64,000 bases of DNA, taken from an uncultured Gammaproteobacteria bacterium. GTDB taxonomy: Bacteria; Patescibacteriota; Patescibacteriia; UBA9934; CAZDDW01. This document shows, piece by piece, positions 1 to 64,000 of the stretch. Made by a program: the position numbers and the translations under genes. The DNA is taken from positions 686,595 through 750,594 of the forward strand of contig OZ246408.1 of NCBI GenBank assembly GCA_965231015.1, read 5' to 3'. The notes under the pieces were generated by a model that saw nothing but the letters and a program-made list of their open reading frames with translations, ran no database searches and was not told the origin of the DNA. How positions within the stretch are numbered: the first letter of the stretch is position 1; each line of letters begins with the position of its first letter.

Positions 1-948
1 CAAAACGAACACCTGGAAGAGCATATCGACGCCCTTACCAAAGCCAAGGTTGATGTTTTGGTTCCTTTTACTGTAGACGAACGGCTGGTTGGATTTATGA
101 TTTTCGGTAAACGCCGGTACGAAAAAATGCTTCGTTCGCGAGACATTAAATTTATTGAGTTAATGCGAAACGCCATCTCCCCTGCCCTTGAAAATGCGGC
201 CAAGTACGCGGAAATAAAAGATTTGTACGCTGAACTGTCTGAACTTGATAAAATCAAATCTGAATTCATTACCGTGGTCTCCCACAGCTTCCGAACCCCT
301 CTTTCAGCTATTCGTTGGAACGTGGAAGAGGTTTTGGATGATTACGCCAAAAGACTTGATAAAGCTGCAAAAAATGCCCTAAACGACGCTCACACCAAGA
401 CTATTTTCCTGATCAAAACCTTGGAACACCTCTTAGAAACCATTGCTTTTGAGTCCCCTGACATGATGCTCCAAAAAAGCATGTTCATGACCAAACCGAC
501 CCTGAAGTCACTTATGTCTACGGTGTCGGAAATCATGAAGAAAAAGAATGTCAACTTCTCATCCAAAGTTTCCAACCTGCCAATTCTGGCTGATAAAAAA
601 CTGCTCACCCAGGTATGTGAGAGCTTGCTCTTAAATGCGGCTCAATACACCCACGCGCACGATACAGTCACTTTTCACCTGTCCCCTGAAGATGGGCACA
701 TAAAAATCGAGGTTAAGGACACAGGAATCGGTATTCCGAAAAAAGACATTGATCGCATTTTTGAAAAGTTCTACCGCGCGAAAAATGCTCGGCTCGTGTA
801 CACGGACGGACAAGGTATGGGTCTATACTTAATCAAACGAATAATCGATATGCACCAGGGGTCAATCAAAGTTGATTCCACTCTTGAGGAGGGTGCTAAA
901 TTTACCCTATTAATTCCTGTAGGCCTAAACGGAAAGAAAAAAAGCTAA
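1..948 (+). CDS. Sensor histidine kinase, C-terminal part (5' end lies upstream of the window)
   Basis: Reading frame is open from nt 1. H-box HSFRTPLSAIRW, N-box LLLNAAQYT and G-boxes DTGIGIP / GQGMGLYLIKRII are present. The ORF stops at 948. Confidence 0.85.
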   Translation, partial: QNEHLEEHIDALTKAKVDVLVPFTVDERLVGFMIFGKRRYEKMLRSRDIKFIELMRNAISPALENAAKYAEIKDLYAELSELDKIKSEFITVVSHSFRTPLSAIRWNVEEVLDDYAKRLDKAAKNALNDAHTKTIFLIKTLEHLLETIAFESPDMMLQKSMFMTKPTLKSLMSTVSEIMKKKNVNFSSKVSNLPILADKKLLTQVCESLLLNAAQYTHAHDTVTFHLSPEDGHIKIEVKDTGIGIPKKDIDRIFEKFYRAKNARLVYTDGQGMGLYLIKRIIDMHQGSIKVDSTLEEGAKFTLLIPVGLNGKKKS

Positions 949-973
949 GCCTGGCCTAATTTTATACACATAA

Positions 974-999
974 GCTCCTCTTTCTAAAGCGGAGCTTAT
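974..999 (+). terminator. Hairpin between kinase and regulator genes (possible attenuator/terminator)
   Basis: Stem aagctcc ... ggagctt followed by a U-poor tail. Weak as a terminator. Confidence 0.3.
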
Positions 1000-1018
1000 T
1001 TGATATAGTAAGGTCACT

Positions 1019-1402
1019 ATGTCTACCAAATCTGCAAAAAAAATCCTCCTTGTCGAGGATGACGAAATGTTACACAAAGTTTTGTCAGAACGCTTAAAAA
1101 AAGAGGGGGTTGAAATTCAGGTGGCAACCGATGGTGAGCAGGCTATTACCAAAGCCGAATCCTTCTCACCTGACCTGATCCTGCTCGATATCATTTTGCC
1201 AAAAAAAAGTGGTTTTGAGGTTCTTCAAGAACTGCGCAGTAGATCCAAATTCAAAAAAACTCCGGTTGTGATTTTGTCAAACCTCGGCCAAGAAGAAGAT
1301 ATTGCTCAAATGAAAAAACTCGGTGTGAAAGAGTATCTGGTCAAGGCTGATTTTTCTTTAACAGAAATGACCAACAAAATCAAAGAACATCTTGACAAAT
1401 AA
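1019..1402 (+). CDS. Single-domain response regulator (CheY-like receiver)
   Basis: 127 aa. Receiver motifs LLVEDDE ... DLILLDIILPKKSGFEVL ... K, with no output domain. It sits 5 nt upstream of the pilB start. Confidence 0.85.
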   Translation: MSTKSAKKILLVEDDEMLHKVLSERLKKEGVEIQVATDGEQAITKAESFSPDLILLDIILPKKSGFEVLQELRSRSKFKKTPVVILSNLGQEEDIAQMKKLGVKEYLVKADFSLTEMTNKIKEHLDK

Positions 1403-1407
1403 TTGTT

Positions 1408-3102
1408 ATGTCACTCAAAGAAAACAAATACAAAGAAATACTGGTTGATTACGATCTAATCTCGCAGGCAGAATACGACAAAGTCCTAAAAATATCTAAA
1501 GAAACTGAACGACCTTTGGAAGCAGTATTAGTTGATCAGGGTCATTTTACTGATCAACAGATTGGTAAACTAATTGCCAATGCTTACGAAGCAAAATTTG
1601 TTGACCTTAATAAAATTGAAATTGACCCAAAAGCCATTCAGGATATTCCTGAAATTTTTGCAAAAAAACAGAGCATTATTTCTTACGGTTGGAAAAACGG
1701 GGTTCGCCAAGTAGCCATGAATGATCCACACAACCTGGAACTGATTGATTTTGTGGAAAAGAAAATTGGTGAACAGGTTGATGTCTCTTACACCACTCCC
1801 GGTTTGATCGAACAGGCCTTTGCTGCTTATAGCACTAACGTGGCTGTAAAAATTCTTGATATCAGCAAAGAGTTTGCCAAGCTGGTTGGTAAAAGCAAGC
1901 CCTCACAAAAGGAAAGAGACCGTATGGAAGAGCTGATTGTCACCGTAACAGATCAATTGCTCAACTACGGCTATGACAACAAGGCTTCTGATATTCATAT
2001 TGAACCGCGAGAGAGTGATTTTTTGGTGCGTTACCGCGTAGACGGTATTTTGCACGATGAATTTGTGATGCCAAAGAAAATGCATAACGCCATTGTTTCG
2101 CGTATTAAGATTCTCTCAAACCTGCGCACGGATGAACACCTGGCTGCCCAGGATGGCAAATTCCGTTTCCGAGTTGGCAGTGATAAGATTGATGTACGTG
2201 TTTCGATCTTGCCGGTTGTCAACGGAGAAAAAGTGGTCATGCGACTGCTTGCTGAAAAAGGCCAACAGTACACATTAGAAAACATTGGTCTGGCTAAACT
2301 TGACATGGAGCGCGTGCGTGAGGCCGCTGAAAAACCGTACGGCATGATTCTTGTGACCGGTCCTACCGGAAGTGGTAAAACCACCACTCTCTACACCGTG
2401 CTCAAACTATTAAACACCCGCGACGTTAATATTTCCACTATTGAGGATCCGGTGGAGTATGACATTGCCGGGGTAAATCAAATTCAAGTTAATGAACGCA
2501 CCAATCTAACCTTTGCCGCTGGTCTGCGTTCTATTGTTCGTCAAGACCCGGACATTATCATGGTAGGTGAGATTCGTGATGAAGAAACCGCAGGGATCGC
2601 TGTTAACTCGGCCATGACCGGACACTTGGTTTTATCCACTCTTCACACCAACGATGCTCCAACCGCTCTGCCACGTTTGCTGGACATGGACGTGGAGCCG
2701 TTTTTGATTGCCTCATCAGTCAACGTGATTGTAGCTCAACGATTGGTTAGAAAAATTTGTCCCAACTGTATTACCAGCACATCTTTGAACGTAGAAAAAC
2801 TAAAAAAAGCTGTTTCTCCGGAAGTTTACAAACAATACTTTGGCTCAAAGAAAAATGCCCGCGTGTTCAAGGGCAAAGGCTGTGATCTGTGTCACCATTC
2901 CGGCTACACCGGACGAACCGGTATTTTTGAAGTTCTTACTATTTCCAGCCACATCCGAAAACTAATCATGGAACGAGCTAATGCGGAAGAAATCAAAGAA
3001 GCGGCCATGAAAGAAGGAATGACCACCATGATTGAAGACGGAATTAAAAAAATGATTGAAGGTGTGACCACTCTAGATGAAGTATTACGCGTTGTAAAGT
3101 AA
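1408..3102 (+). CDS. pilB: Type IV pilus assembly ATPase PilB/GspE family
   Basis: 564 aa. Walker A GPTGSGKTTT, Asp-box, His-box and a tetracysteine CPNC...CDLC motif typical of GspE/PilB. Confidence 0.9.
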   Translation: MSLKENKYKEILVDYDLISQAEYDKVLKISKETERPLEAVLVDQGHFTDQQIGKLIANAYEAKFVDLNKIEIDPKAIQDIPEIFAKKQSIISYGWKNGVRQVAMNDPHNLELIDFVEKKIGEQVDVSYTTPGLIEQAFAAYSTNVAVKILDISKEFAKLVGKSKPSQKERDRMEELIVTVTDQLLNYGYDNKASDIHIEPRESDFLVRYRVDGILHDEFVMPKKMHNAIVSRIKILSNLRTDEHLAAQDGKFRFRVGSDKIDVRVSILPVVNGEKVVMRLLAEKGQQYTLENIGLAKLDMERVREAAEKPYGMILVTGPTGSGKTTTLYTVLKLLNTRDVNISTIEDPVEYDIAGVNQIQVNERTNLTFAAGLRSIVRQDPDIIMVGEIRDEETAGIAVNSAMTGHLVLSTLHTNDAPTALPRLLDMDVEPFLIASSVNVIVAQRLVRKICPNCITSTSLNVEKLKKAVSPEVYKQYFGSKKNARVFKGKGCDLCHHSGYTGRTGIFEVLTISSHIRKLIMERANAEEIKEAAMKEGMTTMIEDGIKKMIEGVTTLDEVLRVVK

Positions 3103-3212
3103 ATTTTCAATTTAACAATTTACAATTTTCGATTTAAACACCAATGATCAATTGATAACTGAACCTTGATCATTAAATGAAAACTGAAAATTGAAAACTG
3201 ATCATTATATTT

Positions 3213-4403
3213 ATGCGTTACGTTTACACTGTCGCTGATAAAAAAGGCGAAAAAAAGCACGGTGTCATAGAGGCGGACGACAGGAAAAAAGCTATTGCAG
3301 AATTGAAACGGTCGGGCAAGACCATAATTTTCTTATCAGCCGAAACCAAGAAAATAATTCTCTATCTCCCCTACGTTTCCAGCTTTGAAAAAATGGCCAT
3401 GACTAAACACCTGGCTATCATGCTTAAAGCCGGTTTGACCCTGGACGCCACCATGAAAACCCTGATCCTTCAGTTCACAGGGAAACTGCGGAGTGTTTTA
3501 GACGATGTTTACGACAGTATTGAAGCTGGTTCAGGATTAGCCGAAGCTATGGCCCAACACCCGCGTGTGTTCAACGACTACTTTGTAAACATGGTAAAAG
3601 CCGGTGAATCAAGTGGTAATCTACCGGAGAATCTGGAACGTTTAGCCGACCGGTTAAGCAAAGACCATGAACTGAAACAAAAAGTGGTCAGTGCTATGTT
3701 TTATCCGACCATGGTTTTTGCTCTCACCCTGGCGCTTGCTTTATCCATTTCTTTATTTGTACTTCCTCGCCTGACCGGACTTTTTAAAGCTTTTGACTTT
3801 GAGCTTCCGTTAACCACTAAAATCATGCTGGTCTTTTCCAACTTTATGGCCAACCATGGTGTTTTAGCGGCCATGATTGTTATTATCGGCATCCCAACCT
3901 TCATTTTTGTTTTAAGACTAAAGCCGGTCCGACCGTTTTCCCATGCCCTGTATCTTAAGCTGCCTCTGATCAACAAACTGATCATGGATATTAATTTGGC
4001 TCGTTTTTCCATTATTTTGTCCTCCCTTTTGGAAAGCGGTTTACCAATTGATAAGGCGGTTAAAATCTGTCGGGACGTTATTGGAAACTACCGCTACAAA
4101 GCGGCTATTCAACGTTTAAACGAAGGAATTGTCACCGGAAAACCGGCCTCTGATGTTTTGTCTGAATTTCAAAGTATTTTCCCACCGTTTGTGGTGCAAA
4201 TGATTGCTTCCGGTGAAGAATCAGGGAAACTCGAAGACATGTTGTCATACCTTGGAGAATTCTATGAAAAAGAACTGGATAATAAACTTAAAAACCTTTC
4301 CACCATCGTTGAACCGGGTCTATTAATAATCATTGGTTTAATGGTGGCCTTTACGGCCATTGCCATTATCACTCCGGTTTACAACTTTATTGGAGAAATT
4401 TAA
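3213..4403 (+). CDS. pilC: Type IV pilus platform protein PilC/GspF family
   Basis: 396 aa with two GspF-type repeats and three TM segments. It lies immediately downstream of pilB. Confidence 0.85.
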   Translation: MRYVYTVADKKGEKKHGVIEADDRKKAIAELKRSGKTIIFLSAETKKIILYLPYVSSFEKMAMTKHLAIMLKAGLTLDATMKTLILQFTGKLRSVLDDVYDSIEAGSGLAEAMAQHPRVFNDYFVNMVKAGESSGNLPENLERLADRLSKDHELKQKVVSAMFYPTMVFALTLALALSISLFVLPRLTGLFKAFDFELPLTTKIMLVFSNFMANHGVLAAMIVIIGIPTFIFVLRLKPVRPFSHALYLKLPLINKLIMDINLARFSIILSSLLESGLPIDKAVKICRDVIGNYRYKAAIQRLNEGIVTGKPASDVLSEFQSIFPPFVVQMIASGEESGKLEDMLSYLGEFYEKELDNKLKNLSTIVEPGLLIIIGLMVAFTAIAIITPVYNFIGEI

Positions 4404-4405
4404 TT

Positions 4406-4888
4406 ATGTTCTTTTCGCTTGGCAAAACCAAGCCCGCACGTGACGGTTTTACCCTTTCCGAAACACTTTTAGTGGTCAGTATCATTGTCTTACTGGCTAT
4501 TTTAGCGATTCCGGTATATACGAACTTTTACCACAAGTATCAATTGGACACCGCTTCTCATGACACTCTACAGTTCTTGCGGGTCGCTCAAGTTAATGCC
4601 ATGGCCAGCCGTGGTCATGACGAATATGGGCTCCGGATTGTCTCCGGAGACGGCGGTTCAATTGAAATCTTTAAAGGGCCGAGTTATGCGGGTCGAGATA
4701 CTTCATTTGAAGGAGAGATTATCAACTTTCCCTCGAATGTAAATATCTCTGAAACCGTGGTTGGATCAGACATTGTCTTTACTCGTGTAGAAGGATCAAC
4801 CCCAGACACCGGAACTATCACACTTTATAACCAAGCTGACACTAAAATAATTTCTATTTATGAAACCGGGCTGGTGGAACTTGACTAA
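4406..4888 (+). CDS. Prepilin-type (pseudopilin/minor pilin) protein
   Basis: N-terminus MFFSLGKTKPARDG|FTLSETLLVVSIIVLLAIL is a class III signal with Glu at +5 after the cleavage Gly. Confidence 0.8.
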   Translation: MFFSLGKTKPARDGFTLSETLLVVSIIVLLAILAIPVYTNFYHKYQLDTASHDTLQFLRVAQVNAMASRGHDEYGLRIVSGDGGSIEIFKGPSYAGRDTSFEGEIINFPSNVNISETVVGSDIVFTRVEGSTPDTGTITLYNQADTKIISIYETGLVELD

Positions 4889-7800
4889 ATACCGACACGG
4901 ATCGGTTATGATTGAGGCCCTGATGGCGGTCGCGATTTTTGGTATTGGGGCGTCCAGTATTGTGTATTTGATTCTCGGCTCCCTGGAAACCACTCGTTCG
5001 GGTTCAGACTACACCGCAGCCCAAGAATACTTAAACGAGGGCTGGGAAGCCACCCGTTCAATTGGTACCAACAACTATAATGCCCTTGAGATTAGCCCGA
5101 CGACCTTTGGAGTTGATGACACTTCCGGGGAATGGGTTTTTTCCGGCACCAGCAATACGGATGGATATTTTACTCGCACTATCGATATCAATCCGGTTTA
5201 CCGAGATGCTTTGGGTGATATTGCTCCAACCGGAACCATTGACATTAATCTGCGCGAAATCATTGTTAATGTCTCCTGGTACGAAACTCCAACCAAACAA
5301 CGAAGTGTTTTTTCAACTTTTTATTTTTCTAACTGGGACTCTGACTCCTGGTTTGAAGACACGGAAGCTGACTTTTCTGACGGTACGTTTACGAGCACTG
5401 AAACAACTCTGCATGATGACGGAGAGGTTGCCCTAGAAGCCATCGGAGGCGGATCAGATGATTGGGGCTGCGTAGAGCAAACCTTGACTTATGATATCTC
5501 AGGAACAGCTGACTATAATGACCTTGATGTTGTTGATAATACTTTGTATATGGTTCGTGAATCAGACACCGGTCCGGAACTCGTAATTTATGACGTAAGC
5601 ACCCCGGATAGCCCCAGCCTGCTCGGCTCCATGGACTTAACCACTACGGGTAACGCTATTAAGGTAGATGATGGTTACGCCTACATTGCCTCGATTCATA
5701 ACAGTTATGAATTAGGAGTGATTGATGTATCTGATCCGGCGGCACCTTTTTTGGCTGGTGGGTATGATGCGGCCGGAACCGCTAATGGTAGTGATGTGTA
5801 TGTAGATGGTGATCGAGTATATCTTGCTCGAGAAAGCAGTGCCGCAGATGAATTCTTTATTTTGAACGTTGCCACTCCATCCACACCGGTTTTTGTTGGT
5901 TCTTATGATGTTGGAGACACGGTTGAGGGACTGGTTGTTGATACCACCAATGATGTGGCATTTTTGGCCACCCGTGGTGATGCTCGTGAACTCACTGCGG
6001 TCAATATCTCTACCGAAACCTCACCCGTGCTTCACAGTGAGTATGATATACCGGGTATTGATAACGCTACTGACGTAGCTCTCGATGACACACTTAACTA
6101 CGCCATTGTCACACGCACCACGGATACTGGTTCAGAAATTTTTGTAGTTAACGTTAGTGATCCTACCAACATTACTGCTGAGACTGATTTAGAAGCGGAC
6201 CGAGACGCCATCGGGGTTTATGTTGATGGAGATTATGCTTTGGTGGTTACCAATGACCCGGGATACGGCTTAATCACCATTGATTTTTCCAATCCTGCCA
6301 CAGCCACCACTTTAAGCACAATAGACATTGACGGTGACGCCAACGCGGTGATTGCCGCGGACAATCACCGTATATACGTAGCCACCGGTAATGATTCAGG
6401 TGAACTAATGGTATACAAAGCCGGCGGAGGGTGGGCTTGCCCAAGTTTTGTGGGGAATTATGACGACACCGCAGGAACTGACGCGGTACGACTTGATCTT
6501 GTGGGTGATACTCTTTACTTGACCAAAGAAAGTTCAGGTAATGACGAATTGGTTATTTTGGACGTCACTGACCGCTCCTCCCCTTCCCTGCTTGGCTCCA
6601 TTGATATTGGAGACACAATTTTTGATATAGATGTCGAAGGAAACTACGCTTACTTGGCCACGAATGGGGACGAGCTGGTCATTGTTGACGTTTCTAATCC
6701 AAGCTCGTTGTCTATTGCAGGAACCTTTGACGCCACCGGTGGAGCCGATGGTTACGCGGTAGTGGTCAACGCTGACCGAGCCTATTTGGGACGCAACAGC
6801 AGTAGCAGTGATGAATTATATATCATAGACGTTTCCAACCCGGCCGCACCTGTGGAACTGGATTCTTTTGATGCCGGTGATGACGTCAATGGCCTTGCTT
6901 ACTCCGGTGGGTATGTTTATCTAGCTTCCGACCATAATACTTACACTTTTGAAAACTATGACGTCTCTTTCGATACGTGGAGCTGGGTAGACTATATCCA
7001 ATATCCAACCAACCTGCGCGACGTTTATGTCAATGGTAATTATGCCTATGTGGTGGGCGAAGATAATCCGGGAAATGAATTCTTCATTATTGATATCACA
7101 GACCCAACCAATTATTCTGAGGTTGGTTCAGCAGAAATAAACGAGGACAGTTACGAAGTTTGGAGCGACGGGAACTATGCTTTCTTAAGCGCGCATATAA
7201 CTGACCAGGAAATCATGATTTATGACGTCTCCAATCCAACCGGCCCGTCTTTTGTTCAAAGTTATGACATAAGTGGCGGAACCTATGACGTTTTTGGAAT
7301 TGAAGGAGACGGAAGTTATTTATATGCTTCCGGTGAATCTGATGATCAGGAACTCATCATATTAGAGCCATACGTCAGCTCTGGCCTGGCGGACACATAT
7401 ATCCATGATAGCTTGGCAGAATTTAATGGCAGTTATTCTGATACACAGTGGAACACGGACCACCTTGAACTTGATGCCACCGGCATCACAAACGGAACTG
7501 GTACCTACACCTCCCCAATCATAGACTCTGGTCAAGCTGACTCGGCCTGGGGTGACTTGGCCTGGACCGAAGAGCTTAATAATTCACCGGATCTGCGTAT
7601 GGAAGCTGGTAGTACCACAGCTACGAGTAGCTACAGCACGGTTACCCTACAAAACACCTACGAAAATCCCGTTGTGGTTCCCTTCTATTTCGAAAGTAAT
7701 AACGCTGACCCGGTTTCGGTTCGTTTGGACAATATTACCAGTACCAGTTTCGATCTGAAGCTTCAAGAACCGGACGGGACTACTCCTTCTTCAGACACGG

Positions 7801-9881
7801 TTCACTATTTCGTAATTGAATCCGGCGCTTTTGAATTACCTGACGGTACCCTGATTGAAGCCGGAACTTATGACAGCAGTACGGTAGCTTCTAAAGCCAA
7901 CGGATGGAACGGTGATAATATCAACTTCACCCAAGCCTTCACTTCTGCTCCAGTAGTTATGCATGCGGTTCAAACCGAAAACGACAGCACCTGGATTTCC
8001 AGTTTCATTTCCGCTCAAGGTAGCCAAAACAACCCGCCAACCTCCACCGGTTTTCAGATTGCCATGAACGGAGCCGAGGCAGTTAATAGTCATGACCCGG
8101 AAACTCTGGGTTGGGTGGCTTTTGAGACCGCCACCGGTTTGATTGATGGAACAGCCTACGAATTTGTTAACAACGGAGATGGCACTACCGGACACGCTAA
8201 CGGTTGTACTGTTAAAAATTTCTCCAACTCCTACTCTTCCCCACCTCTGGTTATTGCTGACCAGCAAGAAATGGATGGTGGTGATGGAGGGTGGCTGGTT
8301 GGCTGTTCAGGCCCAACTTCTTCGAATTACGGCGAACATGTTGAAGAAGACACGGTTGGTGACACTGACCGAGGTCATACCGGTGAAACCACGGCCTACA
8401 TTGCTTTTGAAAGCGCGTTCGATTTTGAACAATCAACTTCGAGTAATCCTTTGCGCCTTGAGGTTGGCTCAACGTCTGTAACCTCGGCTTTCAACACGGT
8501 CAACCTACAACTTTCCTACACTGATCTGGTAGTTATTCCTTTCCATATGGAAAGCTCTAATACCATTCCCGTTTCTACTCGCATCACTAATATCACCTCC
8601 AACAGTTTTGACATTAAACTCGACAACCCATCGGGCAGTACTCCTTCCAGTGAAACAGTTTATTACATTGTAGCCGAGACCGGTATCTACACTTTGCCCG
8701 GAGGAAGTATTCTTGAAGTATTTAAAGCTGACACCAGCCAGGTTAGTTCGTCCGGAGCCGGCTGGAGCGGCACCAACTACAACTACGTCAGCAGCTTTGC
8801 TTCAACTCCGGTTGTTTTACACCATGTTCAAACCAACAATGACCCGGCCTGGATTTACTCTTATGTTTCCGAACAAGGCACGGCCACCAACCCTCCGACA
8901 GCTACTGGTTTCCAATACTCTCTTAACGGTGCTGAGGTCACCAATTCCCACGGATCTGAAACCATTGGTTTTATTATTCTGGAACAGGGTACGGGCAATA
9001 TTACCGGAATCGATTTTGAAAACACGGTTCACAGCAATAACACCCGTGGTCACGATGATGGTTGTTACACCCAAACTTATTCCGGTTTTTTCTTCCCTGC
9101 TCCGCTCGTAATTGCCAAACAGCAGGGTATGGCCGGACCTAACGGCGGATGGTTAGTGGGTTGCTCGGGTCCAAGTTCTTTCAACTACGGAGCTCATGTT
9201 GAAGAAGATCAGGTTGGAGACGGGGAAAGAAACCACACCGACGAATACACGGCTAGCTCTATTTTTGAAGCCGCTTTCGATTACGAAGAGGCTGAAAATG
9301 ATCTTGTCTTCCAGGTTCGTTCTTGTGATGACGCCGGTTGTGTCGGTGAATCATTTATGGGTCCGGACGGCACCAGTGGTACCTACTACACCACTCCTGA
9401 CGGCGAGGCGTTAAATGTTGCTGAAAACCAATATTTCCAATATCAGGTCACCTTTACATCCGGTGATGGCGCCACTACTCCGGAACTGTATGACGTCACT
9501 TTTGACTTTGGTCCTGGCGGTGGAGGCGGCGGCGGATCCTACGAAACCGCCGGCACTTACCGTTCGAACGCTTATGACGCAGGTGGAACCGCTAATTGGA
9601 ACACCCTTGAATGGACCGAAGAGGTCACGGGTTGCGGTACTTGTGACATTAAGGTGCAGATTCGCACCGCAACCACACCCGGTGGCCTATCCGGAGAACT
9701 TTGGCAGGGTCCAGAAGGTAAAGATGGTGATGAAACCGACTTCTTCACTGGCCCGTCCGGCGACCTGATCCATCCGGATCATAACGGAGACCAGTGGATC
9801 CAGTATCTAGTAACCCTGACCGGAGATGGCACTACTACCCCGTATTTTGAAGATATCTTTATCACTTACACCAACTACTAA
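4860..9881 (+). CDS. Giant pilin-headed surface protein (1673 aa) with LVIVD beta-propeller repeats and an internal tandem 286-aa duplication
   Basis: The N-terminus ...RHG|SVMIEALMAVAIFGIG is prepilin-like, with Glu at +5. About 14 LVIVD-type repeats (ELVIYDVSTP, EFFILNVATP, ELVIVDVSNP, ELYIIDVSNP, EIMIYDVSNP ...) span roughly nt 5500-7380. Two tandem 286-aa units (7593-8450 and 8451-9308) are about 50% identical. A G7 run lies at ~9511-9540. The first 29 nt overlap the upstream gene. Confidence 0.75.
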   Translation: MKPGWWNLTKYRHGSVMIEALMAVAIFGIGASSIVYLILGSLETTRSGSDYTAAQEYLNEGWEATRSIGTNNYNALEISPTTFGVDDTSGEWVFSGTSNTDGYFTRTIDINPVYRDALGDIAPTGTIDINLREIIVNVSWYETPTKQRSVFSTFYFSNWDSDSWFEDTEADFSDGTFTSTETTLHDDGEVALEAIGGGSDDWGCVEQTLTYDISGTADYNDLDVVDNTLYMVRESDTGPELVIYDVSTPDSPSLLGSMDLTTTGNAIKVDDGYAYIASIHNSYELGVIDVSDPAAPFLAGGYDAAGTANGSDVYVDGDRVYLARESSAADEFFILNVATPSTPVFVGSYDVGDTVEGLVVDTTNDVAFLATRGDARELTAVNISTETSPVLHSEYDIPGIDNATDVALDDTLNYAIVTRTTDTGSEIFVVNVSDPTNITAETDLEADRDAIGVYVDGDYALVVTNDPGYGLITIDFSNPATATTLSTIDIDGDANAVIAADNHRIYVATGNDSGELMVYKAGGGWACPSFVGNYDDTAGTDAVRLDLVGDTLYLTKESSGNDELVILDVTDRSSPSLLGSIDIGDTIFDIDVEGNYAYLATNGDELVIVDVSNPSSLSIAGTFDATGGADGYAVVVNADRAYLGRNSSSSDELYIIDVSNPAAPVELDSFDAGDDVNGLAYSGGYVYLASDHNTYTFENYDVSFDTWSWVDYIQYPTNLRDVYVNGNYAYVVGEDNPGNEFFIIDITDPTNYSEVGSAEINEDSYEVWSDGNYAFLSAHITDQEIMIYDVSNPTGPSFVQSYDISGGTYDVFGIEGDGSYLYASGESDDQELIILEPYVSSGLADTYIHDSLAEFNGSYSDTQWNTDHLELDATGITNGTGTYTSPIIDSGQADSAWGDLAWTEELNNSPDLRMEAGSTTATSSYSTVTLQNTYENPVVVPFYFESNNADPVSVRLDNITSTSFDLKLQEPDGTTPSSDTVHYFVIESGAFELPDGTLIEAGTYDSSTVASKANGWNGDNINFTQAFTSAPVVMHAVQTENDSTWISSFISAQGSQNNPPTSTGFQIAMNGAEAVNSHDPETLGWVAFETATGLIDGTAYEFVNNGDGTTGHANGCTVKNFSNSYSSPPLVIADQQEMDGGDGGWLVGCSGPTSSNYGEHVEEDTVGDTDRGHTGETTAYIAFESAFDFEQSTSSNPLRLEVGSTSVTSAFNTVNLQLSYTDLVVIPFHMESSNTIPVSTRITNITSNSFDIKLDNPSGSTPSSETVYYIVAETGIYTLPGGSILEVFKADTSQVSSSGAGWSGTNYNYVSSFASTPVVLHHVQTNNDPAWIYSYVSEQGTATNPPTATGFQYSLNGAEVTNSHGSETIGFIILEQGTGNITGIDFENTVHSNNTRGHDDGCYTQTYSGFFFPAPLVIAKQQGMAGPNGGWLVGCSGPSSFNYGAHVEEDQVGDGERNHTDEYTASSIFEAAFDYEEAENDLVFQVRSCDDAGCVGESFMGPDGTSGTYYTTPDGEALNVAENQYFQYQVTFTSGDGATTPELYDVTFDFGPGGGGGGGSYETAGTYRSNAYDAGGTANWNTLEWTEEVTGCGTCDIKVQIRTATTPGGLSGELWQGPEGKDGDETDFFTGPSGDLIHPDHNGDQWIQYLVTLTGDGTTTPYFEDIFITYTNY

Positions 9882-9883
9882 AT

Positions 9884-10414
9884 ATGAAACTACGTCGCTC
9901 ACAACACGGCTATACCCTGGTGGAACTTCTGTTGACCATTGCAGTGCTGGCTTTGATTGGAGCGCTTGGTATTAACCTTTTCTTAGCTGTTTTAAATAAC
10001 AGAGCCAAGGTGATCGCCCAAATAGAGGTGCAACAAAACGCACACTTAGCCATGCAGCGCATAGTTTATGAAATCCGTCGCGCCTATGACACTGAGGCCA
10101 CTTCTGACTTTGATACTAATTTGGCTACCAATCCCGGCACTACGCTTGATCTGGACATGCCGGATGCTGGACGCGACCCAACCACCTTTGAAGTGAATTC
10201 CGGAGTCATCCAAATCACACAAGGAGCCGGCTCTACTGTTAACCTGACCTCAAACGACGTTGAGGTGACTGATTTAACAATTGAAGACCGAAGCACCGGG
10301 AACGGACGAAGCAACAACTTACGCGTCAATTTAACCATCAAATCTGTACTGGATGGACCAAACGCGCCTGATGCGGAAACTTTTGTCACCACAGTTGAAC
10401 TTAGGTATCCATAA
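9884..10414 (+). CDS. Prepilin-type pseudopilin
   Basis: MKLRRSQHG|YTLVELLLTIAVLALIGAL, with Glu at +5. Confidence 0.8.
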   Translation: MKLRRSQHGYTLVELLLTIAVLALIGALGINLFLAVLNNRAKVIAQIEVQQNAHLAMQRIVYEIRRAYDTEATSDFDTNLATNPGTTLDLDMPDAGRDPTTFEVNSGVIQITQGAGSTVNLTSNDVEVTDLTIEDRSTGNGRSNNLRVNLTIKSVLDGPNAPDAETFVTTVELRYP

Positions 10415-10416
10415 AT

Positions 10417-10836
10417 ATGCGGCAACTTTTTCAACAACTTAAAGACCAAAAAGGCTTTGTGACCATTACCACAGCTGTTATAATATTCTTTACAACCCTT
10501 ATTTTGGCCCTCTCCATTCAGTTTGCCGGCATTGGAGTGTTACAAACCGGATACTTAAACAATCTTTCTGCCCAAGCCTACTCTTTGGCTGATGGATGCT
10601 TAGAAGAAGCCATGCTCCGCTTAACCACGGATGACACTTATACCGGTGGTACGGTCACAGTCGGTGATGATTATTGCACCATTACCGTCACTGGAGCAGG
10701 TGCAACAAGAAACATTACCTCAATGTCCACGGTCAATGACATTGTCAATCGAGAAATTGAAGCCGATGTCACCATCACTGACATGGGCGGCTGGAACGAC
10801 GTTGTTATGACCGATTGGATGGAAACAATAAATTAA
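10417..10836 (+). CDS. Pilin-like minor subunit (non-canonical, no Glu+5)
   Basis: MRQLFQQLKDQKG|FVTITTAVIIFFTTLILALS has a hydrophobic pilin-like helix after Gly, but Thr at +5. This resembles PilX/GspK-type minor pilins. Confidence 0.55.
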   Translation: MRQLFQQLKDQKGFVTITTAVIIFFTTLILALSIQFAGIGVLQTGYLNNLSAQAYSLADGCLEEAMLRLTTDDTYTGGTVTVGDDYCTITVTGAGATRNITSMSTVNDIVNREIEADVTITDMGGWNDVVMTDWMETIN

Positions 10837-10839
10837 CCT

Positions 10840-13005
10840 ATGGGAAGAATCAACCAAATCGGACTTAGTATTTCTGATGCCTCGATCGAAATGATCCAGG
10901 TGACAAAGTCCGGCAAAAATAAAGCTAAAATTATCAGCACAGCCACCGGTCCGATACCGGCCGGTATTATTAATCGTGGTGTAATAAAGGATCATGAAAA
11001 GTTGATTCAGGTATTAAACAAGGTCTACGAGTCGGCCAAACCCAAACCTTTTAACACTAAGGATGTATCGGTATCTTTGCCTGACAATGTGGCTTTTACG
11101 CATGTTTTTAAGTTCCCGGGTGCCTTAAACGAAAACGATGTTGCATCAACTTTAAAATTTGAAGCCGAAGACATAATCCCTTACCCCATTGATGACCTGT
11201 ACGTCACCTTTAAAATAATCAAACAGAACGAAGAAAAAACCGATGTTTTGTTTGTAGGTGCCCCTAAAGATATTATTGACGGTTACGTTACCACCCTTGA
11301 AGAGGCGGGCTACAAAATAAAACAATTGGAAATTGAAGCCAACGCTTTGATTCGCGTTCTTATTCCGGGTATTGCTAAGGGTAAAGCAGTCATGATTATG
11401 GATCTTGGTGGCACCAACACTCGCTTCACCTTGGCTGATGAAGAAGGTCTGAACGGGTCTTTCAGCCTACCAGTTGGTGGCAATGCTATCACAGAAGCAA
11501 TTGCCAAAGAGCTCAGTATCTCCGGACGTGAAGCAGAAGCGTTAAAGAAAAAGAAGAGCAAAGGAAAGAAGGCAAAAGTAATTGAAAAAGCAATTGATGA
11601 ATACCTGGAGAAAATAGTAGAAAAGGCTGAAAAAGTGATTGAGTGGTATGGTCGAGAGGACGAAGGTCAATTAGATAAAATGGTCCTGACCGGCGGTGGA
11701 AGTGGTCTGCCCGATTTAACTGAAAAGCTGTCTCAAAAACTAACCGCGCGTAAGCTTTCCATGGATATTGTCATGGGCAGCCCTTGGCAGAACATTGAAA
11801 CCAAGACCGCTCCCAAGCCCGCCTCGGTAAGTGGCCGGATATTTGCACCGGCTCTTGGGGCTGTTCCGATTAAATCAAGCAAGCTGGTTCCGGAAATCGA
11901 CTTAATAGACGTCCTCGGCAAAAGAAGAAATCCATTTAAAAATGTTTCTAACGTCCAAAAAACTGTTGATTTAATGGCTAAGCAAGATCCAGGGGCAGAT
12001 AAAGAACCTTTATCTTTACGTCGATTATCCGTTCTCATTAATCAATACAACACTGTCTTTGCCATCATTGCCGCAGCAATAATTGTGGGGGCAATTGGTT
12101 TTATTATCTTCTGGCTCTTTTTTGCTGATCGCGATTTTCAACAATTAACCACACCAACAACAACTACGGAACCGACCATCACTGAAGAAGTTGGTGAAGA
12201 GCAGGATGAGAGTGAAACAGAAGCCACAACTGGTCAGTTAATTCTACAAATGGATATAAACGCCAGAACTAGTGATGTAGTAGCGGCCAACTATCAAGAA
12301 GTGCCTAGTTACGGAACCACTTTCAGCTACCAACTAGAAGCCACAGAAACAGTGGACAGTGTTGCCTCGGGACGAGTTACTTTGTTTAACAACACTTCTG
12401 CAGACCAACCTTTAATAACCACCACGCGTCTACTTTCTGAAGACGGGGTATTATTTCGTTTAACCAATGCGGTCACAGTTCCGGCTGAAGGTCAGATTGA
12501 GGCAGAGGTTTATGCTGACCAAGCAGGGGCTTCAGGCAATATTGCTTCAACCAGTTTTACGATCCCCGGCCTACCTGACTCCCTACAAGCAGACATTTAT
12601 GCCACAAGCTCCGAGGCCATGAGTGGCGGCACCGAAGAAGTAGCTATCTTTTCAGAAGAAGTATATGAACAGGCTCTAGCTGAACTAAAAAGACAATTAC
12701 TTAGTACGCCGAGCAACCTGTTTGGTGCTGAATCAACTGAAAACACCTACCTGGTTGATTTGGCAGAATTGGAGCCGGTGGAGTTAGAAACATCGGTTGA
12801 AATCGGGCAAAGTACGGATGTGGTTGAACTCATAGGAACGGTTAGTATTTCTGCTCTGTCTTTTAGTGAAACCAATCTAAAAGAAGTTATCAAAACGGTT
12901 TTAGAAAAACCGGACGCCCAGGTTGAAATAAACGGTATCTCGGTTGAAAGTGTTGCAGATGACCTGCAAACAGCTGAACTGGATGTGGAGTATTCGACGG
13001 ATTAG
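10840..13005 (+). CDS. pilM: PilM-like actin-fold ATPase fused to a TM segment and a ~290-aa extracytoplasmic acidic domain (PilM-PilN/O-like fusion)
   Basis: The N-terminal ~350 aa has a PilM/FtsA-like fold (MDLGGTNTRFTLADEEG, VLTGGGSGLPDL). A TM helix VFAIIAAAIIVGAIGFIIFWLFF lies around aa 405-428. The C-terminus is T/E-rich. Confidence 0.7.
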   Translation: MGRINQIGLSISDASIEMIQVTKSGKNKAKIISTATGPIPAGIINRGVIKDHEKLIQVLNKVYESAKPKPFNTKDVSVSLPDNVAFTHVFKFPGALNENDVASTLKFEAEDIIPYPIDDLYVTFKIIKQNEEKTDVLFVGAPKDIIDGYVTTLEEAGYKIKQLEIEANALIRVLIPGIAKGKAVMIMDLGGTNTRFTLADEEGLNGSFSLPVGGNAITEAIAKELSISGREAEALKKKKSKGKKAKVIEKAIDEYLEKIVEKAEKVIEWYGREDEGQLDKMVLTGGGSGLPDLTEKLSQKLTARKLSMDIVMGSPWQNIETKTAPKPASVSGRIFAPALGAVPIKSSKLVPEIDLIDVLGKRRNPFKNVSNVQKTVDLMAKQDPGADKEPLSLRRLSVLINQYNTVFAIIAAAIIVGAIGFIIFWLFFADRDFQQLTTPTTTTEPTITEEVGEEQDESETEATTGQLILQMDINARTSDVVAANYQEVPSYGTTFSYQLEATETVDSVASGRVTLFNNTSADQPLITTTRLLSEDGVLFRLTNAVTVPAEGQIEAEVYADQAGASGNIASTSFTIPGLPDSLQADIYATSSEAMSGGTEEVAIFSEEVYEQALAELKRQLLSTPSNLFGAESTENTYLVDLAELEPVELETSVEIGQSTDVVELIGTVSISALSFSETNLKEVIKTVLEKPDAQVEINGISVESVADDLQTAELDVEYSTD

Positions 13006-13034
13006 CTTATCCACAACAATTTTTTAGCTCAAAA

Positions 13035-13043
13035 TGCTATAAT
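13035..13043 (+). promoter_or_regulatory. Extended -10 promoter (TGcTATAAT) of pilin paralog 1
   Basis: A TGnTATAAT match lies 31 nt upstream of the ATG. Confidence 0.5.
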
Positions 13044-13073
13044 TAAGGTAATAAAATAATAAACAGAAACCAT

Positions 13074-13556
13074 ATGATAAATTTCAGGCGAAACAAAGAG
13101 GGTTTTACTTTGGTCGAGCTCCTCATTGTGATCGCAATCATTGTGATCCTGTTCGCTGTCATCTTGGTGGCCGTTGATCCACCAAAGCGACTTGGTCAAG
13201 CTCGAGATGCTGTGCGCCGTCAGGACGTTCGTGATATCCTCGAAGCGGTCCAACAATACATGGTGGACAACGATGGGGCTTACCCAACCGGACTGGACGC
13301 TGTTTCAGCCTCCTTCCAAGTACTTGGTACTGATGCCGCTGGATGTGACAGCACTTGTACAGCTGAAACTGCCCTGGCTGCTTGTTTAGACATGTCCGGT
13401 GACTTAGTTGAGGAATATCTGGCTGATATTCCATTTGATCCATCAAGCGGAGATGCTGGAAACACAGATTATGCTATCAATCGTACGGCTGGTGACCGCA
13501 TTGAAATAGTTGCTTGCGACCCGGAAATTGCAGCCACCATTTCAGTTAAACGATAA
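13074..13556 (+). CDS. Type IV major pilin (paralog 1)
   Basis: MINFRRNKEG|FTLVELLIVIAIIVILFAVILVAV is a canonical prepilin. A Cys-containing variable C-terminal region follows. An extended -10 promoter and a downstream terminator are present. Confidence 0.9.
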   Translation: MINFRRNKEGFTLVELLIVIAIIVILFAVILVAVDPPKRLGQARDAVRRQDVRDILEAVQQYMVDNDGAYPTGLDAVSASFQVLGTDAAGCDSTCTAETALAACLDMSGDLVEEYLADIPFDPSSGDAGNTDYAINRTAGDRIEIVACDPEIAATISVKR

Positions 13557-13571
13557 AACCAATCCGCAATT

Positions 13572-13602
13572 CCCCTTACAAATCCAAAAAGTAAGGGGTT
13601 TT
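13572..13602 (+). terminator. Intrinsic terminator after pilin 1
   Basis: Stem cccctTAC ... GTAagggg followed by TTTT. Confidence 0.7.
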
Positions 13603-13631
13603 GATATCCACAACCAAAATAAGCATAAAAA

Positions 13632-13640
13632 TGGTATAAT
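13632..13640 (+). promoter_or_regulatory. Extended -10 promoter (TGgTATAAT) of pilin paralog 2
   Basis: A TGnTATAAT match lies 32 nt upstream of the ATG, at the same spacing as paralog 1. Confidence 0.5.
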
Positions 13641-13671
13641 TGAGCCAACTTAAACAATTAATAATGTCTTT

Positions 13672-14151
13672 ATGATAAATTTCAGGCGAAACAAAGAGGG
13701 TTTTACTTTGGTTGAGCTCCTCATTGTGATCGCAATCATTGTGATCCTGTTCGCTGTCATCTTGGTGGCCGTTGATCCACCAAAGCGACTTGGTCAAGCT
13801 CGAGATGCTGTGCGCCGTCAGGACGTTCGTGATATCCTCGAAGCGGTCCAACAATACATGGTGGACAACGATGGGGCTTACCCAACCGGACTGGACGATG
13901 TTCAAACCTCATATCAGGTACTCGGAACCGGAGTTGGTTGTGACACCACTTGTGGTGCTGCTACCACCCTACCTGCTTGTTTAGACATGTCCGGTGACTT
14001 GGTTGAGGAATACCTGGCTGATATTCCATTTGACCCATCAACCGGAAGTGCGGCTAACACTGATTATGCCATCGAGCTAACTGCTGGCGACAGAATCGAA
14101 GTTTTAGCTTGTGACCCAGAAATTGCAGCCACAATTTCGGCCAAACGATAA
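13672..14151 (+). CDS. Type IV major pilin (paralog 2, tandem duplicate)
   Basis: The first 227 nt match paralog 1 with 1 mismatch. The middle and C-terminal regions diverge. Confidence 0.9.
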   Translation: MINFRRNKEGFTLVELLIVIAIIVILFAVILVAVDPPKRLGQARDAVRRQDVRDILEAVQQYMVDNDGAYPTGLDDVQTSYQVLGTGVGCDTTCGAATTLPACLDMSGDLVEEYLADIPFDPSTGSAANTDYAIELTAGDRIEVLACDPEIAATISAKR

Positions 14152-14174
14152 AGAAAAGTAAAGTTCTGATTATC

Positions 14175-14203
14175 CCCCACTTTCTCTCGAAAGTGGGGGT
14201 TTT
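14175..14203 (+). terminator. Intrinsic terminator after pilin 2
   Basis: Stem cccccacttt-ctctcg-aaagtggggg followed by TTTT. Confidence 0.8.
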
Positions 14204-14241
14204 GTGGTAAAATAACAAAAGTAAAAACAATAAAAAAACAC

Positions 14242-17064
14242 ATGTCTAAATTCATCTTCTTTCTATTAATTGTCTTTCTGATAGCCCCTTTGGCTCTTAC
14301 AAAGCCTGTCCCGGCTGCTGCGCGGGGTTCGCTTATCAAGGGCAGTTTACCGGCCGTGTATTACTTGGCTTCAGACGGAAAACGCTACGTCTTCCCTAAC
14401 GAAAAAATCTACTTTTCCTGGTATGAAAATTTTTCTGGAGTCAGCGAGATTAATGACAGCACCCTGGCTTCTTATGACCTTGGCGGTAATGTTTCTTACC
14501 GACCCGGCACACATTTAGTAAAGATTCAAAGCAATTCCACGGTTTATGCGGTTGAACCCGGCGGCATGCTTCGCGCCATTGATTCAGAAGAGACAGCCAG
14601 CACCCTTTACGGCTCTGACTGGGCCAGTCGAGTACACGACCTGCCAGACAGCTTTTTTTCTTATTACACGGTGACTAACGAGCTGGACGAAACAGTCTAT
14701 CCTGAAGGTAGTTTATTAAAAGATTCTGTCTCAAGTGAATACTACATCATTTTAAATGGACAAAAACGCCTCTTAAGCGATGACGGGATCACAGCCAACG
14801 GTATTCAGACCAAATACGCTATCACTACTGATACCAGCTCTTACACATCAGGAAGCACCGTTACTACAGAGATTACTGAACTGGCAGACACTGCCCAAAT
14901 TGACCAGGGACTCATCAATCAGGACACCATCATTGAGGTCAGCACGGTTCAAAATGAAACCACCGTATTACAGGACGCCAACAACGAAGTCCTGGCCACT
15001 TACATTTTCTCCCTTACCAAAGAAGTCGAAATCAAATCTCTGGTTTTACGCATTCGCGCTCACTCGAGCACAGATAGCGATGACGATCCGGGTGGATTAA
15101 TTTATGAAGAAGGAGGAGGCAACCTAGAAAATATTCGTTTTGTTACCTCAGACGGAACACAATTATTGTCTTCGCGTAGCTTAAGTTCAGATACCAACAA
15201 AGACGGCCAGCAAGATATTAGCTTTACCGGAACGGCTACTTTACCGGTGGGCCAACACACGGTCAATGTTCTGGTGGACGTTATCGAGGAAGTTCCGGAT
15301 GGTGAAAGCTATTCCACCACTTTATACCTATCTGACACCTCTTTTGAGATATCAGGCAACGAAACAACGGATTACACTCCGGAGAGCCTATCCAGCGGTA
15401 CAGTAACCGTTAAAACGCAAAATTTGGCCGTTTCCGTAGCTTCCAACCTGGAAAACCAGTATTTCCTAAAAGGTGGAAATTCAGACTTTGTAGACTTAAT
15501 CTCTTTCAAATTGGAAAACTCGCGCAAAGAATCCGTGACCGTCTCCGAATTCACCCTAACCGGCTATATTGACGAACACGAAGGTGATACTGACTTTGTG
15601 GCCGGAGCTGATTCGGATAACTCCGGATCCAGCTTTACCTATGTTGATGATGTAATCGATAAGGTTGAACTGATTAATGAGGAAACCGAAGAATTAATCG
15701 GAACCCAGTCCACAGTACAATCAAACGGCGCGGTTTCTTTTGGGAACATTGACCTTACCCTGGAAGCCGAAACCAGCGTTAACCTACTGACTCGGGTTTA
15801 TATTAATTCTGATGCACCTTTCGGCCTACAGTCAGACCGCATTTCTTTTGATATTGATGACGTAGAAGATGATATGACTGTTAAAGTGACCGGTACTAGC
15901 CAAGAAGTTGATATTGAAGCTACCAGCCTAAACAATGGATCCAGTCCCGGCTCATTTTTGACCGTTTCTGAATCAGGAACTCTGACCATAGAGGGGTCCG
16001 GCAGTGCTCCGGCACGTCTTATTATGGGAACCGAGGAAAATTCTATCTATTCTTTTACCTTTACCGCTTCTGAAGAGGAGGCCATGATCATTGATACCTT
16101 GACGGTTCGCTTGCTTGACCCAAACGCCCAAAGAAGTGTGTCTAAGGTTGAACTAAGGCACCTTGGGGATGATGGTTATGAATACGTTGATGGAAACTTT
16201 GTTAACAGCAACGCTACTTTTGAAAACCTGGACATTGAAGTTCCCCAGGACGATGAATTGACTGTCAGTGTTTTAGTAGACATTGGCGATGACAACTCAT
16301 CGGCTCAATCCGGAGACAAAATTGGGGTGGCTTTTGAAACCAATACTTTCAAAGCCCATGGTGCAACATCCGGAATCCGGTTTGATAAAGATGATCTAGG
16401 TGAACACCTGATTGATTCAACCAGCCTCGGCTCAGAAACCTTTGTTCGGCGTAACGAACCAAATGTCAGTCTAGCCGTGAACCAACCAGACGCCTCACAA
16501 GGTCGTTCTGACCAAACAGAAATTTTCACCTTTACCCTTGGCTCAGAAGGAGAGGGTAATCCGGAATTAGAGTTAATTACCTTCAAAATTACCACCTCTG
16601 ACGTTGGTTACGATTTAAACGAAGAAGAGGCCGACAATGACCTCTTGGAAGGGCTAGCTGATATCAACGGTGATAGTTCTGATGACGACGAAACGGTTGA
16701 GATAATTGATGAAGAAAGCGGTGACACAATTTGTGAGGGATCGAGTGGGCACATTGATTTCTCAATTTATGATTATTCCGAGAGTGAAATTGATACTACA
16801 CCGGCCGGGCTTGATACAGATCGAGAAGATTATGGTTTGATAGTTTGTGAGATGAATAATCCGCTTCGTATATATAACGAGGGTCGGGATTACACATTTG
16901 GCTTAAACACCACTGAGCTGGCACCCGGAGCGCAAAATGTCCGTGTTACGATCCTTGGCGGTGATGACTTCCGATGGAACGATGGAACCAATACCAGCCT
17001 AACAGAAAATGGAGACGAGATCAGTGGCCTGAACTTAAACTCCCAATACGCCTCGTTCCAGTAA
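14242..17064 (+). CDS. Large secreted acidic protein (940 aa), function unknown
   Basis: Signal peptide MSKFIFFLLIVFLIAPLALTKPVPAAA. Highly D/E/T/S-rich. It lies directly downstream of the pilin genes. Confidence 0.6.
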   Translation: MSKFIFFLLIVFLIAPLALTKPVPAAARGSLIKGSLPAVYYLASDGKRYVFPNEKIYFSWYENFSGVSEINDSTLASYDLGGNVSYRPGTHLVKIQSNSTVYAVEPGGMLRAIDSEETASTLYGSDWASRVHDLPDSFFSYYTVTNELDETVYPEGSLLKDSVSSEYYIILNGQKRLLSDDGITANGIQTKYAITTDTSSYTSGSTVTTEITELADTAQIDQGLINQDTIIEVSTVQNETTVLQDANNEVLATYIFSLTKEVEIKSLVLRIRAHSSTDSDDDPGGLIYEEGGGNLENIRFVTSDGTQLLSSRSLSSDTNKDGQQDISFTGTATLPVGQHTVNVLVDVIEEVPDGESYSTTLYLSDTSFEISGNETTDYTPESLSSGTVTVKTQNLAVSVASNLENQYFLKGGNSDFVDLISFKLENSRKESVTVSEFTLTGYIDEHEGDTDFVAGADSDNSGSSFTYVDDVIDKVELINEETEELIGTQSTVQSNGAVSFGNIDLTLEAETSVNLLTRVYINSDAPFGLQSDRISFDIDDVEDDMTVKVTGTSQEVDIEATSLNNGSSPGSFLTVSESGTLTIEGSGSAPARLIMGTEENSIYSFTFTASEEEAMIIDTLTVRLLDPNAQRSVSKVELRHLGDDGYEYVDGNFVNSNATFENLDIEVPQDDELTVSVLVDIGDDNSSAQSGDKIGVAFETNTFKAHGATSGIRFDKDDLGEHLIDSTSLGSETFVRRNEPNVSLAVNQPDASQGRSDQTEIFTFTLGSEGEGNPELELITFKITTSDVGYDLNEEEADNDLLEGLADINGDSSDDDETVEIIDEESGDTICEGSSGHIDFSIYDYSESEIDTTPAGLDTDREDYGLIVCEMNNPLRIYNEGRDYTFGLNTTELAPGAQNVRVTILGGDDFRWNDGTNTSLTENGDEISGLNLNSQYASFQ

Positions 17065-17120
17065 AAATTAAGATAGGTAAGGGTACCTCTCGTGGGTGCC
17101 CTTATTTTGTTTATCTACTC

Positions 17121-17290
17121 TGTTTGTCTCCGCCACTTCGAGTACGACGGAGGTCAATGGACATTTTGACCGGCTCGTGACGAGGATTGTTTGAAGCCGA
17201 GCATCCACCAAAAAAAAGACGCAAGGCAAGTCCCGCAGTCAAAGTTAGAAATGTTCATTATTCACCTCAGGCGAACGCAGAAAGAAAGAA
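17121..17290. repeat. Conserved ~170-nt noncoding element, copy A
   Basis: Shares collinear blocks with copy B. It starts just after the terminator of the 940-aa gene. Confidence 0.6.
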
Positions 17291-17302
17291 AAGTGAATTG
17301 TT

Positions 17303-18223
17303 TTATACCTTAAGATAACGCCGCATAGCCATGCTAGAGGCGATAATATTGATCAAAAGTAAACCAAGCACCTGGGCTCCGAAAATTAATAAAAAGTTTT
17401 CATTGAAGTACCCAATGAGGTTTGAGGTAATAGGATCAAAGAAAGCGTCAAACCTGGGCTCCAAAACTCCTAATAACGGATAAAGAAGAATTATGGTTAT
17501 GGCGGTGGCAAGCAAACTAAAGATACCGGCTTCGGCAAAAAACGGAGCGCGGATAAAGAAACTTGAAGCTCCAACCAATCGCATAATAGATATTTCTTCA
17601 CGATGAATAAAGATGGCTACCCGAACCGTGTTAAACACAATCATGACCACAAACAACAAAAAGACTCCGGACAAGGCCAGACCAAACCAACGCACATGAT
17701 CAGTCACTCGGTTGATGCTGCCAATAATAGCCTCATAATCATCGAACTCTTTCTTCTCAATGTAGTCCCGGAACTGTGGATTATCAAGGGACTCTAAAAT
17801 AAAATCAAAGTCCTTTGGTGAACGAGCCGAAACCACCAGTGACGGACCAAACGGATTACCCTCAACTTCTTCCAAAGAACTTAATATGTCCGGATCCTCA
17901 CTGTGACGCTCAACAAAGCGGTTATATGCCTCGTCTGACGTGATCAAAACCGCATCTTGGACTTGAGGCAGGCCATTTAAATATCCCTGTGCGCCCTCTA
18001 CTATTTCCAACGAAGTGTCCGGCTCAAAATAGACTGAGATATCCACTTTTGATTCTACGGCCGCAATAGCAGTCTCGGTCACAACGTTTAAAATCACAAG
18101 CACATTTACGGTCAACAAAGTCAGTACCAACATGCTCACGGTGATAATCGAAAGCCAAAAGTTGCGCCAAAAATTTTGAAACGCAAACTTGATTATGCGA
18201 TATGTAGCGGTTATTAGATTCAC
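17303..18223 (-). CDS. ftsX: Cell division permease FtsX
   Basis: 306 aa. It has a large extracytoplasmic loop between TM1 and TM2, and C-terminal TMs (MRLVGASSFFIRAPFFAEAG). It overlaps ftsE by 4 nt. Confidence 0.85.
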   Translation of the reverse strand: MNLITATYRIIKFAFQNFWRNFWLSIITVSMLVLTLLTVNVLVILNVVTETAIAAVESKVDISVYFEPDTSLEIVEGAQGYLNGLPQVQDAVLITSDEAYNRFVERHSEDPDILSSLEEVEGNPFGPSLVVSARSPKDFDFILESLDNPQFRDYIEKKEFDDYEAIIGSINRVTDHVRWFGLALSGVFLLFVVMIVFNTVRVAIFIHREEISIMRLVGASSFFIRAPFFAEAGIFSLLATAITIILLYPLLGVLEPRFDAFFDPITSNLIGYFNENFLLIFGAQVLGLLLINIIASSMAMRRYLKV

Positions 18224-18900
18224 AAAAGATATTTTCCTTCCTCCTGGTCGGAAACCAGCTCACCGTCCTCCAGGGTTAAAACCCTTTTTTTCAGGGCATT
18301 CACAACTTCACGATTGTGAGTGACAAGCACTACAGTAGTGCCAAATTCATTGATCTTTTTTAACAAATTGATTATCTCATGCGTGTTTACAGTATCTAAA
18401 TTTCCCGTCGGCTCATCCGCAACTAAAATTTTCGGTCTATGAACTAATGCACGCGCCATGACTACACGCTGTTGCTCACCACCGGATAATTGGGTCGGAT
18501 ACCGATGTGCTTTATCTTCTAAACTGACGATCTTGAGCACGTGCGGCACCACCTCGGCAATACGTTTTCCCCGTTCCCCAGCCACCTCAAGCGCAAAAGC
18601 CACATTTTCAAAAACTGTTTTCTTAGGGAGCAATTTGAAATCCTGAAACACAACCCCAATTTGCCGACGCAAAATTGGCACGTCCCCGGGTCGTATACGT
18701 GAAATGTCCCACCCACCAATTATCACTTCACCTTTTGTGGGTCTTTCCTCGGCAAACAACAACTTGGCCAAAGTTGTTTTTCCGGTTCCGCTCTGCCCGA
18801 CAATCGAAACAAATTCACCAGCCTTAATATGCAGGCTGACGTCTTTTAAACCTACGGCGTTAGGCGGATATGTTTTGGAAATATTTTTAAGACGAATCAT
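18220..18900 (-). CDS. ftsE: Cell division ABC ATPase FtsE
   Basis: Walker A GQSGTGKTT, signature LSGGEQQRVVMARAL, Walker B ILVADEPTGNLD. Confidence 0.9.
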   Translation of the reverse strand: MIRLKNISKTYPPNAVGLKDVSLHIKAGEFVSIVGQSGTGKTTLAKLLFAEERPTKGEVIIGGWDISRIRPGDVPILRRQIGVVFQDFKLLPKKTVFENVAFALEVAGERGKRIAEVVPHVLKIVSLEDKAHRYPTQLSGGEQQRVVMARALVHRPKILVADEPTGNLDTVNTHEIINLLKKINEFGTTVVLVTHNREVVNALKKRVLTLEDGELVSDQEEGKYLL

Positions 18901-18901
18901 G

Positions 18902-19687
18902 TTATTGCAAAAGTCTTACCACCACGTCGATGATTCCGGCACCGAGCGGAGCGAGTTCAGCAAAAGCGACTGCATCAAGATCAATGACTCGATCAGGATG
19001 AACAGACCGATCCGGACCGTAATCATTCACTTCGACTGTGACTGTTTTATCTGAATTAACAGCCGAAACCACCAGGAAAGTTCCCTTGGGATAATCAGGT
19101 GAAGCAGCGCAGTTACATTCTTTATACGCATACCAACTGGCCTTTCCGGCTGACATAACCGGATCCGAGAACACGGCCAAACGGGCATATGGTAAATGAA
19201 TCAACGCTCGTACTGAGTTCAAACTCGGATAATCCATGCTTGGTAATTCCTCCCAAGCATTAGTGACAGCATTAAAAAAATAAATGCGCTTATAGCTTGG
19301 TAAGGTTACCAACTCATCTTCCGGAGGATCATACTTAATTTCAAGAAAGAAAAAATCCGAGCCATCATAGCTTTCCTTATTCAGTATATCAAAAAGGTAC
19401 ACGTTTCCCAAGAGCTCTTTGCCCTCAGGATAAGTATCTACCATCAGATCCGGCGGTAGAGTTTTTACGTCCACTTGAGTGTCCACATTCAAAGTTTCCG
19501 GACGAATTCCAAGCCGCATCATCGTGTCTGAACTTTCGAGCGTATATCCTTTGACGATCGTCTCAGCATCAAAATAGGTCGATAACACGACCTCTTCATC
19601 ATTTTCTTGGGCTAAAACAGGCAAAAACGAACCGCAAAAAGCAGTCAAAACAGCAATTGTGAGAAAAGATAGAAATAATCTTGCCAT
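18902..19687 (-). CDS. Secreted RlpA-like (double-psi beta-barrel) protein
   Basis: Signal peptide MARLFLSFLTIAVLTAFCGS. C-terminal region GKASWYAY...GTFLVVSAVNSDKTVTVEVNDYGP is typical of the RlpA DPBB domain. Confidence 0.7.
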   Translation of the reverse strand: MARLFLSFLTIAVLTAFCGSFLPVLAQENDEEVVLSTYFDAETIVKGYTLESSDTMMRLGIRPETLNVDTQVDVKTLPPDLMVDTYPEGKELLGNVYLFDILNKESYDGSDFFFLEIKYDPPEDELVTLPSYKRIYFFNAVTNAWEELPSMDYPSLNSVRALIHLPYARLAVFSDPVMSAGKASWYAYKECNCAASPDYPKGTFLVVSAVNSDKTVTVEVNDYGPDRSVHPDRVIDLDAVAFAELAPLGAGIIDVVVRLLQ

Positions 19688-19748
19688 AGGCTTAATTAGC
19701 CTATATAATACCCGAGCTTAAGCTTTTTTACAATTAAGTTTTCCACGC

Positions 19749-19825
19749 GCCGATGTAGCTCAGCCGGTTAGAGCGCTGCACTCGTAATGCAGAGGTCGGG
19801 AGTTCGACTCTCCCCATCGGCTCCA
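19749..19825 (+). tRNA. tRNA-Thr (anticodon CGT)
   Basis: Cloverleaf: acceptor GCCGATG/CATCGGC, D-arm GCTC..GAGC, anticodon arm CTGCA-CTCGTAA-TGCAG, T-arm GGGAG-TTCGACT-CTCCC, with CCA encoded. Confidence 0.9.
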
Positions 19826-19869
19826 GACCATCGAACGGCCAAAACCCGTTCGATAGAGCCATTTCAAAA

Positions 19870-19897
19870 CACCGGTCAAACGCCGGTGTTTTGTGTC
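19870..19897. terminator. Bidirectional terminator between tRNA-Thr and the PPIase gene
   Basis: Stem caccgg-tcaaacg-ccggtg, followed by TTTTGTGT on the plus strand and a T-run on the minus strand. Confidence 0.7.
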
Positions 19898-19965
19898 GTA
19901 CAATTATAGCAACGTGCAAGGTTGAAATGTTTCACGGAGCTTAAATCGACAATTGTTTCACAGAA

Positions 19966-20958
19966 TCAGATCGTAATCAGTTTTGTGACCTTAGCGTTAG
20001 CCAGTTCTTCGTTGATCACGTCTTCAATGGTTCGTTTGGAAACAATAATTACAGAAACACTCATTTGCGGATCCTCGGCCTCCGGATCCACAATTTCATC
20101 TACCTGCAATATTCCATAAACCTCTGAAGCCTCCAAGACATCACTCACCTCCCCTTCTTCCATTTCAAGCAACACAACTCCCCACTCATCACCAAACTCA
20201 CTCGGATACACGTAACCGATATTTCCACCGTTTACTCCAGACGGATCTTCACTCACTCGCATTGCCACCTCGCTAAATTCAGCTCCACTCTGAATTTCTG
20301 CTAAAGCGTCTTCGGCAATTTGTTTTTGTCCAGCCTGCAATTCCTCGTCCTTAAGCAAATTATCCTGCACTTCAGACGCCAGAACTAGGGGCGTTAACAC
20401 TCGTTCTCTGAATTCGTCCAAGGTCCATCCATAATTTTCCGATACCAGCTCGGTCAAATCCTCAACCGTTCCTCCTGAATCTGTGACTGCCTGATCCATT
20501 AGACGATCCACCTTGGTTTCATCAACTTCCACTCCCCGTTCCTTAGCTAAATCTTCAATGATCTGACTACGAATCATGTTATCAAACAAGTTAGCTATCA
20601 TTTCATCTCCTTCCGGAATTGGATATCCGGACTCTTCAGACTGCACAGCATAAAAATTCATTAATCCATCATATCCGCTCAACAATTCCGAATAACTTAC
20701 CCAGGAACCGTTTACTACTGCCGCCGGATAAGGAATCACGTTTACAATTTGCCGTAATACTTTTTGATCATAATCAGCCCTGTATACATAAACCGTCATG
20801 GCTGTGGCAGCCAGTAATAAACCCACCACTAGTGCAATAATAGATAGCTGAATCGGATTGATGCGTTGGGTCTTATTTTTTATCTTTGGACCGTCTTCTT
20901 TTACTTCCTCCGATTTAGTTGCTTCTTCAGTTGTCAGATTGGTTTTATTAGTATCCAT
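19966..20958 (-). CDS. Membrane-anchored parvulin-type peptidyl-prolyl isomerase (PrsA/PpiC-like)
   Basis: N-terminal TM segment, then a C-terminal rotamase-like region (SGAEFSEVAMRVSEDPSGVNGGNIGYVYPSEF). Confidence 0.6.
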   Translation of the reverse strand: MDTNKTNLTTEEATKSEEVKEDGPKIKNKTQRINPIQLSIIALVVGLLLAATAMTVYVYRADYDQKVLRQIVNVIPYPAAVVNGSWVSYSELLSGYDGLMNFYAVQSEESGYPIPEGDEMIANLFDNMIRSQIIEDLAKERGVEVDETKVDRLMDQAVTDSGGTVEDLTELVSENYGWTLDEFRERVLTPLVLASEVQDNLLKDEELQAGQKQIAEDALAEIQSGAEFSEVAMRVSEDPSGVNGGNIGYVYPSEFGDEWGVVLLEMEEGEVSDVLEASEVYGILQVDEIVDPEAEDPQMSVSVIIVSKRTIEDVINEELANAKVTKLITI

Positions 20959-21406
20959 AAATCTTTAGTGTTTGATATTTTTCATGATTAAAGAAGTAAT
21001 ACCACCATCTGGTTGGATTGGCAACTTCAAAATTATTTTCCTGCTGGTAATTAATGTGTTGAAGCGGGGCCTGGTTTTCATTAAGACTCACTGAAGCGAC
21101 ATCATCTTCGTCGACCACCACCACTAACTGCTCACCCGGTTTTACCAATCCTAATTTCAATCGAGCCTCACCTTCAATAAAAGTTTCACTATTCAGTTCA
21201 TTGTTCAAGTTAGCAATTTCTAAATTATGAACTTCCAGTTCTTCAGCTTCGGTACGCAAGGATTCTATTTCTCGATTGATCTCCCAATCTCGCATAAATT
21301 CTCGCCCGAACGATAGAGCCAAAAAAGCCAACACCAACATATTGATCACGAGGAAAATTCGCAACTCCAGGATTCGTCGAATTAAGCTTTTTTTATGCTC
21401 GGGCAT
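20948..21406 (-). CDS. ftsB: Septum formation initiator FtsB/DivIC family
   Basis: 152 aa with a TM segment, a coiled coil and the ARLKLGLVKPGEQ motif. Confidence 0.75.
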   Translation of the reverse strand: MPEHKKSLIRRILELRIFLVINMLVLAFLALSFGREFMRDWEINREIESLRTEAEELEVHNLEIANLNNELNSETFIEGEARLKLGLVKPGEQLVVVVDEDDVASVSLNENQAPLQHINYQQENNFEVANPTRWWYYFFNHEKYQTLKIYGY

Positions 21407-21409
21407 AAA

Positions 21410-22048
21410 TTATTCTTCATCATCAGCAAAAAAATCTTCTAACGCCTTTTTCCTAAATTTCTTTTGCGTTTCTTCAGTCATAGCCGCAATTTCTTCATCT
21501 GACAAACTCTTAGCCGCTTTACGCAACTCGCGCTCTTTCGGATCCGCCGGTTCGCCCTCTAATACTGCTTCACGGAGATCGTTTATTAAATCGTGTAATT
21601 TGGCCGGCTGCTTGACCCGACGTACTTCAATATCAGCCGCGGAACCCGTGGTACGAATTAATACAAAACCATAACCAAAAATTGTGGCCAATAAACCTTT
21701 TTTACGATAAGAAACATCATCAATTCCAGAATAAAACAGTTCGGAAATGGTACGATCAAAAAAGCCGTGCTGATCAATGTCAATGAGGCGGCGATCAGTT
21801 ACCACAAACATGGTTCGTTGCCAACTAAACCAGGTTCGATACACAAAGAATAAGCAGGCTAAAAGCACGACTACAAAAATTAATACTCCCCACTCACCAA
21901 GTGTAAACAAGGGGAACATAAAAAAGAACGGTAACACAAACCAGACCACCAATATGACCATCCACGGAATGTAGGGCACAAAGTTTTGCCGAACGGTCAT
22001 AAGAATGTCTTCTTCTGGTTTAAGTTGTATAATTTTTGACGAGTCCAT
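21410..22048 (-). CDS. Membrane protein with bacterial PH (bPH_2/YdbT-like) domain
   Basis: Two N-terminal TM helices, then TDRRLIDIDQHGFFDRTISELFYSGIDDVSYRKKG. Confidence 0.55.
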   Translation of the reverse strand: MDSSKIIQLKPEEDILMTVRQNFVPYIPWMVILVVWFVLPFFFMFPLFTLGEWGVLIFVVVLLACLFFVYRTWFSWQRTMFVVTDRRLIDIDQHGFFDRTISELFYSGIDDVSYRKKGLLATIFGYGFVLIRTTGSAADIEVRRVKQPAKLHDLINDLREAVLEGEPADPKERELRKAAKSLSDEEIAAMTEETQKKFRKKALEDFFADDEE

Positions 22049-22049
22049 A

Positions 22050-23405
22050 TTATTTTATTTTTTGTAAAGCCTTCCGAGCTTCTGCCCGATCGTCCCAAGG
22101 AATGGTTTTGCCGTGTTTAATGGCCATAACCGGCTCACTTCCCTTTCCGGTTATCAAGACAATGTCACCGGATTCAGCCAATCTAACAGCTCGTTGAATA
22201 GCCTCACTACGATCCAAGATCTTAAACAGGTCTTTATTTTCAACCGAGCCTGATTCAAGCGCTCCAGCGGCTACCTGATCGATTATAGCCTGCGGGTAAT
22301 CGTCATACGGATCTTCATTAGTCACAATTGTAATGTCAGCAAACTGACTGGAAATAGCACCGATTTTGGGACGACGGGCCACATCTCGTCCACCGCCGGT
22401 TGACCCAGTTACGTGAATGATTCGTTTGTAATTAAAGTGCTCAACTGTTTCAAATAATTTCGTTAAAGCCACTGGCTCAAAGGCATAATCAACAATCACA
22501 GTAAAATCCTGACCTTCGTCAATTACTTCGATTCGACCTGGCACAAGTTCGAGTTTTGATACTCCGCGAGCGATTACGTCCCAACCAAACCCGAGAGCGC
22601 GAGCCACCGCAATGGCCGCGAGAACGTTCATGACGTTGAATAACCCAAGTGGCTTGAGTTCAAACTCATGTTCTCCAACCATGAAACTCGATCCCGCAGC
22701 AGACGTTTTGATCTCCGAGGCTAAGATCTGCACGTCGCAGATGGTACGCGGCCCGTCGTTCTTGGTCGACGTGCGACGTGCGACGTGCGACGTGCCAAAC
22801 CCATACGTTTTCTCTGACTTAAACGAAGCAAAGTAATCAACGTATTCATCATCAAGATTTAGAATCTTAGTCTTCATTGGCTTCGTTGATTCGTTGCTTC
22901 GTTGATTCGTTGATTCCATTAAATGCTCAAACAATTTTCCTTTGGCTTGCTTATAGTTTTCAAACCCACCATGGGCTTCGATGTGCTCGGGTGTAAGATC
23001 AGTTATTAAAACCACATCGTAATCGATTCCAAGGTGTCGATATTGATCAATCCCCTGCGAACTGGTTTCAATCACCGCGTACTTTACTCCGCTCTTTACC
23101 ATTTGGCGCAACAATCTCTGCAACTGAAACCGACCGAGCATGGTCATTTTTTTATCATTGGTCCACTCGCGTCCAGCTACCTTGAAAGAATTCGTGGTCG
23201 CCCATCCGACCTGCTCGCCAGCGTATTCCAAAATCTGCCCGATCCACTCACAGGTGGTGGTCTTACCATGTGTTCCAGTAACCCCGATAACTACGAGCTC
23301 TTGAGACGGATTTCGGTATAGCCAAGCAGCCAAATACGACAAAACCCAGTGATATACCTTAATCACCGGCTCTGGCACGAGCTTTCGTACAAAATGTTTA
23401 ATCAT
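22050..23405 (-). CDS. Mur ligase family protein (MurE/MurF-like)
   Basis: 451 aa. VVIGVTGTHGKTTT P-loop, DYDVVLITDLTPEH, GLFNVMNVLAAIAVARALG and a C-terminal ITGKG. It contains two short tandem nucleotide repeats (see findings). Confidence 0.75.
   Translation of the reverse strand: MIKHFVRKLVPEPVIKVYHWVLSYLAAWLYRNPSQELVVIGVTGTHGKTTTCEWIGQILEYAGEQVGWATTNSFKVAGREWTNDKKMTMLGRFQLQRLLRQMVKSGVKYAVIETSSQGIDQYRHLGIDYDVVLITDLTPEHIEAHGGFENYKQAKGKLFEHLMESTNQRSNESTKPMKTKILNLDDEYVDYFASFKSEKTYGFGTSHVARRTSTKNDGPRTICDVQILASEIKTSAAGSSFMVGEHEFELKPLGLFNVMNVLAAIAVARALGFGWDVIARGVSKLELVPGRIEVIDEGQDFTVIVDYAFEPVALTKLFETVEHFNYKRIIHVTGSTGGGRDVARRPKIGAISSQFADITIVTNEDPYDDYPQAIIDQVAAGALESGSVENKDLFKILDRSEAIQRAVRLAESGDIVLITGKGSEPVMAIKHGKTIPWDDRAEARKALQKIK
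22767..22794. repeat. Four tandem copies of heptamer CGACGTG inside the Mur ligase CDS
   Basis: Direct reading: cgacgtg x4. The unit length is not a multiple of 3. Confidence 0.8.
22882..22917. repeat. Tandem ~8-nt repeats (TCGTTGAT/TCGTTGCT) inside the Mur ligase CDS
   Basis: ttcgttgattcgttgcttcgttgattcgttgattcc. Confidence 0.7.
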
Positions 23406-23536
23406 GTAGGCTTATTTTAGCAGGAAAAGACAGTGAAAACAAGGACGTAAAACCACCAAACCACGCACCACTCAATCTTTAAACAGACCTTTATTCTCGT
23501 ACGGACGAAAATAAGATACAAAAATATTGTACACTT

Positions 23537-23552
23537 TTTCACGATCGTGAAA
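23537..23552. promoter_or_regulatory. Perfect 16-nt palindrome TTTCACGATCGTGAAA (putative operator)
   Basis: Perfect dyad located 134 nt upstream of the Mur ligase start and downstream of the ArsR gene. The core recurs three times at 58.5-59.0 kb. Confidence 0.6.
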
Positions 23553-23570
23553 TTTTATACAATTTCTCAT

Positions 23571-23590
23571 TTTTACTTTCGTGCGAATGT
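23571..23590. repeat. Direct repeat copy 1 (TTTTACTTTCGTGCGAATGT) flanking the ArsR gene
   Basis: Differs by one mismatch from the copy at 23874-23894. Confidence 0.6.
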
Positions 23591-23602
23591 ACTGATGATC
23601 AT

Positions 23603-23863
23603 CTATAACATTCCGAGAATATATTTTGATGGTTGATCAGATATCGACTCGAGGCAGTAAATTTTTTCTTTCCCAACATATGAACCTTTTACCAGATCAA
23701 CTGACCTCAGGATTGCCAAATGTCTAGAGGTCGATTTCAAAGATAAATCAATCTTATCTGCTATCTCCCAAACCGAGGCTTTTTTCTCTTTTTTTAGATA
23801 CGCCAATATTTCCAATCTCTTCTTATTCGCCAACGCTTTTAATTGTTTCTCCATGTTTTTCAT
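23603..23863 (-). CDS. ArsR/SmtB-family winged-helix transcriptional regulator
   Basis: 86 aa. HTH region LEILAYLKKEKKASVWEIADKIDLSLKSTSRHLAILRSVDLV. Confidence 0.75.
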   Translation of the reverse strand: MKNMEKQLKALANKKRLEILAYLKKEKKASVWEIADKIDLSLKSTSRHLAILRSVDLVKGSYVGKEKIYCLESISDQPSKYILGML

Positions 23864-23873
23864 ATTTTTTTAA

Positions 23874-23894
23874 TTTTCACTTTCGTGCGAATGT
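23874..23894. repeat. Direct repeat copy 2 (TTTTCACTTTCGTGCGAATGT), immediately upstream of the ArsR start codon
   Basis: See copy 1. Confidence 0.6.
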
Positions 23895-23930
23895 CCCTAT
23901 ATACTCAAACAAAATCGCACATATATTTTA

Positions 23931-25388
23931 TCATTTATCATTCGACATTCCGATCTTCCCCACTTCCTCCTTAAACTGATCACCGCGGTCGAATTCATTT
24001 TTAAAGATTCCGAAACTAGCACAACCCGGCGAGAGCAAGACCACGTCATCCTTAGTGGCGATTTCACGGGCGGCTTCTACGGCCTTGGGCATGGAATCAA
24101 TTCGCATAGTGCTCACGTCTTTACCTATCGCTGCTTCGAGTTTGTCTGTCGCCGTTCCCTCGAATAAAATGACGTGCTTACACGTGGCTCGAATCACATT
24201 TCCAAGTTCGTCAAAACCTAGCCCCTTATCCGCACCACCGGCTAGCAAAACGATGTTGCTATTTTGGCCAAAGCGCTGCAGTGCCGCAATAGCGGCAGCC
24301 GGTGCAGTCGCGGTCGTATCGTTCACGTACTTTACTCCGCCAATTTCGTCCACGAGTTCTTGCCGGTCGGCTACCCCCTCGAAAGTCGAGAGCACCTCGC
24401 GAATAGTTTCTGATTCTACGTCACGAAGTCGAGCTACTGCAATGGCCGCAAGTGCGTTTTCGAGATTATGATTCCCTGGTTGGGCTAACTCCGATTTCTG
24501 CATCACAACTTCTTCTCCACTCTCAGTTCGCCACACAACCTCATCGCCACGAGCAAAAGCCCCAAACTTACCTTCTGGCAATTCGGACTTGGAAAACCAA
24601 AATAACCGACTTGGAACTTTGGGTTCGAGTTCACGAGTTTGGTCTTGGTCGAAATTTAACACACATGACTGATCAGACGTTTGGTTCTTGAAAATAACAG
24701 ACTTGGCTTCAATATAATGATCCATCGAGTCATAACGATTTAAATGATCTTCGTACAAGTTTGTGAGCACAGCCACTTCTGGCCCGCGTTTAACGTCGGC
24801 TAGAGTCTCTAGCAACCAACTAGAAAGCTCGAGCGTGACTGGTCGTGGTTCCCGTTCTTCTACAATTTCGTCCAAAAACTCGAGCGGCGAAACCTTGATA
24901 TTTCCGGCTACCACAGCTCGCTCATCCACCTCAAGCATAATATCCCCGATCATACTTACAGTCGTTGATTTACCTTTTGCCCCGGTCACGGCTACAAATG
25001 GATGAGGATCAAGTTCATAAAAAATTGACACGTCCGAAATCACCGGCACATTATGATCTTTAGCGATTTTTAAGAACTCGGACTCGCGTGGCACGTCTGG
25101 ATTTTTCACCACAAATTGAGCATTAGCAAAATCTTCTTCGTGGTGCTCCCCCATTACAAAAACTGGATGATAAATTTCACGGTCAGTGATATCGGCCTTG
25201 TATTTGGAAAACCATTTCATCACCTCTTTAACCGACTCTTTAAGATCTTCTTCTGTTTTTAAATCTGTAATCACGGTCTGGGCACCATGACGCATTAACC
25301 ATTTAGTGGCCCCGACACCACTTCCTTGTAAAAAGCGACCGAGTCCCATCACGGTCACCACAGAATCTTTAAAAACTTCAACTTGCAT
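23931..25388 (-). CDS. murD: UDP-N-acetylmuramoylalanine--D-glutamate ligase MurD
   Basis: 485 aa. N-terminal Rossmann VTVMGLGRFLQGSGVGATKWLMRHGAQTVITD, central VTGAKGKSTT, and a Mur ligase C-domain. Confidence 0.75.
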   Translation of the reverse strand: MQVEVFKDSVVTVMGLGRFLQGSGVGATKWLMRHGAQTVITDLKTEEDLKESVKEVMKWFSKYKADITDREIYHPVFVMGEHHEEDFANAQFVVKNPDVPRESEFLKIAKDHNVPVISDVSIFYELDPHPFVAVTGAKGKSTTVSMIGDIMLEVDERAVVAGNIKVSPLEFLDEIVEEREPRPVTLELSSWLLETLADVKRGPEVAVLTNLYEDHLNRYDSMDHYIEAKSVIFKNQTSDQSCVLNFDQDQTRELEPKVPSRLFWFSKSELPEGKFGAFARGDEVVWRTESGEEVVMQKSELAQPGNHNLENALAAIAVARLRDVESETIREVLSTFEGVADRQELVDEIGGVKYVNDTTATAPAAAIAALQRFGQNSNIVLLAGGADKGLGFDELGNVIRATCKHVILFEGTATDKLEAAIGKDVSTMRIDSMPKAVEAAREIATKDDVVLLSPGCASFGIFKNEFDRGDQFKEEVGKIGMSNDK

Positions 25389-25411
25389 AAGAAAATGATT
25401 AAAGATATTCG

Positions 25412-26071
25412 TTAAAATTTTCCTCTAAGATAATCTAATCTGACGATTGTCATAGCTTTAATAATTTCAAGCGACATTTTGACGTACTCAATAAAACCTC
25501 GCCAATAACCAACCTTCTCGTACTTGTGAACGATTTTAATCCCCGGCAACTTCACTCCGCCGTAGGTTAGCTTTCGAGAACGACAGTAATAGTTGAGAGC
25601 CGACTCAATCATAAAGCCTTGCTTATACCGATCCGGAATAGCTTCAAAAACATGTCGGTACATGGCTCGTTCTCCACCGATGAGTGGCAAATAATGCATC
25701 AAACCTGTAATCAACCCTCCGCGGTCACGCAACCCCACATTCATGACTCGAGCCCCTTTCAAAACCGGCAGCACGATTCGTTCAGCGTGATCGGCTTTAA
25801 AACCTTTAAGATCCGCATCAAAAAACGCCACCACTTCTGTTTCGGCGTGGGCGAGTCCATGCTGCATGGCCGCTCCTTTCCCATTCTTGACCGGCAACTG
25901 ATACACGGTTGCCCCGGCCGCTTCAGCCACCCGGGCGGTATTATCCGTTGACCCGTCTGAAATCACAATCACCTCTTTAAAATATGGTGATTGCATCAGT
26001 TCTTTAACCACCGGTCCGATGGTTAAAGATTCGTTATAGGCTGGAACAATAGCTGTAACTAGTTTTTCCAT
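25412..26071 (-). CDS. Glycosyltransferase family 2 (polyprenyl-phosphate sugar transferase-like)
   Basis: AIVPAYNESLTIGPVVKEL...VIVISDGSTDNTARVAE...FFDADL (DxD). Confidence 0.75.
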   Translation of the reverse strand: MEKLVTAIVPAYNESLTIGPVVKELMQSPYFKEVIVISDGSTDNTARVAEAAGATVYQLPVKNGKGAAMQHGLAHAETEVVAFFDADLKGFKADHAERIVLPVLKGARVMNVGLRDRGGLITGLMHYLPLIGGERAMYRHVFEAIPDRYKQGFMIESALNYYCRSRKLTYGGVKLPGIKIVHKYEKVGYWRGFIEYVKMSLEIIKAMTIVRLDYLRGKF

Positions 26072-26072
26072 A

Positions 26073-26645
26073 CTATTTTCTCATACTAATTTCATACATA
26101 ATTTGCTCCAGGTTGCGCAAATTCTTTTTAGCTTGATCAAATTTCTGTCGCAAGTATCCAGTTAAATCAAGGCTAAGCATGAATTCAATCGCTTCTTCTG
26201 TGGCCGCTTGTGCATGCTTAACGGCCTCAAAATTTCCTGCTGTTGCCTCACGAATTGCGTAGCGCACAACTTCTCCTGTTGCATCAGACAGAGCTCCAAG
26301 ATAAGTTCCCGGATCCATAACACGAACTTCAAGCTTGCCAAACTCGCCCTTTGAAATAAACTGGTCAAACAGTAATGCCTCAGCATACTCCTCAAGTGCT
26401 GCCTGATAGGCCCCTTCATAACGCAGACGAGGGATGGTTTTAAAATTCTTTTCAGCTTTTCCCAACGAACCAATCGCAAGCTTGATTGACACCTTTGCTC
26501 CAACCTTATCACCACGATGCAATGCAAATACAGCTTTCTTAGAAGCACTCAGGGCATCATTCGAATAACGAATTAATTCGCGACGATATTTCAAATATTT
26601 TCCCTGTTTCCTTCCAACCTCAACAAAAGCTTTTTTAGTGGACAT
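26073..26645 (-). CDS. Translin-family-like alpha-helical protein
   Basis: 190 aa. GEVVRYAIREATAGNFEAVKHAQAA...LRQKFDQAKKNLRNLEQIMYEI resembles the conserved C-terminal translin signature. This is from memory and was not searched. Confidence 0.45.
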   Translation of the reverse strand: MSTKKAFVEVGRKQGKYLKYRRELIRYSNDALSASKKAVFALHRGDKVGAKVSIKLAIGSLGKAEKNFKTIPRLRYEGAYQAALEEYAEALLFDQFISKGEFGKLEVRVMDPGTYLGALSDATGEVVRYAIREATAGNFEAVKHAQAATEEAIEFMLSLDLTGYLRQKFDQAKKNLRNLEQIMYEISMRK

Positions 26646-26648
26646 ATT

Positions 26649-29216
26649 TTAAGCAGTTATTTTTTTATGATGATGACGAGCAATAAAAATCCATTTGACT
26701 ATCTCGATTGCTACCAGTTTAACACAGCCAATAGAAATAAGCAGTAGCCAGTCATAAAGATGCAAATGGGTTATCTCAAAGATATTTTGAAAAAATGGAA
26801 CGGTCACAGCCATGATCTGCAAACCTAATCCGGCAATAACTCCCATCACTAACCACTTGTTATTAAATATGTTGGTGTGAAATATTGAGTGTCGGAAACT
26901 CTTTATGGCAAAAACGTAAATCAATGAATCAATGGCCACAGCAGTAAAGATAATGGAACGAACATATTCAATATCATGACTCAAATTCAAAAGATACAAG
27001 AAAATCGCCATAATTCCGATATCAGTCAAGATACCAATAATGAAAATTAAAACTTTCATTTCTTTATTAAGTACTGCCTCCTTACGCGGACGCGGTGGTT
27101 CTTTCATCACGTCCGGTTCTCCCGGCTCCAGGGTAAGAGCCAGGCTTGGGAAACCATCAGTAATCAAATTAATCCATAAAATTTGTGCAGCTAGCAACGG
27201 CAAGGGAAGGCCCAACATAACTGCAGTACCGATTAATACAATCTCTGTAAAACTATCAACCAACAAATAGGTGGTGACCTTGCGAATGTTGTCATAAATC
27301 ACACGTCCTTGCTCAATAGCTTTTACAATGGTGGTTAAGGCGTTATTGAGAAGCACGATTTCAGAAGTTGATTTTGCCACCTCGGTGCCTGTTCCAAGCG
27401 CAACTCCAATGTCCGCAGCCTTGAGTGCCGGCGCGTCATTAACCCCGTCCCCGGTCATGCTGACCACTTCATTCTGCTCTTTCCAAGCGTTCACAATTCG
27501 CACCTTGTGAGCCGGTTCAACTCGAGCGTAAACATTAATACCCTTCACTTTTTGTTGCAATTCTTCATCTGATAACTGATCTAGTTCAGAACCGATTAGT
27601 GTCCTGCTTCTATCTGCATCAAGCCCGGCCTCTTTAGCAATTGCCACCGCGGTATCCGGGTGGTCTCCGGTAATAATGACCGTCCGTACCCCGGCCTCGG
27701 CGGCTTTAGCAATTGTTTCTTTGGCGTCCGGACGAATCGGATCCTGCAAGCCAAAAAAACCAACGAACTCCATTTCCGAAAGTTCATTTCCTAGATTATC
27801 TTCATCTTTTTCAACCTCCCAACCTTTCCCAACTTTCTTATATGCCACGGCGAGCACCCGAAGTCCCCTCTTGGACATCTCGTGAGCCGTATTCATTAAA
27901 TCATCACCTGACTCATTGCACATTGGTAGTATTTTTTCCGGTGCGCCTTTTACAAGTACGGCCCGATTACTGTCACCCCACTCGTTAAGTGTAGCCATGT
28001 ACTTATGAGCTGAATTGAAGGGGATCTCTGCCAATCTGGGGTGAGTTTGATCCAGTGCAGACTTATCCTGCCCAGCAGCAACCGCAAAGCGCATTAGCGC
28101 GGCCTCGGTTGGACTACCAATAACCCGGTCACCACTAGCTGTTGAGTTATTACAAAGGACAGCAATTTTATACGCCAGTTCTTTGTCTTTACCGACCAGT
28201 TCTGTGGCTTTCATTCGGGCTTCAGTAATGGTCCCGGTTTTATCCGTACAAATAACCGAAACACTTCCCAAGGTCTCGGTCGCAATCAACCGACGCACCA
28301 AAGCCTTTTGTCGCAAAATGCGTTGCATGCCAATGGCTAAAATAACTGTCACGGCTACCAACAAACCTTCAGGAACCGCAGCTACAGCCAAGGCTACTGA
28401 AGTTATGAACATCTCAAATACGGAGCGACCACCCAGCACTCCGATCACAAAAATTACTACTGCTACTCCAACAAAAATAATAGTGAGAATTTTAGCGAGC
28501 CGGCGCAGCTGAACCTGAAGTGGCGTTTCCTCATCTTTTGTTTCTTTGACCAGCTCTGCAATTTGTCCAAGTTCGGTTTTTATTCCCGTTGCGACCACAA
28601 CAGCTAAACCACGACCATTACCCACTTCGGTTCCGGCATAAACCATGTTGGTTCTATCAGCCAAAACAATGCCCCGATCAAGTGCTGCCAACTGTTTTTC
28701 AATCGGTAAGGATTCTCCGGTCAATGCCGCTTCGTTTATTTCAAGAGTATTTTCTTCAATCAAACGAGCATCCGCCGCCACTCTGTCTCCGGATTCTAAA
28801 ATCAAAATATCACCCGGCACTACTTGGCTGGCCGGAATTACCATTTTTTGACTATCACGCCGGACCACCACTTCCGGTCGCACCATGGAGCGCAATTCAG
28901 CCAAGGCTCGACTGGCTTTATATTCCTGCACAAAGCCAACAACGGTATTCAAAACAATGGCGGCTACGATCACCCCAGCGTCCACGTAATCAGAAAAAAA
29001 TAAACTTACCAGGGCCGCAAACAACAAGATATACATGAACGGACTTTTGAATTGTTCAAGTAAAATAATAAACCACGCGGCAGGTGGTTTTTTAGGTAAT
29101 TCATTCAAGCCGTATTTTTCTAGCCGTTTTTTAATTTTGTTTACCGAAAGCCCCTGGGGCGAGCTGTCCAGGTTTCGTAGAACTTGTTGTGCACTTAACT
29201 CATGCCAATTAAACAT
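26649..29216 (-). CDS. P-type cation-transporting ATPase (type II, Ca2+/Mg2+-like)
   Basis: 855 aa. Phosphorylation motif ICTDKTGTITE, TGES, hinge motif MTGDGVNDAPALKAADIGVA, and 10 TM segments. Confidence 0.9.
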   Translation of the reverse strand: MFNWHELSAQQVLRNLDSSPQGLSVNKIKKRLEKYGLNELPKKPPAAWFIILLEQFKSPFMYILLFAALVSLFFSDYVDAGVIVAAIVLNTVVGFVQEYKASRALAELRSMVRPEVVVRRDSQKMVIPASQVVPGDILILESGDRVAADARLIEENTLEINEAALTGESLPIEKQLAALDRGIVLADRTNMVYAGTEVGNGRGLAVVVATGIKTELGQIAELVKETKDEETPLQVQLRRLAKILTIIFVGVAVVIFVIGVLGGRSVFEMFITSVALAVAAVPEGLLVAVTVILAIGMQRILRQKALVRRLIATETLGSVSVICTDKTGTITEARMKATELVGKDKELAYKIAVLCNNSTASGDRVIGSPTEAALMRFAVAAGQDKSALDQTHPRLAEIPFNSAHKYMATLNEWGDSNRAVLVKGAPEKILPMCNESGDDLMNTAHEMSKRGLRVLAVAYKKVGKGWEVEKDEDNLGNELSEMEFVGFFGLQDPIRPDAKETIAKAAEAGVRTVIITGDHPDTAVAIAKEAGLDADRSRTLIGSELDQLSDEELQQKVKGINVYARVEPAHKVRIVNAWKEQNEVVSMTGDGVNDAPALKAADIGVALGTGTEVAKSTSEIVLLNNALTTIVKAIEQGRVIYDNIRKVTTYLLVDSFTEIVLIGTAVMLGLPLPLLAAQILWINLITDGFPSLALTLEPGEPDVMKEPPRPRKEAVLNKEMKVLIFIIGILTDIGIMAIFLYLLNLSHDIEYVRSIIFTAVAIDSLIYVFAIKSFRHSIFHTNIFNNKWLVMGVIAGLGLQIMAVTVPFFQNIFEITHLHLYDWLLLISIGCVKLVAIEIVKWIFIARHHHKKITA

Positions 29217-29217
29217 A

Positions 29218-30336
29218 TTAATGTCTGACTGTTCGATAAACTTCTTCTACTTGATTGGTAATCCGATCCCAATTGAAAAATGTTTTTACTGCTTCAACCG
29301 ATTTTTTTGAAGCCTTATCTACTTCCTGTGGATGACGTAAACAGTATTGCATCTGGTCAGCCAGATCATTGATATTTTTATTTTTAAAAGAAAAGCCAGC
29401 TCGGTGCATGGCTTCCAAATTTTCTGGAATATCAGACACCAACACCGGGGTTCCAAAACTCATGGCCTCAAGAACTACTACAGCCAAGCCCTCGGATTCA
29501 CTCGGCTGGCAATAAATATAGGCATGTGAGAACAACTGCTTTAGTGTTTCCCCGGACTGATATCCTAAAAATAAAATATTTTTATCTCCGGCGACCCGCT
29601 TTTTTAAGGCCTCAAAATATTCTTCACCTCCTTCGGCCGCCCCACCCACAATCACTAATTTTTTTTCAGTGGATAATTTCTGATACGCATCGATTAAATA
29701 GTGCAAGCCCTTATGACGCACTACTCGACCGACGTTTAAAAAATATTTATCCGGTTGAAGACCAAAGTTTTCCAGCTCACCAAATTCTTTTACTGTCTGC
29801 GGCTCTGCACCATTGGGAACATACACCACCTGACGGCGATAATGAGTTCGACAGTAAACCTGGATCACATGCGACACGGCAATGCACACGTGTGGAAACC
29901 AGCAAGCCGCGATTTCACCGAAATGTAAATACAAACGTGCCAACAAACCCCACTTCTGATGAAACCTGTCCTGGCTGTGAAAAGTGGTAACAATTCGCGT
30001 TTTAGGTTTTAGAATCCTTAAAAAGAAAGTCAAGGTGGACGGCCCTACGCCATGGTAATGAATAATGTCATAGGGCATGAACCAAGCGTGAAGCGTGGCC
30101 AACAATGTATGTACAATTGCTTCTAGGTTTTTACGATATATTGTGGGCACATAAATCATCCGCACACCATGATATTCCCGAGGGCGGTCTTCCTGGTAAT
30201 GGGCTCTGGCATACACAAAAACCTCGTGATCGCGATCTGCGAGCCGAGTAGCTAATTCGTCCACGTGTTTTTCAATTCCTCCGGTCCTCTCCCCCTTAAT
30301 TCCAATGGTTTTCTGACCAATAAAGGCAATTCTCAT
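29218..30336 (-). CDS. Glycosyltransferase family 4
   Basis: 372 aa, GT-B fold, EX7E-type C-terminus (SESEGLAVVVLEAMSFGTPVLVSD). Confidence 0.8.
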   Translation of the reverse strand: MRIAFIGQKTIGIKGERTGGIEKHVDELATRLADRDHEVFVYARAHYQEDRPREYHGVRMIYVPTIYRKNLEAIVHTLLATLHAWFMPYDIIHYHGVGPSTLTFFLRILKPKTRIVTTFHSQDRFHQKWGLLARLYLHFGEIAACWFPHVCIAVSHVIQVYCRTHYRRQVVYVPNGAEPQTVKEFGELENFGLQPDKYFLNVGRVVRHKGLHYLIDAYQKLSTEKKLVIVGGAAEGGEEYFEALKKRVAGDKNILFLGYQSGETLKQLFSHAYIYCQPSESEGLAVVVLEAMSFGTPVLVSDIPENLEAMHRAGFSFKNKNINDLADQMQYCLRHPQEVDKASKKSVEAVKTFFNWDRITNQVEEVYRTVRH

Positions 30337-30432
30337 ACGACCTTATTTTACAATATTTTGGCTTAAATTACGAATTGCTGAGAATTAAAATATCTGATAA
30401 GCTCGAAAATGAACCGGTTAAGGAGGTAAACC

Positions 30433-31038
30433 ATGAAATGGGTCGTATTGGCCTTGTTCTTTGTTGCCGGCACTATTTCGGCCAATGCGGCTGAACCGGA
30501 AGGCTTTGAAGAGGTAGTCACCACCACCTGTGGTACGGGTGATCTTGGGAAAGCGCGGCTGATTCGCGCCGCGATTCTCTCGGAAGAATCTGAGCGATTG
30601 CTCAAGGCGGCCGAGGGGTGGGAGACCCGAGCTGATCAGATTGAAGAGCTGGTCAAGTCTCGACAATTGTACCCGAATGAAGTTGAGCGGCTGGAGTATT
30701 TCTGCCAGGAGTTGCGTAGCAGTGCGGCCGTGCTCAGTCAGGAATCCGAAGACCTGTCTGAGCTCGGGATTGGTGTCATGCTCACCAGCCTGGCAGTACC
30801 GGACGACCTTGACGAAGAAGCTTGTCTAACCAAGTGTCAGGAAGAATTTCAACCGGTTAAAGATGCTCTTGAGAAAGCCTGGTGGGAAGAGCGTGCGAGA
30901 GAAAAACACTTAGCCCCACTCTTTGAAGACTACCGCACCATGGAGCAGCGGCTCAACTCGGCCTACCTCAAAGGTCAAACCCCGCTCCAAAACTTCTCAA
31001 ATCCGATCCGTTATCACCATGCAAAATACGCACGGTAA
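30433..31038 (+). CDS. Secreted hypothetical protein encoded by a GC-rich (~54%) islet
   Basis: Signal peptide MKWVVLALFFVAGTISANA. Four Cys residues. Codon usage is biased to G/C-ending codons, unlike the neighbours. A strong terminator lies at 31054-31086. Confidence 0.6.
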   Translation: MKWVVLALFFVAGTISANAAEPEGFEEVVTTTCGTGDLGKARLIRAAILSEESERLLKAAEGWETRADQIEELVKSRQLYPNEVERLEYFCQELRSSAAVLSQESEDLSELGIGVMLTSLAVPDDLDEEACLTKCQEEFQPVKDALEKAWWEERAREKHLAPLFEDYRTMEQRLNSAYLKGQTPLQNFSNPIRYHHAKYAR

Positions 31039-31053
31039 CAAAACTCCTTCGGC

Positions 31054-31086
31054 CCCCCACCTCACCCTTGGGGGGTCTTGTTTTTA
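31054..31086 (+). terminator. Intrinsic terminator after the GC-rich secreted-protein gene
   Basis: cccccc-acctcaccctt-gggggg followed by TCTTGTTTTT. Confidence 0.8.
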
Positions 31087-31135
31087 AAAAGAAAACTCGA
31101 GGGCGCTTAAACCTCGAGTTTTCAAAATATTGGTT

Positions 31136-31213
31136 TTATTCAGCGTCTTCAGTAGTCTCTTCCCCGTCTTTCTTTTCTTCGTCCACGTTCATTTCTTCAT
31201 CGTCGAAAAACAT
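31136..31213 (-). CDS. Candidate 25-aa acidic small ORF (MFFDDEEMNVDEEKKDGEETTEDAE)
   Basis: Short ORF followed on its strand by the perfect hairpin 31097-31119 plus a T-run. No clear SD, so it is speculative. Confidence 0.2.
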   Translation of the reverse strand: MFFDDEEMNVDEEKKDGEETTEDAE

Positions 31214-31331
31214 AATTGTGTTCGCTTAAGAATTAGCACCAAAATTATCTCAAGGTTTAGATCGAAATTCAATGATCTCGTCAAGGGGTCTGTGAATAAA
31301 GGTTGAAAAATTTGCAAAAATAGCTTAAAAT

Positions 31332-31847
31332 TTGAACATTATGCAGGTACCAAAGCGTGCATCCGAAGAATGGCGTATTGCCAAGCAGACTCCAACTGAC
31401 TTCCACGTCAGCCAAGACAAGTTGGAACGTATGAAACGCGAACTCAAGCGGTTGGTTGAGGTTGAGCGTCCGGTGCAGATTCAGGAAGTACAACGAACCA
31501 AAGAAATGGGTGATCTATCCGAGAACGCTGAATACCAAGAGGCTAAGTGGAAGCTGCGTCGCATGAACTCGAGGATAACATCTTTGGAACAACGTATCTT
31601 AAAAGCCATTCCGATTGAGTCAGGCCCAAGCACGGATGGCAGAGTTCAGATCGGCTCATCCGTCTCGCTAGACAATGGATCAAAAATATTGCATTACGAG
31701 ATCGTTGGTTCTCAAGAAACCGACCCGACCCGTGGCCGGATTAGCCACTTTTCCCCGCTTGGGCAAGCGTTGATTGGAAAACAAGTTAGGGACGTTGTTA
31801 AACCGACCGAGTCTGGGCCGGAACTTAAAATTGTGGAAATAAAATAA
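31332..31847 (+). CDS. greA: Transcription elongation factor GreA
   Basis: Coiled-coil N-domain with GDLSENAEYQEAK, and a C-terminal FKBP-like domain. Confidence 0.85.
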   Translation: MNIMQVPKRASEEWRIAKQTPTDFHVSQDKLERMKRELKRLVEVERPVQIQEVQRTKEMGDLSENAEYQEAKWKLRRMNSRITSLEQRILKAIPIESGPSTDGRVQIGSSVSLDNGSKILHYEIVGSQETDPTRGRISHFSPLGQALIGKQVRDVVKPTESGPELKIVEIK

Positions 31848-31883
31848 AGAATCAAAAAACCATCTCAGAATGAGGTGGTTTTT

Positions 31884-31958
31884 TGGTACGCCGAGTGGGG
31901 ATCGAACCCACGACCTTAGGCTTAAAAGGCCTCTGCTCTACCACTGAGCTACCGGCGC
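31884..31958 (-). tRNA. tRNA-Lys (anticodon TTT)
   Basis: Reverse complement folds as acceptor GCGCCGG/TCGGCGT (G-U at the stem ends), D-arm GCTC-AGTGGTA-GAGC, anticodon loop CTTTTAA, T-arm GTGGG-TTCGATC-CCCAC, with CCA encoded. Confidence 0.85.
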
Positions 31959-32009
31959 AAGTGGCCAAAATATAACAGAAATAACACCACCTGTCAAGAA
32001 AAGATGGTC

Positions 32010-33083
32010 TTATTTTATTTTCTCACACATGTCGTTAGCCTCTTTGGCGATTCTCTCAGCGACTCCTTGTGTTGGCAAAACCAGTCCAATCTGTCGGCCA
32101 AACTCGGCACGTTTTTCCGGGTGGTCAAGTAATTCACTGATCAATCGATCGAGCTCACCGACGGGCTGGTCTTGGGTGTACACAAACGCGGCCCCAGATT
32201 CTTTCAAAGCTACTGCATTCTCTTCTTGTTGATTGTTGGGAATCGGAATCAAAACCGATGGTTTGTTTAAAAAAGCCAGCTCCTGAATGGTTCCCATACC
32301 GGCACGAGCCACCACAATGTCGGCCGCAGCGTAAGCCAAAGCCATGTTGTAAATAAATTCGAAAACATGATATGTCCCGCCGATCGCCTCGAGTTCTGCC
32401 AAGTCCTTCCCCTTCCCGGTCTGATGAATCACATTAGCTTTAACTGATATTTCTGGTCCGATTTCTACCATGGCTCGATTAATCCATCCGGCCCCAACTC
32501 CACCACCAAGTACAAGTACGGTCGGCAAACTCGGGTCAAGATGTAGAGTCTCATACGCCTCATCTCGATCAACCCCAGCCAAACTTTCACGCACGGGTGA
32601 GCCGATCCAGTTGGTTTTATTATCTGGGAATGAAGCCAGGCTTGATTGCCATGAGGTTGTAATCCGAGTTGCAAATGATCGCATCAATTTATTAGCTAAG
32701 CCAGGTCGAACATCCAACTGATGAATCCAGGTTTTAATACCGAGCAATTTAGCAGCCCATACAATCGGCACACTCACGTACCCTCCGGCTGACATGACCA
32801 TGTCCGGTTTTTCACGTTTCAATATCTCCATAGCTTTCACAAACGATCCGGCTAACACAAATGGTGAACTAAAAAGTGAGAGCGAGAAGTAACGAGGTAG
32901 TTTAGCAGTTTTCAGTGAGATGAACCCGTATCCAAGCTTTTCCAGTACCTCTTTTTCAGGACCGAGCGGTGTACCAACCCAAACAAACTCAACCCAGGGG
33001 TTAAGCTTTTTCCAGGCCTCACAAACCCCGATGAGCGGGGTTACCGGGCCCATTGTTCCTCCTCCGGTCATCATCACTTTCAT
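32010..33083 (-). CDS. murG: UDP-GlcNAc:lipid I N-acetylglucosaminyltransferase MurG
   Basis: 357 aa GT28 architecture with an N-terminal G-loop GGGTMGP, directly downstream of ftsW. Confidence 0.85.
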   Translation of the reverse strand: MKVMMTGGGTMGPVTPLIGVCEAWKKLNPWVEFVWVGTPLGPEKEVLEKLGYGFISLKTAKLPRYFSLSLFSSPFVLAGSFVKAMEILKREKPDMVMSAGGYVSVPIVWAAKLLGIKTWIHQLDVRPGLANKLMRSFATRITTSWQSSLASFPDNKTNWIGSPVRESLAGVDRDEAYETLHLDPSLPTVLVLGGGVGAGWINRAMVEIGPEISVKANVIHQTGKGKDLAELEAIGGTYHVFEFIYNMALAYAAADIVVARAGMGTIQELAFLNKPSVLIPIPNNQQEENAVALKESGAAFVYTQDQPVGELDRLISELLDHPEKRAEFGRQIGLVLPTQGVAERIAKEANDMCEKIK

Positions 33084-33086
33084 ACT

Positions 33087-34202
33087 CTATTTACTCTTAC
33101 CATATTTCGAAACATTTAACACCACCCCAATCGCGGCCATAGAAACAACAAGAGCCGTTCCACCGTAACTCACAAATGGCAACGGTACCCCGGTCATTGG
33201 CAAAAGCCCGATCATGGAACCAATATTAATTGAAGCCTGAATGACAAACCAGCTAATAATTCCGATCACAATGTATCGCCCGAAATTATCCGGAGCACCA
33301 TTCGCGATCTTGAGTCCACGCCAAAACAACGCCATGAACAAAACTAAGACCCCGACCGTTAAAATAAAACCCAATTCTTCAGCAGTCACGGCAAAAATTG
33401 AATCACCAAACACCTCCGGTAAATATTGAAACTTTTGTCGAGAGTGCCCGTAACCAAGACCCAAAATTCCACCTGAACCAATAGCGAGCAGGGCTTGGTT
33501 AATATGGTACCCAATACCTTGAGGGTCAAACTCGGGATGTAAAAAAGTGGTAAATCGAGCAGACCGATATGGAGCTAGTTTGATGAGGAGTCCAAACAAT
33601 AGAGCTCCGCCACCCACCAGCAACCCCATATGAATCCACGGGGCTCCGGCAACAAAATACACTACAAGAGACATGGCCACGATAACAGACATAGTTCCTA
33701 TATCAGGCTGTAAAATCATCAACAACATGATTGCTCCAAGGACGGATAAAAACGGAAGAAAACCTGACTGCCAGTCGCTCACCCCCTGTTTACCACGCTT
33801 ATCAAGCCAGGCGGCTAAATAAAACAAGAAGGTCAGTTTTACGAACTCGGCCGGTTGGAAACTAAAAAGCCCAAAAAAAGAAACCCAGCTCCGCGAAGTA
33901 CCAAACCCGGCACCAATTCCCGGAATAAAAACAAGAACTAATAAAGCAATCGAGATGATCAATAAATGAAAGGCATAATCTTTCCAACGATGGTACGGTA
34001 TCTTGGATAGAACATACATGGCCACCAATCCAGGAATCAGTCCGAATATTATCTGATGTTTAACAAAATAAAAACTGTCACCAAAGCGTTCATAACCGCT
34101 TGGCCCGGAAGCAGAGGCTAGCATTATGATGCCAAATAAAATAACAACCCCAGCCAGAGCCAGATAAGTATAATCGATCTGTTTGTTTTTTTTCGGCGGC
34201 AT
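33087..34202 (-). CDS. ftsW: FtsW/RodA (SEDS) peptidoglycan polymerase
   Basis: 371 aa with 10 TM segments. SEDS motifs include AEELGFILTVGVLVLF and PLPFVSYGGT. Confidence 0.85.
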   Translation of the reverse strand: MPPKKNKQIDYTYLALAGVVILFGIIMLASASGPSGYERFGDSFYFVKHQIIFGLIPGLVAMYVLSKIPYHRWKDYAFHLLIISIALLVLVFIPGIGAGFGTSRSWVSFFGLFSFQPAEFVKLTFLFYLAAWLDKRGKQGVSDWQSGFLPFLSVLGAIMLLMILQPDIGTMSVIVAMSLVVYFVAGAPWIHMGLLVGGGALLFGLLIKLAPYRSARFTTFLHPEFDPQGIGYHINQALLAIGSGGILGLGYGHSRQKFQYLPEVFGDSIFAVTAEELGFILTVGVLVLFMALFWRGLKIANGAPDNFGRYIVIGIISWFVIQASINIGSMIGLLPMTGVPLPFVSYGGTALVVSMAAIGVVLNVSKYGKSK

Positions 34203-35251
34203 TAGACAAAAGTTTGATCAAGAATCACCAGAGCCACACCAAGCCCGGCGGCTACCATGGAAATCACCCAAAACCGCATCACAATCTTAGGCTCCGGCCA
34301 ACCAATGGCCTCCAAGTGGTGATGAATTGGGGCTGATTTGAACACTTTTTTCTTGAATATTTTTTTAGAGCTCATTTGAACAAGAGTTGAAATGGCCTCG
34401 AGCACAAAAACAATGCCGATCACCGGCAAAAATAAGGCCGCATTCGTAAGCATTGCTACAATCCCGAGCGTTACCCCGAGCGACATAGAACCGGTATCAC
34501 CCATAAAAAAGCGAGCCGGATTAATATTGAACCACAGAAAAGCCAACAAGGCTCCAGCGATTATTGCACAGAAAGCGGCCAAGTCTACTCGACCCTGCAA
34601 AAGTGAGATGACAGAAAAAGCGGCAAAAGAGGTCAAGAGCGACCCTCCGGCCAAACCATCAAGCCCATCTGTTTGATTAACTGAAAATGAGGTCGAAACA
34701 ATCACCAAAATGAAAAATGGGATATACCACCAACCGATATTAAAATCTCCGAGGAATGGCACATGAAGTAAATCCCAGTCTAATTTAAAATAAAACCACC
34801 AAGCTCCAACCACAGCGATAGCCATATAAACGAGTAACCGATGACGCATCTGCAACCCTCCACCATGCGGTCCAATCTTTTTCACATTCATGTAATCATC
34901 CACTAAACCAACCAAAGCTGAGGCAATTAAAGCTCCGAGTGGAAGTAAGGTTTGCTCTCGGGTTAAGAAACTGAGGTGTCCCAAAAATCCGTCCGGCCAA
35001 TTCAACCAAACCCATCCAAGTACCAAAGCCATAACAAGAGTGGTCCCCCAAACCAAAACCCCACCCATGACCGGAGTACCGGACTTTTTCAAATGAAGTT
35101 TGGTAAAAATCGGAGTCAAACCACCGTTACGAATTGATTTACCAAGTTTGTACTTATACAAAAAATGTGTGAACGCCGGCGTCCAAGCCATAGTCAACAC
35201 AAAAGCTACTGTTGAGAGAACTAATACTTTTACAATCGCAAAGGTTTCCAT
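34202..35251 (-). CDS. mraY: Phospho-N-acetylmuramoyl-pentapeptide transferase MraY
   Basis: 349 aa with MraY motifs: TPVMGGVL, VGLVDDY, NQTDGLDGLAGG, FMGDTGSMSLG. Confidence 0.9.
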   Translation of the reverse strand: METFAIVKVLVLSTVAFVLTMAWTPAFTHFLYKYKLGKSIRNGGLTPIFTKLHLKKSGTPVMGGVLVWGTTLVMALVLGWVWLNWPDGFLGHLSFLTREQTLLPLGALIASALVGLVDDYMNVKKIGPHGGGLQMRHRLLVYMAIAVVGAWWFYFKLDWDLLHVPFLGDFNIGWWYIPFFILVIVSTSFSVNQTDGLDGLAGGSLLTSFAAFSVISLLQGRVDLAAFCAIIAGALLAFLWFNINPARFFMGDTGSMSLGVTLGIVAMLTNAALFLPVIGIVFVLEAISTLVQMSSKKIFKKKVFKSAPIHHHLEAIGWPEPKIVMRFWVISMVAAGLGVALVILDQTFV

Positions 35252-35252
35252 A

Positions 35253-35651
35253 CTAAAAATTAATGAGGGTAATCAAGACCATTGATCCAAGAAGGATTGT
35301 TTCCACCAGCAAGGTAGTAATGGCAAAAAAAATTGACAGAACATGTTCATGCTTAGCGTAAATTGCTTCGAACAAAATATTAGTTAACAGCATCAGGATC
35401 CCCAAAGCCGGCAAAGCAAAAATGTAATACCAGGGACCGAACTTGTCCACTCCAAAGTAAATATTGTAGTGCAATGGAATATAGTCAGCTCCGTGTAAAT
35501 TTGGGATGATCTTCCAAAATGGCAGCAATGTAGTAAGAACCACCAACCCGGCTGAAACAATGGCTGTCCAACGGTAAAATTTGGAATTAGCAAAGATGTC
35601 GCGAACAGCTCCCTTTAGTTTACGAGCCCGTGTAATAACTCGACCCATATT
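35253..35651 (-). CDS. Small integral membrane protein, unknown function
   Basis: The start is placed at the internal Met (MGRVITRARKL) so as not to overlap the NifU-like gene. There are 3-4 TM helices. Confidence 0.4.
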   Translation of the reverse strand, partial: NMGRVITRARKLKGAVRDIFANSKFYRWTAIVSAGLVVLTTLLPFWKIIPNLHGADYIPLHYNIYFGVDKFGPWYYIFALPALGILMLLTNILFEAIYAKHEHVLSIFFAITTLLVETILLGSMVLITLINF

Positions 35652-35916
35652 AAACGGCAATAACCTGTTTAATATCGGGGTGCTCCTGCCGTAAAGCCAC
35701 CTCGATAACGTTTTTGAGCGTGAGATTAGCCATAGGGCAATCAGCACAAGCGCCTTGGAACTCAACCTGAACTATCCCGTCAGAATAATCTACGAGCTCC
35801 ACCCCTCCACCATCGGCTTCTAGCTGCGGCCGGACCTTATCCAGCACTGCTTCAATTTTCTCACGCATAATCAGAGTATAACTGAAAATAGGCTTGATTT
35901 CAACCAAAAAACCCAC
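35650..35916 (-). CDS. NifU-like (Nfu) Fe-S cluster carrier domain protein
   Basis: 88 aa with a CxxC motif: VQVEFQGACADCPMANLTLKNVIE. Confidence 0.75.
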   Translation of the reverse strand: MGFLVEIKPIFSYTLIMREKIEAVLDKVRPQLEADGGGVELVDYSDGIVQVEFQGACADCPMANLTLKNVIEVALRQEHPDIKQVIAV

Positions 35917-35948
35917 GGCATAATATGCACAATGGGTTTCCAGTTGGT

Positions 35949-36221
35949 TTATACTACCTCAACAAAAGTCTTCAGTTTTAAGGCTCCATGAAAATTCGGT
36001 TGCTTCTTCTTTTTGTACTTAACAACTCCATCCTTGGCCGCGTACAAAGTGTCATCCTTTCCTAAACGCACGTTTTCTCCGGCATACCACTTGGTTCCAC
36101 GTTGGCGAATAATAACCTCGCCAGCCTTAATTGTCTGCCCATCAGAAACCTTGACCCCCAGGCGTTGTGCCTGCGAATCTCGGCCTAGACTAGTTGAGCC
36201 TCCTGCTTTTTTGTGTGCCAT
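35949..36221 (-). CDS. rpmA: 50S ribosomal protein L27
   Basis: [48 protein letters not shown]. Confidence 0.9.
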
Positions 36222-36302
36222 ATTGGCTTGATTTTAGCTAAAAATCGGTATTTCTACCAGCGAGCGATAGTATACCGAATATCACTAAACCCGTCAAGAG
36301 CC

Positions 36303-37928
36303 TTATTTATTGGCTGCGGCTTCGATAAAAGCCTTGAATAATGGGTGTGGATTGAGCGGTCGGGACTTAAATTCTGGGTGGAACTGGCTGCCAACCATAA
36401 ACGGATGGTCTTTGACTTCAGCGATTTCGACCAGATCCTGGTCCGGGTTGATCCCAGCAAACACCAGGCCCTTTTCTGCCATCTGCTCTCGATATTTATT
36501 GTTGAATTCGTAACGGTGGCGGTGGCGCTCGGAAATATCTTTCTTGCCATATGCTTCAAAACTCTTAGTTCCCTCTTGCAGGGTGCAAGGATATGCTCCG
36601 AGTCGCATAGTGGCTCCGTAGTTGCTCTCGGCCATGTGCTTCTTTTGCTCTTCCATGATATGAATCACCGGGTGTGGCGTTTCAGGATTGAGTTCTTCTG
36701 AATTTGCTCCTTCAAGCCCACACATGTTTCGTGCAAACTCAATCGACAAAATCTGCATTCCAAGACACAAGCCAAGATACGGAATATTATTGATCCGAGC
36801 GTACTCGGCGGCTAAAATCATACCTTCGGTTCCGCGCGAACCAAATCCACCCGGCACTACGATTCCATCCACGTCGTCGAGTTCTTTCAACTTATTTGGA
36901 TCATTCTCATATTCTTCCGAATCTAACCAAACAATATTTGGCTTCCGATCATTAGCCCAACAAGCGTGGTTGATCGACTCAATGACTGAGATGTAAGTAT
37001 CCCGGCACGACTTCAAGTTAAAATACTTGCCTACGATTCCGATTGTTACCTCTTCGTTTAAACCTTTAAACTTCTTTACCAAATTCTCCCAATCCTTCAG
37101 TTCTGGTTTTCGAGACTTTAAACTCAAAGCCTCCAAAAGTTCCTCACCGAGATTCTGTTCTTCAAAAACCAGAGGAACCTCATAAATGAAATCTACATTT
37201 GGGGCTGAAACAATATGTTCAATTGGCAAACTACAGACATTGCTAACTGTTTGTTTAATATCATCGGTTACCGGCTCATCAGCCCGGCAAAAAACAAAAT
37301 CAGGAGATAAGCCGGCTGAGTTCAAAGTTCGGATTGCATATTGAGTAGGCTTTGATTTTTGCTCTCCAAGCAAACTTGGCGTTGGCAAAAAACTGACCAT
37401 CACAATCAGAACATCTTCTGGACTAGCAATCTTCATCATGCGTGCCGCTTCCAAAAACAAAAGCAACTGATACTCCCCAACCGTTCCACCAAATTCAGTC
37501 ACAACCACATCTGCTCCGGTTTTCTCCTGACACTCTTCAATGCGCCGAATAATCTCCTTGGGCACATCCGGCACCACCTCTACGTCTTCTCCGCCATATT
37601 CCAAATTACGTTCACGTCGAATCACTTCCTGATACACCTGCCCGGTTGTGATGTAATTGGTTCTAGTACACGTCTGTCCGGTAAAACGCTCATAATTTCC
37701 CAAATCCTGGTCTGCCTCCACCCCGTCTTCTCCCACAAACACTTCCCCGTGCTCGGCCGGTCGTATTGTACCGGCATCTACATTTACGTACATGTCACAT
37801 TTAATACTTGCAATATCATAACCACGTGCCTGAATCAACTTGGCAATCGAAGCTGAGGCCACACCTTTACCAACCGAGGACATTACACCCCCGACCACGA
37901 AAATATATTTAGGATTTGTTTTGCTCAT
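36303..37928 (-). CDS. pyrG: CTP synthase
   Basis: 541 aa. N-terminal synthase domain IFVVGGVMSSVGKGV, and a C-terminal GATase with GLCLGMQ. Confidence 0.9.
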   Translation of the reverse strand: MSKTNPKYIFVVGGVMSSVGKGVASASIAKLIQARGYDIASIKCDMYVNVDAGTIRPAEHGEVFVGEDGVEADQDLGNYERFTGQTCTRTNYITTGQVYQEVIRRERNLEYGGEDVEVVPDVPKEIIRRIEECQEKTGADVVVTEFGGTVGEYQLLLFLEAARMMKIASPEDVLIVMVSFLPTPSLLGEQKSKPTQYAIRTLNSAGLSPDFVFCRADEPVTDDIKQTVSNVCSLPIEHIVSAPNVDFIYEVPLVFEEQNLGEELLEALSLKSRKPELKDWENLVKKFKGLNEEVTIGIVGKYFNLKSCRDTYISVIESINHACWANDRKPNIVWLDSEEYENDPNKLKELDDVDGIVVPGGFGSRGTEGMILAAEYARINNIPYLGLCLGMQILSIEFARNMCGLEGANSEELNPETPHPVIHIMEEQKKHMAESNYGATMRLGAYPCTLQEGTKSFEAYGKKDISERHRHRYEFNNKYREQMAEKGLVFAGINPDQDLVEIAEVKDHPFMVGSQFHPEFKSRPLNPHPLFKAFIEAAANK

Positions 37929-37969
37929 AGTTAAATAATCTAAAAGCTGGAGACAATGCTCCAGCTGTT

Positions 37970-38419
37970 TTATTGGTTAGTTGATTCAACAGTGAGGCGA
38001 ATTGTGGCCTCGAAGCCGTGTGGCAGATTGACGAGCACCTCGCGCTCGCCGACTTCTTTGATTGGATCGGCCAACTCAACTGACTCAGCCGTGACATCAA
38101 ACTTGGCTTTCTTTAAAGCCTTGGCAATAATCTCTGCCGTAACTGCCGCGTAGAGTCCACCGTCTTCATTAGTCTTTTCTGCCATCTTTAGCTCATAGCC
38201 ATCCAATTTTTTAGCCGCTGCCGCTGCCGCTTTCATGGCCTTGTCATCCTTTTTGCTCTTTTGTTTCTTTTCTTGTTCCACTTTACGAATTGCCTCCTCG
38301 GTGGCCTGAACCGCTAAATTTTGTGGAAATAAAAAATTACGGGCATAACCCTCATTAACGTTGACCACTTCCCCCTTATACCCTTTTTTGGGCACATCTT
38401 TAAGAAGTACTACTTTCAT
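37970..38419 (-). CDS. rplI: 50S ribosomal protein L9
   Basis: MKVVLLKDVPKKGYKGEVVNVNEGYARNFLFPQNLAV. Confidence 0.9.
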   Translation of the reverse strand: MKVVLLKDVPKKGYKGEVVNVNEGYARNFLFPQNLAVQATEEAIRKVEQEKKQKSKKDDKAMKAAAAAAKKLDGYELKMAEKTNEDGGLYAAVTAEIIAKALKKAKFDVTAESVELADPIKEVGEREVLVNLPHGFEATIRLTVESTNQ

Positions 38420-38473
38420 ATTACTCAGCTTAATTCCGCGACCAGTATATCATATTTAGACAAAATGTCGAAC

Positions 38474-39235
38474 CTAGCGAATCAAGGGTGAAGCTGTAAA
38501 AATAAGGTCATTTTCCTCACTATCCATGGCTTGAAGATCCCTAAAAAGCAAAACAGCTCCAACCGCGGCGGCTGGTGGTACCAATAAATTAACCACCGGG
38601 ATAGTCAAACCTATAAATACAGCTGAACCAAATCCCAAAACGTACCATTTATGATGCAAACACCAGCGTAAACGATCATTGAAACGAACTCCGCGACGAT
38701 CAAAAACCAAATCCAAATATTCTAAGGCCAAAAATAACACTGCGGCCACAAAACCCACTACCGTATAAGTGACCATTCCAACCACAAAAGGAATAAACAG
38801 CATGATCAACAAAAAAACTTGGATCAGGGCAAACCAAGCCAATTTAGACAATGAATTTTTAAAAGAGAGAGCAATTTCTTTCCACCACGGTTGGTCAATT
38901 CTTGGAACCTCTTGATCGACTCCGCTACTTAAAGCCTCATAAAACGGCGCGGCCACGATTGATCCCACAGAAACAAACAACATGATCCCGAGAAACAAAA
39001 CCAAAACAGTAGCTGACCCAACTATCATGATGCTAATCAATGTGGCCCACCAAACTTCTGGCAGAGTCATGCCAAGCCAGTATGAGAGCAAGATCACCAC
39101 GACCAAAACCAAAAAAATCAACAACATCAGGTTAACCAAAGCCGGCACTACTAATAAATACCAACACTTACGGTGTTTAAATATATACTTGACACCGCGC
39201 CATAAATAGGCAAAACCCAGAAATACGTTACGCAT
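38474..39235 (-). CDS. Polytopic membrane protein, unknown function
   Basis: 253 aa with 6 or more TM helices and no recognised motif. Confidence 0.4.
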   Translation of the reverse strand: MRNVFLGFAYLWRGVKYIFKHRKCWYLLVVPALVNLMLLIFLVLVVVILLSYWLGMTLPEVWWATLISIMIVGSATVLVLFLGIMLFVSVGSIVAAPFYEALSSGVDQEVPRIDQPWWKEIALSFKNSLSKLAWFALIQVFLLIMLFIPFVVGMVTYTVVGFVAAVLFLALEYLDLVFDRRGVRFNDRLRWCLHHKWYVLGFGSAVFIGLTIPVVNLLVPPAAAVGAVLLFRDLQAMDSEENDLIFTASPLIR

Positions 39236-39842
39236 AATCAGGGTAACGTCGCTTAATAATCTTTAAAGCTTTTTTAATCATGGGCTTCATGTCATCATAG
39301 CTTGACTTCTCCAGGATTTTTTCAGACGGCACCCACATTCCTTTTTGAATATTCTCACCACGTTTTTTAGGTGGTGGAATTTTTATTCGAGCCGAAGGAG
39401 CAGCTTCAAACAAAAAATAATGAATGTATTTATGAATCAGGGCTCCTTTATGTTCGAAACGGTCACGGAACCAGATATCAATCTGGCCCAGCTTAGCCAC
39501 ATGTTCTAGCTCGCAAACCCCAATCTCTTCACAGGTTTCACGTTTTGCCGCCTCAATTAAACGTTCACCTTTTTCTACCCGTCCTTTGGTAAAAGTCTGC
39601 TTGCCATAAGCATCAATAATCATAGCGAAAAACACCCCTCGTTTATTTACCTTAAAAACAATACCGCCGGCAGAAACCTCTCGCCGACTTCGTTCCCTTG
39701 GTTTATTTTGTTTACCCTTAGCCCTCCCCTTCGGTTTGTTTACCGGTTTGATAGGCTTCAAAGTCTTGGAGGACTTCGATTGCTTTGGTAAATTGCGGGT
39801 CATGTCCGGCATAAAAATCCTCAATTGGATACTCAATTTCAA
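39228..39842 (-). CDS. NUDIX hydrolase with long basic N-terminal extension
   Basis: Nudix box GRVEKGERLIEAAKRETCEEIGV. A K/R-rich N-terminal ~60 aa overlaps the 3' end of the CtpA gene in another frame. The start is uncertain. Confidence 0.6.
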   Translation of the reverse strand: MKLSIQLRIFMPDMTRNLPKQSKSSKTLKPIKPVNKPKGRAKGKQNKPRERSRREVSAGGIVFKVNKRGVFFAMIIDAYGKQTFTKGRVEKGERLIEAAKRETCEEIGVCELEHVAKLGQIDIWFRDRFEHKGALIHKYIHYFLFEAAPSARIKIPPPKKRGENIQKGMWVPSEKILEKSSYDDMKPMIKKALKIIKRRYPDYA

Positions 39843-40977
39843 TATCTGGATTGATTCCTAATTCATTAATGGAACGGCCATTTGGGGTCAACCATTTGGC
39901 AACGGTTATTTTGACAGCTGAGCCATCTTTTAGTCCTTTAAAATCCTGGACAGAACCCTTACCGAAGGTGGTCATGCCAACAAGAATTGCAGCATCAAAA
40001 TCCTGCAGAGCACCGGCCACAATCTCTGATCCTGAAGCCGATCCTTCATTGATCAAGACCACTGTTGGCAATCCAGACAACCGAGCCAAGCCGTGTCCTG
40101 AAATAGTCTGACGTTCGTCTTTGATCTGTTCAATCACCACGGTCTGATTACCAAGCCAGGCACTTGAAACATCTATGGCCATACTTAACAATCCACCCGG
40201 ATTAGAACGAAGGTCAAGAATTACTCCGCTGACATCATGGGTCAAAATGTCTTGGATAGCCTCCTCAAAAAGCACGGCCGTGTCCTCATTAAAGAAATAC
40301 ATATTGACCACCGCAATCCCATCGTCCCGGAGCTCCCACTCAACACTGTCAATATTTATTTCATCGCGTACGATCACAATATCCTCAAGCTCTTCCAGCC
40401 CGTCACGGCTAATACTCAAAGTCACAGATGTCCCCTTTGGCCCACGAATACGCGAGACCGCTTCCTCTAAGGTCATGTCAGTGGTCTCTTCCCCATCAAT
40501 CAAATATATTTTGTCCCCGGGCTTGGCTCCCGCCTGTTCGGCAGGGGTACCAGGAAGTGGTGCTACTATTTGCAGTTGATCGTCCTTGATAGCAATTTCC
40601 GCTCCAATACCTTCAAAACTACCGGACAATTCTTCAGCAAACTCAGCCGCCTCTTCCGGATCAAAAAAGGTTGAATACGGATCATCTAGTCCTTCTAACA
40701 ATCCATCCATGGCCCCGTAAAAAAGCGAGGTTTCAGAAACCGGTTGTTCATAATACTGATCCTTGATCAAATCCCATACATCCCAAAACAGATTGAAATC
40801 AATATTTTTGCTCAAGTGAGCGGGGATCTCGCCCTGACCGGTCACCCGACCCTCACCCTCCGGAACGACTGAACGTAGCCCTTGTTGACGGCCAAAAATA
40901 AAACCAAAGTTAAAAGCCACCAGGACAAATACCACGAAAGTTAAAATTACCACTGATCTTGGAAATCGCTTGATCAT
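39718..40977 (-). CDS. ctpA: Carboxyl-terminal processing protease (S41, CtpA-like)
   Basis: N-terminal TM, a PDZ domain, and an S41 core (VILDLRSNPGG, TFGKGSVQ). Confidence 0.8.
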   Translation of the reverse strand: MIKRFPRSVVILTFVVFVLVAFNFGFIFGRQQGLRSVVPEGEGRVTGQGEIPAHLSKNIDFNLFWDVWDLIKDQYYEQPVSETSLFYGAMDGLLEGLDDPYSTFFDPEEAAEFAEELSGSFEGIGAEIAIKDDQLQIVAPLPGTPAEQAGAKPGDKIYLIDGEETTDMTLEEAVSRIRGPKGTSVTLSISRDGLEELEDIVIVRDEINIDSVEWELRDDGIAVVNMYFFNEDTAVLFEEAIQDILTHDVSGVILDLRSNPGGLLSMAIDVSSAWLGNQTVVIEQIKDERQTISGHGLARLSGLPTVVLINEGSASGSEIVAGALQDFDAAILVGMTTFGKGSVQDFKGLKDGSAVKITVAKWLTPNGRSINELGINPDIEIEYPIEDFYAGHDPQFTKAIEVLQDFEAYQTGKQTEGEG

Positions 40978-41145
40978 ACTATTGCTCTATTCTACCTTAT
41001 CTCGACATATTTCGCCAACCGTGACTAATTAGCTAAACTTTGCTAAACTAACCGCGTATGTCCTGTCGAAGCAACTGTGACTTTTCTTCAAGACAATGTC
41101 TTCCATGGGACAGTTCTCACTTAGTAAATTTGACTTTGACGGAAT

Positions 41146-42495
41146 ATGTTGAATTTTCGCATTCGGATCGGGATTGTGGTCATCTTTATTCTGGCCTTCT
41201 TGATCACTGCCCCACTTTTGGTGCTCTACACCGCTGGTTATCGCTACAATTTTACTACCAATTCCTTTGTTCAAACCGGTCTTTTCTATGTGACTACTAT
41301 TCCTAAGGGAGCAGAAATAATTATCAATGATGAATTACGTGACTATTCACCAGCCTTTATTAAAAATCTGGTGCCTGGCGAATACAAACTCACACTTGAC
41401 CGGCCCGGATACCATTCCTGGACAAAAACCTTACCGATCATAAGTCAGGAAACAACCTTTATCGAGGATGTTGTACTTTTTACTGATGAAGACCCAGTAA
41501 ATTTGGTGAGCGAAAAAATCGTCAGTGCGGCACAAAATCCTTCCTACTCAACCTTTGCGTATGTGATGAACCAAAGCTCCTGGTATGAAATCTGGAATTA
41601 CTCCATTGCTGATGATGAACAATCCTTGCTTTACCGCATTGCCGCAGATGATGATGTTGTTCTTGATCTTAGTTGGTCAGCCAGTGGTGAACACCTGCTA
41701 ATTGAACAAACCCGGGACAACGAAGCGTCATACACTTTAATTGACCGTTCTGGTGAAAACCGTTTTGATCTGGCTGAAAAAATCGGAAAACCAATCACCA
41801 AAGCCTGGTGGCACCAAACCGATAATTACGCCATTATGTTTACCACTGATGAAACAACAGAGGTCTACCGGATTCCGAGCAGTAGCACAACCAAGCTCTA
41901 TGATAAACCTGTTTTGGCTACACTGATTGAGGGTCATCCAATTTTGACCGAGGTGGTTGAGGACCAGTTGTCGATATTCAGTTTCACAAATGACCAAGGA
42001 GACATCATTGCCTACGTTCCACTTGGCCAATACGAAATTATTGCCTCCCCTGAGCCATATTTATTACTACAAGAAACCACACAAGACAAAATTGTCTTAA
42101 TCGACACCAGTACCCGAAATCAGCCGATTATTTTAAATGTGGACGGAAGAGGTGTTGAATGGGCTCCGGATGGAAGCAATCGGATGCTCTACTGGAGTGC
42201 ATTGGAAGTTCATGTTTACAACCCGGCAACACACACTGATGAGCTGATTACCCGAGTTGGCGAACCTGTCACTTACACAGCCTGGCACCCGCTTTCTAAC
42301 GCAATCCTATTTGTCCAAGACACCAAACTTAGTGCAATCGAACTTGATTGGCGAGATCAACGCAACGAAATTCTATTAGCAGAGGGGTCAAACTTCAATA
42401 ACCTCTTTGTAACCAAAAACGGCCGCCGGGTTTACTTTGCCGGGACCGTTGGACCTGATTCAGGAATTTTTGAACTGCAAATTTTGGAGCGATAG
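41146..42495 (+). CDS. PEGA-domain membrane protein with C-terminal beta-propeller-like region
   Basis: N-terminal TM, then a PEGA-like fold (TTIPKGAEIIINDELRDYSPAFIKNLVPGEYKLTLDRPGYHSW). WD/TolB-like segments follow (WAPDGSNRMLYWS). Confidence 0.6.
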   Translation: MLNFRIRIGIVVIFILAFLITAPLLVLYTAGYRYNFTTNSFVQTGLFYVTTIPKGAEIIINDELRDYSPAFIKNLVPGEYKLTLDRPGYHSWTKTLPIISQETTFIEDVVLFTDEDPVNLVSEKIVSAAQNPSYSTFAYVMNQSSWYEIWNYSIADDEQSLLYRIAADDDVVLDLSWSASGEHLLIEQTRDNEASYTLIDRSGENRFDLAEKIGKPITKAWWHQTDNYAIMFTTDETTEVYRIPSSSTTKLYDKPVLATLIEGHPILTEVVEDQLSIFSFTNDQGDIIAYVPLGQYEIIASPEPYLLLQETTQDKIVLIDTSTRNQPIILNVDGRGVEWAPDGSNRMLYWSALEVHVYNPATHTDELITRVGEPVTYTAWHPLSNAILFVQDTKLSAIELDWRDQRNEILLAEGSNFNNLFVTKNGRRVYFAGTVGPDSGIFELQILER

Positions 42496-42519
42496 ATTGC
42501 CTGCCGGTACCCCACCTAA

Positions 42520-42547
42520 CCTCCCCTTAGAGGGGAGGGATTTTTGT
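42520..42547 (+). terminator. Intrinsic terminator after the PEGA gene
   Basis: cctcccct-tag-aggggagg followed by GATTTTTGTT. Confidence 0.8.
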
Positions 42548-42722
42548 TCCGCCACTTCGAGCACGACGGAGGTCAATGGACATTTTTGACCGACCCCGTC
42601 AGACGGGGTGACGAGAACTGTTTGAAGCTGAGTGTCTACCTTAAGAACAGACGGCGCGAGGCAAGTTTCGTAGTCAAGGTCATAAAATATTCATTATCTA
42701 CCTCCGGTGATCACAGAAAGAC
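42544..42722. repeat. Conserved ~170-nt noncoding element, copy B
   Basis: About 70% identical to copy A. It lies between the PEGA-gene terminator (42520-42547) and the murA terminator (42795-42835). Confidence 0.6.
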
Positions 42723-42794
42723 GGCCGGTTTCTTTTTTCTGGTTTTCTTTGCCGGCTCAAAGAAAACTGGGTTGAATCAAAAAGCACCGTAACA

Positions 42795-42835
42795 GAAAAC
42801 CGCCCCGCCAACGTATAAAACGTGGCGGGGTCCCG
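42795..42835 (-). terminator. Intrinsic terminator of murA
   Basis: On the minus strand: ccccgccacg-ttttata-cgttggcgggg followed by a T-run. Confidence 0.7.
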
Positions 42836-42875
42836 CCAGAGGCGGGAAACGGTGCCAATATTATATTTCTGAGCG

Positions 42876-44135
42876 TTAATCAGCTCGTTCGATATCGACG
42901 CCAACAGATTGCAACCGTTCGACCAAATTCGAATATCCTCGCTCGATCTGATAAATATTCTCAATCTCGGTTGTACCACGCGCGATCATGGCCGCAATAA
43001 CCATGGCAATGCCAGCCCGGATATCCGGGCTGATTAATTTTCGCCCATACAACTTACTTGGACCGTTCACTACTACCCGATGCGGATCACACATAATAAT
43101 ATTGGCTCCCATTTGAACCAACATATCAGTGAATAACAACCGACGTTCATAAATTGTTTCATGAACCACACAAGAACCATTAGCCCGAGTCATCAACACG
43201 GTGTAAGGCGATTGCAAATCAGTTGGGAAGCCAGGATACTCGTGAGTTCGTATTCCATAGGCCTTTATATCACCTGATGACTTTATATCAAGCCAATCTT
43301 CTCCGGTCTTCCATTCCACTCCGATTTTATTAAAGATGGTCAACAAAGATTCGATATGTGATGGATCGCAATTGGTAATTTTAAGAGCCGAACGAGTAGC
43401 CGCGGCCATGATTGCAAAAGTACCGGTTTCAATTCGGTCAGGCACGACATTAAATGTTCCAGCTTTCAATTTTTTCACCCCTTCGATAGTGATCGTCGGG
43501 GTTCCAGCTCCAGAAATCTTGGCTCCTTGTTCATTTAAATAATCTGCTAAGGCCTTGATTTCCGGCTCCATGGCACAATTCTTCAACACCGTGGTACCTT
43601 CTGCTAGCGTAGCTGTCATCATTAAACTTTCCGTTCCGGTCACACTGACAAGACTAAAGAAATACTCCGCACCTTTTAGTTTCTTGGCAGAAATTTCATA
43701 TGCCCCTTTGCCAATTTCAACCTTAGCTCCAAGTGCCTCAAAACCTTCCAAGAACAAATCGATTGGCCTGGTTCCAGCCCCAATCACACAACCGCCAGGA
43801 TGCGGAAAACGGACCTTGCCAAGCCGAGCCAAAAGCGGCCCCACAAACATGAGCGAAGTTCGAATCTTGTTGGCAAACTCTGGGTCTAGTTCATTTTTTT
43901 TCAAACCGTTATTATCAATTTCACAAGTTCCATTTTCACACTTCACCTCGAGCCCCAAGTCTTCGGCCAGCTCTAACATACGACGTACATCTTCAATGTC
44001 AGGCAAATTATTGATCGTCAGCTTCCCTTCACCAAGCAGGGCGGCCGGAATAATTTTTAAAGCCGAGTTCTTGGCTCCTTGAACTGCAATCTCACCTTTT
44101 AAATGACTCTTTCCTTTAATAACGTATTTGGACAT
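42876..44135 (-). CDS. murA: UDP-N-acetylglucosamine 1-carboxyvinyltransferase MurA
   Basis: 419 aa. MSKYVIKGKSHLKGEIAVQGAKNSALKIIPAALL, and an active-site Cys in RFPHPGGCVIGAGTRPID. Confidence 0.9.
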   Translation of the reverse strand: MSKYVIKGKSHLKGEIAVQGAKNSALKIIPAALLGEGKLTINNLPDIEDVRRMLELAEDLGLEVKCENGTCEIDNNGLKKNELDPEFANKIRTSLMFVGPLLARLGKVRFPHPGGCVIGAGTRPIDLFLEGFEALGAKVEIGKGAYEISAKKLKGAEYFFSLVSVTGTESLMMTATLAEGTTVLKNCAMEPEIKALADYLNEQGAKISGAGTPTITIEGVKKLKAGTFNVVPDRIETGTFAIMAAATRSALKITNCDPSHIESLLTIFNKIGVEWKTGEDWLDIKSSGDIKAYGIRTHEYPGFPTDLQSPYTVLMTRANGSCVVHETIYERRLLFTDMLVQMGANIIMCDPHRVVVNGPSKLYGRKLISPDIRAGIAMVIAAMIARGTTEIENIYQIERGYSNLVERLQSVGVDIERAD

Positions 44136-44138
44136 AAA

Positions 44139-44861
44139 CTAATTTTTATTCTCCTTTTCCGCAATAAAATTACCGGCTGCAAGCAATGAATCAAACGTGC
44201 CAGCGTCAAACCACTTACCCTTCACTTGACGAACATCAAGTTCCCCCAGTTCCAGATACACGTTGTGCAAAGATGTGATCTCGATCTCACCGCGTTCTGA
44301 TGGTTCAACATTTTTAGCAAACTCAATAACTCGATTATCAAAGATATAGAGTCCCGGAATCGCATAGTTACTTTTTGGTTCTTTTGGTTTTTCCACGATC
44401 GATAGCACCTTGTTGTTTTCATCAAATTCAACCACCCCAAAACGTTCCGGGTCAGGAACTTCAATGGCAAAAATTCGCCCACCTTTTTCGAACGACTTAA
44501 TATCTTCTGTAAAGTCGTGCTCAAAGATATTGTCACCAAGAATCATGGCTACATCGTCGTCACCAATAAAGTTCTCGCCAACAATGAAGGCGTCTGCTAA
44601 ACCGCGTGGTGAGTCTTGGATTTCGTACGTTAATTTAACCTCTTCTCCAACTTCTTTACCACTGCCAAGTAAATTTAAAAATTGTCCAGCATAATCTGGA
44701 GCAATTATAATCAAAATCTCTTTGATCCCAGCATTAAGCAAAGTATAAAGTGGATAATAAATCATCGGCTTGTTATAAACAGGAAGAAGTTGTTTGGAGG
44801 TCATTTTGGTTAAGGGGCGCAATCGTGTGGCGTGTCCTCCGGCTAAAATAATGCCTTTCAT
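44139..44861 (-). CDS. rfbA: Glucose-1-phosphate thymidylyltransferase
   Basis: MKGIILAGGHATRLRPLT... is the nucleotidyltransferase signature. Confidence 0.85.
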   Translation of the reverse strand: MKGIILAGGHATRLRPLTKMTSKQLLPVYNKPMIYYPLYTLLNAGIKEILIIIAPDYAGQFLNLLGSGKEVGEEVKLTYEIQDSPRGLADAFIVGENFIGDDDVAMILGDNIFEHDFTEDIKSFEKGGRIFAIEVPDPERFGVVEFDENNKVLSIVEKPKEPKSNYAIPGLYIFDNRVIEFAKNVEPSERGEIEITSLHNVYLELGELDVRQVKGKWFDAGTFDSLLAAGNFIAEKENKN

Positions 44862-44872
44862 AAACTAATCTC

Positions 44873-45331
44873 TTACTTGTTTTCTTTCTCAAGAATCTTT
44901 TGAATTTCTTTTAGTGCGTTACGACCACCCTGACGCCATTCATCTAACTGATACTCCAACTGACGATGCTGAACCGCCAATTCATTTGCTTCATCTCCCA
45001 AGTCATCGCCTTCTGTTTCCAAAAATTCAGCAGCTCCAAGTTTTTTACTTAACCAATCCAACAATTCTCTGGCCTCCTTGATTATATCTTTTTCCTCTCC
45101 TTCAAGTTGACCTAGCCGTAACAATTCTCTACCACGCTGTACAAAACCCTGCAGGCCAGGCAAGGAATCAGTTGCTTCTTTGATATCCTCCAGGTACTTT
45201 TTTAGTTCTTCTAAATGCAAGTTGTCTAAAACATTTTCTTGTTCTATAAGTTTGGTGACCCCGTCTTTTAAATCACTTAGCTCGGCCTTTAATCCCTCTT
45301 TTTGTAATTCAGGTGATTCGTGTCTAGTCAT
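44873..45331 (-). CDS. Acidic coiled-coil hypothetical protein
   Basis: 152 aa, E/K/L-rich, no motif. Confidence 0.4.
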   Translation of the reverse strand: MTRHESPELQKEGLKAELSDLKDGVTKLIEQENVLDNLHLEELKKYLEDIKEATDSLPGLQGFVQRGRELLRLGQLEGEEKDIIKEARELLDWLSKKLGAAEFLETEGDDLGDEANELAVQHRQLEYQLDEWRQGGRNALKEIQKILEKENK

Positions 45332-45341
45332 AAATATAAAA

Positions 45342-46202
45342 TTAATTCTTGCTCTTATCTTGCCTTAATTTCATGTATTCGGCAAGCGCGTCCTGCCAAC
45401 TTCTTGCTGGCGGTAGTTTGGTGTTTTTCAACCAACTGCAAGATGGTCGAGCCGCCGGACGTGGGTAGAAACTTGTTGGAACAGGATTCAATTTAATGTC
45501 ATCTTGACCAGCCAGCTGAAAAATTTCTTTAGCAAATCCAAACCAAGTACAAGCTCCTTCGTTGGTACCGTGATAGATTCCCGGCTCATACCCTTCGACA
45601 ACTTCTCGAGTTCGTTTTGCTAGATCCGGAGCGTACGTCGGACTTGCCGTTTCTTCATCCACAAGATCAAGCTCGTTTTTATCTTCTGCAAGCCTCAAAA
45701 TCAAATCAACAAAACTTTCTTTTACTCCCTCGCCGGTTCCCATTTCACCAAAGATTCGAGACGGTCGAATGACATAGACCCGAGCGCCACTTGCAAGAAC
45801 TCGCACTTCGCCCTCGGCCTTGCTCTTAGCGTACTCTGAAATCGGATTCGGTTCGTCGGTTTCAATGTACCCATCTGACTTCGCCCCATCAAAAACATAA
45901 TCGCTCGTGTACTGTACGAACGGCACGTCAAGTTCCTTAGCAACTTCTGCAATATATCCTGGGGCTTCTCGATTTAAAAGATATGCGAGTTCGCGCCCTT
46001 CATCTTCAGCTCCGTCAACATTATTATAGGCCGCGCAGTTGATAATGAGATCAGGTCTCGCTTCGAGGATTTTTGAGCGAATCTGATCGGCGTTCGTAAT
46101 GTCACACTCTTCCCGGTCCCAAGCCAAAACCTCATGGTCTGAATACACTTTCACAAGTTCTGTTCCAAGCATTCCTTTGGCACCAAGGATTAGAACTTTC
46201 AT
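45342..46202 (-). CDS. rfbD: dTDP-4-dehydrorhamnose reductase
   Basis: MKVLILGAKGMLGTELV Rossmann fold of the RmlD family. Confidence 0.8.
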   Translation of the reverse strand: MKVLILGAKGMLGTELVKVYSDHEVLAWDREECDITNADQIRSKILEARPDLIINCAAYNNVDGAEDEGRELAYLLNREAPGYIAEVAKELDVPFVQYTSDYVFDGAKSDGYIETDEPNPISEYAKSKAEGEVRVLASGARVYVIRPSRIFGEMGTGEGVKESFVDLILRLAEDKNELDLVDEETASPTYAPDLAKRTREVVEGYEPGIYHGTNEGACTWFGFAKEIFQLAGQDDIKLNPVPTSFYPRPAARPSCSWLKNTKLPPARSWQDALAEYMKLRQDKSKN

Positions 46203-46204
46203 AA

Positions 46205-46726
46205 TTAATCAATCTTAAACTTAGAATCAGGGTCAGCCTCGTGTCGTATTTCGTCTACTTCTTCTTTCTTTCCCTCACCCGCATAGAGCTTATTTGCACA
46301 ATTCACTACCATGCCATCTTTTTCTCCTACATTTTTATATCCATGAACCACACCCGGCGGAATAATTGCAATCGCAAAATTGTTTTCACCAAGGTCGTGT
46401 GTTTCGTACTCACCGAAAGTTTCCGAGTCTGAACGGTTATCCCACAAGTGAAGCCGAAAAGTTGACGGACCAACAAAGCCAAATAAATCGGTTTGATACA
46501 CGTGCTCGTGCGGACCACGCGTTACTCCGGGTTTAGTTAACGAAACATACGTCATGACCGGTCGAACTTCCGGATCAATTTCGTCCGTGCGCCAAAGCTC
46601 GGACAACCACCCGCGTTCGTCTTCAAATTTCTTCAACTGAATGATTTCAACTCCGTTAATTTTGCTCTCGATCGACATATTGTTCTGTATAATATTTTTC
46701 ATAGTCACCCGAACAGATCTCATCAA
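46205..46726 (-). CDS. rfbC: dTDP-4-dehydrorhamnose 3,5-epimerase
   Basis: Cupin RmlC motifs (FEDERGWLSELW ... HGYKNV). The 5' end overlaps rfbB, and the true start is probably an internal Met. Confidence 0.8.
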   Translation of the reverse strand: MMRSVRVTMKNIIQNNMSIESKINGVEIIQLKKFEDERGWLSELWRTDEIDPEVRPVMTYVSLTKPGVTRGPHEHVYQTDLFGFVGPSTFRLHLWDNRSDSETFGEYETHDLGENNFAIAIIPPGVVHGYKNVGEKDGMVVNCANKLYAGEGKKEEVDEIRHEADPDSKFKID

Positions 46727-47672
46727 CCCAATCCTGATGATCCAAATACCAATCTACGGTCATTTTAAGTCCGGTCTCAAGGTCGATTTCTGGTTCCCAA
46801 CCGAGCTCCTCTTTGGCTTTGGAATAATCGATTGAGTAACGAGCGTCGTGTCCGGCCCGGTCCTTCACAAACTCAATCATATCTTCACTCTTACCCATGA
46901 CCGAAATTAATTTCTTGGTCAGTTCAATGTTCGGTAATTCAGAATCCTTACCACCTAAGCAATAGGTTTCCCCAATCCGACCCTTGTGAATAATTGCGTC
47001 AATTCCCTTGCAGTGATCAAGCACGTGAATCCAATCCCGAATCTGAAGACCCTGACCATAAACCGGCACCTTCTTTCCATCTTTTAAATTCGAGATAAAC
47101 AACGGCAACACTTTTTCCGGGAACTGATATGGACCATAGTTGTTGGAACAATTGGAAATTGTAATCGGCAATTCGTGAGTTTGGTGATAAGCCCGTACTA
47201 AATGATCCGACCCGGCCTTGCAAGCCGAGTACGGGTTTCGCGGCGCGTACTTGGTCTCCTCATTAAACGGCGGATCATTTGGTCCCAAAGCTCCGAACAC
47301 CTCATCGGTCGAGACGTGATGAAATCGTTTACCATGCTTGAGAGCTGCATCAAGCAACACAAGAGTTCCAAGCACGTTCGTCATCACAAACGGCCGAGCG
47401 TCCATAATCGATCGGTCCACATGTGACTCTGCTGCAAAATGAACAACGATATCAACATCTTTAACAAGATCAAAAACCAAATCACGATCAGTGATATCAC
47501 CCTTCACAAACTTGTAATTCGGATTATTCTGAACCGATTCTAAGTTGCGCAAGTTGCCACAATAAGTCAAAGAATCCAGGTTTACAATTTCGTAATCCGG
47601 ATACTTCGCAAACATGTGCAAAATAAAATTCGATCCAATAAACCCTGCCCCTCCGGTCACTAATAATTTCAT
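46656..47672 (-). CDS. rfbB: dTDP-glucose 4,6-dehydratase
   Basis: MKLLVTGGAGFIGSNFI, and a YxxxK catalytic motif (YSACKAGSDHL). Confidence 0.85.
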   Translation of the reverse strand: MKLLVTGGAGFIGSNFILHMFAKYPDYEIVNLDSLTYCGNLRNLESVQNNPNYKFVKGDITDRDLVFDLVKDVDIVVHFAAESHVDRSIMDARPFVMTNVLGTLVLLDAALKHGKRFHHVSTDEVFGALGPNDPPFNEETKYAPRNPYSACKAGSDHLVRAYHQTHELPITISNCSNNYGPYQFPEKVLPLFISNLKDGKKVPVYGQGLQIRDWIHVLDHCKGIDAIIHKGRIGETYCLGGKDSELPNIELTKKLISVMGKSEDMIEFVKDRAGHDARYSIDYSKAKEELGWEPEIDLETGLKMTVDWYLDHQDWVDEICSGDYEKYYTEQYVDREQN

Positions 47673-47674
47673 AT

Positions 47675-48091
47675 CTACTTTTTTAATTCTTCACGAATCA
47701 TATTGGCGTGGGCTTCGATTTCCTCTGCAGTTGCTTCCTGTGAACCCCACATGGCTTTTCCGTCTTCTTCAGACCGCGGAATAATGTGAATATGGGTGTG
47801 AAATACAACTTGCCCGGCTTCCTTGCCGCAGTTATTTGAAAAAACACAAGCCGGCATACCTGCGGCTTTCATGACAGCCGGAGCAATCTTTTGAGCCACA
47901 TTGAGAACTTTTCCGGCGAGCTCAGGCGGAGTTTCTAAGATATTCTCGTGATGTTTTTTTGGAATAACGAGTGTATGGGCTGGAGCAGTTGGAAAAATAT
48001 CCATGAAAGCCAAAACATCATCGTCTTCATAGACTTTTTGAGACGGAGCCTCACCGGCTACGATTTTACAAAAAATACAGTCATCTGACAT
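47675..48091 (-). CDS. HIT-family nucleotide hydrolase
   Basis: HIT motif HTHIHIIPR, with an N-terminal CIFCKI. Confidence 0.8.
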   Translation of the reverse strand: MSDDCIFCKIVAGEAPSQKVYEDDDVLAFMDIFPTAPAHTLVIPKKHHENILETPPELAGKVLNVAQKIAPAVMKAAGMPACVFSNNCGKEAGQVVFHTHIHIIPRSEEDGKAMWGSQEATAEEIEAHANMIREELKK

Positions 48092-48108
48092 AAAACCGAG
48101 ATTAATTT

Positions 48109-48477
48109 CTAGTCACTTGATCTTAACACACCAACAACAGCCAAGGGAAGGATAAAGGCAATCAAAACTGCCATAAATCTATATTCCTCTAAATTTAGCC
48201 CAATATTCCAAACGATAATTGCGGCAATAATGCCCAAAAATAAGGCTAGTGCATAATTCCAGAACCTGTGATCCTGTGTTTCTTTTTCAACCACCATCCA
48301 CCAAATACCGAACAAAAGGCTTGTCAACAACCACCAGTGCACGGACATATAGTTTGAAACAAGTCCGGGCTTGATTACGTCCGCCAGCCAAAACCAAAGA
48401 TAAGCGACTACACTGACGATAAAACCCGTTCGGGCAATTGTTTCTTGATAATTATTCTTTTTAGTGAACCAACCCAT
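48109..48477 (-). CDS. Small membrane protein, unknown
   Basis: 122 aa with 4 TM helices. Confidence 0.4.
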   Translation of the reverse strand: MGWFTKKNNYQETIARTGFIVSVVAYLWFWLADVIKPGLVSNYMSVHWWLLTSLLFGIWWMVVEKETQDHRFWNYALALFLGIIAAIIVWNIGLNLEEYRFMAVLIAFILPLAVVGVLRSSD

Positions 48478-49933
48478 ACCACAATTCTTTTACTTCTTGT
48501 TTTGCTTTTTGCCAGGTCAGTGGATCACGGTACAGAACCGCATTTATTTCACTGACCCAAACATCTTCTTGTAAGTCCTTGATTCCGGCGACCGAAATAG
48601 TTAACTTCCAAGCATCCTCTATTTTCACCAGCCACGAAGTATCAAACTCAGCTGTATCATGATACCAACCATCAATCAACTCGGGTGACTCATATTCAGC
48701 AATGATATAATCGACCCCTAGACGATCCAAATCAATATTCCAATTAAGCCGGACCGGATCAGGGTTGAAGTACTGAGCAGCTGAAAAAGCTATATGTCCA
48801 TCCGAATAAACAATCAGGTCCCCCTGCGGCGAATAGACTTCCACCACTCCATCTGAGAGTACTTCATGCGAGTATTCTTCATACGGATTAGGAATGCGGA
48901 CCAGCTCACCTGCCACTCTGACTTCTTGAGCTCCGTCGGCGTGATGCGTCATAAACTCCAAGTTTTTTGCTTCAGTCCAAAAACGCACTTCTCTGTCTTC
49001 CGGCATATAACCCACCTCATCGGCCAGATAAACATTGTTCAAGAAAACAATCTTTTGTTGTGTGGTAGTCAAAGTGCGCCAGAAAATATCCCGCCCCACC
49101 CGCAGCTCAACCTTGTAAACTCCCTCGGGAAGATCTGGAACCAAGACATGGATGTGCTCGAGTCCTGATGGTACGGCATCATCGGTTTTATTACCATCAT
49201 CCAGTGACGAAACTTGGTGCACTAATTCACCGGCTTCATTAGTAATCAAGATGTTGATTGAGTCTCCCTCTTTATCCCGATTCATATCCATGTATGTAAA
49301 ATCGAGATTTAAATTTTCATCTTTGATATATGTTTTAAATTCATGAAAACCACGCAACGAAACGTCAACGGTTCGAGAAATAGAACTAGGTATGTAAGTG
49401 GGGATCAAATATGGAGTTGTGAGTTGGTAGTGATACGTAGCAATTTTAGATCGATCCGGGGGGCTGGTGACGAAAGAATCAATCGACTCATAAGTTCGAT
49501 CTCGTTGCAGTAAAACAATCCCGTTTTCTTCTGTTCGATCCCAATCAGATTCATCAATTAAGAGATTTTGAAGCGGAACCAAAAAATACTGCGAACCCTC
49601 TTCCCCGGCCAAGCCGCCAAGTTCTACAATTGGTACTCCATCATTTTGCCATACGAGCTCGAGTTCAAGAAAATCAAAATGCCGCGGCGGTTCCACCGTA
49701 AAATAAACCGGCTCATCAATGATCTGTTGGGCCCATTCCCCACTTGGTAACTTACTCGGAGGTAAAGCCCGAGCATCCGGTAAAATTCGATTGATAAAGG
49801 GCGACAGATGCTGGAGATCAAATCTTACCTCAAGCTGACCGGTTGGAACCAAATCTAACCAAAGCAGCCAACCAAAAATAACAATCGGAACAGCAACCAT
49901 GACGACTTGCAAAACTCGAATCAAAAACTTCAT
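48461..49933 (-). CDS. N-terminally membrane-anchored extracytoplasmic protein, unknown
   Basis: 490 aa. One N-terminal TM, the rest predicted outside. Confidence 0.4.
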   Translation of the reverse strand: MKFLIRVLQVVMVAVPIVIFGWLLWLDLVPTGQLEVRFDLQHLSPFINRILPDARALPPSKLPSGEWAQQIIDEPVYFTVEPPRHFDFLELELVWQNDGVPIVELGGLAGEEGSQYFLVPLQNLLIDESDWDRTEENGIVLLQRDRTYESIDSFVTSPPDRSKIATYHYQLTTPYLIPTYIPSSISRTVDVSLRGFHEFKTYIKDENLNLDFTYMDMNRDKEGDSINILITNEAGELVHQVSSLDDGNKTDDAVPSGLEHIHVLVPDLPEGVYKVELRVGRDIFWRTLTTTQQKIVFLNNVYLADEVGYMPEDREVRFWTEAKNLEFMTHHADGAQEVRVAGELVRIPNPYEEYSHEVLSDGVVEVYSPQGDLIVYSDGHIAFSAAQYFNPDPVRLNWNIDLDRLGVDYIIAEYESPELIDGWYHDTAEFDTSWLVKIEDAWKLTISVAGIKDLQEDVWVSEINAVLYRDPLTWQKAKQEVKELWYGLVH

Positions 49934-51600
49934 AACGCTTGGGTAATTTGATACAACGACTCTTCTTCAAAAGTTTGGATTAGATCAATTTTAAGACCAA
50001 ATTCAGCCAGTTTTCTATTATTTAAGTACTCTATATCCGTTTCCGGAAAAGTGATACCGTAATAATAAAGCTGTTGTCGAAGCACAATTTTTGGCATCAA
50101 ATGATAGGTCGCTTCATCACGCAATGGGTAACGCACCAAACGATCCGGCCAAAATATCTTGTCTGCCCTATCCACTATAATTATTGCATCTTCCTCGGTT
50201 AGCTCTAAAACCCGTGTCTTGATTTCGTTTGATTCTTGCAAGACTTGTCGGATCGATATCAGGCCGTCATCTGGAGCAAAAAAAGTACCGTTAACTCCGA
50301 GTGCAGTAACCAAGAACACAATAGCCGCAGATAGCCAGACCCTGGCGAGATTGGTTTTCATTTTACTGGCTAACCAATCAATAGCCGCGGCTCCAAAAAC
50401 CGTACTCATTACAAACAGGGGCAACCAATAACGAACGTAGGAATTAGCAATGGTGACTGAATTTGGGTCCGGGTTGTCATGAAAGATCCAACTGCCATAC
50501 ACAACCCCCAAAAACGCGGCGGCCACCGCAAAGGCGGCCATAAACGTAAATCGATGCCGAACTCGATTCGTGGCCAAGTTTTCGTTTTTGCATAAAAATA
50601 AAATTGGCGCTCCGAGCAACCCCAAAAGACTCATCCACCAAAAAAGTTTAAAACCATAATTGAATGAATTTTCTACTATGGCAAATTCGTGAATTTCATA
50701 CGGAAAAGGCTCTTCATTCAAAACCGTGACTTCCCCGGTTCTACTAATTTGAGACGGTTCTTCCACCTCCTCTGTTGTCGCAGATACAGTATATCCAAAA
50801 GTAAACGCCCCACCATATAAAGATTTATTAATAAAGAACAGTGGGGTGAGTAATAAAATTGCGGAAACAACAACTAAACCTAATCGAGTCCACTTGATGT
50901 GCCTTGCAAAAAAAATCACTACTACTAAAGCGGAAGGCAACAACCAGAAAAGCTCAGAAGTGCGAGTGAAAACCGCTGCTCCAAACATTATTCCGGCCAA
51001 CACATAATCAAGTGCATGGACCCAATCTCCCTCCTTTTTTCCAAAACGTTCAGCTAGCGGTCGTGTCACCAACCACCACAGTGCAAAAATTAAAAACGAA
51101 ACAAACAACACGTTGTGCATCATGGTTCGAGCAGTGTAATACCACCAAGCCGGGTGCACAGCCAACAATACTCCGGCCAAAAGCCCGATCCGAGGACTAA
51201 ACAAGCGCCTTATAACACCGTACCAAGCCAACACCGCCAAAGTGGCAATAAGGGGGGTCAAATAAAACATAGCCCCACTACCAACCGCCTTGCCGATTAA
51301 CCCATACAAAACCGGCAAGCCAAGAAAGCTGATCGGTACCAACCGTCCGGCCACGGACACCACACTGCGTGGATAAAGCATATCATTATAAATCAGGTTG
51401 GCCGGCTCATAAACATACAACCGAACCTGATCAACTACTTCATTGGCAAAAAACCAGTTAGCGGTTTCATCTGGTGAAACAAACATCTGTGGCATTCCAA
51501 AAACTAAAACAAGAGACGAAACAAAAAATACCGTCACTACCACGGCTAAAACCCATAATTCTTTTAATTTGTCGGCTTCGGCAAATAATCTAGATGCCAT
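49930..51600 (-). CDS. GT-C fold membrane glycosyltransferase (ArnT/PMT-like)
   Basis: 556 aa with more than 10 TM segments. The first-loop motif FVSPDETANWFF resembles the conserved DE loop of the GT39/GT83 families. Confidence 0.5.
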   Translation of the reverse strand: MASRLFAEADKLKELWVLAVVVTVFFVSSLVLVFGMPQMFVSPDETANWFFANEVVDQVRLYVYEPANLIYNDMLYPRSVVSVAGRLVPISFLGLPVLYGLIGKAVGSGAMFYLTPLIATLAVLAWYGVIRRLFSPRIGLLAGVLLAVHPAWWYYTARTMMHNVLFVSFLIFALWWLVTRPLAERFGKKEGDWVHALDYVLAGIMFGAAVFTRTSELFWLLPSALVVVIFFARHIKWTRLGLVVVSAILLLTPLFFINKSLYGGAFTFGYTVSATTEEVEEPSQISRTGEVTVLNEEPFPYEIHEFAIVENSFNYGFKLFWWMSLLGLLGAPILFLCKNENLATNRVRHRFTFMAAFAVAAAFLGVVYGSWIFHDNPDPNSVTIANSYVRYWLPLFVMSTVFGAAAIDWLASKMKTNLARVWLSAAIVFLVTALGVNGTFFAPDDGLISIRQVLQESNEIKTRVLELTEEDAIIIVDRADKIFWPDRLVRYPLRDEATYHLMPKIVLRQQLYYYGITFPETDIEYLNNRKLAEFGLKIDLIQTFEEESLYQITQAL

Positions 51601-52171
51601 AGGTGTATAAACTAATTATTGCAAAAACAATGGCCATATAAAAAATCGCTGCGGAAAACGGGATAAACAGATCAACCCCTAGCCACAGGGCAATCAACAA
51701 AGCCATCACACCCGACACTTGTAAACACATTTTAATCTTTCCCCAGGTATTGGCCTGCACTTTGAAGCCGTGTTGTTTTCTAATAAAGCCGCCTATGATC
51801 ATGATGATTTCTAAGACAATAATCACCAAGGCGAGCCACGGATTTATGTGCTGGGCAACGGTCACAATTAAGACTGTACTGATTAATAACTTATCTGCAA
51901 CTGGATCATAAATCGAACCCCAATCTGTTACCTGTTTGCGCAACCGAGCCAAAGACCCGTCAATCATGTCAGTTAATGCCGCTAGAAAAAATAACGGTAC
52001 TCCTAAGGCATAATTTTCCATAACAAGCAAAACCAAAACAATTGGAATCATAATCATGCGGACAACCGTAAAATGGTTGGGCCTAACCCATCTTGGAATA
52101 AGCGGTATTATGGTGTATTTAAGCAAATAATCATGCTTTTGCACCTTGTGTGGGTCAAAACCCTTCGACAT
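51590..52171 (-). CDS. CDP-alcohol phosphatidyltransferase family protein
   Basis: DMIDGSLARLRKQVTDWGSIYDPVADKL matches D-G-x2-A-R-x8-G-x3-D-x3-D. Confidence 0.8.
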   Translation of the reverse strand: MSKGFDPHKVQKHDYLLKYTIIPLIPRWVRPNHFTVVRMIMIPIVLVLLVMENYALGVPLFFLAALTDMIDGSLARLRKQVTDWGSIYDPVADKLLISTVLIVTVAQHINPWLALVIIVLEIIMIIGGFIRKQHGFKVQANTWGKIKMCLQVSGVMALLIALWLGVDLFIPFSAAIFYMAIVFAIISLYTYGI

Positions 52172-52190
52172 ATGCTAAAATGGAAACACT

Positions 52191-54293
52191 ATGAATATCT
52201 TTTCTACCCCTAAATATACCAGTTTTTCCGTAGTTTTTCTATCCCTGTTTGTCTTAAATCAGTACAATTTTGAATCTCCGGTTTTGGGGGTGGTTCTCTG
52301 TTTTGCTTTTTTTATCTATTTTGGGTCCGCCCTGGGCTGGGCCATCTTGCCCCGAGAAACATTTTTGCACCGCTCTTGGGCCGGTGGACTGCTTCTTGGT
52401 TCAATCATCATGATCCTTGGTTCAGCTTTCTACTACCTCTTTGTTATCACTCCGGACATCTGGACCCTTCTGGTTCTACTGACCCCGCCACTAGTATTTC
52501 TGGCCTACCGTCACCGCCACCGCACCCACGACACTCTGCGCTCCTGGCATCACCATGTACCAACAAGTACTATCACCCTGATTATTGTGGCTTTGCTTGC
52601 CTTGGTGATAGCGTTTGCGATTATTTCTGAAGCACAGATCTTCGATGCCATACGGACACCATGGGAGCAAATCCCAACTGTGGTATTCATCCCAATTTTT
52701 ACAGCCTTACTATCTTTGACCACCTTGCTGCTGCGTGGACGCGAACGTGCCTTCACTCTGCCATTGATTATGGCTGTACTTTTTCTGGTTGTTTCTGTAG
52801 CAGCCCTTGTTTACCCAATCGGCTATGGCTTTGACACCTTTATTCATCGTGCCACTGAAACCCACATTGCCCTGGAAGGATCAATCACCCCAAAGCCTTT
52901 TTACTACATTGGACAATATTCTCTGGTTTTGTTTTCTAGCCAAGCTTTTCATTTACCACTTGAATCGGTCGACCGAATTCTCTTGCCCCTACTCGTTGCC
53001 ATACTACTACCACTGGCCTGGTACTTTGCTTTTTATCATCTGACAGCGAATCGTCGCGCCAGCATGTTCTCTCTCATGGCTCTATTCTTTGTTCCTCTCT
53101 CTGGTTTTATCGTGACTACACCTCAAGGTCTAGCCAACCTTTGGACTTTATTAATCATCCTTCTCTCGATTCCGATCCTTAAAGACAGTCGAGAAGTATC
53201 TCTGGTATCTTTGTTTGTAATAGGTGTGGCCGGACTGTTAATTCACCCCTTAGCCGGAATACCGATCATGTTGTATCTGGCTTTAATTGCCTCCGGTCCG
53301 AAAGCCAAGGAATCGCGCTGGCCCGGTTTTTCTAATTTAATTTTTTGGCTCCTGGCTATTACCGGAAGCATTGTTTTACCACTCGTCTTTATAATTAACG
53401 CAAAAATATCCGGGCTCAAGTTGAACTTCGACTGGTCACTTCTTGCACCAACCAATATTCTTGACTCCTTAAACTTGAGCTACTTTGTCGAAAACCGTTT
53501 TAGCACCCTACTTGATTTTGTTTACCTTTACGGCTTTAACACTTCTCTTATCTTAATCCTGTTATCTATTTCAGGCTGGTTTATTTACCGTCGGCAATTG
53601 GCCCGATCGTACCTTCTGCCTGCAGCCATGATTCTGATTCTGTTTATCAACTATGTGGTTATGCGCTCGGCTATTGATTTCTCCTTCCTGATTGACTACG
53701 AGCGTACCAATTATGCTGACCGCTTGGTACCAATGATGATGTTTTTTGCTGTTCCATTCCTGGGCCTAGCTTTCGTAGCACTTTGGCAACACTTACAAAA
53801 AAAACCAATTGTTCTACAGGCTTCGGCCTTGGTTCTGATTGCCGCCTTTGCCACGAGTGCTTTTTATCTAACCTATCCCCGAACTGACAATTATGTTACA
53901 AGCCATGGTTTTAATGTTGGTCAAGCTGACATCAATGCAGTGTATTCAGTTGATGAATCTGCGGCCGGACAGGACTACATTGTTTTGGCCAACCAGTCTG
54001 TTTCCGCGGCTGCGATTAATGAGTTTGGCTTTAAAAAATACTACGGTGAATATTTCTTTTACCCGGTTCCGACCGGAGGAACCATGTACGAACACTTTCT
54101 TAATATGAACGATGAGCCAACACATGAAAAAGCTGTGACGGCCATGGATTTGGCTGACGTTGATTGGCTCTATTATGTAGTCAATGAATACTGGTGGCAG
54201 GCTCCTCGGATCATTGAAACAGCCAAACGAAATGCTCATGCTTGGAGCAGTATAGACGCCGGAAAGGTATACATTTTCGAATACAGGCGTTAA
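52191..54293 (+). CDS. Large polytopic membrane protein (700 aa), possibly glycan-processing, unknown
   Basis: Roughly 14 TM segments and a C-terminal soluble region. No clear motif. Confidence 0.4.
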   Translation: MNIFSTPKYTSFSVVFLSLFVLNQYNFESPVLGVVLCFAFFIYFGSALGWAILPRETFLHRSWAGGLLLGSIIMILGSAFYYLFVITPDIWTLLVLLTPPLVFLAYRHRHRTHDTLRSWHHHVPTSTITLIIVALLALVIAFAIISEAQIFDAIRTPWEQIPTVVFIPIFTALLSLTTLLLRGRERAFTLPLIMAVLFLVVSVAALVYPIGYGFDTFIHRATETHIALEGSITPKPFYYIGQYSLVLFSSQAFHLPLESVDRILLPLLVAILLPLAWYFAFYHLTANRRASMFSLMALFFVPLSGFIVTTPQGLANLWTLLIILLSIPILKDSREVSLVSLFVIGVAGLLIHPLAGIPIMLYLALIASGPKAKESRWPGFSNLIFWLLAITGSIVLPLVFIINAKISGLKLNFDWSLLAPTNILDSLNLSYFVENRFSTLLDFVYLYGFNTSLILILLSISGWFIYRRQLARSYLLPAAMILILFINYVVMRSAIDFSFLIDYERTNYADRLVPMMMFFAVPFLGLAFVALWQHLQKKPIVLQASALVLIAAFATSAFYLTYPRTDNYVTSHGFNVGQADINAVYSVDESAAGQDYIVLANQSVSAAAINEFGFKKYYGEYFFYPVPTGGTMYEHFLNMNDEPTHEKAVTAMDLADVDWLYYVVNEYWWQAPRIIETAKRNAHAWSSIDAGKVYIFEYRR

Positions 54294-54351
54294 TTTGGTT
54301 CAAAACGTAATATCTGTTAAACTGATAATCCTTAAAGAGTAACGATTTTTT

Positions 54352-54915
54352 ATGATTGAAATTAATCATGAGGTTCCCAACATTGAACTTGAGGCCTACC
54401 ACGGCAACGAAATTAAGAAACTTCATCTTAATGATTACCGTGGCAAATGGCTGATCTTGTTCTTTTATCCGGCTGACTTTACCTTTGTTTGTCCTACTGA
54501 ACTTGGTGAAATGGCCGATCTGTACGAAGAGTTTAAAAAAGCTGACGCCGAAGTTCTTAGTGTTAGTACTGACACAGTCTTCGTTCACAAGGCCTGGCAT
54601 GACGAGTCCGAGACAATAGGTCGAATCGAGTTTCCAATGGTAGCTGATCCAACCGGTAAACTGTCACGTCAAATGGGAGTTTACATCGAAGACGAAGGTG
54701 TGGCCTTGCGAGGAAGTTTCGTGATTGATCCAGACGGCATTCTGAAGGCGTTTGAGATTCATGACAACAGTGTAGGACGATCCGCTACCGAGCTCTTGCG
54801 TAAACTCCAAGCGGCTAAATTCGTTCGCGAACATGGCGGCGAGGTTTGTCCGGCCAATTGGAAACCAGGTGGTGATACTTTGAAGCCAGGGCTCGACTTA
54901 GTCGGTAAAATTTAA
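54352..54915 (+). CDS. 2-Cys peroxiredoxin (AhpC/Prx family)
   Basis: Peroxidatic Cys motif FTFVCPTE, and a resolving Cys in GEVCPANW. Confidence 0.9.
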   Translation: MIEINHEVPNIELEAYHGNEIKKLHLNDYRGKWLILFFYPADFTFVCPTELGEMADLYEEFKKADAEVLSVSTDTVFVHKAWHDESETIGRIEFPMVADPTGKLSRQMGVYIEDEGVALRGSFVIDPDGILKAFEIHDNSVGRSATELLRKLQAAKFVREHGGEVCPANWKPGGDTLKPGLDLVGKI

Positions 54916-54926
54916 GCTTAAAATAA

Positions 54927-54954
54927 CCTTAATTGTCCACGTGGTCAAATAAGG
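54927..54954. promoter_or_regulatory. 28-nt palindrome CCTTAATTGTCCACGTGGTCAAATAAGG between peroxiredoxin and SOD
   Basis: Near-perfect dyad centred on CACGTG. A second copy is at 58688-58715. Confidence 0.55.
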
Positions 54955-54963
54955 TACAAACAT

Positions 54964-55554
54964 ATGGAATACCAAACACAGAACTTCAATCATTTAATTG
55001 GTACGCCAGGTTTTTCGGACGAACTCCTTAAGAACCACTTTAAGTTGTACGAAGGATATGTGGCCAACACCAATAAAGTCATGGGGCTGATCAAGACACT
55101 AAGTATTGCTAGAAAACATGACACACCAGAATTTTCAGAACTGAAACGCCGGCTCGGGTGGGAATTCAATGGCATGCGTTTGCATGAGCTCTACTTTGAA
55201 AATCTGACTAAAGAATCTCAAGAACCTAATGCTGATCTGCCAATTGTACAAAACCTAATCGAGACCTATGGTGATTTCGGCAACTGGGAGCGTTACTTTA
55301 AAGCCACGGGATCTTTGCGAGGAATTGGTTGGGCAGTTATGTATTGGGACTCGATCGGACAAAGAACGCTTAGCATGTGGATCAACGAACATGATATCGG
55401 TCATCCGGCTGGCTGCACTCCGCTCCTGGTCATGGACGTGTTCGAACACGCTTTCTTGACCGACTATGGATTAAAGAGAACTGATTACATCGACGCTTTC
55501 ATGAAAGCGATTTACTGGGAAGAAATAAACCGACGATTCGAAGCTGTAAAGTAA
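54964..55554 (+). CDS. sod: Fe/Mn superoxide dismutase family protein (divergent N-terminal motif)
   Basis: C-terminal DVFEHAFLTDYG and the conserved FNGMRLHELYFENL. The N-terminal HHxKHH region is replaced by NHFKLYEGYV. Confidence 0.7.
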   Translation: MEYQTQNFNHLIGTPGFSDELLKNHFKLYEGYVANTNKVMGLIKTLSIARKHDTPEFSELKRRLGWEFNGMRLHELYFENLTKESQEPNADLPIVQNLIETYGDFGNWERYFKATGSLRGIGWAVMYWDSIGQRTLSMWINEHDIGHPAGCTPLLVMDVFEHAFLTDYGLKRTDYIDAFMKAIYWEEINRRFEAVK

Positions 55555-55655
55555 TACAACACAAAAAGATGGTCTTTATTGACCATCTTTTTTAATACAT
55601 CTTTTTCGTACCTACGAACAAACACCGTACCCCCTCTGGCTTGGTCATCAAAACT

Positions 55656-56840
55656 TCACCGAGTCAAACCTTTAAATACTCCCTCCATTTTATCCATATA
55701 ATACGTCATGGCAAATTGGCTAATGTCCATCCGGATTTCGTCTTGGGCGTCATACCATTCATCACGTTCCTCAAGTACCCAACCAAGCTTCTTTATCAAA
55801 TCTTGGCTCGAACATGGTTCGAATAAATAACCGTTCTCACCATCGTGAACCAGTTCTGGAATTCCCCCGATTCGGGAGGCCACTACCGGTACTCCACAAG
55901 ATAAACTTTCATAAATGACGGTTGGAGAATTCTCGTAGCAAAGTGAGGGAGCCACCAAACAATCACTCGACGCAAGCATGGCCGCCGCTTCTTCCTTGTT
56001 AAACCCACCAAAAAAACTAATCCGCGGATCCATTCGTGACGCTGTTTTTATCTCCTTGTCCATTGATCCTCGTCCAGCAATTGTCAACTCAAACTCAAGT
56101 CGACTATTAGTTAAAGCTTGAATTAAAAACTCAATTCCCTTATGCGTTTCAAGTGATCCCAAAAATAAAATTTTTAATACCCCCTGTGGGCGACGTCGTG
56201 TCTCTATTCCGAAATCCGGAGCTGGGTTTGGTAGCACGTAAGATTCAGTATTTGGGAAAAAACCTCGTTCTGAATGAAAATCGAGTAAAAACTGAGAGGG
56301 AGAAATAACCGCTGCCGGATTGCCAATCGCCCACTTGGCTACTTTTACGTATAGGTCGTGCAAAAAACCCTTATTCATCCAATTATTCTCTTCACCATAT
56401 ATCAATAATCCACTTGGTACCACCAATTGAACGTCATGCAAAACATGCACATGTGGAACGTGTTTTTGAAAAGCATGCGGAACGGATGAACCGAACCCCT
56501 TTAGGTTATGTGTCATAACAACGTCCGGCTTGATTTCTTTTAAAAGCTCAACAACACGCTTTTTGCTCTCTCGAGCCACTAAATCAAAGCCATGCCAAAG
56601 AAACCGTTTCCAGAACTTTTGCTGCCGATCTTCAAGAGTGTAATACAAGTTGGATGGCTTGAATCGATAAACTTTGATTCCCTCTTCAAACGTTTCCTCA
56701 CCCCCCCCTTCTGGCTGCGTGGTAATCACACTCACCTGATGCCCGCGCGACACAAAACCGCGCGCAATCCGGTGGGCGACGCGTTCCGCTCCTCCGCGAA
56801 CATGCGGTGGGTACAAATTAGTTATGATGCAAATTCTCAT
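55656..56840 (-). CDS. Glycosyltransferase family 4
   Basis: GT-B fold with a C-terminal E-x7-E region (CYENSPTVIYESLSCGVPVVASRIGG). Confidence 0.8.
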   Translation of the reverse strand: MRICIITNLYPPHVRGGAERVAHRIARGFVSRGHQVSVITTQPEGGGEETFEEGIKVYRFKPSNLYYTLEDRQQKFWKRFLWHGFDLVARESKKRVVELLKEIKPDVVMTHNLKGFGSSVPHAFQKHVPHVHVLHDVQLVVPSGLLIYGEENNWMNKGFLHDLYVKVAKWAIGNPAAVISPSQFLLDFHSERGFFPNTESYVLPNPAPDFGIETRRRPQGVLKILFLGSLETHKGIEFLIQALTNSRLEFELTIAGRGSMDKEIKTASRMDPRISFFGGFNKEEAAAMLASSDCLVAPSLCYENSPTVIYESLSCGVPVVASRIGGIPELVHDGENGYLFEPCSSQDLIKKLGWVLEERDEWYDAQDEIRMDISQFAMTYYMDKMEGVFKGLTR

Positions 56841-57951
56841 AAACTGATTCTAACTTGTCAATCAAAATAGATCCAGCATACATTTGTTCGGCTCGAGTTC
56901 GAGCTGTCCGACCCATCACCTCCCGAGTCTGATAATCTTTTAAAAGCTCAGTCAGGGTCTTGGCCAGAACGTTCGGATCACCCGGTTTAACGAGCTGTCC
57001 AGTCTTGCCCGGCTCGATCACACTGCGTACACCTGGCAAGTCCGAGACAATGGACGGTATACCACTAGCGGCTGCTTCCACAGTCACGATTCCAAAGGCT
57101 TCCGAGCTATCCGTCGACGGTAAAACATGTACGTCTGCGGCACGATAATACTCAGGCAAATCTTCAGGCCCAACACTACCTGCAAAAATAACCCGATCAG
57201 CCAAACCATGAACGCGAGCGGTTTCTTCGTAACTCGATTTCAAGTCTCCTGAGCCAACCACTACCAAATGCCAAGGAAAATTTTTAATCTGTTCAAACGC
57301 TCGTAACAACACCGACACCCCCTTGAAGTAATGAGCCTTATCGAGTCCGCCCACAAAAATAATAACGGGTTCATTTTTTGGAATTCCAAATTTTGACCGA
57401 ACTGAGTCTCCTGTTCCTGGATGGAATTGATTTATGTCGACCCCAAAAGGCATCTCAACAACATCCGACGAACGACGTGCGACAAGCTCGGAGATCTTTG
57501 AGTGCTTTGCATAATCAAGTGAGCTGATCAAAATCTTATCCGAAATTTCCAACACCATTTTTCGCATCACAGCCCCGTGAGTCTTGTCAATTAAACCAAC
57601 CAGGCCGCCTTTTTTAATGTCCATGTGGTAGGTCGTGACTAAGAGTTTATTTCCCATGGCCTTCCACATGGCCACAAACTCGGCCCCACCAAAAAATGGA
57701 TAGTGGAGATGAACGACATCGAAACCAATCAGTTCGTTCCTTAAACTCGGCAAGGCAGCAGCGTTACCAAACTTAATGAGCGGTTTGATCCGATGAACGT
57801 ATTCAGGATCGTTTTTGACTGGTCGATACTTTGGCGTAAACACCTGAACGTCGTGTCCTCGAGCTCGCAGCTTTTCGGTATATTCAAAAGCCACGGTGCC
57901 AATTCCACCGCGGTATGGGGGGTAAACAGGAGTAACTTGAGCTATTTTCAT
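56818..57951 (-). CDS. Glycosyltransferase family 4
   Basis: GT-B fold: STDSSEAFGIVTVEAAASGIPSIVSDLPG. Confidence 0.8.
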   Translation of the reverse strand: MKIAQVTPVYPPYRGGIGTVAFEYTEKLRARGHDVQVFTPKYRPVKNDPEYVHRIKPLIKFGNAAALPSLRNELIGFDVVHLHYPFFGGAEFVAMWKAMGNKLLVTTYHMDIKKGGLVGLIDKTHGAVMRKMVLEISDKILISSLDYAKHSKISELVARRSSDVVEMPFGVDINQFHPGTGDSVRSKFGIPKNEPVIIFVGGLDKAHYFKGVSVLLRAFEQIKNFPWHLVVVGSGDLKSSYEETARVHGLADRVIFAGSVGPEDLPEYYRAADVHVLPSTDSSEAFGIVTVEAAASGIPSIVSDLPGVRSVIEPGKTGQLVKPGDPNVLAKTLTELLKDYQTREVMGRTARTRAEQMYAGSILIDKLESVYENLHHN

Positions 57952-58527
57952 ATCCTGTTGATTTTAGCTTAAAATCAGGTTAAAGTACAATTCAATCTAA
58001 ATTTTTCCAATTGACGTTTATGCTCAGGCGTGGCAGTATAACGTGTCAAAGCGAAAATTAATCGGACAATCTCCCAAAACCTATAGGAGGCAACATAGAA
58101 ATCATTAGAATGGAGTGGGTCTTCGTGGTCATTCTTCTGATGAGAAAATTCACTGAGGGGAAAACATGAAGTTCGTGATTTTGCAAGACCCCCCTCGCTG
58201 GGGGAGACGGATCGCAAGATATACGCAACCACGCCGGGCGGCTTTCGAGATCCCGAGTCAACAGTGCTTGGGGAGTTCGAAACTGAAGCCCCCAATCACC
58301 TCATTGGTGACTTGGGAATCCTGACTTGCTTTGGGCGCAATGCTTTCAAAACAGGTGCAAATTGGGCTCGTGAAAATCCCGACAAGTCGTTCGATGAGGA
58401 CTGCGCACGGCGACGAGGTTTACCGTTGGTTAGTGGTGTTTTCAACAAACGTCACTAGCCGAGGGCTTTTTATTAATCACTAAACCAATTTTATCGAAAT
58501 TAAACTTTTTCCTACTCGGCCAAAATC

Positions 58528-58539
58528 TCACGATCGTGA
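58528..58539. promoter_or_regulatory. Palindrome TCACGATCGTGA, unit 1 operator
   Basis: Centred about 43 nt upstream of the downstream -10 hexamer 58571-58576. Confidence 0.6.
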
Positions 58540-58545
58540 AATTTC

Positions 58546-58576
58546 GGACAATCAATATAAATATTGTGTGTATAAT
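58546..58576 (+). promoter_or_regulatory. Promoter, unit 1 (GGACAA -35, 19-nt spacer, extended -10 TGTGTATAAT)
   Basis: TGnTATAAT at 58567-58576. The predicted TSS is near 58583. Confidence 0.55.
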
Positions 58577-58582
58577 GCGTAC

Positions 58583-58725
58583 CATTTAATCTTTTAGTTA
58601 AAAGGTTGTCGGGAGTGCATTGTATAAAAAGTGGACGACCGTCAAAAAGCAACCAACCACAAGGTGCTAATACGTAAAAGAAAAAAACCTTATTTGACCA
58701 CGTGCACAAATAAGGACCTTTTTTG
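58583..58725 (+). ncRNA. Candidate small RNA, unit 1 (~140 nt), ending at the 28-nt palindrome plus U-run
   Basis: A 5' stem-loop UUAAUC-UUUU-AGUUAA. The 3' hairpin ccttatttg...caaataagg (58688-58715) is followed by TTTTTT. There is no conserved ORF. Confidence 0.4.
58688..58715. promoter_or_regulatory. 28-nt palindrome CCTTATTTGACCACGTGCACAAATAAGG (copy of the prx-sod dyad)
   Basis: Same half-sites as 54927-54954. Here it is followed by a T6 run, so it looks terminator-like. Confidence 0.55.
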
Positions 58726-58802
58726 ACTTAATGTTATTACCTCTTTCCCCTACCACAAAATCAACTTAATCATATCTGAATAATATGCTTTCTCAGGCAA
58801 AA

Positions 58803-58818
58803 TCTCACGATCGTGAGA
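58803..58818. promoter_or_regulatory. Perfect 16-nt palindrome TCTCACGATCGTGAGA, unit 2 operator
   Basis: Same position relative to the unit 2 promoter as in unit 1. Confidence 0.6.
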
Positions 58819-58822
58819 TTTT

Positions 58823-58852
58823 GGTCAATCGGTACAAAAATTTATGTAAAAT
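58823..58852 (+). promoter_or_regulatory. Promoter, unit 2 (GGTCAA -35, 18-nt spacer, extended -10 TATGTAAAAT)
   Basis: Aligns base-for-base with the unit 1 promoter. The predicted TSS is near 58859. Confidence 0.5.
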
Positions 58853-58981
58853 AGGCTCCATTTAACCTTTTGGTTAAATGATCATTCGGTGTTTATTGTA
58901 CAAAAATAGACGGTCGTCAGATAATATACAATTCAAAACCTGTCAATCTTAAATCGAACTATGCATTATTTCGACAAAAAT

Positions 58982-58993
58982 TCGCGATCGTGA
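58982..58993. promoter_or_regulatory. Third, imperfect copy of the operator (TCGCGATCGTGA)
   Basis: One mismatch to the TCACGATCGTGA core. It lies inside unit 2. Confidence 0.4.
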
Positions 58994-59141
58994 AAAAGTG
59001 CCGAAACTAAAAACCAACACGGTTTATACAATCGTATAAACCGTGTTGGTTCAATCAAATTCGATTGGCATTCCATGTCTTGTTTTTGTCTTTTTTGTTC
59101 CCTATCACCAAATCAACTTATTAATTACTTTCCAAAAGTAA

Positions 59142-59179
59142 AAACCCTGCCCGAGGGTTGGCTCGGGCAGGGTTTTTTT
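59142..59179. terminator. Bidirectional intrinsic terminator (12-bp GC-rich stem)
   Basis: accctgcccgag-ggttgg-ctcgggcagggt with T-runs on both strands. It ends the lipoprotein gene on the minus strand and the repeat-region transcripts on the plus strand. Confidence 0.85.
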
Positions 59180-59183
59180 ATTT

Positions 59184-60773
59184 CTACATCTTTTCCCAGA
59201 TATTTATGGCTAAACCTTGCATGGCCGGTATAGTGGTCAACAAATTCCCCTCTTTTTTAAATTCCATACCTTGTCCAGTCTGATCCTCACTGAAATAGAT
59301 CGTTACGGTTGAGCCCTCATAAACATAGTTCATATCAGCAACATAGTCTGAGCTCAAATTGTATTGACCTGTACCATCGGCATTTAAAACCAGGTGGGCA
59401 TCCGGATACATGAGAAGGGCTGTGTCTTTTCTATACCCTTCACCAATTATTTCTATCAATCTATAGGTCCCTGCTACATCACTCAGATTGCTTCCAACAT
59501 TAGTCTCCTCCTCAACCACTTCTTCCCCAACTACCTCTTCTGTCTCTTCCACCTGCGGTGGTGGTTCGTATTCATTCAGACCAAATTGACTGGCGTCAAT
59601 CTCGGCTTGCGTTTGTTCTTCCAGGTTCTTTTGCCAGTTGTTCAGGTTTACAGAGGTAACATCGTTAAGACCGAAACTGGCCACATCAATGGTCTGGTCC
59701 TCTCCGTTTGTTACTTCTAAATCTTCAATCAGAGCCACTTCTTCAGTACTGTCTGAAGTGGTAACGTCCCACTCACCTTCCGGAAGTTCAATGGTTGCTT
59801 CTGGTGCGTCCTCTACAGCTAGAGCTACCATGAGTGGTCCATCAGTTTGAGCTTTAGTGAAAATAGCGTCAGCAATTTGGTCTTGTGTGGTTTCTTCCAA
59901 AGCGTCCCAAGATGAACCAATAGCATCATCATCAATAGCTCCGGCTAAAGAGCCTACACTTTCATTAATTGCCAGAAACACCTTTTTCTTGTCTCCGGTG
60001 GTTGTGGTGTTAGAGTTTTTAACAATAATATCGGCTTTTCCCACACTGTCTAACTCGCGTTTGGTAACCAGTTGTTTTACTACGTTTTCAGCGTAACCGC
60101 TTGGAGTAATTGGGTTTTCTCCGCCAGTGACTGCTTGACTGGCTTCCACCACGGTTTCGACAGCGGTTTTTCCAAGATCAGTGACTACCTTGGTCCAATC
60201 AATCAGTCCACCCACTTCTGGGTCACGAGATAGTCTTTCAATGGTGCTGTCGCTTGCATTTTCAAGGTCACTAACTGAACTCAAACCGTGATACTCCAAA
60301 ATTCGGTCACGGTCTCCACTGTACATATCCTGCAATCCGGTATAAATGCCTTCTCGAGCTGTTTCAATGGATTGATGTTTGGCTTTTACTAGTGAGCCAA
60401 AGATAGGAATGTAGTAGAGCCAGCTGGAACGCTTTTTGGCGTACGCCGCACGGATGAGCGGATCAAGCGCTGCGTTTGTGGACCCTTGTTCCATCAGCTC
60501 AGCCATTTTTTCAGCTTGAGCCATGGATTCATTGGCAATAGCCAAGAAGGCATGGTAGTTTTCAAAAAAGATGTCTGAATCCGCTTCACTAGCGGCAAAG
60601 ATCATGTTTTTGTCGTACTGGTTAAGGTAAACGACATTGTCATGAAAATCTGCCATGAGGTCTGCCGGATTGTATTGTCTGGCTTGTTTGTCAAAAAGAC
60701 TGCCCAGTGAGCAACCACTCAACAGTGAAGCCATGACCAACAAGACCAAAGCTTTTGGTATTAATTTTAACAT
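59184..60773 (-). CDS. Lipoprotein, unknown function
   Basis: Lipobox signal MLKLIPKALVLLVMASLLSGC|S. A bidirectional terminator lies at 59142-59179. Confidence 0.6.
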   Translation of the reverse strand: MLKLIPKALVLLVMASLLSGCSLGSLFDKQARQYNPADLMADFHDNVVYLNQYDKNMIFAASEADSDIFFENYHAFLAIANESMAQAEKMAELMEQGSTNAALDPLIRAAYAKKRSSWLYYIPIFGSLVKAKHQSIETAREGIYTGLQDMYSGDRDRILEYHGLSSVSDLENASDSTIERLSRDPEVGGLIDWTKVVTDLGKTAVETVVEASQAVTGGENPITPSGYAENVVKQLVTKRELDSVGKADIIVKNSNTTTTGDKKKVFLAINESVGSLAGAIDDDAIGSSWDALEETTQDQIADAIFTKAQTDGPLMVALAVEDAPEATIELPEGEWDVTTSDSTEEVALIEDLEVTNGEDQTIDVASFGLNDVTSVNLNNWQKNLEEQTQAEIDASQFGLNEYEPPPQVEETEEVVGEEVVEEETNVGSNLSDVAGTYRLIEIIGEGYRKDTALLMYPDAHLVLNADGTGQYNLSSDYVADMNYVYEGSTVTIYFSEDQTGQGMEFKKEGNLLTTIPAMQGLAINIWEKM

Positions 60774-60822
60774 AAGATGAGTTAATTATTGGGTGTATAA
60801 TAACAAAAATGGGCGTGTTTAT

Positions 60823-61908
60823 CTACCACCAAAACAACTTTCTAATCACCTGCCAGAGGAAGTCGAGGAAGAGGTTGGCGAACCAGGATAATGGGGTTTC
60901 TGAGACTGACTCGAGATTTTGGTAGCCAATACGGCCGGTGAAGTGTTTGACAATTTCTCGATCTGATACAACTCGAGACTCTTGCGAAATCCGGCGTTTA
61001 GCCAGGATATTTTTTATTGTGGCTGGTTTCAGTAAATCGTAATAGGTCAACATTTTATGCTTGAACCAACCGGACGGAATCGAGATGAGCCATAGACCAA
61101 GTTCAACGAATAACAAAACCGGCAAGAGCAAAATCAACGTCGCGAGCTTATAATGCGTGAGCATGACGATCCATCGGTTACGCTCCATCCAAAACCACTT
61201 CTTGATTGATCGAGAGAACTCGTACTTGTGATACGCGACCGAATACAATGAGAGAACGTTTGTGTAGCCAGCGAGCATAATCCGCCAACCAAGTTCCAGA
61301 TCCTCATGATACAACCATAGAAACTCATCGAGCGCACCAATTTTTTTCAAAACACTGGCTCGATACATTACGGCTGCCCCACTGGCATACGCAATCTCTT
61401 CCCCATCTTGAGCTTTCGACCCACCAAACTCCACTCCATTGTCCCGACTAAACCCAAACCCCAAAAAATGAATCATGTTCCCGCTCGAGTTTAACGTTTC
61501 CGGATCCTGCCAGAGTTTGATGAGCGACTGAACTGAACCGATCTTCGGATTACTCTCGGCGAGCTCGACCGCTTTTTCAATAGCTCGAGAATCGAGTTTG
61601 GCATCGTTGTTTAAGAGATAAACGTAGTCATAACCAGCGAGTAAAGCATGATTGATCCCGATATTATTCCCGATAGCAAACCCTGTGTTAGTTTCATTTA
61701 AAAAAAACGTGATCCTTGGCAAATCCTGCTCGGATCGAGGCAAAACCTTATTCTTGATATACTCAGCTGAATTGTCTTCGCCCGGATTATCAACAATCAC
61801 TAATTCCATTAATTCGTGCGGATAAGTTTGCTTGGCGAATGATAAAACAACGTCGTCGATATACGGACGAGCGTTGTATGAAAGATAGATTATAGCTACT
61901 TTTGGCAA
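60823..61908 (-). CDS. Glycosyltransferase family 2
   Basis: VAIIYLSYNARPYIDDVVLSFAKQ ... YLLNNDA (DxD-like), with C-terminal TM helices. Confidence 0.8.
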   Translation of the reverse strand: MPKVAIIYLSYNARPYIDDVVLSFAKQTYPHELMELVIVDNPGEDNSAEYIKNKVLPRSEQDLPRITFFLNETNTGFAIGNNIGINHALLAGYDYVYLLNNDAKLDSRAIEKAVELAESNPKIGSVQSLIKLWQDPETLNSSGNMIHFLGFGFSRDNGVEFGGSKAQDGEEIAYASGAAVMYRASVLKKIGALDEFLWLYHEDLELGWRIMLAGYTNVLSLYSVAYHKYEFSRSIKKWFWMERNRWIVMLTHYKLATLILLLPVLLFVELGLWLISIPSGWFKHKMLTYYDLLKPATIKNILAKRRISQESRVVSDREIVKHFTGRIGYQNLESVSETPLSWFANLFLDFLWQVIRKLFWW

Positions 61909-61976
61909 TGACAGAAAACAAAGGTTTATGGATAATGTTTAATAGAACTTTGCCTATTAACTTTTTTCTATTAACT

Positions 61977-62981
61977 CTATACCTGGGTCAACAAAATCTT
62001 ATTAGCTTTAACGTACTCGATGGTTTTTTCTAATCCATCTTCAAGTCTAACTAACGGAATCCAACCAAACTCTCTGGCTTTACCAATGCGTGGCAACCCG
62101 AGTTCCGTCAAAAATGGTAACGGAGCCTCAAAACGAATCTTAGAAGACGAACCGGTTTTATCAAGAATCATCTGCGCCACATCTGACATTTTCAAATCTT
62201 TATCATCCCCTAAGTTAACCGGCCCCACATTTTCCTCAAGCGCCATTAAACGAACCATTCCGTCTACCACATCAGTCACATAACAAAGCGAGGTGCGGAA
62301 ACCTTCATCACCATAAATCACCAGATCTTTATTTTCAAGAGCATTTAACACAAAATCCGGAATCAAGTGCCCGTCAAACAGCGGCATGCGTGGTCCATAA
62401 GTGCGGAAAATGCGAGCAATTTTGGCGTCAACCCCGTGTACCTGCCGGTAAGTTTCAAACATGGTTTCAGAAAAACGCTTTCCCTCGTCATAACAACCTC
62501 GTGGTGACAAGTGATCGACAACTCCATTTTCATCTTCTTCAAAATAGATATCACCCTCTTTTCGACCGCCATAAACAACTGAAGTCGAAGCCAGCATAAT
62601 CTTGGCTTTGTATTTAACAGCTAGCTCTAAAAAATGATAGTTGCCCAGCGAATTTGAAAGCAGAGTCTGGATTTTATACTGATCGAACTGTTTAATAGTG
62701 GTCGGACAAGCTAAATGATAAATCTCCTGAATCCCTTCAAAAGCGATCTTTAATGGTTCAAGTTCGGGCATTTTTTCCAGATCAAACTTTTCATTAACGT
62801 CCATTTTTAAGAAAAAGAAGTCGTTGTGCTGCAACAAATGCTCAATGTTGCGCACATGGGACGTGGAAAAATTATCAATACAAATTACCCGGTTATCTTC
62901 CTGAATTAATCTCTCACAAAGGTGAGAACCAATAAAGCCGGCTCCTCCGGTCACTAAAACTGTTTTCTTGTTATTTGCCAT
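61977..62981 (-). CDS. UDP-glucuronate decarboxylase-like SDR (NAD-dependent epimerase/dehydratase)
   Basis: VLVTGGAGFIGSHLCERL, and YDEGKR in the catalytic region. Confidence 0.75.
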   Translation of the reverse strand: MANNKKTVLVTGGAGFIGSHLCERLIQEDNRVICIDNFSTSHVRNIEHLLQHNDFFFLKMDVNEKFDLEKMPELEPLKIAFEGIQEIYHLACPTTIKQFDQYKIQTLLSNSLGNYHFLELAVKYKAKIMLASTSVVYGGRKEGDIYFEEDENGVVDHLSPRGCYDEGKRFSETMFETYRQVHGVDAKIARIFRTYGPRMPLFDGHLIPDFVLNALENKDLVIYGDEGFRTSLCYVTDVVDGMVRLMALEENVGPVNLGDDKDLKMSDVAQMILDKTGSSSKIRFEAPLPFLTELGLPRIGKAREFGWIPLVRLEDGLEKTIEYVKANKILLTQV

Positions 62982-63023
62982 ATTTTTCTTTTACCTTCCT
63001 AATTCTATCAAAAAAGCACGAAA

Positions 63024-64000
63024 TTACCAATCCCAGACCGCTAAATTAATCCCTCCTGCATAAGCATCATCTTCTGCAAAAAACTGGCCAATCACCACCT
63101 CTCTGTCCCAAACACGAACATGCGGACCGCCACCCGGCCCGGCCGCAGTGACAACTTCAGCCACCCCATCCCCGGTTATGTCTCCCACCGCAACCCGAAC
63201 TCCTCCACGGAACGCCTCGTTATAAGCAAAAAAATCATAATCGAGTACACCTGAGCCTGTAAACACCCGCACGTGTGGCCCACCGCCCACGTCAGTTCCA
63301 GTTACGATTTCATCTACCCCGTCTCCATTAATGTCGCCTCCGGCTACAAAAATACCTTTGCCATAGGTTTCAGCATAAGCATCAAACTCACCTAAAAACT
63401 GACCGGTTGGCTCAAACACTCGTACTCGCGGTTTATTCCCCGGCCCAAGCCCGGTGACGATCTCATCCACGCCGTCCCCATCAACGTCCGCCGCAGCCAC
63501 CCGAACACCTAATTGCCCTATTTCAAATGCCTTAATTGTACCAAGTTCGGCTCCTTCTGCCGTAAATATTTTTACCCGACCACTTCCTCCAGCGTCTTCA
63601 GTTACTAAAATTTCATCCGTTCCGTCACGGTTTACGTCTCCAGAAGCCACAAACAAGCCGGTTCGTCCAGCCTCGTCATATGCAAACCACTGATTGATCA
63701 GGGTGCCGTCTGACTCAAAAATTCTGATTTGCGGCCCACCGCCAGGGCCAGCTCCAACAATCACCTCATCTTCGCCGTCTCCGTCTATGTCTCCGGAAGC
63801 TAAACGCACCCCGCCTGCAAACGTCTCTGCATAACCATAGTAACTTGGTTCAGTATAACTGGTGGCGTAGTACGGGGTCACAAGCGGCTTAGCATCATCT
63901 GAAGGAGCAGTATAAATTAACCAGCTTGGGTTGGCCGTAGAAGTTTCATATTCAACCGAAAAACTGCCGGCAATTTCTAAAGCTCGGTCAATATTCAACC
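63024..64000 (-). CDS. FG-GAP/VCBS-repeat protein (5' end may extend beyond the window)
   Basis: Repeated DGDGxDEIVTGxGPGGGPxVRVF units form an integrin-alpha-like beta-propeller. Confidence 0.7.
   Translation of the reverse strand, partial: LNIDRALEIAGSFSVEYETSTANPSWLIYTAPSDDAKPLVTPYYATSYTEPSYYGYAETFAGGVRLASGDIDGDGEDEVIVGAGPGGGPQIRIFESDGTLINQWFAYDEAGRTGLFVASGDVNRDGTDEILVTEDAGGSGRVKIFTAEGAELGTIKAFEIGQLGVRVAAADVDGDGVDEIVTGLGPGNKPRVRVFEPTGQFLGEFDAYAETYGKGIFVAGGDINGDGVDEIVTGTDVGGGPHVRVFTGSGVLDYDFFAYNEAFRGGVRVAVGDITGDGVAEVVTAAGPGGGPHVRVWDREVVIGQFFAEDDAYAGGINLAVWDW

Follow-up and report, generated by a model that had tools for sequence, protein, structure and literature searches.

Two type IV pilin genes that lie side by side in the genome of an uncultured bacterium agree almost letter for letter over their first 75 codons and then diverge, agree and diverge again. 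The locus raises the question of how a single pair of genes came to carry such different degrees of similarity along its length, and what a cell might gain from two pilins built in this way. We analysed the whole 64,000-nt stretch of DNA in which the pair lies (hereafter the window), together with related loci from other genomes. The source species is represented by one genome in the databases, and each of its protein clusters has a single member. The two genes are:

13074-13556, + strand: pilA-1, full-length type IV prepilin, 160 aa (ORF list, PF07963 N_methyl, TIGR02532, AF2 model, profile matches)
13672-14151, + strand: pilA-2, full-length type IV prepilin paralogue, 159 aa (ORF list, PF07963, TIGR02532)

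Direct reading of the sequence over 12800-14400 placed both ORFs on the + strand with a spacer of 115 nt, just as the original prediction had described them. Both proteins start with the prepilin leader MINFRRNKEG, followed across the cleavage site by FTLVELLIVIAIIVILFAVILVAV, and have the residues of a class III (prepilin) signal peptide (Gly-1, Phe+1 and Glu+5); cleavage of the pilA-1 product is predicted before F11 (G/FTLVELL). Both score above the curated cut-offs of PF07963 (33 versus 21.2 bits; E = 3.9e-8 for pilA-1) and TIGR02532 (26 versus 16.3 bits). The family profile (117 members) matches the solved type IV pilins Geobacter PilA, Thermus PilA4, S. sanguinis PilE1 and N. meningitidis PilE. 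An AlphaFold (AF2) model built on the family alignment (pLDDT 91.4) has the 'lollipop' fold of type IV pilins, with a long N-terminal helix (residues 13-65) carrying a small, four-stranded beta-sheet head; a Foldseek search of the PDB with the patescibacterial head, which contains four cysteines, returned no significant match. The identification of both genes as type IV pilins is supported by these results. The two proteins are 88% identical, all 19 substitutions and a one-residue indel lie after residue 75, and pilA-2 retains every residue that is invariant in the family. Because a relative-rate test for faster amino-acid evolution of the second copy was not significant (10 versus 5 sites, P = 0.30), we claim no asymmetry between the copies.

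The public annotation of this genome starts both pilin genes at an internal TTG codon. That start removes the signal peptide and so hides the identity of the proteins as pilins; the practical lesson for genome annotation is that TTG-start calls can mask pilins.

The pair forms the end of a same-strand operon that runs through PilB, PilC, minor pilins and PilM, so that the assembly machinery expected for type IV pilins (PilB, PilC and a PilM fusion) is encoded on the pilins' own strand. Homologues are named in their sources as Patescibacteria or Uhrbacteria. The genes ahead of the pair are:

58-948, + strand: histidine kinase
1019-1402, + strand: receiver protein
1408-3102, + strand: PilB
3213-4403, + strand: PilC
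4406-4888, 9884-10414 and 10417-10836, + strand: minor pilins
4860-9881, + strand: 1673-aa pilin-like protein with LVIVD propeller and H-type lectin domains
10840-13005, + strand: PilM fusion, 721 aa

We infer that pilA-1 and pilA-2 encode the 'major' pilins because they are small, because each has its own promoter and terminator, and because a separate set of minor pilins is present at 4406-10836.

The regions flanking the two genes contain the following elements:

13007-13043, + strand: pilA-1 promoter region, TTATCCACAAC followed after 20 nt by the extended -10 element TGCTATAAT (sequence read, motif search)
13604-13640, + strand: pilA-2 promoter region, ATATCCACAAC followed after 20 nt by the extended -10 element TGGTATAAT (sequence read, motif search)
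13572-13602, + strand: hairpin plus UUUU after pilA-1, with an 8-bp G+C-rich stem and an 11-nt loop (fold -15.6 kcal/mol, z = -4.1)
14174-14203, + strand: intrinsic terminator after pilA-2, with an 11-bp stem, a 4-nt loop and a T run (consensus scan, fold)

The extended -10 elements (TGnTATAAT) were read directly from the sequence at 13035-13043 and 13632-13640, 30 and 31 nt ahead of the respective ATG, which bears out the earlier description of one such element before each gene. The consensus promoter scan found no -35 match at either pilin promoter, and it called neither of them because no -35 hexamer fits. The upstream sequences of the two genes had been described as unrelated, and this description does not hold. 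The motif ATCCACAAC occurs at 13009 and 13606, exactly 20 nt upstream of TATAAT in both cases, and a motif search found no other copy in the window; the part that is dissimilar is only the 30-nt leader from the -10 element to the ATG. The arrangement TTATCCACA-N21-22-TATAAT also occurs upstream of the pilin of the related locus L086 and of the second pilin copy of L108. A terminator had been proposed for each gene, and a G+C-rich hairpin followed by a T run is indeed present after both, with predicted folding energies of -15.6 and -20.8 kcal/mol (z about -4) for pilA-1 and pilA-2, respectively. The first is weaker: only the pilA-2 terminator scored in the consensus terminator scan, and the pilA-1 hairpin was missed because it has an 11-nt loop and only four T. 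The pilA-1 hairpin is probably a weak or partial terminator. With these elements, each pilA gene would have a promoter of its own, and both genes would be expressed.

Codon alignment of the pilin pair confirmed that the mosaic is real and divided the genes into four segments:

13073-13299, + strand: homogenised tract, copy 1, spanning the signal peptide, all of the alpha-1 helix and 10 residues beyond it (partner 13671-13897)
13671-13897, + strand: homogenised tract, copy 2 (partner 13073-13299)
13300-13379, + strand: diverged centre of pilA-1, codons 76-102, with strand beta-1 and the C91/C95 loop (partner 13898-13974, one codon shorter)
13380-13445, + strand: second near-identical block, codons 103-124, with C104, a short helix and DMSGDLVEEYLADIPFDPS (partner 13975-14040)
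13446-13556, + strand: diverged 3' tail of pilA-1, with beta-sheet and C148 (partner 14041-14151)

Identity from the ATG to codon 75, as proposed originally, stands at the amino-acid level, and the sole mismatch in the 5' tract is a silent C/T difference at 13115/13713 (GTC/GTT). The proposed count of one mismatch in 227 nt needs correction: exact comparison shows that the copies already differ at position 13300, so the count is one mismatch in 226 coding nt, or two in 227, and the tract proper pairs 13073-13299 with 13671-13897. No copies of this 5' block other than these two occur in the 64-kb window. When the 56 differences were shuffled over the 477 sites 100,000 times, no identical run reached the observed 184 nt. 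The remaining segments are as they had been described: a strongly diverged centre (68% nucleotide identity, a one-codon indel, the Cys spacing kept), a 66-nt block of about 95% identity (62/66 nt, or 94%; pN 0, dS 0.25) and a tail of about 75% identity up to the stop codon (measured at 75%; dS 1.09, dN/dS 0.14). Synonymous and nonsynonymous divergence in the centre (pS 0.52, pN 0.24, dN/dS 0.33) can be set beside a pS of 0.57 in the tail.

We examined silent sites using codons whose amino acid is shared by the two copies, and calculated Nei-Gojobori dS for each segment. Silent differences within the pair fall in 1 of 73 such codons in codons 1-75, versus 22 of 64 in codons 76-160 (Fisher P = 1.5e-7), and the longest run without a silent difference spans 61 codons (permutation P = 2e-5). 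From 5' to 3', the segment dS values are 0.02, 0.90, 0.25 and 1.09. Silent divergence is thus significantly heterogeneous along the alignment, as expected for tracts of ectopic gene conversion. For the 66-nt block the additional silent-site conservation is marginal (3/21 versus 19/43, P = 0.025), and the block may be an older conversion tract or simply a segment under strong purifying selection.

Codon-level constraint was considered as the cause of the 5' identity and rejected. The same 75 codons differ silently in 31-34 of 55-58 comparable codons from the pilins of the syntenic locus L001 (GCA_054038955.1), and pS over codons 1-75 is 0.77-0.79 to the closest relative, L086. Silent sites are thus more alike within the genome than between genomes, the pattern of concerted evolution, and the L001 pair behaves likewise.

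A profile search of metagenome contigs, with the N-terminus removed from the alignment, found relatives. A search of genome contigs with a profile of the full-length alignment was dominated by the GFTLVELL pattern, and the matches listed were distant pilins, mostly from Planctomycetota. The nearest other pilin is only about 74% identical in DNA sequence. L001 has the same gene order as the window (PilM fusion, two pilins, a large secreted protein, FtsX/FtsE), and its own pair is a mosaic in which codons 1-54 and 76-118 are near-identical and codons 55-75 have a pS of 0.71. In L094 and L101, pS is 0.06-0.12 in codons 21-40 versus 0.4-0.9 elsewhere, and in L088 the homogenised tract lies in the 3' half. 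Tandem pairs or arrays also occur at L085, L091, L094 (at least three copies), L101 and L105, and tandem pilins at L108, L112, and L109 together with the P0015 contig. L111 has five pilins in a row, separated by gaps of 30-39 nt; there, gene 2275 is nearest to gene 1119 at its 5' end (93%) and to gene 2833 at its 3' end (84%), and gene 1720 switches partners in the same way, giving the conflicting segment affinities of ectopic conversion. Related Patescibacteria thus have pilin arrays of two to five genes with near-identical tracts in differing places. Three pairs (L108, L109 and L112) served as controls: their N-terminal amino acids are identical, yet they have many silent differences, so homogenisation is episodic and not universal. 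Of the loci whose flanks reach far enough, about a dozen have one pilin only (L082, L107 and L110 among them).

Three lines of evidence, namely the uneven silent divergence along the pair, the comparison with other genomes and the mosaics of related loci, make gene conversion the best explanation of the 5' identity, which reflects recent homogenisation within the genome. The earlier proposal that conversion homogenises the assembly/helix part of the pair is upheld on the same grounds. We consider it likely, with good confidence, that an old tandem duplication, in which each gene had its promoter, was later partly re-homogenised by intragenomic conversion and now supplies mixed or alternative pilins. 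The duplication would be old, with about one silent substitution per site in the unconverted parts, and re-homogenisation would have proceeded by intragenomic RecA-type gene conversion or by unequal exchange between direct repeats. The latest event would have transferred some 226 nt reaching from the ATG to codon 75, and with them the leader, the whole of the alpha-1 assembly helix and the beginning of the alpha-beta region; an older, shorter event may account for the 66-nt block (codons 103-124). Since homology runs out at the ATG, tracts would end at that point. Conversion would be episodic, with tract positions that differ among genomes, and alpha-1 would be a favoured site for tracts since purifying selection there preserves the similarity that seeds recombination; such a bias would need no selection for diversity. 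We infer the direction of transfer and the recombination pathway from these sequence patterns.

The alternative that survives best is a recent duplication of the whole gene, after which the 3' 60% of one copy was replaced by DNA from another strain or species. These organisms have pili of a kind commonly linked to DNA uptake, and close relatives are very sparsely sampled; with the nearest known pilin only about 74% identical, the donor could be unsampled. The pilA-2 tail is also 72-73% identical to pilins of other genomes, almost matching its 75% identity to pilA-1. Import is nevertheless disfavoured because pilA-1 stays the best match of pilA-2 in every segment, with 68% identity in the centre as compared with at most 59% elsewhere. 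Moreover, pS between the copies in the diverged segments (0.52-0.57) is lower than pS to most other genomes (0.61-0.89), a second event would be required for the 94% block at codons 103-124, and the arrays of the relatives hold many independent mosaics of their own. We therefore judge import to be improbable.

Programmed variation of the pilin, by pilE/pilS-like cassettes, an invertase switch or a diversity-generating retroelement (DGR), is a natural thought for a gene class that is a classic target of such systems (PMC2188579 and related papers) and that forms arrays of up to five in relatives, but it fits the locus poorly, and we regard it as very unlikely. Each copy has a start codon, encodes a leader peptide and is preceded by a promoter-like element; both are thus complete genes and not silent 5'-truncated cassettes, and only two copies are present in 64 kb. 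The DGR, G-quadruplex and invertase mechanisms were each rejected from the sequence of the pair and its flanks. The adenine bias of a DGR is absent: the 56 mismatches between the copies comprise 27 transitions and 29 transversions and represent every one of the twelve substitution types, with A in 14 of them in copy 1 and in 16 in copy 2. No G-quadruplex motif (G3+N1-7 x4) was found on either strand of 11501-15000. The copies are direct repeats, and flanking inverted repeats of the kind used by the Moraxella Piv-type invertase are absent; 12500-14800 holds only two 14-nt pairs, a chance-level result.

A young duplicate in which diversifying selection on exposed residues drove rapid change of the centre and tail would suit the centre, where dN/dS is at its peak for the gene (0.33) and variability across the family is greatest. 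This reading is contradicted by the pS of 0.52-0.57 in centre and tail versus 0.02 in the 5' block, since selection on amino acids cannot create silent-site divergence; dN/dS is also below 1 throughout, and the reading can hardly be correct. An assembly or polishing artefact, in which two strain variants were joined in tandem or the 5' blocks were made identical by consensus polishing, is equally implausible: the genome is of the metagenome type, with the protein recorded on one NCBI contig (1,002,985 bp), and 226-nt repeats are a classic assembly hazard, but the unique 115-nt spacer looks functional because it contains a hairpin and then a promoter-like element, at least ten independent related assemblies have tandem pilins at the same operon position (including L001 with its own mosaic), and one silent mismatch persists within the 5' block.

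With old duplication followed by partial conversion as the preferred reading, the nature of the diverged centre can be considered. The original prediction had cast this disulfide-loop region as a dedicated diversifying region, a view that our results do not support in that form. Its silent divergence is the same as that of the tail (pS 0.52 versus 0.57), so the simplest reading is that the centre would be old, less constrained head sequence that escaped conversion, with no sign of a targeted hypervariable cassette. The pairwise dN/dS is higher in the centre (0.33) than in the tail (0.14), but it is well below 1. Family-wide, no segment of the mature protein varies more than the centre, but the excess is only modest (2.0 bits versus 1.4-1.7 elsewhere in the head). 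In the syntenic L001, the centre is 96% identical between copies, and it is codons 55-75 that have diverged instead. Antigenic or receptor-specificity variation by the pilA heads, as proposed for the pair, is speculation.

Neither major-pilin duplicates that share an identical N terminus nor gene conversion between copies of a pilin gene is new. S. sanguinis has adjacent major-pilin paralogues (PilE1 and PilE2; PilA1-3 in strain CGMH010) that form a heteropolymeric type IV pilus, and its paired pilins were proposed to make the pilus surface a mosaic (PMC6497953, PMC10628169). Compared at the protein level, the window pair resembles the S. sanguinis pilins: in both, full-length paralogues lie next to each other in the pil locus, the cell has no outer membrane, alpha-1 is identical, overall identity is about 80-88% and the differences are confined to the globular head; adjacent full-length paralogues with an identical alpha-1 are the hallmark of the S. 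sanguinis type. The systems differ in that the head difference is an 8-residue loop in S. sanguinis and 19 substitutions plus a one-residue indel here, and in that co-assembly was demonstrated there and is a prediction for the window pair.

In Neisseria, non-reciprocal recombination among pilE and pilS copies yields mosaic pilins with a constant N-terminus and a varying head (PMC2188579). The window pair shares with this system the origin of mosaics in recombination between pilin copies, and a common N-terminal part with differing heads. Neisseria, however, has one expressed gene, many promoterless 5'-truncated donors and a G4/sRNA initiator, whereas both copies here are complete and carry promoter-like elements; in the 64-kb window we found no silent promoterless 5'-truncated donor cassettes and no further copies of the 5' block. 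Conversion in Neisseria diversifies the variable part of the pilin, whereas the conversion detected here homogenises the constant part.

Ectopic gene conversion is also known to produce concerted evolution of duplicated bacterial genes, and long-lasting cases have been surveyed (PMC6053082). Like these cases, the window pair and its relatives show paralogues that are closer than orthologues, patchy identity and homogenised silent sites. Unlike them, conversion here is partial and episodic, leaving old diverged heads in place and products that stay different. The word 'pilin' is absent from that survey, and in the literature searched we found no description of conversion among tandem pilins in Patescibacteria. 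Taken as a whole, the pair offers a clear example of conversion between duplicate pilin genes, though a rather ordinary one.

As far as is known, cultivated Patescibacteria locate and hold on to their host cells chiefly by type IV pili (PMC11623550, PMC9894109). In the window organism, one peptidase and one assembly machine should accept both pilins, because the signal peptide and the polymerisation core are identical and both proteins would be processed and assembled alike. With heads that differ at 19 positions and one indel, the outcome would then be either co-assembly into a mixed filament or use as alternative subunits, giving two surface chemistries from one machine. By analogy with the known paired pilins, a mixed or alternative filament made from both is the most likely result; alternative use of the two genes would be as possible as co-assembly, because a hairpin and a promoter-like element lie between them.

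Saccharibacteria TM7x, of the same superphylum as the window organism, has two pilus systems (T4P-1 and T4P-2) with a small, highly expressed major pilin and a large beta-propeller minor pilin, and it depends on these pili to bind its host and to compete (PMC11623550). Both organisms thus have a small pilin beside a large beta-propeller minor pilin. TM7x has two machineries with major pilins at separate loci, whereas the window encodes one machinery with two adjacent near-twin pilins; the terms 'tandem' and 'duplicat' do not occur in the TM7x paper (PMC11623550). The 1673-aa propeller/lectin minor pilin of the operon parallels TM7x PilX2, which is needed for host binding (PMC11623550), and it is a likelier receptor binder than the pilA head.

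Most worth following among these results is the spread of mosaic arrays, with as many as five pilins, across the family. In one Patescibacteria pilin family, many members have two to five adjacent near-twins with a common helix and different heads, and segment exchange among them continues, a pattern suggesting that filaments of mixed or switchable make-up may be widespread in this large, mostly uncultured group. A bolder possibility, to which we assign a small chance, is that the complete arrays of two to five pilins constitute a combinatorial surface-variation system in which the helix is interchangeable and head segments are shuffled by recurrent conversion. If so, one pilus machine would display changing mosaic surfaces, for example in escape from phages that bind pili or a change of host or partner range, and episymbiotic bacteria would have a promoter-proficient, cassette-free counterpart of Neisseria antigenic variation.

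Both window pilins are preceded by the layout (T/A)TATCCACA-N21-22-TATAAT with a TG extended -10, and the same layout precedes pilins in two other genomes (loci L086 and L108). The features of the pilin region and of the related loci considered here are as follows:

window 4860-9881, 1673-aa pilin-like protein with a hydrophobic N-terminus, LVIVD repeats and H-type lectin domains
window 10840-13005, PilM homologue, a 721-aa fusion of a PilM domain, a membrane segment and an extracytoplasmic part
window 13007-13043, window 13604-13640, L086 478-514 and L108 3481-3517, pilin-promoter layout (motif plus extended -10)
window 14242-17064, 940-aa protein with a signal peptide, directly 3' of the pilin pair
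L111 (related metagenome contig) 1119-3864, five consecutive pilin paralogues

The layout before the pilins is conserved across these genomes. No canonical -35 hexamer fits within it, and no further copies of ATCCACAAC occur elsewhere in the 64-kb window; an activator may bind at this motif, or it may be a promoter element specific to the lineage. The ~30-nt leaders from the -10 element to the ATG (window 13044-13073 and 13641-13671) are A+T-rich, and no Shine-Dalgarno sequence can be recognised close to the ATG; this is also true upstream of the pilins in the syntenic relative L001.

The public genome record starts both window pilins (P0001 and P0007; window 13074-13556 and 13672-14151) at an internal TTG (Leu13), yielding products of 148 and 147 aa that begin MVELLIV... 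and lack both the leader peptide of the prepilin and its G|F cleavage site. Because the TTG start removes these elements, neither window pilin has a precomputed Pfam match. The two L001 pilins carry the same start-site error.

5' of the pilins, all related loci encode PilM fusions of similar length (682-755 aa). In the window fusion, residues 8-305 form the actin-like PilM domain, followed by the membrane segment and a long extracytoplasmic part that matches Baseplate_J-like domains weakly. The gene for the 1673-aa protein shares 29 nt with the minor pilin gene upstream of it. The LVIVD repeats of the protein are of the beta-propeller type (E = 1e-39). This protein is likely a pilus-tip adhesin; it resembles Saccharibacteria PilX2, which likewise bears a propeller.

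The 940-aa protein has no Pfam match. Its counterpart at the same position in L001 (4431-7349) is 972 aa long; loci in which IF-2 follows the pilins have none.

In the L111 array, the spacers between paralogues are 30-39 nt, leaving no room for separate terminators and promoters, and nearest neighbours within the array differ between the 5' and 3' halves of the pilins.

Follow-up and report, generated by a model that had tools for sequence, protein, structure and literature searches.

The twin intergenic elements found in the 64-kb window (the whole stretch of DNA that was analysed) may well be copies of an undescribed, lineage-restricted mosaic repeat of about 160–175 bp, of the MITE/REP type and unlike a vertically inherited RNA gene. 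The element sits just past a terminator, between cell-envelope genes that converge, and is gained, lost, replaced or inverted among close relatives while the flanking genes stay in place. Two full copies, A and B, are known from the window, together with one 40-nt fragment in a relative (L023); because 2.2 copies were recovered, we can only infer the mechanism. The finding is a modest one, that of an uncharacterised repeat and no demonstrated riboregulator. Judged by sequence, the source appears to be an Uhrbacteria-like Patescibacteria genome, and the named homologues of its MurA and FtsX proteins belong to Parcubacteria, Falkowbacteria, Uhrbacteria or the 'Patescibacteria group'.

Copies A and B are collinear over about 175–185 nt, with a mean column identity of 76% in a MAFFT alignment and 75.6% over 180 nt by BLASTN (69% when gap columns are counted). 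The preliminary description had reported twin collinear elements that were not a recent duplication. Both statements are borne out, the first by MAFFT, by BLASTN and by a search with a covariance model built from the two copies, and A and B are best described as old paralogues. The shared blocks were confirmed as quoted at that time: the window has exactly two occurrences of the 23-mer CGACGGAGGTCAATGGACATTTT, at 17145 and 42564, and 0 of 100 dinucleotide-preserving shuffles matched it, while the pattern GGCAAGTNNCGNAGTCAA also occurs exactly twice, a count that none of 100 shuffles of the same kind reached. The covariance model scored copy A at 204 bits and copy B at 218 bits and detected no third copy in the 64 kb. 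The refined boundaries (Table 1) are the points at which three independent flanks diverge, the left edge being taken from the flanks of A, B and L023. Each copy opens with a strongly conserved 40-nt left block, inside which an imperfect inverted repeat (IR) starts; the interior varies, and the right end is short and conserved (...CAGAAAGA).

Table 1. Features of copies A and B and of the junctions that hold them, with positions counted from the first nucleotide of the window.
Feature	Position	Strand	Description
Copy A	17129..17285	+	From TCCGCC to CAGAAAGA; flanked by the terminator of the pilus-operon gene for the 940-aa protein and by the stop codon of ftsX
Copy B	42548..42721	+	Between the PEGA-domain gene terminator and M-module/murA
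Intrinsic terminator of the upstream 940-aa gene	17075..17107	+	Copy A starts about 13 nt past its T-run
Intrinsic terminator of the PEGA-domain gene	42520..42538	+	Copy B starts immediately past its T-run
Conserved left block, copy A	17129..17167	+	TCCGCCACTTCGAGTACGACGGAGGTCAATGGACATTTT; 38/40 to B and 37/40 to L023 (40-nt comparison window)
Conserved left block, copy B	42548..42586	+	Counterpart of the left block of A
Half-block, copy A	17133..17147	+	CCACTTCGAGTACGA; sole part kept at the syntenic R1 junction (L033 3093–3107)
Half-block, copy B	42552..42566	+	CCACTTCGAGCACGA
Left IR arm, copy A	17148..17170	+	CGGAGGTCAATGGACATTTTGAC; from folds and pair list
Right IR arm, copy A	17238..17270	+	GTCAAAGTTAGAAATGTTCATTATTCACCTCAG
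11-nt IR core, copy A	17156–17166 / 17249–17259		Strict DNA scoring
Left IR arm, copy B	42567..42591	+	25 nt
Right IR arm, copy B	42678..42706	+	29 nt
Extra hairpin, B only	42593..42609	+	ACCCCG-TCAGA-CGGGGT; an 11-nt indel relative to A
Weak terminator-like hairpin with U8 run, inside copy A	17210..17237	−	First such signal after ftsX; not conserved in B
M-module	42775..42875	−	Nested-hairpin terminator module directly after the murA stop, ending GAAATATAATATTGGCACCG; separate repeat family

The genomic setting described earlier, with a terminator just before each copy and the 3′ end of a minus-strand gene after it, holds at both junctions according to Pfam and terminator prediction. The copies begin 0–13 nt past the T-run of an intrinsic terminator on the plus strand. 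Upstream of A, a type IV pilus cluster ends with the gene for a 940-aa protein that has no Pfam match, and upstream of B lies the gene for a PEGA-domain protein. From downstream the copies are faced by the minus-strand genes for FtsX (17303–18223) and MurA (42876–44135), as identified by Pfam. The extra hairpin that had been pointed out in copy B is indeed present there. Just outside the right IR arm, both copies carry an 8-nt palindrome, GCGAACGC in A (17274–17281) and GTGATCAC in B (42709–42716), the two differing by one compensatory change from C-G to T-A; the palindrome may bind a protein or have arisen by chance. The pilus cluster upstream of A also includes a tandem pair of paralogous genes, each for about 160 aa, with N-terminal methylation (pseudopilin) motifs, at 13074–13556 and 13672–14151, that share 81–93% nucleotide identity.

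The syntenic junctions were compared in relatives at several distances: R1 (Logan SRR28370467, SRR28370465 and SRR28093593; MurA 94% and the 940-aa protein 87% identical; L011–13 and L033–35), R2 (JGI 3300018065; FtsX 90%, MurA 93%; L023 and L038), R3 (GCA_054038955.1; MurA 79%, FtsX 73%; L014 and L036) and a set of NCBI and ENA assemblies with 74% FtsX identity (L024 and L027–32). At the murA junction, the spacer between murA and the PEGA-domain gene measures 381 nt in the window, 135 nt in R1 (L011) and 98 nt in R3 (L014) with the flanking genes alike, and despite these matching genes the element is absent from both L011 and L014. From the spacer of L011, whose MurA is 94% identical, the whole stretch corresponding to 42540–42875 is missing. 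No element follows murA in L016 or in R2 (L038) either, the gene neighbouring murA in L038 appearing to be a different one from a reading of the contig tail.

At the ftsX junction of R1 the gene order is kept (a 938-aa gene and convergent ftsX) and the spacer is of similar length, 227 nt. After the terminator, however, L033–35 contain only TTCTACCACTTCGAGCACGA, followed by a 75-nt sequence termed X and then by an M-module ending ...GCCAATATTATATTTC beside ftsX. Homology between L033 and the window stops at ACGA/CGGAGG, which is the outer edge of the IR. The body of X has no detectable similarity to that of the element, 13–39% of shuffles scoring equally well, and this shuffle test led us to reject the X cassette of L033 and L023 as a diverged orthologue of the element body. 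R2 (L023) likewise carries an X and M-module cassette beside ftsX; beyond it lies a full 40-nt left block that is inverted relative to the window and reads away from ftsX, and the contig ends within this block.

In R3 and the relatives with about 74% FtsX identity, the same junction is occupied by a tRNA-Gln gene in place of the element. This tRNA-Gln(UUG) lies downstream of ftsX in L036 (7400–7800), L024 (10921–11200) and L027 (10924–11150). In L036 a 5′ fragment of tRNA-Gln and the remnant of a GIY-YIG-like open reading frame (ORF) stand ahead of the intact tRNA-Gln copy, an arrangement suggestive of an insertion of the homing-endonuclease type by which part of the tRNA was duplicated. The tRNA-Gln found here in relatives prompted us to weigh a tRNA remnant as the origin of the element; this origin was rejected, as neither Rfam scans nor inspection found a tRNA in the element.

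Insertion polymorphism is therefore seen at orthologous sites in the form of absence (murA junction), replacement (ftsX junction of L033) and inversion (L023). The presence, absence and inversion of the element at syntenic sites count for a mobile repeat, as do the break in L033 homology at the IR edge, the near-invariance of the left block, the other small palindromic modules of the lineage and the Y1 transposase encoded by a relative. A clean empty site matching both flanks was found in none of these relatives, which have different sequence there and no precise excision. When nhmmer and the covariance model were run over about 181 kb of the relatives' DNA, nothing was recovered beyond the L023 fragment and the half-block of L033. 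The additional homologues on which the preliminary description had let its element depend thus came down to one partial homologue (L023), with no further full copy.

The comparison also bears on the reading of A and B as a non-mobile cis module of gene 3′ ends, such as a terminator, a 3′-UTR stabiliser or a protein-binding site, which would be inherited vertically with rapid turnover, the two copies stemming from an old segmental duplication. This reading would explain why the block starts no more than 15 nt from a terminator T-run in three of four instances, why the half-block is kept at 15 of 15 positions at the syntenic R1 junction, and why the only terminator-like signal after ftsX, the minus-strand hairpin with its U8 run, lies within copy A. 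That signal, however, is not conserved in B, and the orientation of the block is flipped in L023. Moreover, the composite of half-block and M-module occurs at different loci in different genomes and with different interiors: beside murA in the source, it stands at the ftsX junction in both R1 and R2, and such a difference in position requires movement between loci. We consider a stationary cis module unlikely.

A further arrangement in which A and B would be the attL/attR-like ends of an integrated island can be judged from the same synteny. The copies do lie in the same orientation, 25.4 kb apart, but the 25-kb interval consists of core genes (ftsEX, mur ligases, mraY, ftsW, CTP synthase and ribosomal proteins), in R1 the genes are arranged alike across both junctions and the element is missing, and the supposed ends are merely 76% identical. 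Conserved synteny led us to reject such an island, whose existence is scarcely credible.

The preliminary description had proposed that a conserved CGGAGGU pairs with ACCUCCG, and this pairing exists in both copies (folds and pair list). It had also held that there are no terminal inverted repeats and that the element is not MITE-like. The first of these statements proved wrong, as the closing pairing extends to an imperfect IR of 25 versus 29 nt, and the second is contradicted both by this IR and by the presence, absence or inversion of the element at syntenic junctions of relatives. In copy B, the IR pairs CGGAGGT-CAATGGACATTTTTGACC with the reverse complement of the opposite arm, CGGAGGTAGATAATGAATATTTTATGACC, with three mismatches and two gaps, and its score was equalled by 0.8% of shuffles. 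The IR of copy A is weaker and gapped; under strict DNA scoring just its 11-nt core scores, and 4.9% of shuffles do equally well. Because conserved sequence runs on for 20 nt beyond the IR on the left and for 16 nt on the right, the IR is sub-terminal.

Several features count against a mobile repeat. The IR is poor for an active MITE and the conserved unit extends beyond it. Inspection of the A and B flanks at either candidate boundary found no target-site duplication, or at most an ambiguous CGA/TGA. The divergence of the copies, about 24–31%, is unlike that of a recent transposition burst. The known material amounts to two full copies and one 40-nt fragment, and no cognate transposase was found in the window. 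Finally, blockwise conservation of the interior is also expected of a functional RNA, and the fold test leans slightly towards the plus strand.

The blockwise sharing of sequence that had been described is real and markedly uneven. Within the left block, 42 of 44 alignment columns match between A and B, as against 66% in the remainder; the probability of this excess is about 3e-6 per alignment window and about 5e-4 after allowing for some 145 window positions. Between genomes, the left block of the source matches that of R2 at 37 of 40 positions, and its first 15 nt match R1 at 15 of 15. At fourfold-degenerate sites of ftsX, identity to the source is 35% for L023 (R2) and 44% for L033 (R1). 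Since these sites are saturated while the block retains 37 of 40 positions, the block is either constrained by purifying selection or recently exchanged.

These observations suggest how the repeat might behave. The element would move or recombine at the DNA level. A recombinase or transposase whose gene lies elsewhere might recognise its left block as an end, or selection might otherwise preserve this block, and a recognised or selected end would account for near-invariance across genomes in which synonymous sites are saturated. Upon read-through from neighbouring genes, the IR would fold as a long hairpin in the 3′ UTR. The minus-strand hairpin and U8 run of copy A may have been co-opted as the terminator of ftsX; that this signal is not conserved in B suggests that the co-option was local.

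The elements had been described as noncoding, with short ORFs that are not conserved, and this assessment is upheld. The indels that separate A from B are 1, 11, 4 and 1 nt long, so that no reading frame is conserved, and none of the ORFs overlapping either copy has a Pfam match (E ≤ 1). A relic of a protein-coding gene (an ORF that was split or became a pseudogene) or a very short leader peptide behind GGAGG-N3-ATG could nevertheless be suspected, given that GGAGG is followed by ATG on both strands and that an 82-aa ORF spanning B matches a protein (P0361) among 1.84 billion representative proteins at a nominal E = 3e-31. The target, however, is an 83-aa repeat present 20 times in tandem without variation; every unit is matched at 29% identity and about 26 bits, and the E value is an artefact because a weak match is summed over the 20 repeats. 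The other protein matches to this ORF are long repeat proteins with repeat-inflated scores, the inflation having been checked for P0361. In copy A, moreover, the frame of the 82-aa ORF runs into a stop, and the short peptides are unlike each other (7 versus 11 codons). With frame-breaking indels, no Pfam match and an artefactual protein match, the coding hypothesis was rejected, including the pseudogenised ORF that the preliminary description had allowed for; it is very improbable.

The most substantial alternative to the repeat is that A and B are a pair of sibling small RNA genes, plus-strand units that would start at or near the left block, with this block as a seed or protein-binding region and with a long closing helix, copy B ending at the M-module hairpin. 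The strongest point in its favour is the near-invariance of a 40-nt 5′ block despite saturated synonymous sites. Both copies are noncoding, and in both a plus-strand closing helix of about 23 bp is possible. All 37 pairs of the structural model are canonical or G-U in either copy, nine of them changed on one side and one on both, but this model was derived from those two sequences themselves. Downstream of copy B, the plus strand offers a compound hairpin followed by AAUAUUAUAUUUCU; copy A, on the other hand, has no plus-strand terminator before ftsX.

Single-sequence fold z-scores are unremarkable (−0.1 to −2.2), and RNAalifold, given the two sequences, finds structures without broken pairs on the plus and minus strands alike. 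The control consisted of column-shuffled alignments that preserve the conservation and gap pattern, and was applied to two full sequences only. Against it, the z-score of the plus strand was −1.37 over the full element, where 9.7% of shuffles fold equally well, and −1.76 over the core, where 6% do; the minus strand gave −0.24 and −0.13, respectively. The structure conservation index of the two-sequence alignment is not above that of column shuffles. The fold test therefore shows a slight lean to the plus strand (z about −1.8 versus −0.1 for the core) that is not significant and falls short of evidence for a conserved fold. The closed, structured RNA that had been suggested earlier is accordingly not demonstrated as a conserved structure, with plus-strand z-scores of −1.4 to −1.8 and 6–10% of shuffles equally good.

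The search of Rfam that had been recommended in the preliminary description returned no family on either copy, even at E ≤ 10, where just noise appeared in the flanks; at the gathering threshold, Rfam 15 found two tRNAs only in the whole window and matched neither copy. A consensus scan, which non-consensus promoters escape, detected no sigma-70 promoter on either strand at A or B, and the sequence upstream of the left block differs in all four instances. The missing Rfam family, the non-significant fold and the missing consensus promoter count against an RNA gene. For sibling small RNAs the weakest points are the promoter and the distribution of the element, which is absent at syntenic sites of relatives with 87–94% protein identity and inverted in another. 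Taken together, we regard a pair of small RNA genes as doubtful.

A bolder form of the same idea is that the twins represent a functional RNA class new to candidate-phyla-radiation bacteria: sibling RNAs of about 170 nt with an invariant 40-nt 5′ module and a closing helix resembling a pairing of SD and anti-SD, placed at the 3′ ends of operons for cell division (ftsEX) and the cell wall (murA). We give this only a slim chance. If true, such RNAs would regulate envelope growth or serve an unlinked recombinase as its guide or recognition RNA, and the latter role would also account for the movement of the element.

The mobile repeat can be compared with several known systems. Like MITEs and the ERIC and Correia elements, it falls in the range of 120–180 bp, is noncoding and intergenic, would form a long hairpin if transcribed, is present or absent at orthologous sites in either orientation, and often stands beside terminators. 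Unlike them, it has no visible target-site duplication, its IR is imperfect and sub-terminal (20 and 16 nt are conserved outside it), only its left arm is strongly conserved, its copies have diverged by about 24%, and it has no known parent insertion sequence. With REP/BIME mosaics, including REPINs and their Y1 transposase RAYT, it shares a position at gene 3′ ends between convergent genes and the formation of mosaics with other palindromic modules; a Y1 transposase was found in R3, but the repeats that flank it are unrelated in sequence. REP units are, however, 20–40 nt long and highly repeated, in contrast to an element of about 170 nt with two copies in 64 kb and no RAYT in the window. As several defining features of MITEs, ERIC/Correia elements and REP/BIME mosaics are either not shown by the element or not open to judgement from the copies available, we class it as a family not yet described, of the same broad type, and assign it to no named family.

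The palindromic elements of Rickettsia (RPEs) are selfish palindromic repeats of about 100–150 bp that persist in a reduced genome, where they often insert in frame within genes. Copies A and B, by contrast, are strictly intergenic, and no sequence relationship to RPEs is expected. Sibling small RNAs, such as the 6S-1/6S-2 pair, resemble the twins in being two paralogous noncoding loci of about 170–180 nt whose 5′ and 3′ ends pair. The twins differ from them in that no promoter of their own was found and the loci lack syntenic stability. They differ from 6S RNA in having no match to it or to any other Rfam family at E ≤ 10 and in a predicted structure that combines a closing helix with branches inside it, where 6S RNA has a rod with a central bubble.

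Outside the relatives, the exact 18-mer GACGGAGGTCAATGGACA has six matches in 185k species-representative genomes, five in JGI metagenome contigs and none in IMG/VR, and all of these matches were attributed to chance. The L023 copy differs at two positions within this 18-mer; since the sequence is not invariant, the absence elsewhere is valid only for the exact 18-mer core. Viral sequences scanned with CCGCCACTTCGAGYACGACGGAGGT, TGACGAGNANTGTTTGAAGC, AGGCAAGTNNCGNAGTCAA and the M-motif yielded either no match or matches attributable to chance. The one at L040 falls within an ORF of 747 aa, and the matches to the M-motif have a phage 19-mer in common. BLASTN in distant mode against phage and plasmid collections gave no match. 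A search of the literature found no report on small repeats or small RNAs in Patescibacteria, and for small/6S RNAs there was none among the best 10 results.

The genomes of Patescibacteria, about 1 Mb in size, are strongly reduced, and hardly any of their noncoding content has been charted. If several families of small palindromic modules are kept and exchanged in this lineage, mobile-DNA dynamics would persist under extreme streamlining, and the modules would supply strain-level markers. A 40-nt block that remains 92% identical where neutral sites are saturated would mark either a recombination recognition site or a functional RNA segment.

Other small palindromic modules do occur in spacers of the lineage, namely the M-module, a twin GGCGGGG hairpin, a GGTACC..CCTAACC unit and a 27-nt IR unit (L014). 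The M-module shares 75% identity with L033 (3180–3262) over 101 nt and 93% with L023 (2066–2094) over 29 nt, and a 20-mer from it is unique in the window. Its site is after murA, beside copy B, in the source, and after ftsX in R1 and R2. In L023, an inverted 19-nt copy, GGAAATATAATATAGGCAC (18 of 19 positions), lies about 130 nt from the M-module, and the two together delimit a MITE-like unit some 165 nt long.

The twin hairpin, CCCCGCC..GGCGGGG followed by TCCCGCC..GGCGGGA, is present in the window (42817–42849), in L014 (12056–12088), in L036 (16993–17026) and in L024 (about 11630–11700). It recurs in unrelated spacers of relatives whose proteins are just 73–79% identical, and looks like a REP-like repeat family. 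The 38-nt unit at 42501–42538, which consists of GGTACCCCACCTAACC and the hairpin CCTCCCCTTAGAGGGGAGG, is single in the window and serves as the terminator of the PEGA-domain gene. In R1 (L011 11278–11390) the same unit, 95% identical, forms an inverted REPIN-like pair that fills the spacer between murA and the PEGA-domain gene.

The window contains no transposase, and likewise no Y1 transposase or RAYT; a 152-aa gene near copy B (44873–45331) was tested as a Y1 transposase and is not one. In R3 (L014 749–1285 and 2506–2739), a Y1 (IS200-like) transposase of 178 aa scores 31.1 bits against a cut-off of 23, and 27-nt IRs lie near murA. The Y1 gene is flanked by CCTTTAGG(T/G)TGTTAT repeats that are unrelated in sequence to the element, and the 27-nt IRs, just upstream of murA, stand 180 nt apart around a 46-nt tandem duplication.

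Elsewhere in the window there are four occurrences of the palindrome TCACGATCGTGA, each with A/T-rich flanks (23539–23563, 58528–58552, 58805–58829 and 58976–59000). They fall in two long intergenic gaps (23405–23931 and 57951–59184), and the palindrome looks like the operator of a dimeric regulator. A pair of 50-nt inverted repeats, 78% complementary and each with a CACGTG core, lies 3.7 kb apart at 54906–54955 and 58687–58736 and brackets a superoxide dismutase gene and two glycosyltransferase genes.

Follow-up and report, generated by a model that had tools for sequence, protein, structure and literature searches.

The gap between a PEGA-domain gene and murA in the 64-kb stretch of DNA analysed here (hereafter the window) holds a non-coding element, copy B, that is a member of a small, not previously catalogued family of rod-folding non-coding cassettes. 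The cassettes are about 290-330 nt long (42549-42875 for the full unit of copy B), and the data at hand show a rare family of narrow distribution, its copies belonging to an uncultured, ultra-small, Uhrbacteria-like CPR lineage.

Copies, relatives and genomic setting

Copy B lies in a 380-nt convergent gap between the PEGA-domain gene (41146-42495, + strand) and murA (42876-44135, - strand; stop codon at 42876-42878), the identities of both genes having been confirmed by Pfam. An earlier note, made from the letters of the window, had described the element as one of twins, and the twin is real: blastn with 42481-42860 as the query against the whole window returned a match at 17123-17285 (+ strand, 75.6% over 180 nt, E 1.7e-28), all other matches being noise. 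This copy A consists of the rod core alone (17130-17289, + strand, 153 bits with the covariance model) and occupies another convergent gap, between a gene for a 940-aa protein that closes a type IV pilus cluster (14242-17064, + strand) and ftsX (17303-18223, - strand). Its end and the ftsX stop codon are 13 nt apart, and it lacks the P2 side hairpin, the 3' U-rich module and the right-end terminator described below. The coordinates 42544-42722 given earlier for copy B had to be adjusted at both ends, as the conserved core starts sharply with CCGCC at 42549 and runs to 42725, which is also the span of the covariance model hit (193.5 bits). No third copy was found in the window by nhmmer or the covariance model, and none turned up when the window was extended leftwards by 8.6 kb and rightwards by 6.7 kb, which leaves two copies in about 79 kb of genome.

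Metagenome contigs were scanned with CCGCCACTTCGAGNACGACGG, which gave 34 loci; five of them were true and represent three distinct copies, L017 (the same as L025), L029 (the same as L020) and L023 (cut by the contig end), all from one metagenome project, while the other 29 were rejected as chance matches within high-GC coding sequence. The true homologs have GGAGGTTAATGG in place of the GGAGGTCAATGG of the window (T for C at one position), and because of this difference the family was missed by a scan of genome contigs with the 20-mer ACGACGGAGGTCAATGGACA, the sole match of which was a chance one in a Planctomycetales MAG. A scan of related sequence (306 kb plus 53 kb) with the covariance model (R1) turned up no diverged copies, viral contigs searched with three patterns contained no true match, and blastn against plasmids and phages gave no match. 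With Rfam 15 at the gathering threshold, the whole window returned two tRNAs alone, and with E values of up to 10 the copies A, B, L017 and L029 produced noise (at most 19 bits vs. gathering scores of 35-90); resemblances to hammerhead and tRNA-like RNAs seen by eye were unsupported by Rfam or ARAGORN. A literature search retrieved nothing on such an element in CPR bacteria. The comparisons below use four full sequences (A, B, L017 and L029), which probably represent two or three genomes of a single habitat. Kinship among them does not follow the genome, copy A being nearer to L029 (88%) than to copy B (81%), and copy B nearer to L017 (87%).

Annotation places the homologs of the PEGA protein and FtsX in Candidatus Uhrbacteria or Patescibacteria. 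The same PEGA and FtsX proteins occur on the NCBI contig and in the Logan assemblies of SRR7048225 and SRR7048221, and strain L002 has a spacer identical to that of the window. Wherever both flanks of a copy are known, the flanking genes are convergent, and the neighbours (PEGA protein, MurA, FtsX, 940-aa protein, MraW/FtsL, unknown proteins) differ at every copy. As a test for a retron, an IS110 bridge RNA or a TnpB/IscB guide RNA, a reverse transcriptase, recombinase or nuclease gene was sought beside the copies, and none was adjacent.

The PEGA-murA gap measures 380 nt in the window, 135 nt in the relative L004 (PEGA 85% identical) and 98 nt in L005, and the two genes overlap in L009; the element is absent from all three of these loci, and since the gaps of the relatives are short and element-free, about 330 nt (42549-42875) are extra DNA in this genome. 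The intrinsic terminator of the PEGA gene, found by a terminator scan (42520-42548, + strand; CCTCCCCTTAGAGGGGAGG with the hairpin at 42520-42538, then a T-run), is host sequence outside the element, and the same terminator motif follows the PEGA gene of L004, which is without the element. As a side observation, the motif GGTACCCCACCTAACCTCCCCTTAGAGGGGAGG occurs in this terminator (window 42508-42540) and twice, inverted, in L004 (11370-11465), where it forms a long hairpin that fills the entire PEGA-murA gap, and hairpins with GGTACC are also found upstream of copy A and of the L017 copy.

At the other locus, the FtsX of L023 is 91% identical to that of the window, and the element is co-directional with ftsX there vs. 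convergent in copy A. In relatives whose FtsX is about 74% identical, ftsX is followed by a tRNA gene and the element is absent. Such a tRNA gene was seen 3' of ftsX at 11020-11095 in L054 and at 11055-11135 in L056, and the region is rearranged between lineages. The empty L004 site, the flipped orientation at ftsX, the kinship of the copies and a right end that is near-identical in different contexts together argue that the unit moves or is exchanged. No direct repeat that could be a target-site duplication brackets copy A, copy B or L029, the left flanks (GTCT, TGTT, GTTT, GATT, GGCT) share nothing that could be an insertion target, and no transposase, recombinase or reverse transcriptase is encoded in the 64-kb window. 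The relative L005 encodes a Y1 transposase, for which no homolog was found in any other sequence compared. An attL/attR pair was rejected, as the copies are just 76-81% identical and have core genes between them, and so was a diversity-generating-retroelement TR/VR pair, as both copies are intergenic and their differences are mostly transitions and not adenine-specific.

Several other features of the window were recorded in passing. Copy A lies at a switch point of gene orientation, from + (1-17 kb) to mostly - (17-64 kb), and the GC skew goes from about zero to strongly negative at the same place (about 17000-18000), a change that may reflect a strand switch linked to replication. In the type IV pilus cluster, two adjacent genes for pilin-like proteins with an N-terminal methylation motif (13074-13556 and 13672-14151) are covered by a tandem duplication of about 600 nt (13054-14152; 277 nt at 93% and 218 nt at 81%). 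The region 57952-59183 comprises 1.2 kb with no long ORF and no Logan gene call, which is unusually long for a compact genome. Within it, at 58499-58565 and 58792-58845, lie repeats of 51 nt (direct) and 46 nt (inverted) built around CTCACGATCGTGAGA-like palindromes. A 50-nt inverted repeat pair (54906-54955 / 58687-58736, 78% complementary, with a CCACGTGG-type palindrome) has one arm between peroxiredoxin and superoxide dismutase genes and may be a shared operator.

Fold of the core and conservation of its arms

The core is a long imperfect palindrome over its whole length, and RNAalifold gives a single long rod of 57-58 pairs for copies A, B, L017 and L029. The earlier suggestion of an independently folded unit agrees with this rod, in which 96.4% of the pair cells are standard, and with compensatory changes in its side hairpin; when the partners were slid by 1-3 columns, standard pairs made up about 38% of the cells (36-41%). 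Three pairs are changed on both sides, and the covariation score was reached by 8 of 500 shuffles of the four sequences, a statistic that is weak given just four full copies that probably stem from two or three genomes and one habitat. We regard the covariation in this alignment as suggestive support for the rod fold. The whole units are much more stable than shuffled sequences, with z values of -4.5 for copy B and -7.3 for L029. The rod has a minimum free energy (MFE) of -57.6 kcal/mol in copy B and -39.6 kcal/mol in copy A vs. -77 in L017 and -80 in L029, the rods being partly decayed in the former two and intact in the latter two.

Along the + strand of copy B, the rod begins with a near-invariant 5' arm at 42549-42592 (CCGCCACTTCGAGyACGACGGAGGTyAATGGACATTTTTGACCG in the alignments), which contains GGAGG (42568-42572) and ATG (42576-42578). 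The side hairpin P2 follows at 42593-42609 (ACCCC-GTCAGAC-GGGGT). Its covarying stem is ACCCC/GGGGU in copy B, AUUCC/GGAAU in L017 and GUCCC/GGGAU in L029, and is deleted in copy A; with two pairs changed on both sides and 100% of the cells paired, it is the clearest case of covariation. The segment 42610-42677, delimited with RNAalifold and pair counts, comprises the junction (G/A)UGACGAG, conserved and unpaired in the consensus fold, and an apical arm with a terminal loop; in this region several single-sided changes from G-C to G-U retain pairing. The 3' arm (42678-42725, GGTCATAAAATATTCATTATCTACCTCCGGTGATCACAGAAAGACGGC), the pairing partner of the 5' arm, varies more. In the rod, the GGAGG of the 5' arm is paired with ACCUCC of the 3' arm, and within the first 25 nt a single base varies, its C-to-U change in copy A being accompanied by a G-to-A change at the pairing position (pair 14-170).

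The two arms differ sharply in conservation. Among the four full copies, variable columns number 3/44 in the 5' arm vs. 15/48 in the 3' arm (Fisher p 0.0036) and 58/140 in the rest of the core (p 7e-6), and copies A and B keep the 5' arm despite their partly decayed rods. Pairing alone cannot account for such an asymmetry in decayed rods, and the constraint on the 5' arm is one on its sequence.

Right end, strand and coding potential

The unit extends beyond the coordinates given earlier for copy B, through a stretch (42726-42875) that was revealed by the homologs L017 and L029. Its first part is a U/C-rich 3' module (42726-42772, + strand), kept in copy B, L017 and L029 and absent in copy A, in which two mutually exclusive hairpins can form. 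The GCCGG/CCGGC hairpin of 5 bp reported earlier next to the core is present (42724-42728/42752-42756, 14/15 cells paired) but has to compete with a longer one of 13 bp, formed by CTGGTTTTCTTTG (42739-42751) and CAAAGAAAACTGG (42758-42770), in which 38/39 cells are paired. The right-end module (42784-42875, with no strand assigned) has a stem of GCACCGT (42784-42790) and ACGGTGC (42849-42855) that encloses extra hairpins. In L029 and L023 this stem reads as a compact bidirectional terminator with U-rich tails, while the loop of copy B is enlarged and houses two more hairpins; a 3'-end terminator is thus present in copy B, L029 and L023, and copy A has none. After the stem, AATATTATATTTCTGAGCG (42857-42875) adjoins the murA stop codon. 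Copy B and L029 have a common tail, AATATTATATTTCyGAGyG, at the stop codon of the convergent gene (murA in the former, an unknown 230-aa gene in the latter), and the 28-nt right end of copy B is 96% identical to that of L029. The right-end modules of L023 and L029 are 98% identical over 47 nt next to different genes, that of L023 standing directly after ftsX. The AT-rich right-end motif is single in copy B and L029 and forms an inverted pair in L023; a dif/Xer site or invertible switch was rejected here, as palindromic dif arms are missing. We also noted that downstream of ftsX in L023 (40-230) a 22-nt inverted pair, CTCGGAAATATAATATTGGCAC / GTGCCTATATTATATTTCCTCG with 3 mismatches, brackets about 130 nt with a terminator hairpin and is followed by a run of ten G and then by the element, an arrangement that suggests a past recombination or inversion.

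That copy B sits between terminators, as previously claimed, holds on both sides, with the PEGA-gene terminator upstream and hairpins downstream of the murA stop codon (42876-42878). The further claim of independent expression did not find support, given that no promoter-like site and no shared sequence was seen upstream: no sigma-70-like promoter was found upstream of copy A or copy B, and no sequence is shared upstream of the CCGCC boundary among the five copies. In copies A and B the element starts about 10-25 nt past the T-run of the terminator of the upstream gene; with no visible promoter, a transcript would need read-through of that terminator or an unrecognised promoter.

The + strand is probably the active one, judging from folding models. 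The consensus energy was -54.9 on the + strand vs. -47.3 on the - strand for the four sequences and -85.7 vs. -75.2 for three, and the MFE of single sequences was -77.1 vs. -67.4 for L017 and -80.3 vs. -71.6 for L029, while copy A folds slightly better on the - strand. The 13-bp hairpin of copy B carries two C-to-U changes, and the resulting U-G and G-U pairs are wobble pairs on the + strand alone. When the 5' arm was aligned with the reverse complement of the 3' arm under a scoring that gave wobble pairs no advantage, there were 14 G.T vs. 14 A.C mismatches, so that the strand call rests on the energies and a few sites.

Protein coding was rejected, as indels are not multiples of three and frames differ between the copies. 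In a six-frame comparison of the four copies there was no conserved ORF except a hydrophilic mini-ORF of 7-13 codons, and the small hydrophobic ORF of a type I toxin is absent. Translations of the ORFs of the element matched no protein family, the translated frame of copy B had no match among 1.84 billion representatives, and a 101-aa ORF of L029 matched itself alone. The mini-ORF, read directly from the sequence, lies inside the rod (42576-42611, + strand, MDIFDRPRQTG*; 17157-17180 in copy A) and runs from the conserved AUG to the UGA of GUGACGAG. It has GGAGG 3 nt upstream of the AUG and stays open for 7, 11, 13 and 13 codons to the same UGA (GUGACGAG) in the four full copies despite 6- and 12-nt indels, for which we estimate a chance probability of roughly 0.05-0.1. 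In a search for target duplexes, the arms and the U/C-rich module were compared with 50 start regions, and one outlier emerged, the ftsX start, at -32.1 kcal/mol with copy B 42726-42758 (null best -22.4, sd 3). It was treated as chance, since neither the modules of L017 and L029 nor the ftsX start region of L023 reproduced it.

Origin and possible function

The element belongs among known kinds of element rather than to a new kind. It is like the ERIC, Correia/NEMIS and REPIN repeats in being non-coding, 100-300 nt long and imperfectly palindromic from end to end, with a long hairpin as its fold, and in lying in intergenic tails, often of convergent genes, in either orientation and with presence or absence between close relatives. 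Unlike these repeats, it has shown no target-site duplication, conserved target, partner transposase or RAYT, its copy number is very low so far, and it has one far more conserved arm, a covarying side hairpin and its own bidirectional terminator. With multi-copy trans-acting sRNAs such as OmrA/OmrB and Qrr it shares a near-identical 5' part, a diverged rest, a stand-alone intergenic location and a terminator at the end; it differs from them in that no promoter travels with it, the 5' part is buried in a duplex of roughly 45 bp instead of being exposed, and the copies are not syntenic. The rod of about 180 nt closed by pairing of the 5' and 3' ends recalls 6S RNA, but the element has no two-strand central bubble and no Rfam match, and is neither single-copy nor syntenic. 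Its location directly downstream of intrinsic terminator hairpins, and that alone, is like that of bacterial group IIC introns, from which it is set apart by a far too small size and by the lack of a GUGYG 5' end, a domain V, a reverse transcriptase and an Rfam intron match.

The explanation that we favour, tentatively and at somewhat less than an even chance, is an insertable cassette that would encode a structured RNA on the + strand with a functional, masked 5' arm. Such a cassette would consist of the rod core of about 180 nt, the U-rich hairpin module and the bidirectional terminator, and in a narrow Uhrbacteria-like CPR lineage cassettes of this kind would have been inserted, or moved by recombination, into tail-to-tail gaps of convergent genes. 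The core would be read from the + strand as a long imperfect hairpin RNA, in which the near-invariant 44-nt 5' arm, with its SD-like GGAGG, its AUG and a conserved upstream stretch, may be the functional, sequence-specific part, masked through pairing by a more freely evolving 3' arm that carries ACCUCC. We infer that the element would be transcribed, that the + strand would be the active one and that the 5' arm, once unmasked, may act by base pairing or protein binding. A stronger version, to which we incline a good deal less and which we consider unlikely, is a new class of structured non-coding RNA of CPR bacteria that would spread in the form of a self-contained cassette, made up of the RNA and its bidirectional terminator, with the 44-nt arm as the effector (a guide, a seed or a protein-binding domain); this arm would be released from the complementary arm by processing or unfolding.

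The missing promoter is the main weakness of the RNA-gene reading, since a gene with its own promoter should bring it along, and it is at the same time the main strength of the reading as a repeat element. According to the latter, which we find doubtful though worth serious consideration, the element would be a selfish, non-autonomous repeat (MITE-, ERIC- or REPIN-like) that is mobilised in trans and tolerated in tail-to-tail gaps alone, the hairpin belonging to the DNA or to a single-stranded transposition intermediate and any RNA being a by-product. Besides the lack of a promoter upstream of copies A and B, this fits the sharp ends with unrelated flanks at every copy, the presence or absence at orthologous sites and the flipped orientation at ftsX, a kinship of the copies that does not track the genome of origin, the right-end module that is near-identical in different contexts, rods that are intact in L017 and L029 and decayed in A and B, and the equal numbers of G.T and A.C mismatches between the arms in the alignment scored with no advantage for wobble pairs. 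It sits badly with the lack of a target-site duplication and of a common target at the left junctions, with the lack of a transposase, recombinase or reverse transcriptase in the 64-kb window (the Y1 transposase of L005 having no homologs), and with just two copies in about 79 kb. Neutral decay would moreover be expected in both arms alike, yet the 5' arm is near-invariant, and recognition of terminal repeats leaves the covarying P2 unexplained. REP and ERIC elements protect the 3' ends of flanking mRNAs, and an improbable alternative is that of a cis-acting insulator or stabiliser with no function in trans, in which the rod and the bidirectional terminator would block convergent transcription and protect the 3' ends of the neighbouring mRNAs. 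Every copy for which both flanks are known does sit between convergent genes, in copy B, L029 and L023 the convergent gene has its stop codon next to the bidirectional terminator, and a U-rich run follows the rod on the + strand. But the flanking genes have terminators of their own that separate them from the rod, so that the rod would seldom be transcribed within the flanking mRNAs; relatives cope with a gap of 98-135 nt or with overlapping genes, and a purely structural role needs no invariant arm sequence.

Two further readings start from particular parts of the rod. In a translational device, GGAGG and AUG would start the mini-ORF of 7-13 codons, the translation of which would open the rod and refold the 3' module. 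GGAGG, AUG and the in-frame UGA are kept in 4/4 full copies despite the 6- and 12-nt indels, the GGAGG is paired with ACCUCC in the rod, and two mutually exclusive conserved hairpins lie downstream; we nevertheless judge this device very improbable, as the spacing between GGAGG and AUG is just 3 nt, the peptide is conserved as MDI(F/L) alone with its variable part being the covarying P2 hairpin, there is no downstream gene on the + strand to regulate, and the conservation of the frame could be due to chance at the probability estimated above. The opposite arm, moreover, carries a mirror GGAGG-ATG because the element is palindromic. Even less credit is given to a divergent 6S-like RNA that would bind RNA polymerase as an open-promoter mimic. 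The length of about 180 nt and the closure of the rod by the 5' and 3' ends would suit it, and some bacteria have two 6S paralogs per genome (Bacillus 6S-1 and 6S-2). No 6S model scores, however, even with E up to 10, and the two-stranded central bubble is missing: the consensus fold has the side hairpin plus 7 nt on the 5' strand opposite 2-3 nt on the 3' strand, and about 30 nt of the 5' strand (mostly P2) are left outside the rod pairing vs. 2-3 nt. The element is also absent from close relatives and not syntenic, which makes this the least probable of the readings considered and one that we scarcely expect to hold.

Patescibacteria have genomes of roughly 1 Mb with very little non-coding DNA, and to our knowledge almost nothing is known of regulatory RNAs or small mobile repeats in this group. 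Were it to prove merely a palindromic repeat, the element would have limited general interest but would still be one of a small number of repeat families on record in CPR genomes. The element further marks recent exchange of DNA among co-occurring lineages. As a 330-nt non-coding insertion between essential cell-wall genes, with one arm under strong purifying selection, it is a good candidate for a functional RNA.

Follow-up and report, generated by a model that had tools for sequence, protein, structure and literature searches.

The 740-nt gene-free stretch at 58441-59183 of the window (the whole 64-kb stretch of DNA that was analyzed, from a tiny candidate-phyla-radiation, or CPR, bacterium) is a recently duplicated, fast-changing spacer. 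With moderate confidence, we interpret it as a duplicated insertion-site spacer that carries orphan repressible promoter/operator modules; conserved small RNAs are unsupported. It appears to be a young, lineage-specific, non-coding mosaic that probably grew through successive insertions and duplications at the 3′ terminus of a glycosyltransferase (GT2) gene. An earlier note had described the same stretch as two tandem units, each with a palindromic operator, a promoter, a short transcript, and a terminator, and had taken them for duplicated small-RNA genes.

The claim that this stretch is free of ORFs was borne out: under code 11 the longest ORF spans at most 71 codons, and gene callers left the gap empty in two independent assemblies. 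Nor is a protein frame likely to be hidden by an alternative code or by sequencing errors: with TGA read as a sense codon no ORF exceeds 86 codons, and the sequence of the whole gap is identical across three independent assemblies. Although the equivalent gap in a relative, L005, holds four small genes, and no intact ORF accompanies the promoter and terminator of the adjoining stretch at 58046-58470, it is very unlikely that the region represents one or more decayed protein genes or a gene written in another code or masked by sequencing errors: besides the agreement of the assemblies and the absence of a long frame, indels between the units break every reading frame. When the region was compared with the small proteins of L005, GT2, GT4, the lipoprotein, and the PaaX-like profile, the only similarity was to the 11-residue end of GT2, and the ORF list and a reading of the sequence revealed neither a conserved small ORF nor a peptide of the type I toxin kind common to both units.

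The two units are tandem copies, with homologous cores as follows.
58515-58695, plus strand: core of unit 1, first copy of a duplication of ~180 nt (local alignment)
58792-58971, plus strand: core of unit 2, second copy (local alignment; repeat families D1-D3)
The cores share 129 identities over 178 positions (72%), with an alignment score of 65 versus 11.7 ± 1.5 in shuffles, and differ by five one-base indels, in agreement with the frame-breaking indels reported earlier. The units had also been said to align over their length; this holds for the first ~180 nt and for a 26-nt block at the 3′ end, but the rest is not alignable. A 19-nt run around the palindromic dyad described below is identical in both units, against flanks that are ~72% identical. 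We rejected this as a sign of selective constraint on the dyad: with two copies only, an identical run of 19 to 26 nt at 72% identity is not significant once corrected for position. The run therefore weighs against the spacer reading without being decisive.

Both units are closed by relics of the GT2 3′ end that read on the minus strand.
60823-60858, minus strand: functional GT2 3′ end, source of relics R1 and R2
58750-58773, minus strand: relic R1, reading MIKLILW-stop (compare the GT2 C-terminus, ...VIRKLFWW-stop)
59102-59140, minus strand: relic R2, reading YFWKVINKLIW-stop-stop
Relic R2 matches its source both at the nucleotide level (59134-59102 versus 60855-60823, 79% identity by blastn) and as a peptide (FLWQVIRKLFW versus YFWKVINKLIW by tblastn), and L005 has an equivalent relic, FWQVI-stop-KLIWW-stop, at the same position after the lipoprotein terminator. 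A synteny search identified L015 as the same organism as the window and found one close homologue of the lipoprotein (79% identity) and one distant homologue (44%, without synteny). The only close relative, L005/L016, in which the gap is the same in both contigs, has a 2.3-kb gap with different content: it carries one dyad module and lacks the units. In the more distant relatives L017 and L018, the GT2 stop codon and the GT4 start codon are 4 nt apart; thus, the locus is a lineage-specific insertion. Islands at the 3′ ends of tRNA or protein genes grow by tandem accretion at one attachment site and carry direct repeats of the gene 3′ end. The locus resembles them in that the three direct copies of the GT2 end delimit the lipoprotein cassette and the units, and in that GT2 and GT4 were adjacent in the ancestral arrangement. 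Unlike such islands, the window has no integrase, and its repeats span just ~25-40 nt at 70-80% identity; a similar mechanism is presumed. The mosaic nature of the stretch is also evident from the hairpin toward the end of unit 1, which is copied from 54906-54955, and from the third dyad copy, which has lost its TACAAT arm.

The dyad, TCACGATCGTGA, is exact at 58528, 58805, and 23539 and degenerate (one mismatch) at 58982, as the earlier note had it; at one mismatch or fewer, six matches were observed where 0.17 were expected. It is the central part of a composite palindrome of 38 bp, ATTGTA-N7-dyad-N7-TACAAT, which a window-wide pattern search found complete only at 23526-23563 and 58895-58932 (0.00 expected). 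A 12-bp dyad with a CG(A/G)(T/C)CG center is present at 58528, 58805, 23539, 58634, 58909, and 58982 (one mismatch); the four sites other than the two complete ones have a single arm or a degenerate arm. The 740-nt stretch contains five composite modules, of which three share the TCACGATCGTGA core and the others have GACGRYCGTC as their core. The sites, none of which is assigned to a strand, are as follows.
58526-58552: unit 1, site 1; TCTCACGATCGTGAAA, N7, and a degenerate right arm, GACAAT
58619-58643: unit 1, site 2; left arm ATTGTATA and variant dyad GACGACCGTC, no right arm
58803-58829: unit 2, site 1; CAAAATCTCACGA/TCGTGAGATTTTG, a palindrome perfect over 26 nt, and a degenerate arm, GTCAAT
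58895-58932: unit 2, site 2; complete 38-bp composite palindrome ATTGTACA-N6-GACGGTCGTC-N6-TATACAAT
58975-59000: third dyad module, decayed, TCGCGATCGTGAAAAAGTG, no TACAAT arm; matches the single L005 module
23526-23563: complete composite palindrome with the canonical dyad, 39 nt past the stop codon of an ArsR-like gene
The extended palindrome claimed for unit 2 is indeed perfect over its 26 nt. In site 1 of unit 1, the dyad-N7-arm spacing equals the TCGTGA-N7-TACAAT of 23526-23563, L005, and L007, and site 2 of unit 2 includes a promoter-like TGTACA-17-GATAAT (promoter scan). The third module is 87% identical to that of L005 (58970-59000 versus 9952-9922), from which it differs by an 11-nt deletion. 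Elsewhere, the 19-mer around the dyad had two matches in genome contigs, about the chance expectation: the one in L004, though properly armed, falls within an IleRS-like ORF, and the one in L003 is intergenic with weak arms. Two patterns had one match each in viral contigs; these are inside ORFs and have no arms, and therefore we treated them as chance and rejected them as real sites.

Sites of this class recur in other CPR bacteria at genes for PaaX-like proteins, an uncharacterized CPR subfamily of ~164 aa with a wHTH and a Cas2-like domain. All eight PaaX-like wHTH genes examined from other CPR contigs are bracketed by composite palindromes of the class, in which N5-8 spacers separate the 12-bp dyad from its arms. 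The palindromes are lineage-specific variants with cores that include GACGATCGTC and TCACGACCGTGA/TCACGGTCGTGA; the same or a variant core was found in L007, L011, L013, L008, and L021-L023. In the metagenome contig L007, the PaaX-like gene is bracketed by the identical 12-mer core with the same arms and spacing as in the window. The right arm lies 8-9 nt 5′ of the ATG in L007, L011, and L008, and the dyad center lies ~28 nt ahead of the leaderless start codon, where a repressor site would be expected. The window dyad also resembles the operators of PaaX-family repressors (PF07848/PF20803) in its 12 bp, its CGATCG-type center, and its overlap with a promoter. On sequence grounds, we consider it very likely that the dyad is a binding site, as predicted, of a dimeric wHTH regulator and overlaps a promoter. 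A search of the available literature found nothing linking PaaX to CPR or to Cas2-like domains.

The composite module would then be the recognition site of small winged-helix regulators, which elsewhere in CPR would be the proteins with PaaX-like wHTH and Cas2-like domains. At the PaaX-like loci the outer TACAAT-like arm would serve as the −10 box; given this and the ~28-nt distance to the leaderless start, a bound dimer would block RNA polymerase. We infer such binding and repression, and the choice of the active promoter, for the window modules as well. These modules are orphans, with neither a regulator gene nor an ORF downstream. If they fire, the products would be short, young non-coding RNAs that stop at hairpins close by and probably lack a conserved function. 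No PaaX-like gene was detected in the 64-kb window, and no relic of one between the dyads, by a profile HMM built from 120 family members and run against six-frame translations. Whereas exactly two copies flank the regulator gene at the CPR PaaX-like loci, the window sites are orphan and clustered. There are no additional sites within ±10 kb of the PaaX-like loci, which makes an orphan array atypical for this site class; together with the absence of a PaaX-like regulator from the 64 kb, this counts against the spacer reading.

The regulator suggested earlier was the ArsR-family protein, on the grounds that its gene is the only transcription-factor gene in the window and lies beside a dyad. The gene at 23603-23863 (minus strand) encodes an 86-aa ArsR/HTH_20 protein, and a scan of about 45 ORFs indeed brought up no other HTH protein. 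The exact dyad copy at 23539 is beside it, but because the gene is on the minus strand the dyad lies downstream, 39 nt 3′ of the stop codon and outside the promoter. The gene is instead flanked on both sides by an imperfect palindrome of its own, ACATTCGCACGAAAGT, and the protein is not supported as the dyad regulator. It belongs to the family of the ArsR/SmtB autoregulators and, as in these, a 7-2-7 imperfect palindrome adjoins its −10 box; this palindrome differs from the dyad. Thus, of the proposed common dimeric-HTH regulator, the wHTH-type site shared with PaaX-like loci stands as very likely, but the ArsR protein is unsupported. The composite palindrome at 23526-23563 is also 120 nt 5′ of the ATG of a Mur ligase gene.

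The palindromes could instead be the ends of inserting or recombining regulator cassettes, the units being collapsed or empty cassettes at the GT2 3′ end and the dyads their recombination scars, not working operators. We regard this as quite improbable. The two copies that bracket every PaaX-like gene often lie in a convergent spacer, where there is nothing for them to drive, and the neighbors of these genes differ in every lineage; even so, the upstream copy is exactly at the promoter/operator position, and the PaaX-like cassettes showed no target duplications around them. In the window, a direct repeat of the GT2 end delimits each unit, as in att-like tandem accretion, and comparison with L017/L018 shows the locus to be an insertion, yet no recombinase or transposase is nearby and the six-frame profile search found no PaaX-like relic between the sites. 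Similarly, the armed palindrome inside the IleRS-like ORF of L004 fits mobile ends, but the viral-contig matches are due to chance. On a broader view, which we put forward tentatively and consider unlikely, CGATCG-core composite palindromes and the small PaaX-like genes that they bracket constitute a widespread, undescribed, self-contained CPR cassette that could be autoregulated through its two flanking operators and could be mobile. The window spacer would then be either a graveyard where such cassettes piled up in tandem at a single insertion site, or an array of orphan operators. In the latter case its output might be non-coding RNAs under regulator control; alternatively, the array might titrate the regulator or keep transcription from passing between the two halves of a split glycosylation operon.

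The duplicated insertion-site spacer that we favor also has to be weighed against a model in which the units are paralogous small-RNA genes: both would have their own operator, promoter, and terminator and make a short structured transcript, and one dimeric regulator would control the pair. The relevant hairpins are as follows; the last three are not assigned to a strand.
58582-58605, plus strand: 5′ hairpin of unit 1, weak (−4.2 kcal/mol, z −1.55)
58858-58881, plus strand: 5′ hairpin of unit 2, 9-bp stem (−10.7 kcal/mol, z −6.0)
58681-58736: palindromic hairpin and T6, the proposed unit 1 terminator, copied from the palindrome of the AhpC-SOD spacer (54906-54955)
59012-59051: 18-bp perfect hairpin (−27.6 kcal/mol), followed on the minus strand by a T-run and terminator-like on that strand
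59140-59177: bidirectional intrinsic terminator, common to unit 2 and the convergent lipoprotein gene
Both −10-like boxes of the proposed promoters are present (TATAAT at 58571-58576 in unit 1 and TAAAAT at 58847-58852 in unit 2), but the −35 hexamers are poor matches to TTGACA, with spacers of 19 and 18 nt, and the promoter scan listed neither promoter. The 5′ stem-loops had been said to covary; the two changes, U·G to C-G and C·A to C-G, are both one-sided, and none is compensatory. The unit 2 hairpin is also terminator-like on the minus strand (terminator scan). At the end of unit 1, the palindrome and T6 exist as described, but the fold at 58688-58725 is weak (9-bp stem with three GC pairs, −9.8 kcal/mol), the T6 lies 3 nt beyond the stem, and the scan did not flag it; the element matches the AhpC-SOD palindrome with 78% identity over 50 nt (E = 1.3e-6) and, on the other strand, 86% over 35 nt (blastn). 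The terminator of unit 2 was confirmed and is strong and bidirectional, with a 16-bp GC stem and T7.

The unit 2 transcript region folds well (z −9.5, versus −2.6 for unit 1), but the shared lipoprotein terminator and the 18-bp hairpin account for most of its folding energy. Rfam at gathering thresholds returned two tRNAs only for the whole window, a permissive scan of 57900-59300 gave sub-threshold matches driven by the terminator and hairpins, and no family matched 58440-59190. Tandemly duplicated small RNAs under a common regulator are known, for example PrrF1/PrrF2 (Fur) and OmrA/OmrB (OmpR), and the window units resemble them as adjacent, homologous, ORF-free units, each behind the same regulator-type palindrome. 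Unlike these pairs, they lack a conserved RNA body and compensatory changes, and the nearest relative has no homologues; moreover, their 3′ parts are coding-gene relics of the opposite strand, and one of the terminators is weak and copied from another spacer. Operator copies also lie within the proposed transcripts. Thus, despite the tandem homology, the good −10 boxes downstream of the dyad, the hairpins after each site 1, and the downstream palindrome of L007, which likewise precedes about 55 nt and a terminator, we find a pair of small-RNA genes rather unlikely. On the other hand, the gene-free gap measures 1.2 kb in full, which is unusual in a streamlined genome of roughly 1 Mb and hints that something is maintained there; its length, together with the −10 boxes and hairpins, counts against the spacer reading.

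CPR/Patescibacteria have very few regulators, and to our knowledge their transcriptional regulation is almost undescribed. The dyad of the earlier note leads to a recognizable class of operators that accompanies a single small regulator family in several CPR lineages, which is more useful than the small-RNA idea, and the bracketing of the regulator gene by two operators at eight of eight loci offers a concrete candidate protein-DNA pair. The case also calls for caution, as a tidy picture of operator, promoter, transcript, and terminator can stem from segmental duplication of an insertion junction in which operator copies, coding relics, and borrowed hairpins are carried along by happenstance.

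Next to the units, we considered whether 58166-58458 is a frameshifted homologue of a 90-aa gene of L005 and rejected this, as BLASTP, tblastn, and Pfam all gave no match. Homology of this region to L005 is confined to two blocks: one that contains the promoter (61% over 69 nt) and one at the 3′ end, where the terminator lies (score 17 versus 7.7 ± 1.3).

The source organism is a CPR bacterium with a small genome (source contig ~1.0 Mb), and its nearest named relatives by protein are Candidatus Dojkabacteria, at 44% identity. The stretch at 58441-59183 lies within a gene-free gap of 1,232 nt (57952-59183), which shows no base difference between a pair of independent Logan assemblies from this organism; gene callers predicted no genes in the gap in either assembly. 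The earlier note called the stretch ORF-free, and this is borne out: no frame is open under code 11, nor does any open with TGA read as sense, and a decayed or miscoded protein gene is unlikely. On balance, the stretch appears to be a duplicated spacer at an insertion site, with orphan copies of a repressible promoter/operator. The borders of the gap and the coding relics within it are as follows:

56818-57951, minus strand: GT4 glycosyltransferase gene, one border of the gap
59184-60773, minus strand: lipoprotein gene (529 aa), the other border
59140-59102, minus strand: GT2 relic in unit 2, reading YFWKVINKLIW and two stops
58773-58750, minus strand: GT2 relic in unit 1, reading MIKLILW and a stop

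The block conserved in the 3' part of both units is a minus-strand relic of the neighboring GT2 glycosyltransferase gene's 3' end; the product of that gene ends in ...FLWQVIRKLFWW and a stop. In two more distant relatives (L017 and L018; GT4 63% identical), there is neither a lipoprotein gene nor a gap, and only 4 nt separate the GT2 stop from the GT4 start (junction at L017 5996-6001). The only close relative (L005, the same as L016; 79% identity in the lipoprotein and 75% in GT4) has a gap of 2.3 kb, which contains three small membrane or lipoprotein genes and one 90-aa gene, with a single dyad module upstream of the promoter of the latter. Nothing of the unit sequence was found in that gap except the GT2 relic (FWQVI-stop-KLIWW-stop; the relative's own GT2 end reads IWQVIRKIIWW-stop), directly after the lipoprotein terminator. 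Therefore, the locus is a lineage-specific, quickly rearranging insertion. The lipoprotein gene and the whole gap (57952-59183) are an insertion into an ancestral epimerase-GT2-GT4-GT4 operon, and the tandem units either arose once this lineage and its nearest known relative had separated or were lost from that relative. The 3' end of GT2 recurs as imperfect direct repeats flanking the lipoprotein cassette. Three direct copies of this end delimit the cassette, unit 2, and unit 1, as would be expected if insertion or duplication had happened repeatedly at one junction, a mechanism that we infer.

The two units (~58511-58790 and ~58790-59140) had been proposed to align over their length as duplicated small-RNA or leader genes, each with its own promoter and terminator. 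They are indeed homologous, but only in part: 58515-58695 and 58792-58971 share 129 of 178 positions with five 1-nt indels (alignment score 65 vs. 11.7 ± 1.5 for dinucleotide shuffles), and beyond this ~180-nt core the sole alignable part is a 26-nt block near the end of each unit. The -10-like boxes are present; however, they are paired with poor -35 hexamers across spacers of 19 and 18 nt, and neither promoter is on the promoter scan list. The supposed -35 hexamers are the degenerate right arms (GACAAT and GTCAAT, with N7 spacing unchanged) of a composite palindrome. The 5' stem-loops exist, but the differences between units (U.G to C-G and C.A to C-G) are one-sided improvements rather than compensatory changes, and the unit-1 hairpin is marginal (-4.2 kcal/mol, z -1.55). 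The unit-2 terminator is strong, although needed anyway by the convergent lipoprotein gene. The putative unit-1 terminator folds at -9.8 kcal/mol, is offset by 3 nt ahead of T6, and was not flagged by the terminator scan. Its hairpin (58681-58736) is a diverged copy of a palindrome at 54906-54955, between the AhpC and SOD genes; the two match at 78% over 50 nt (E 1e-6) and, on the opposite strand, at 86% over 35 nt. That palindrome reads AACCTTAATTGTCCACGTGGTCAAATAAGGT at 54926-54953; in the distant relative L018, another hairpin, rich in GC, takes the AhpC-SOD position. Rfam gave no match for the units at gathering thresholds, and a permissive scan gave only sub-threshold matches driven by the terminator and hairpins. 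We consider two small-RNA genes rather unlikely. In their favor are the length of the gap in so streamlined a genome, the good -10 boxes, and another CPR contig (L007), where ~55 nt and then a terminator likewise follow the downstream palindrome; but conservation, covariation, and a credible unit-1 terminator are all missing, and coding relics and operator copies would sit within the RNAs.

The dyad itself stands: TCACGATCGTGA occurs exactly at 58528, 58805, and 23539 and with one mismatch at 58982, and at ≤1 mismatch there are six matches against 0.17 expected. Variant dyads, GACGACCGTC at 58634 and GACGGTCGTC at 58909, lie ~105 nt downstream of each canonical unit dyad, and both are preceded by ATTGTAYA. 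Positions 58895-58932 and 23526-23563 share a 38-bp geometry, ATTGTA-N8-SACGRYCGTS-N8-TACAAT, which has no third occurrence in the window and none in shuffles. The third dyad copy (58975-59000) matches the single module of L005, except that an 11-nt deletion has removed the TACAAT arm from the window copy. The same dyad, with TGTAAC/GTTACA arms, also forms a near-perfect palindrome of 42 nt that is in frame within an IleRS-like ORF of a Saccharibacteria MAG (L004 7740-7785); this copy may be functional, inserted, or there by chance.

Contig L007 emerged from a search of metagenomes for dyad-N7-TACAAT; in it, two copies of ATGTAAACATTTTCACGATCGTGAAAATGTTTACA bracket a gene for a 163-aa winged-helix protein with the PaaX central Cas2-like domain (PF20803, E 3e-14). 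This family comprises more than 200 proteins, and its named members come from Parcubacteria-type CPR lineages. In L007 and seven further loci fetched for comparison, all eight PaaX-like genes are bracketed, upstream and downstream, by a lineage-specific version of one composite-palindrome architecture:

L007: palindromes at 3179-3213 and 3745-3779
L011: core GACGATCGTC, arms TGTAAC/GTTACA; palindromes at 9955-9995 and 10493-10535
L013/L014: cores TCACGACCGTGA and its reverse complement, arms TGTAAAC/GTTTACA; palindromes at 240-280 and 775-815 (L013)
L008: core AGCGATCGCA, arms TTAACA/TGTTAA; paralogue with a different core and arms ACGTTAT/ATAACGT; palindromes at 9955-9995, 10495-10535, 13380-13425, and 13990-14030
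L021, L022, L023: analogous cores and arms; palindromes on the flanks of the PaaX-like gene

No copies beyond the flanking two were found within ±10 kb of these genes, and the downstream copy is often found between convergent genes, where it has nothing to drive. The right arm ends 8-9 nt ahead of the ATG in L007 (TACAAC), L011 (TACAAT), and L008 (TAATAT), so that it acts like the -10 box for a leaderless mRNA; the dyad is centered ~28 nt upstream, the classic position for a repressor. Promoters of the leaderless type are likewise the norm in the window, where TGCTAAAAT or AGCTAAAAT lies 10-11 nt upstream of many ATGs, which points to leaderless mRNAs being common in the source organism. The -10 box (T/A)GCTAAAAT is seen at many minus-strand gene starts (e.g., 23416-23424, 57962-57970, and 36232-36240). 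In L023, a Gram-positive-type SOS box, CGAACAATTGTTCG (9842-9880), precedes a LexA-like (Peptidase_S24) and DinB operon divergent from the PaaX-like gene. That the units are scars left by a cassette would account for both the bracket arrangement and the direct repeats; however, neither a recombinase nor a gene relic supports this, and we regard it as quite improbable.

These loci in other genomes, evidence new to the earlier note, indicate that the dyad is very probably an operator core, the predicted site of a PaaX-like-type wHTH regulator. A profile HMM search of all six frames of the window found no PaaX-like gene or detectable relic; presumably, the TCACGATCGTGA sites are under a regulator whose gene lies in another part of the genome. 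The ArsR-family protein, previously suggested for this role, is the only HTH protein among ~45 window ORFs scanned, but it is disfavored, as the composite site lies 39 nt past its stop codon and another palindrome, imperfect and 16 nt long, flanks the gene on either side:

23603-23863, minus strand: ArsR/HTH_20 gene
23879-23894: exact copy of ACATTCGCACGAAAGT, upstream of the gene
23575-23590: exact copy of ACATTCGCACGAAAGT, on the other flank

Upstream, the palindrome directly adjoins the -10 box of the gene's leaderless start. ACATTCGCACGAAAGT is probably the protein's own operator and, by analogy with the PaaX-like brackets, a better candidate than the dyad.

The feature in the window, then, is of an ordinary kind in an unusual arrangement: operator copies within duplicated non-coding DNA. 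A predicted wHTH dimer on the dyad and arms would occlude the promoter, and unbound modules could fire in either direction, because the palindrome has a -10-like arm on each side, yielding short non-coding transcripts that end at nearby hairpins. The analyses run here gave no indication of conserved or functional transcripts from the modules. Speculatively, the cluster of sites might also titrate the regulator, or block transcription between the two halves into which the old GT2-GT4 operon has been split. Of more interest is a by-product of the analysis: across the CPR, small PaaX-like regulators are paired with CGATCG-core composite palindromes that stand on either side of the regulator gene, a pairing of which we found no description in the searchable literature. 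To our knowledge, regulation in CPR bacteria is almost unknown, and this is a directly testable protein-DNA pair.

Elsewhere in the gap (58003-58475), ~420 nt of 50% GC without an intact ORF lie between a promoter-like block (TTGACG-N17-TATAAC) and a terminator at 58426-58475; two frames join there at a C6 run (58189-58194). The L005 90-aa gene shares homology with this region in the promoter and at the 3' end, but the body is not alignable, and the region is either a decayed gene or an unrecognized RNA. Two non-coding copies of ~165 nt (17121-17285 and 42541-42760; CCGCCACTTCGAGYACGACGGAGGTCAATGGACATTTTGACC...GTTTGAAGCYGAG...), with no Rfam match at E ≤ 1, are ~80% identical, and each lies in a long intergenic gap.
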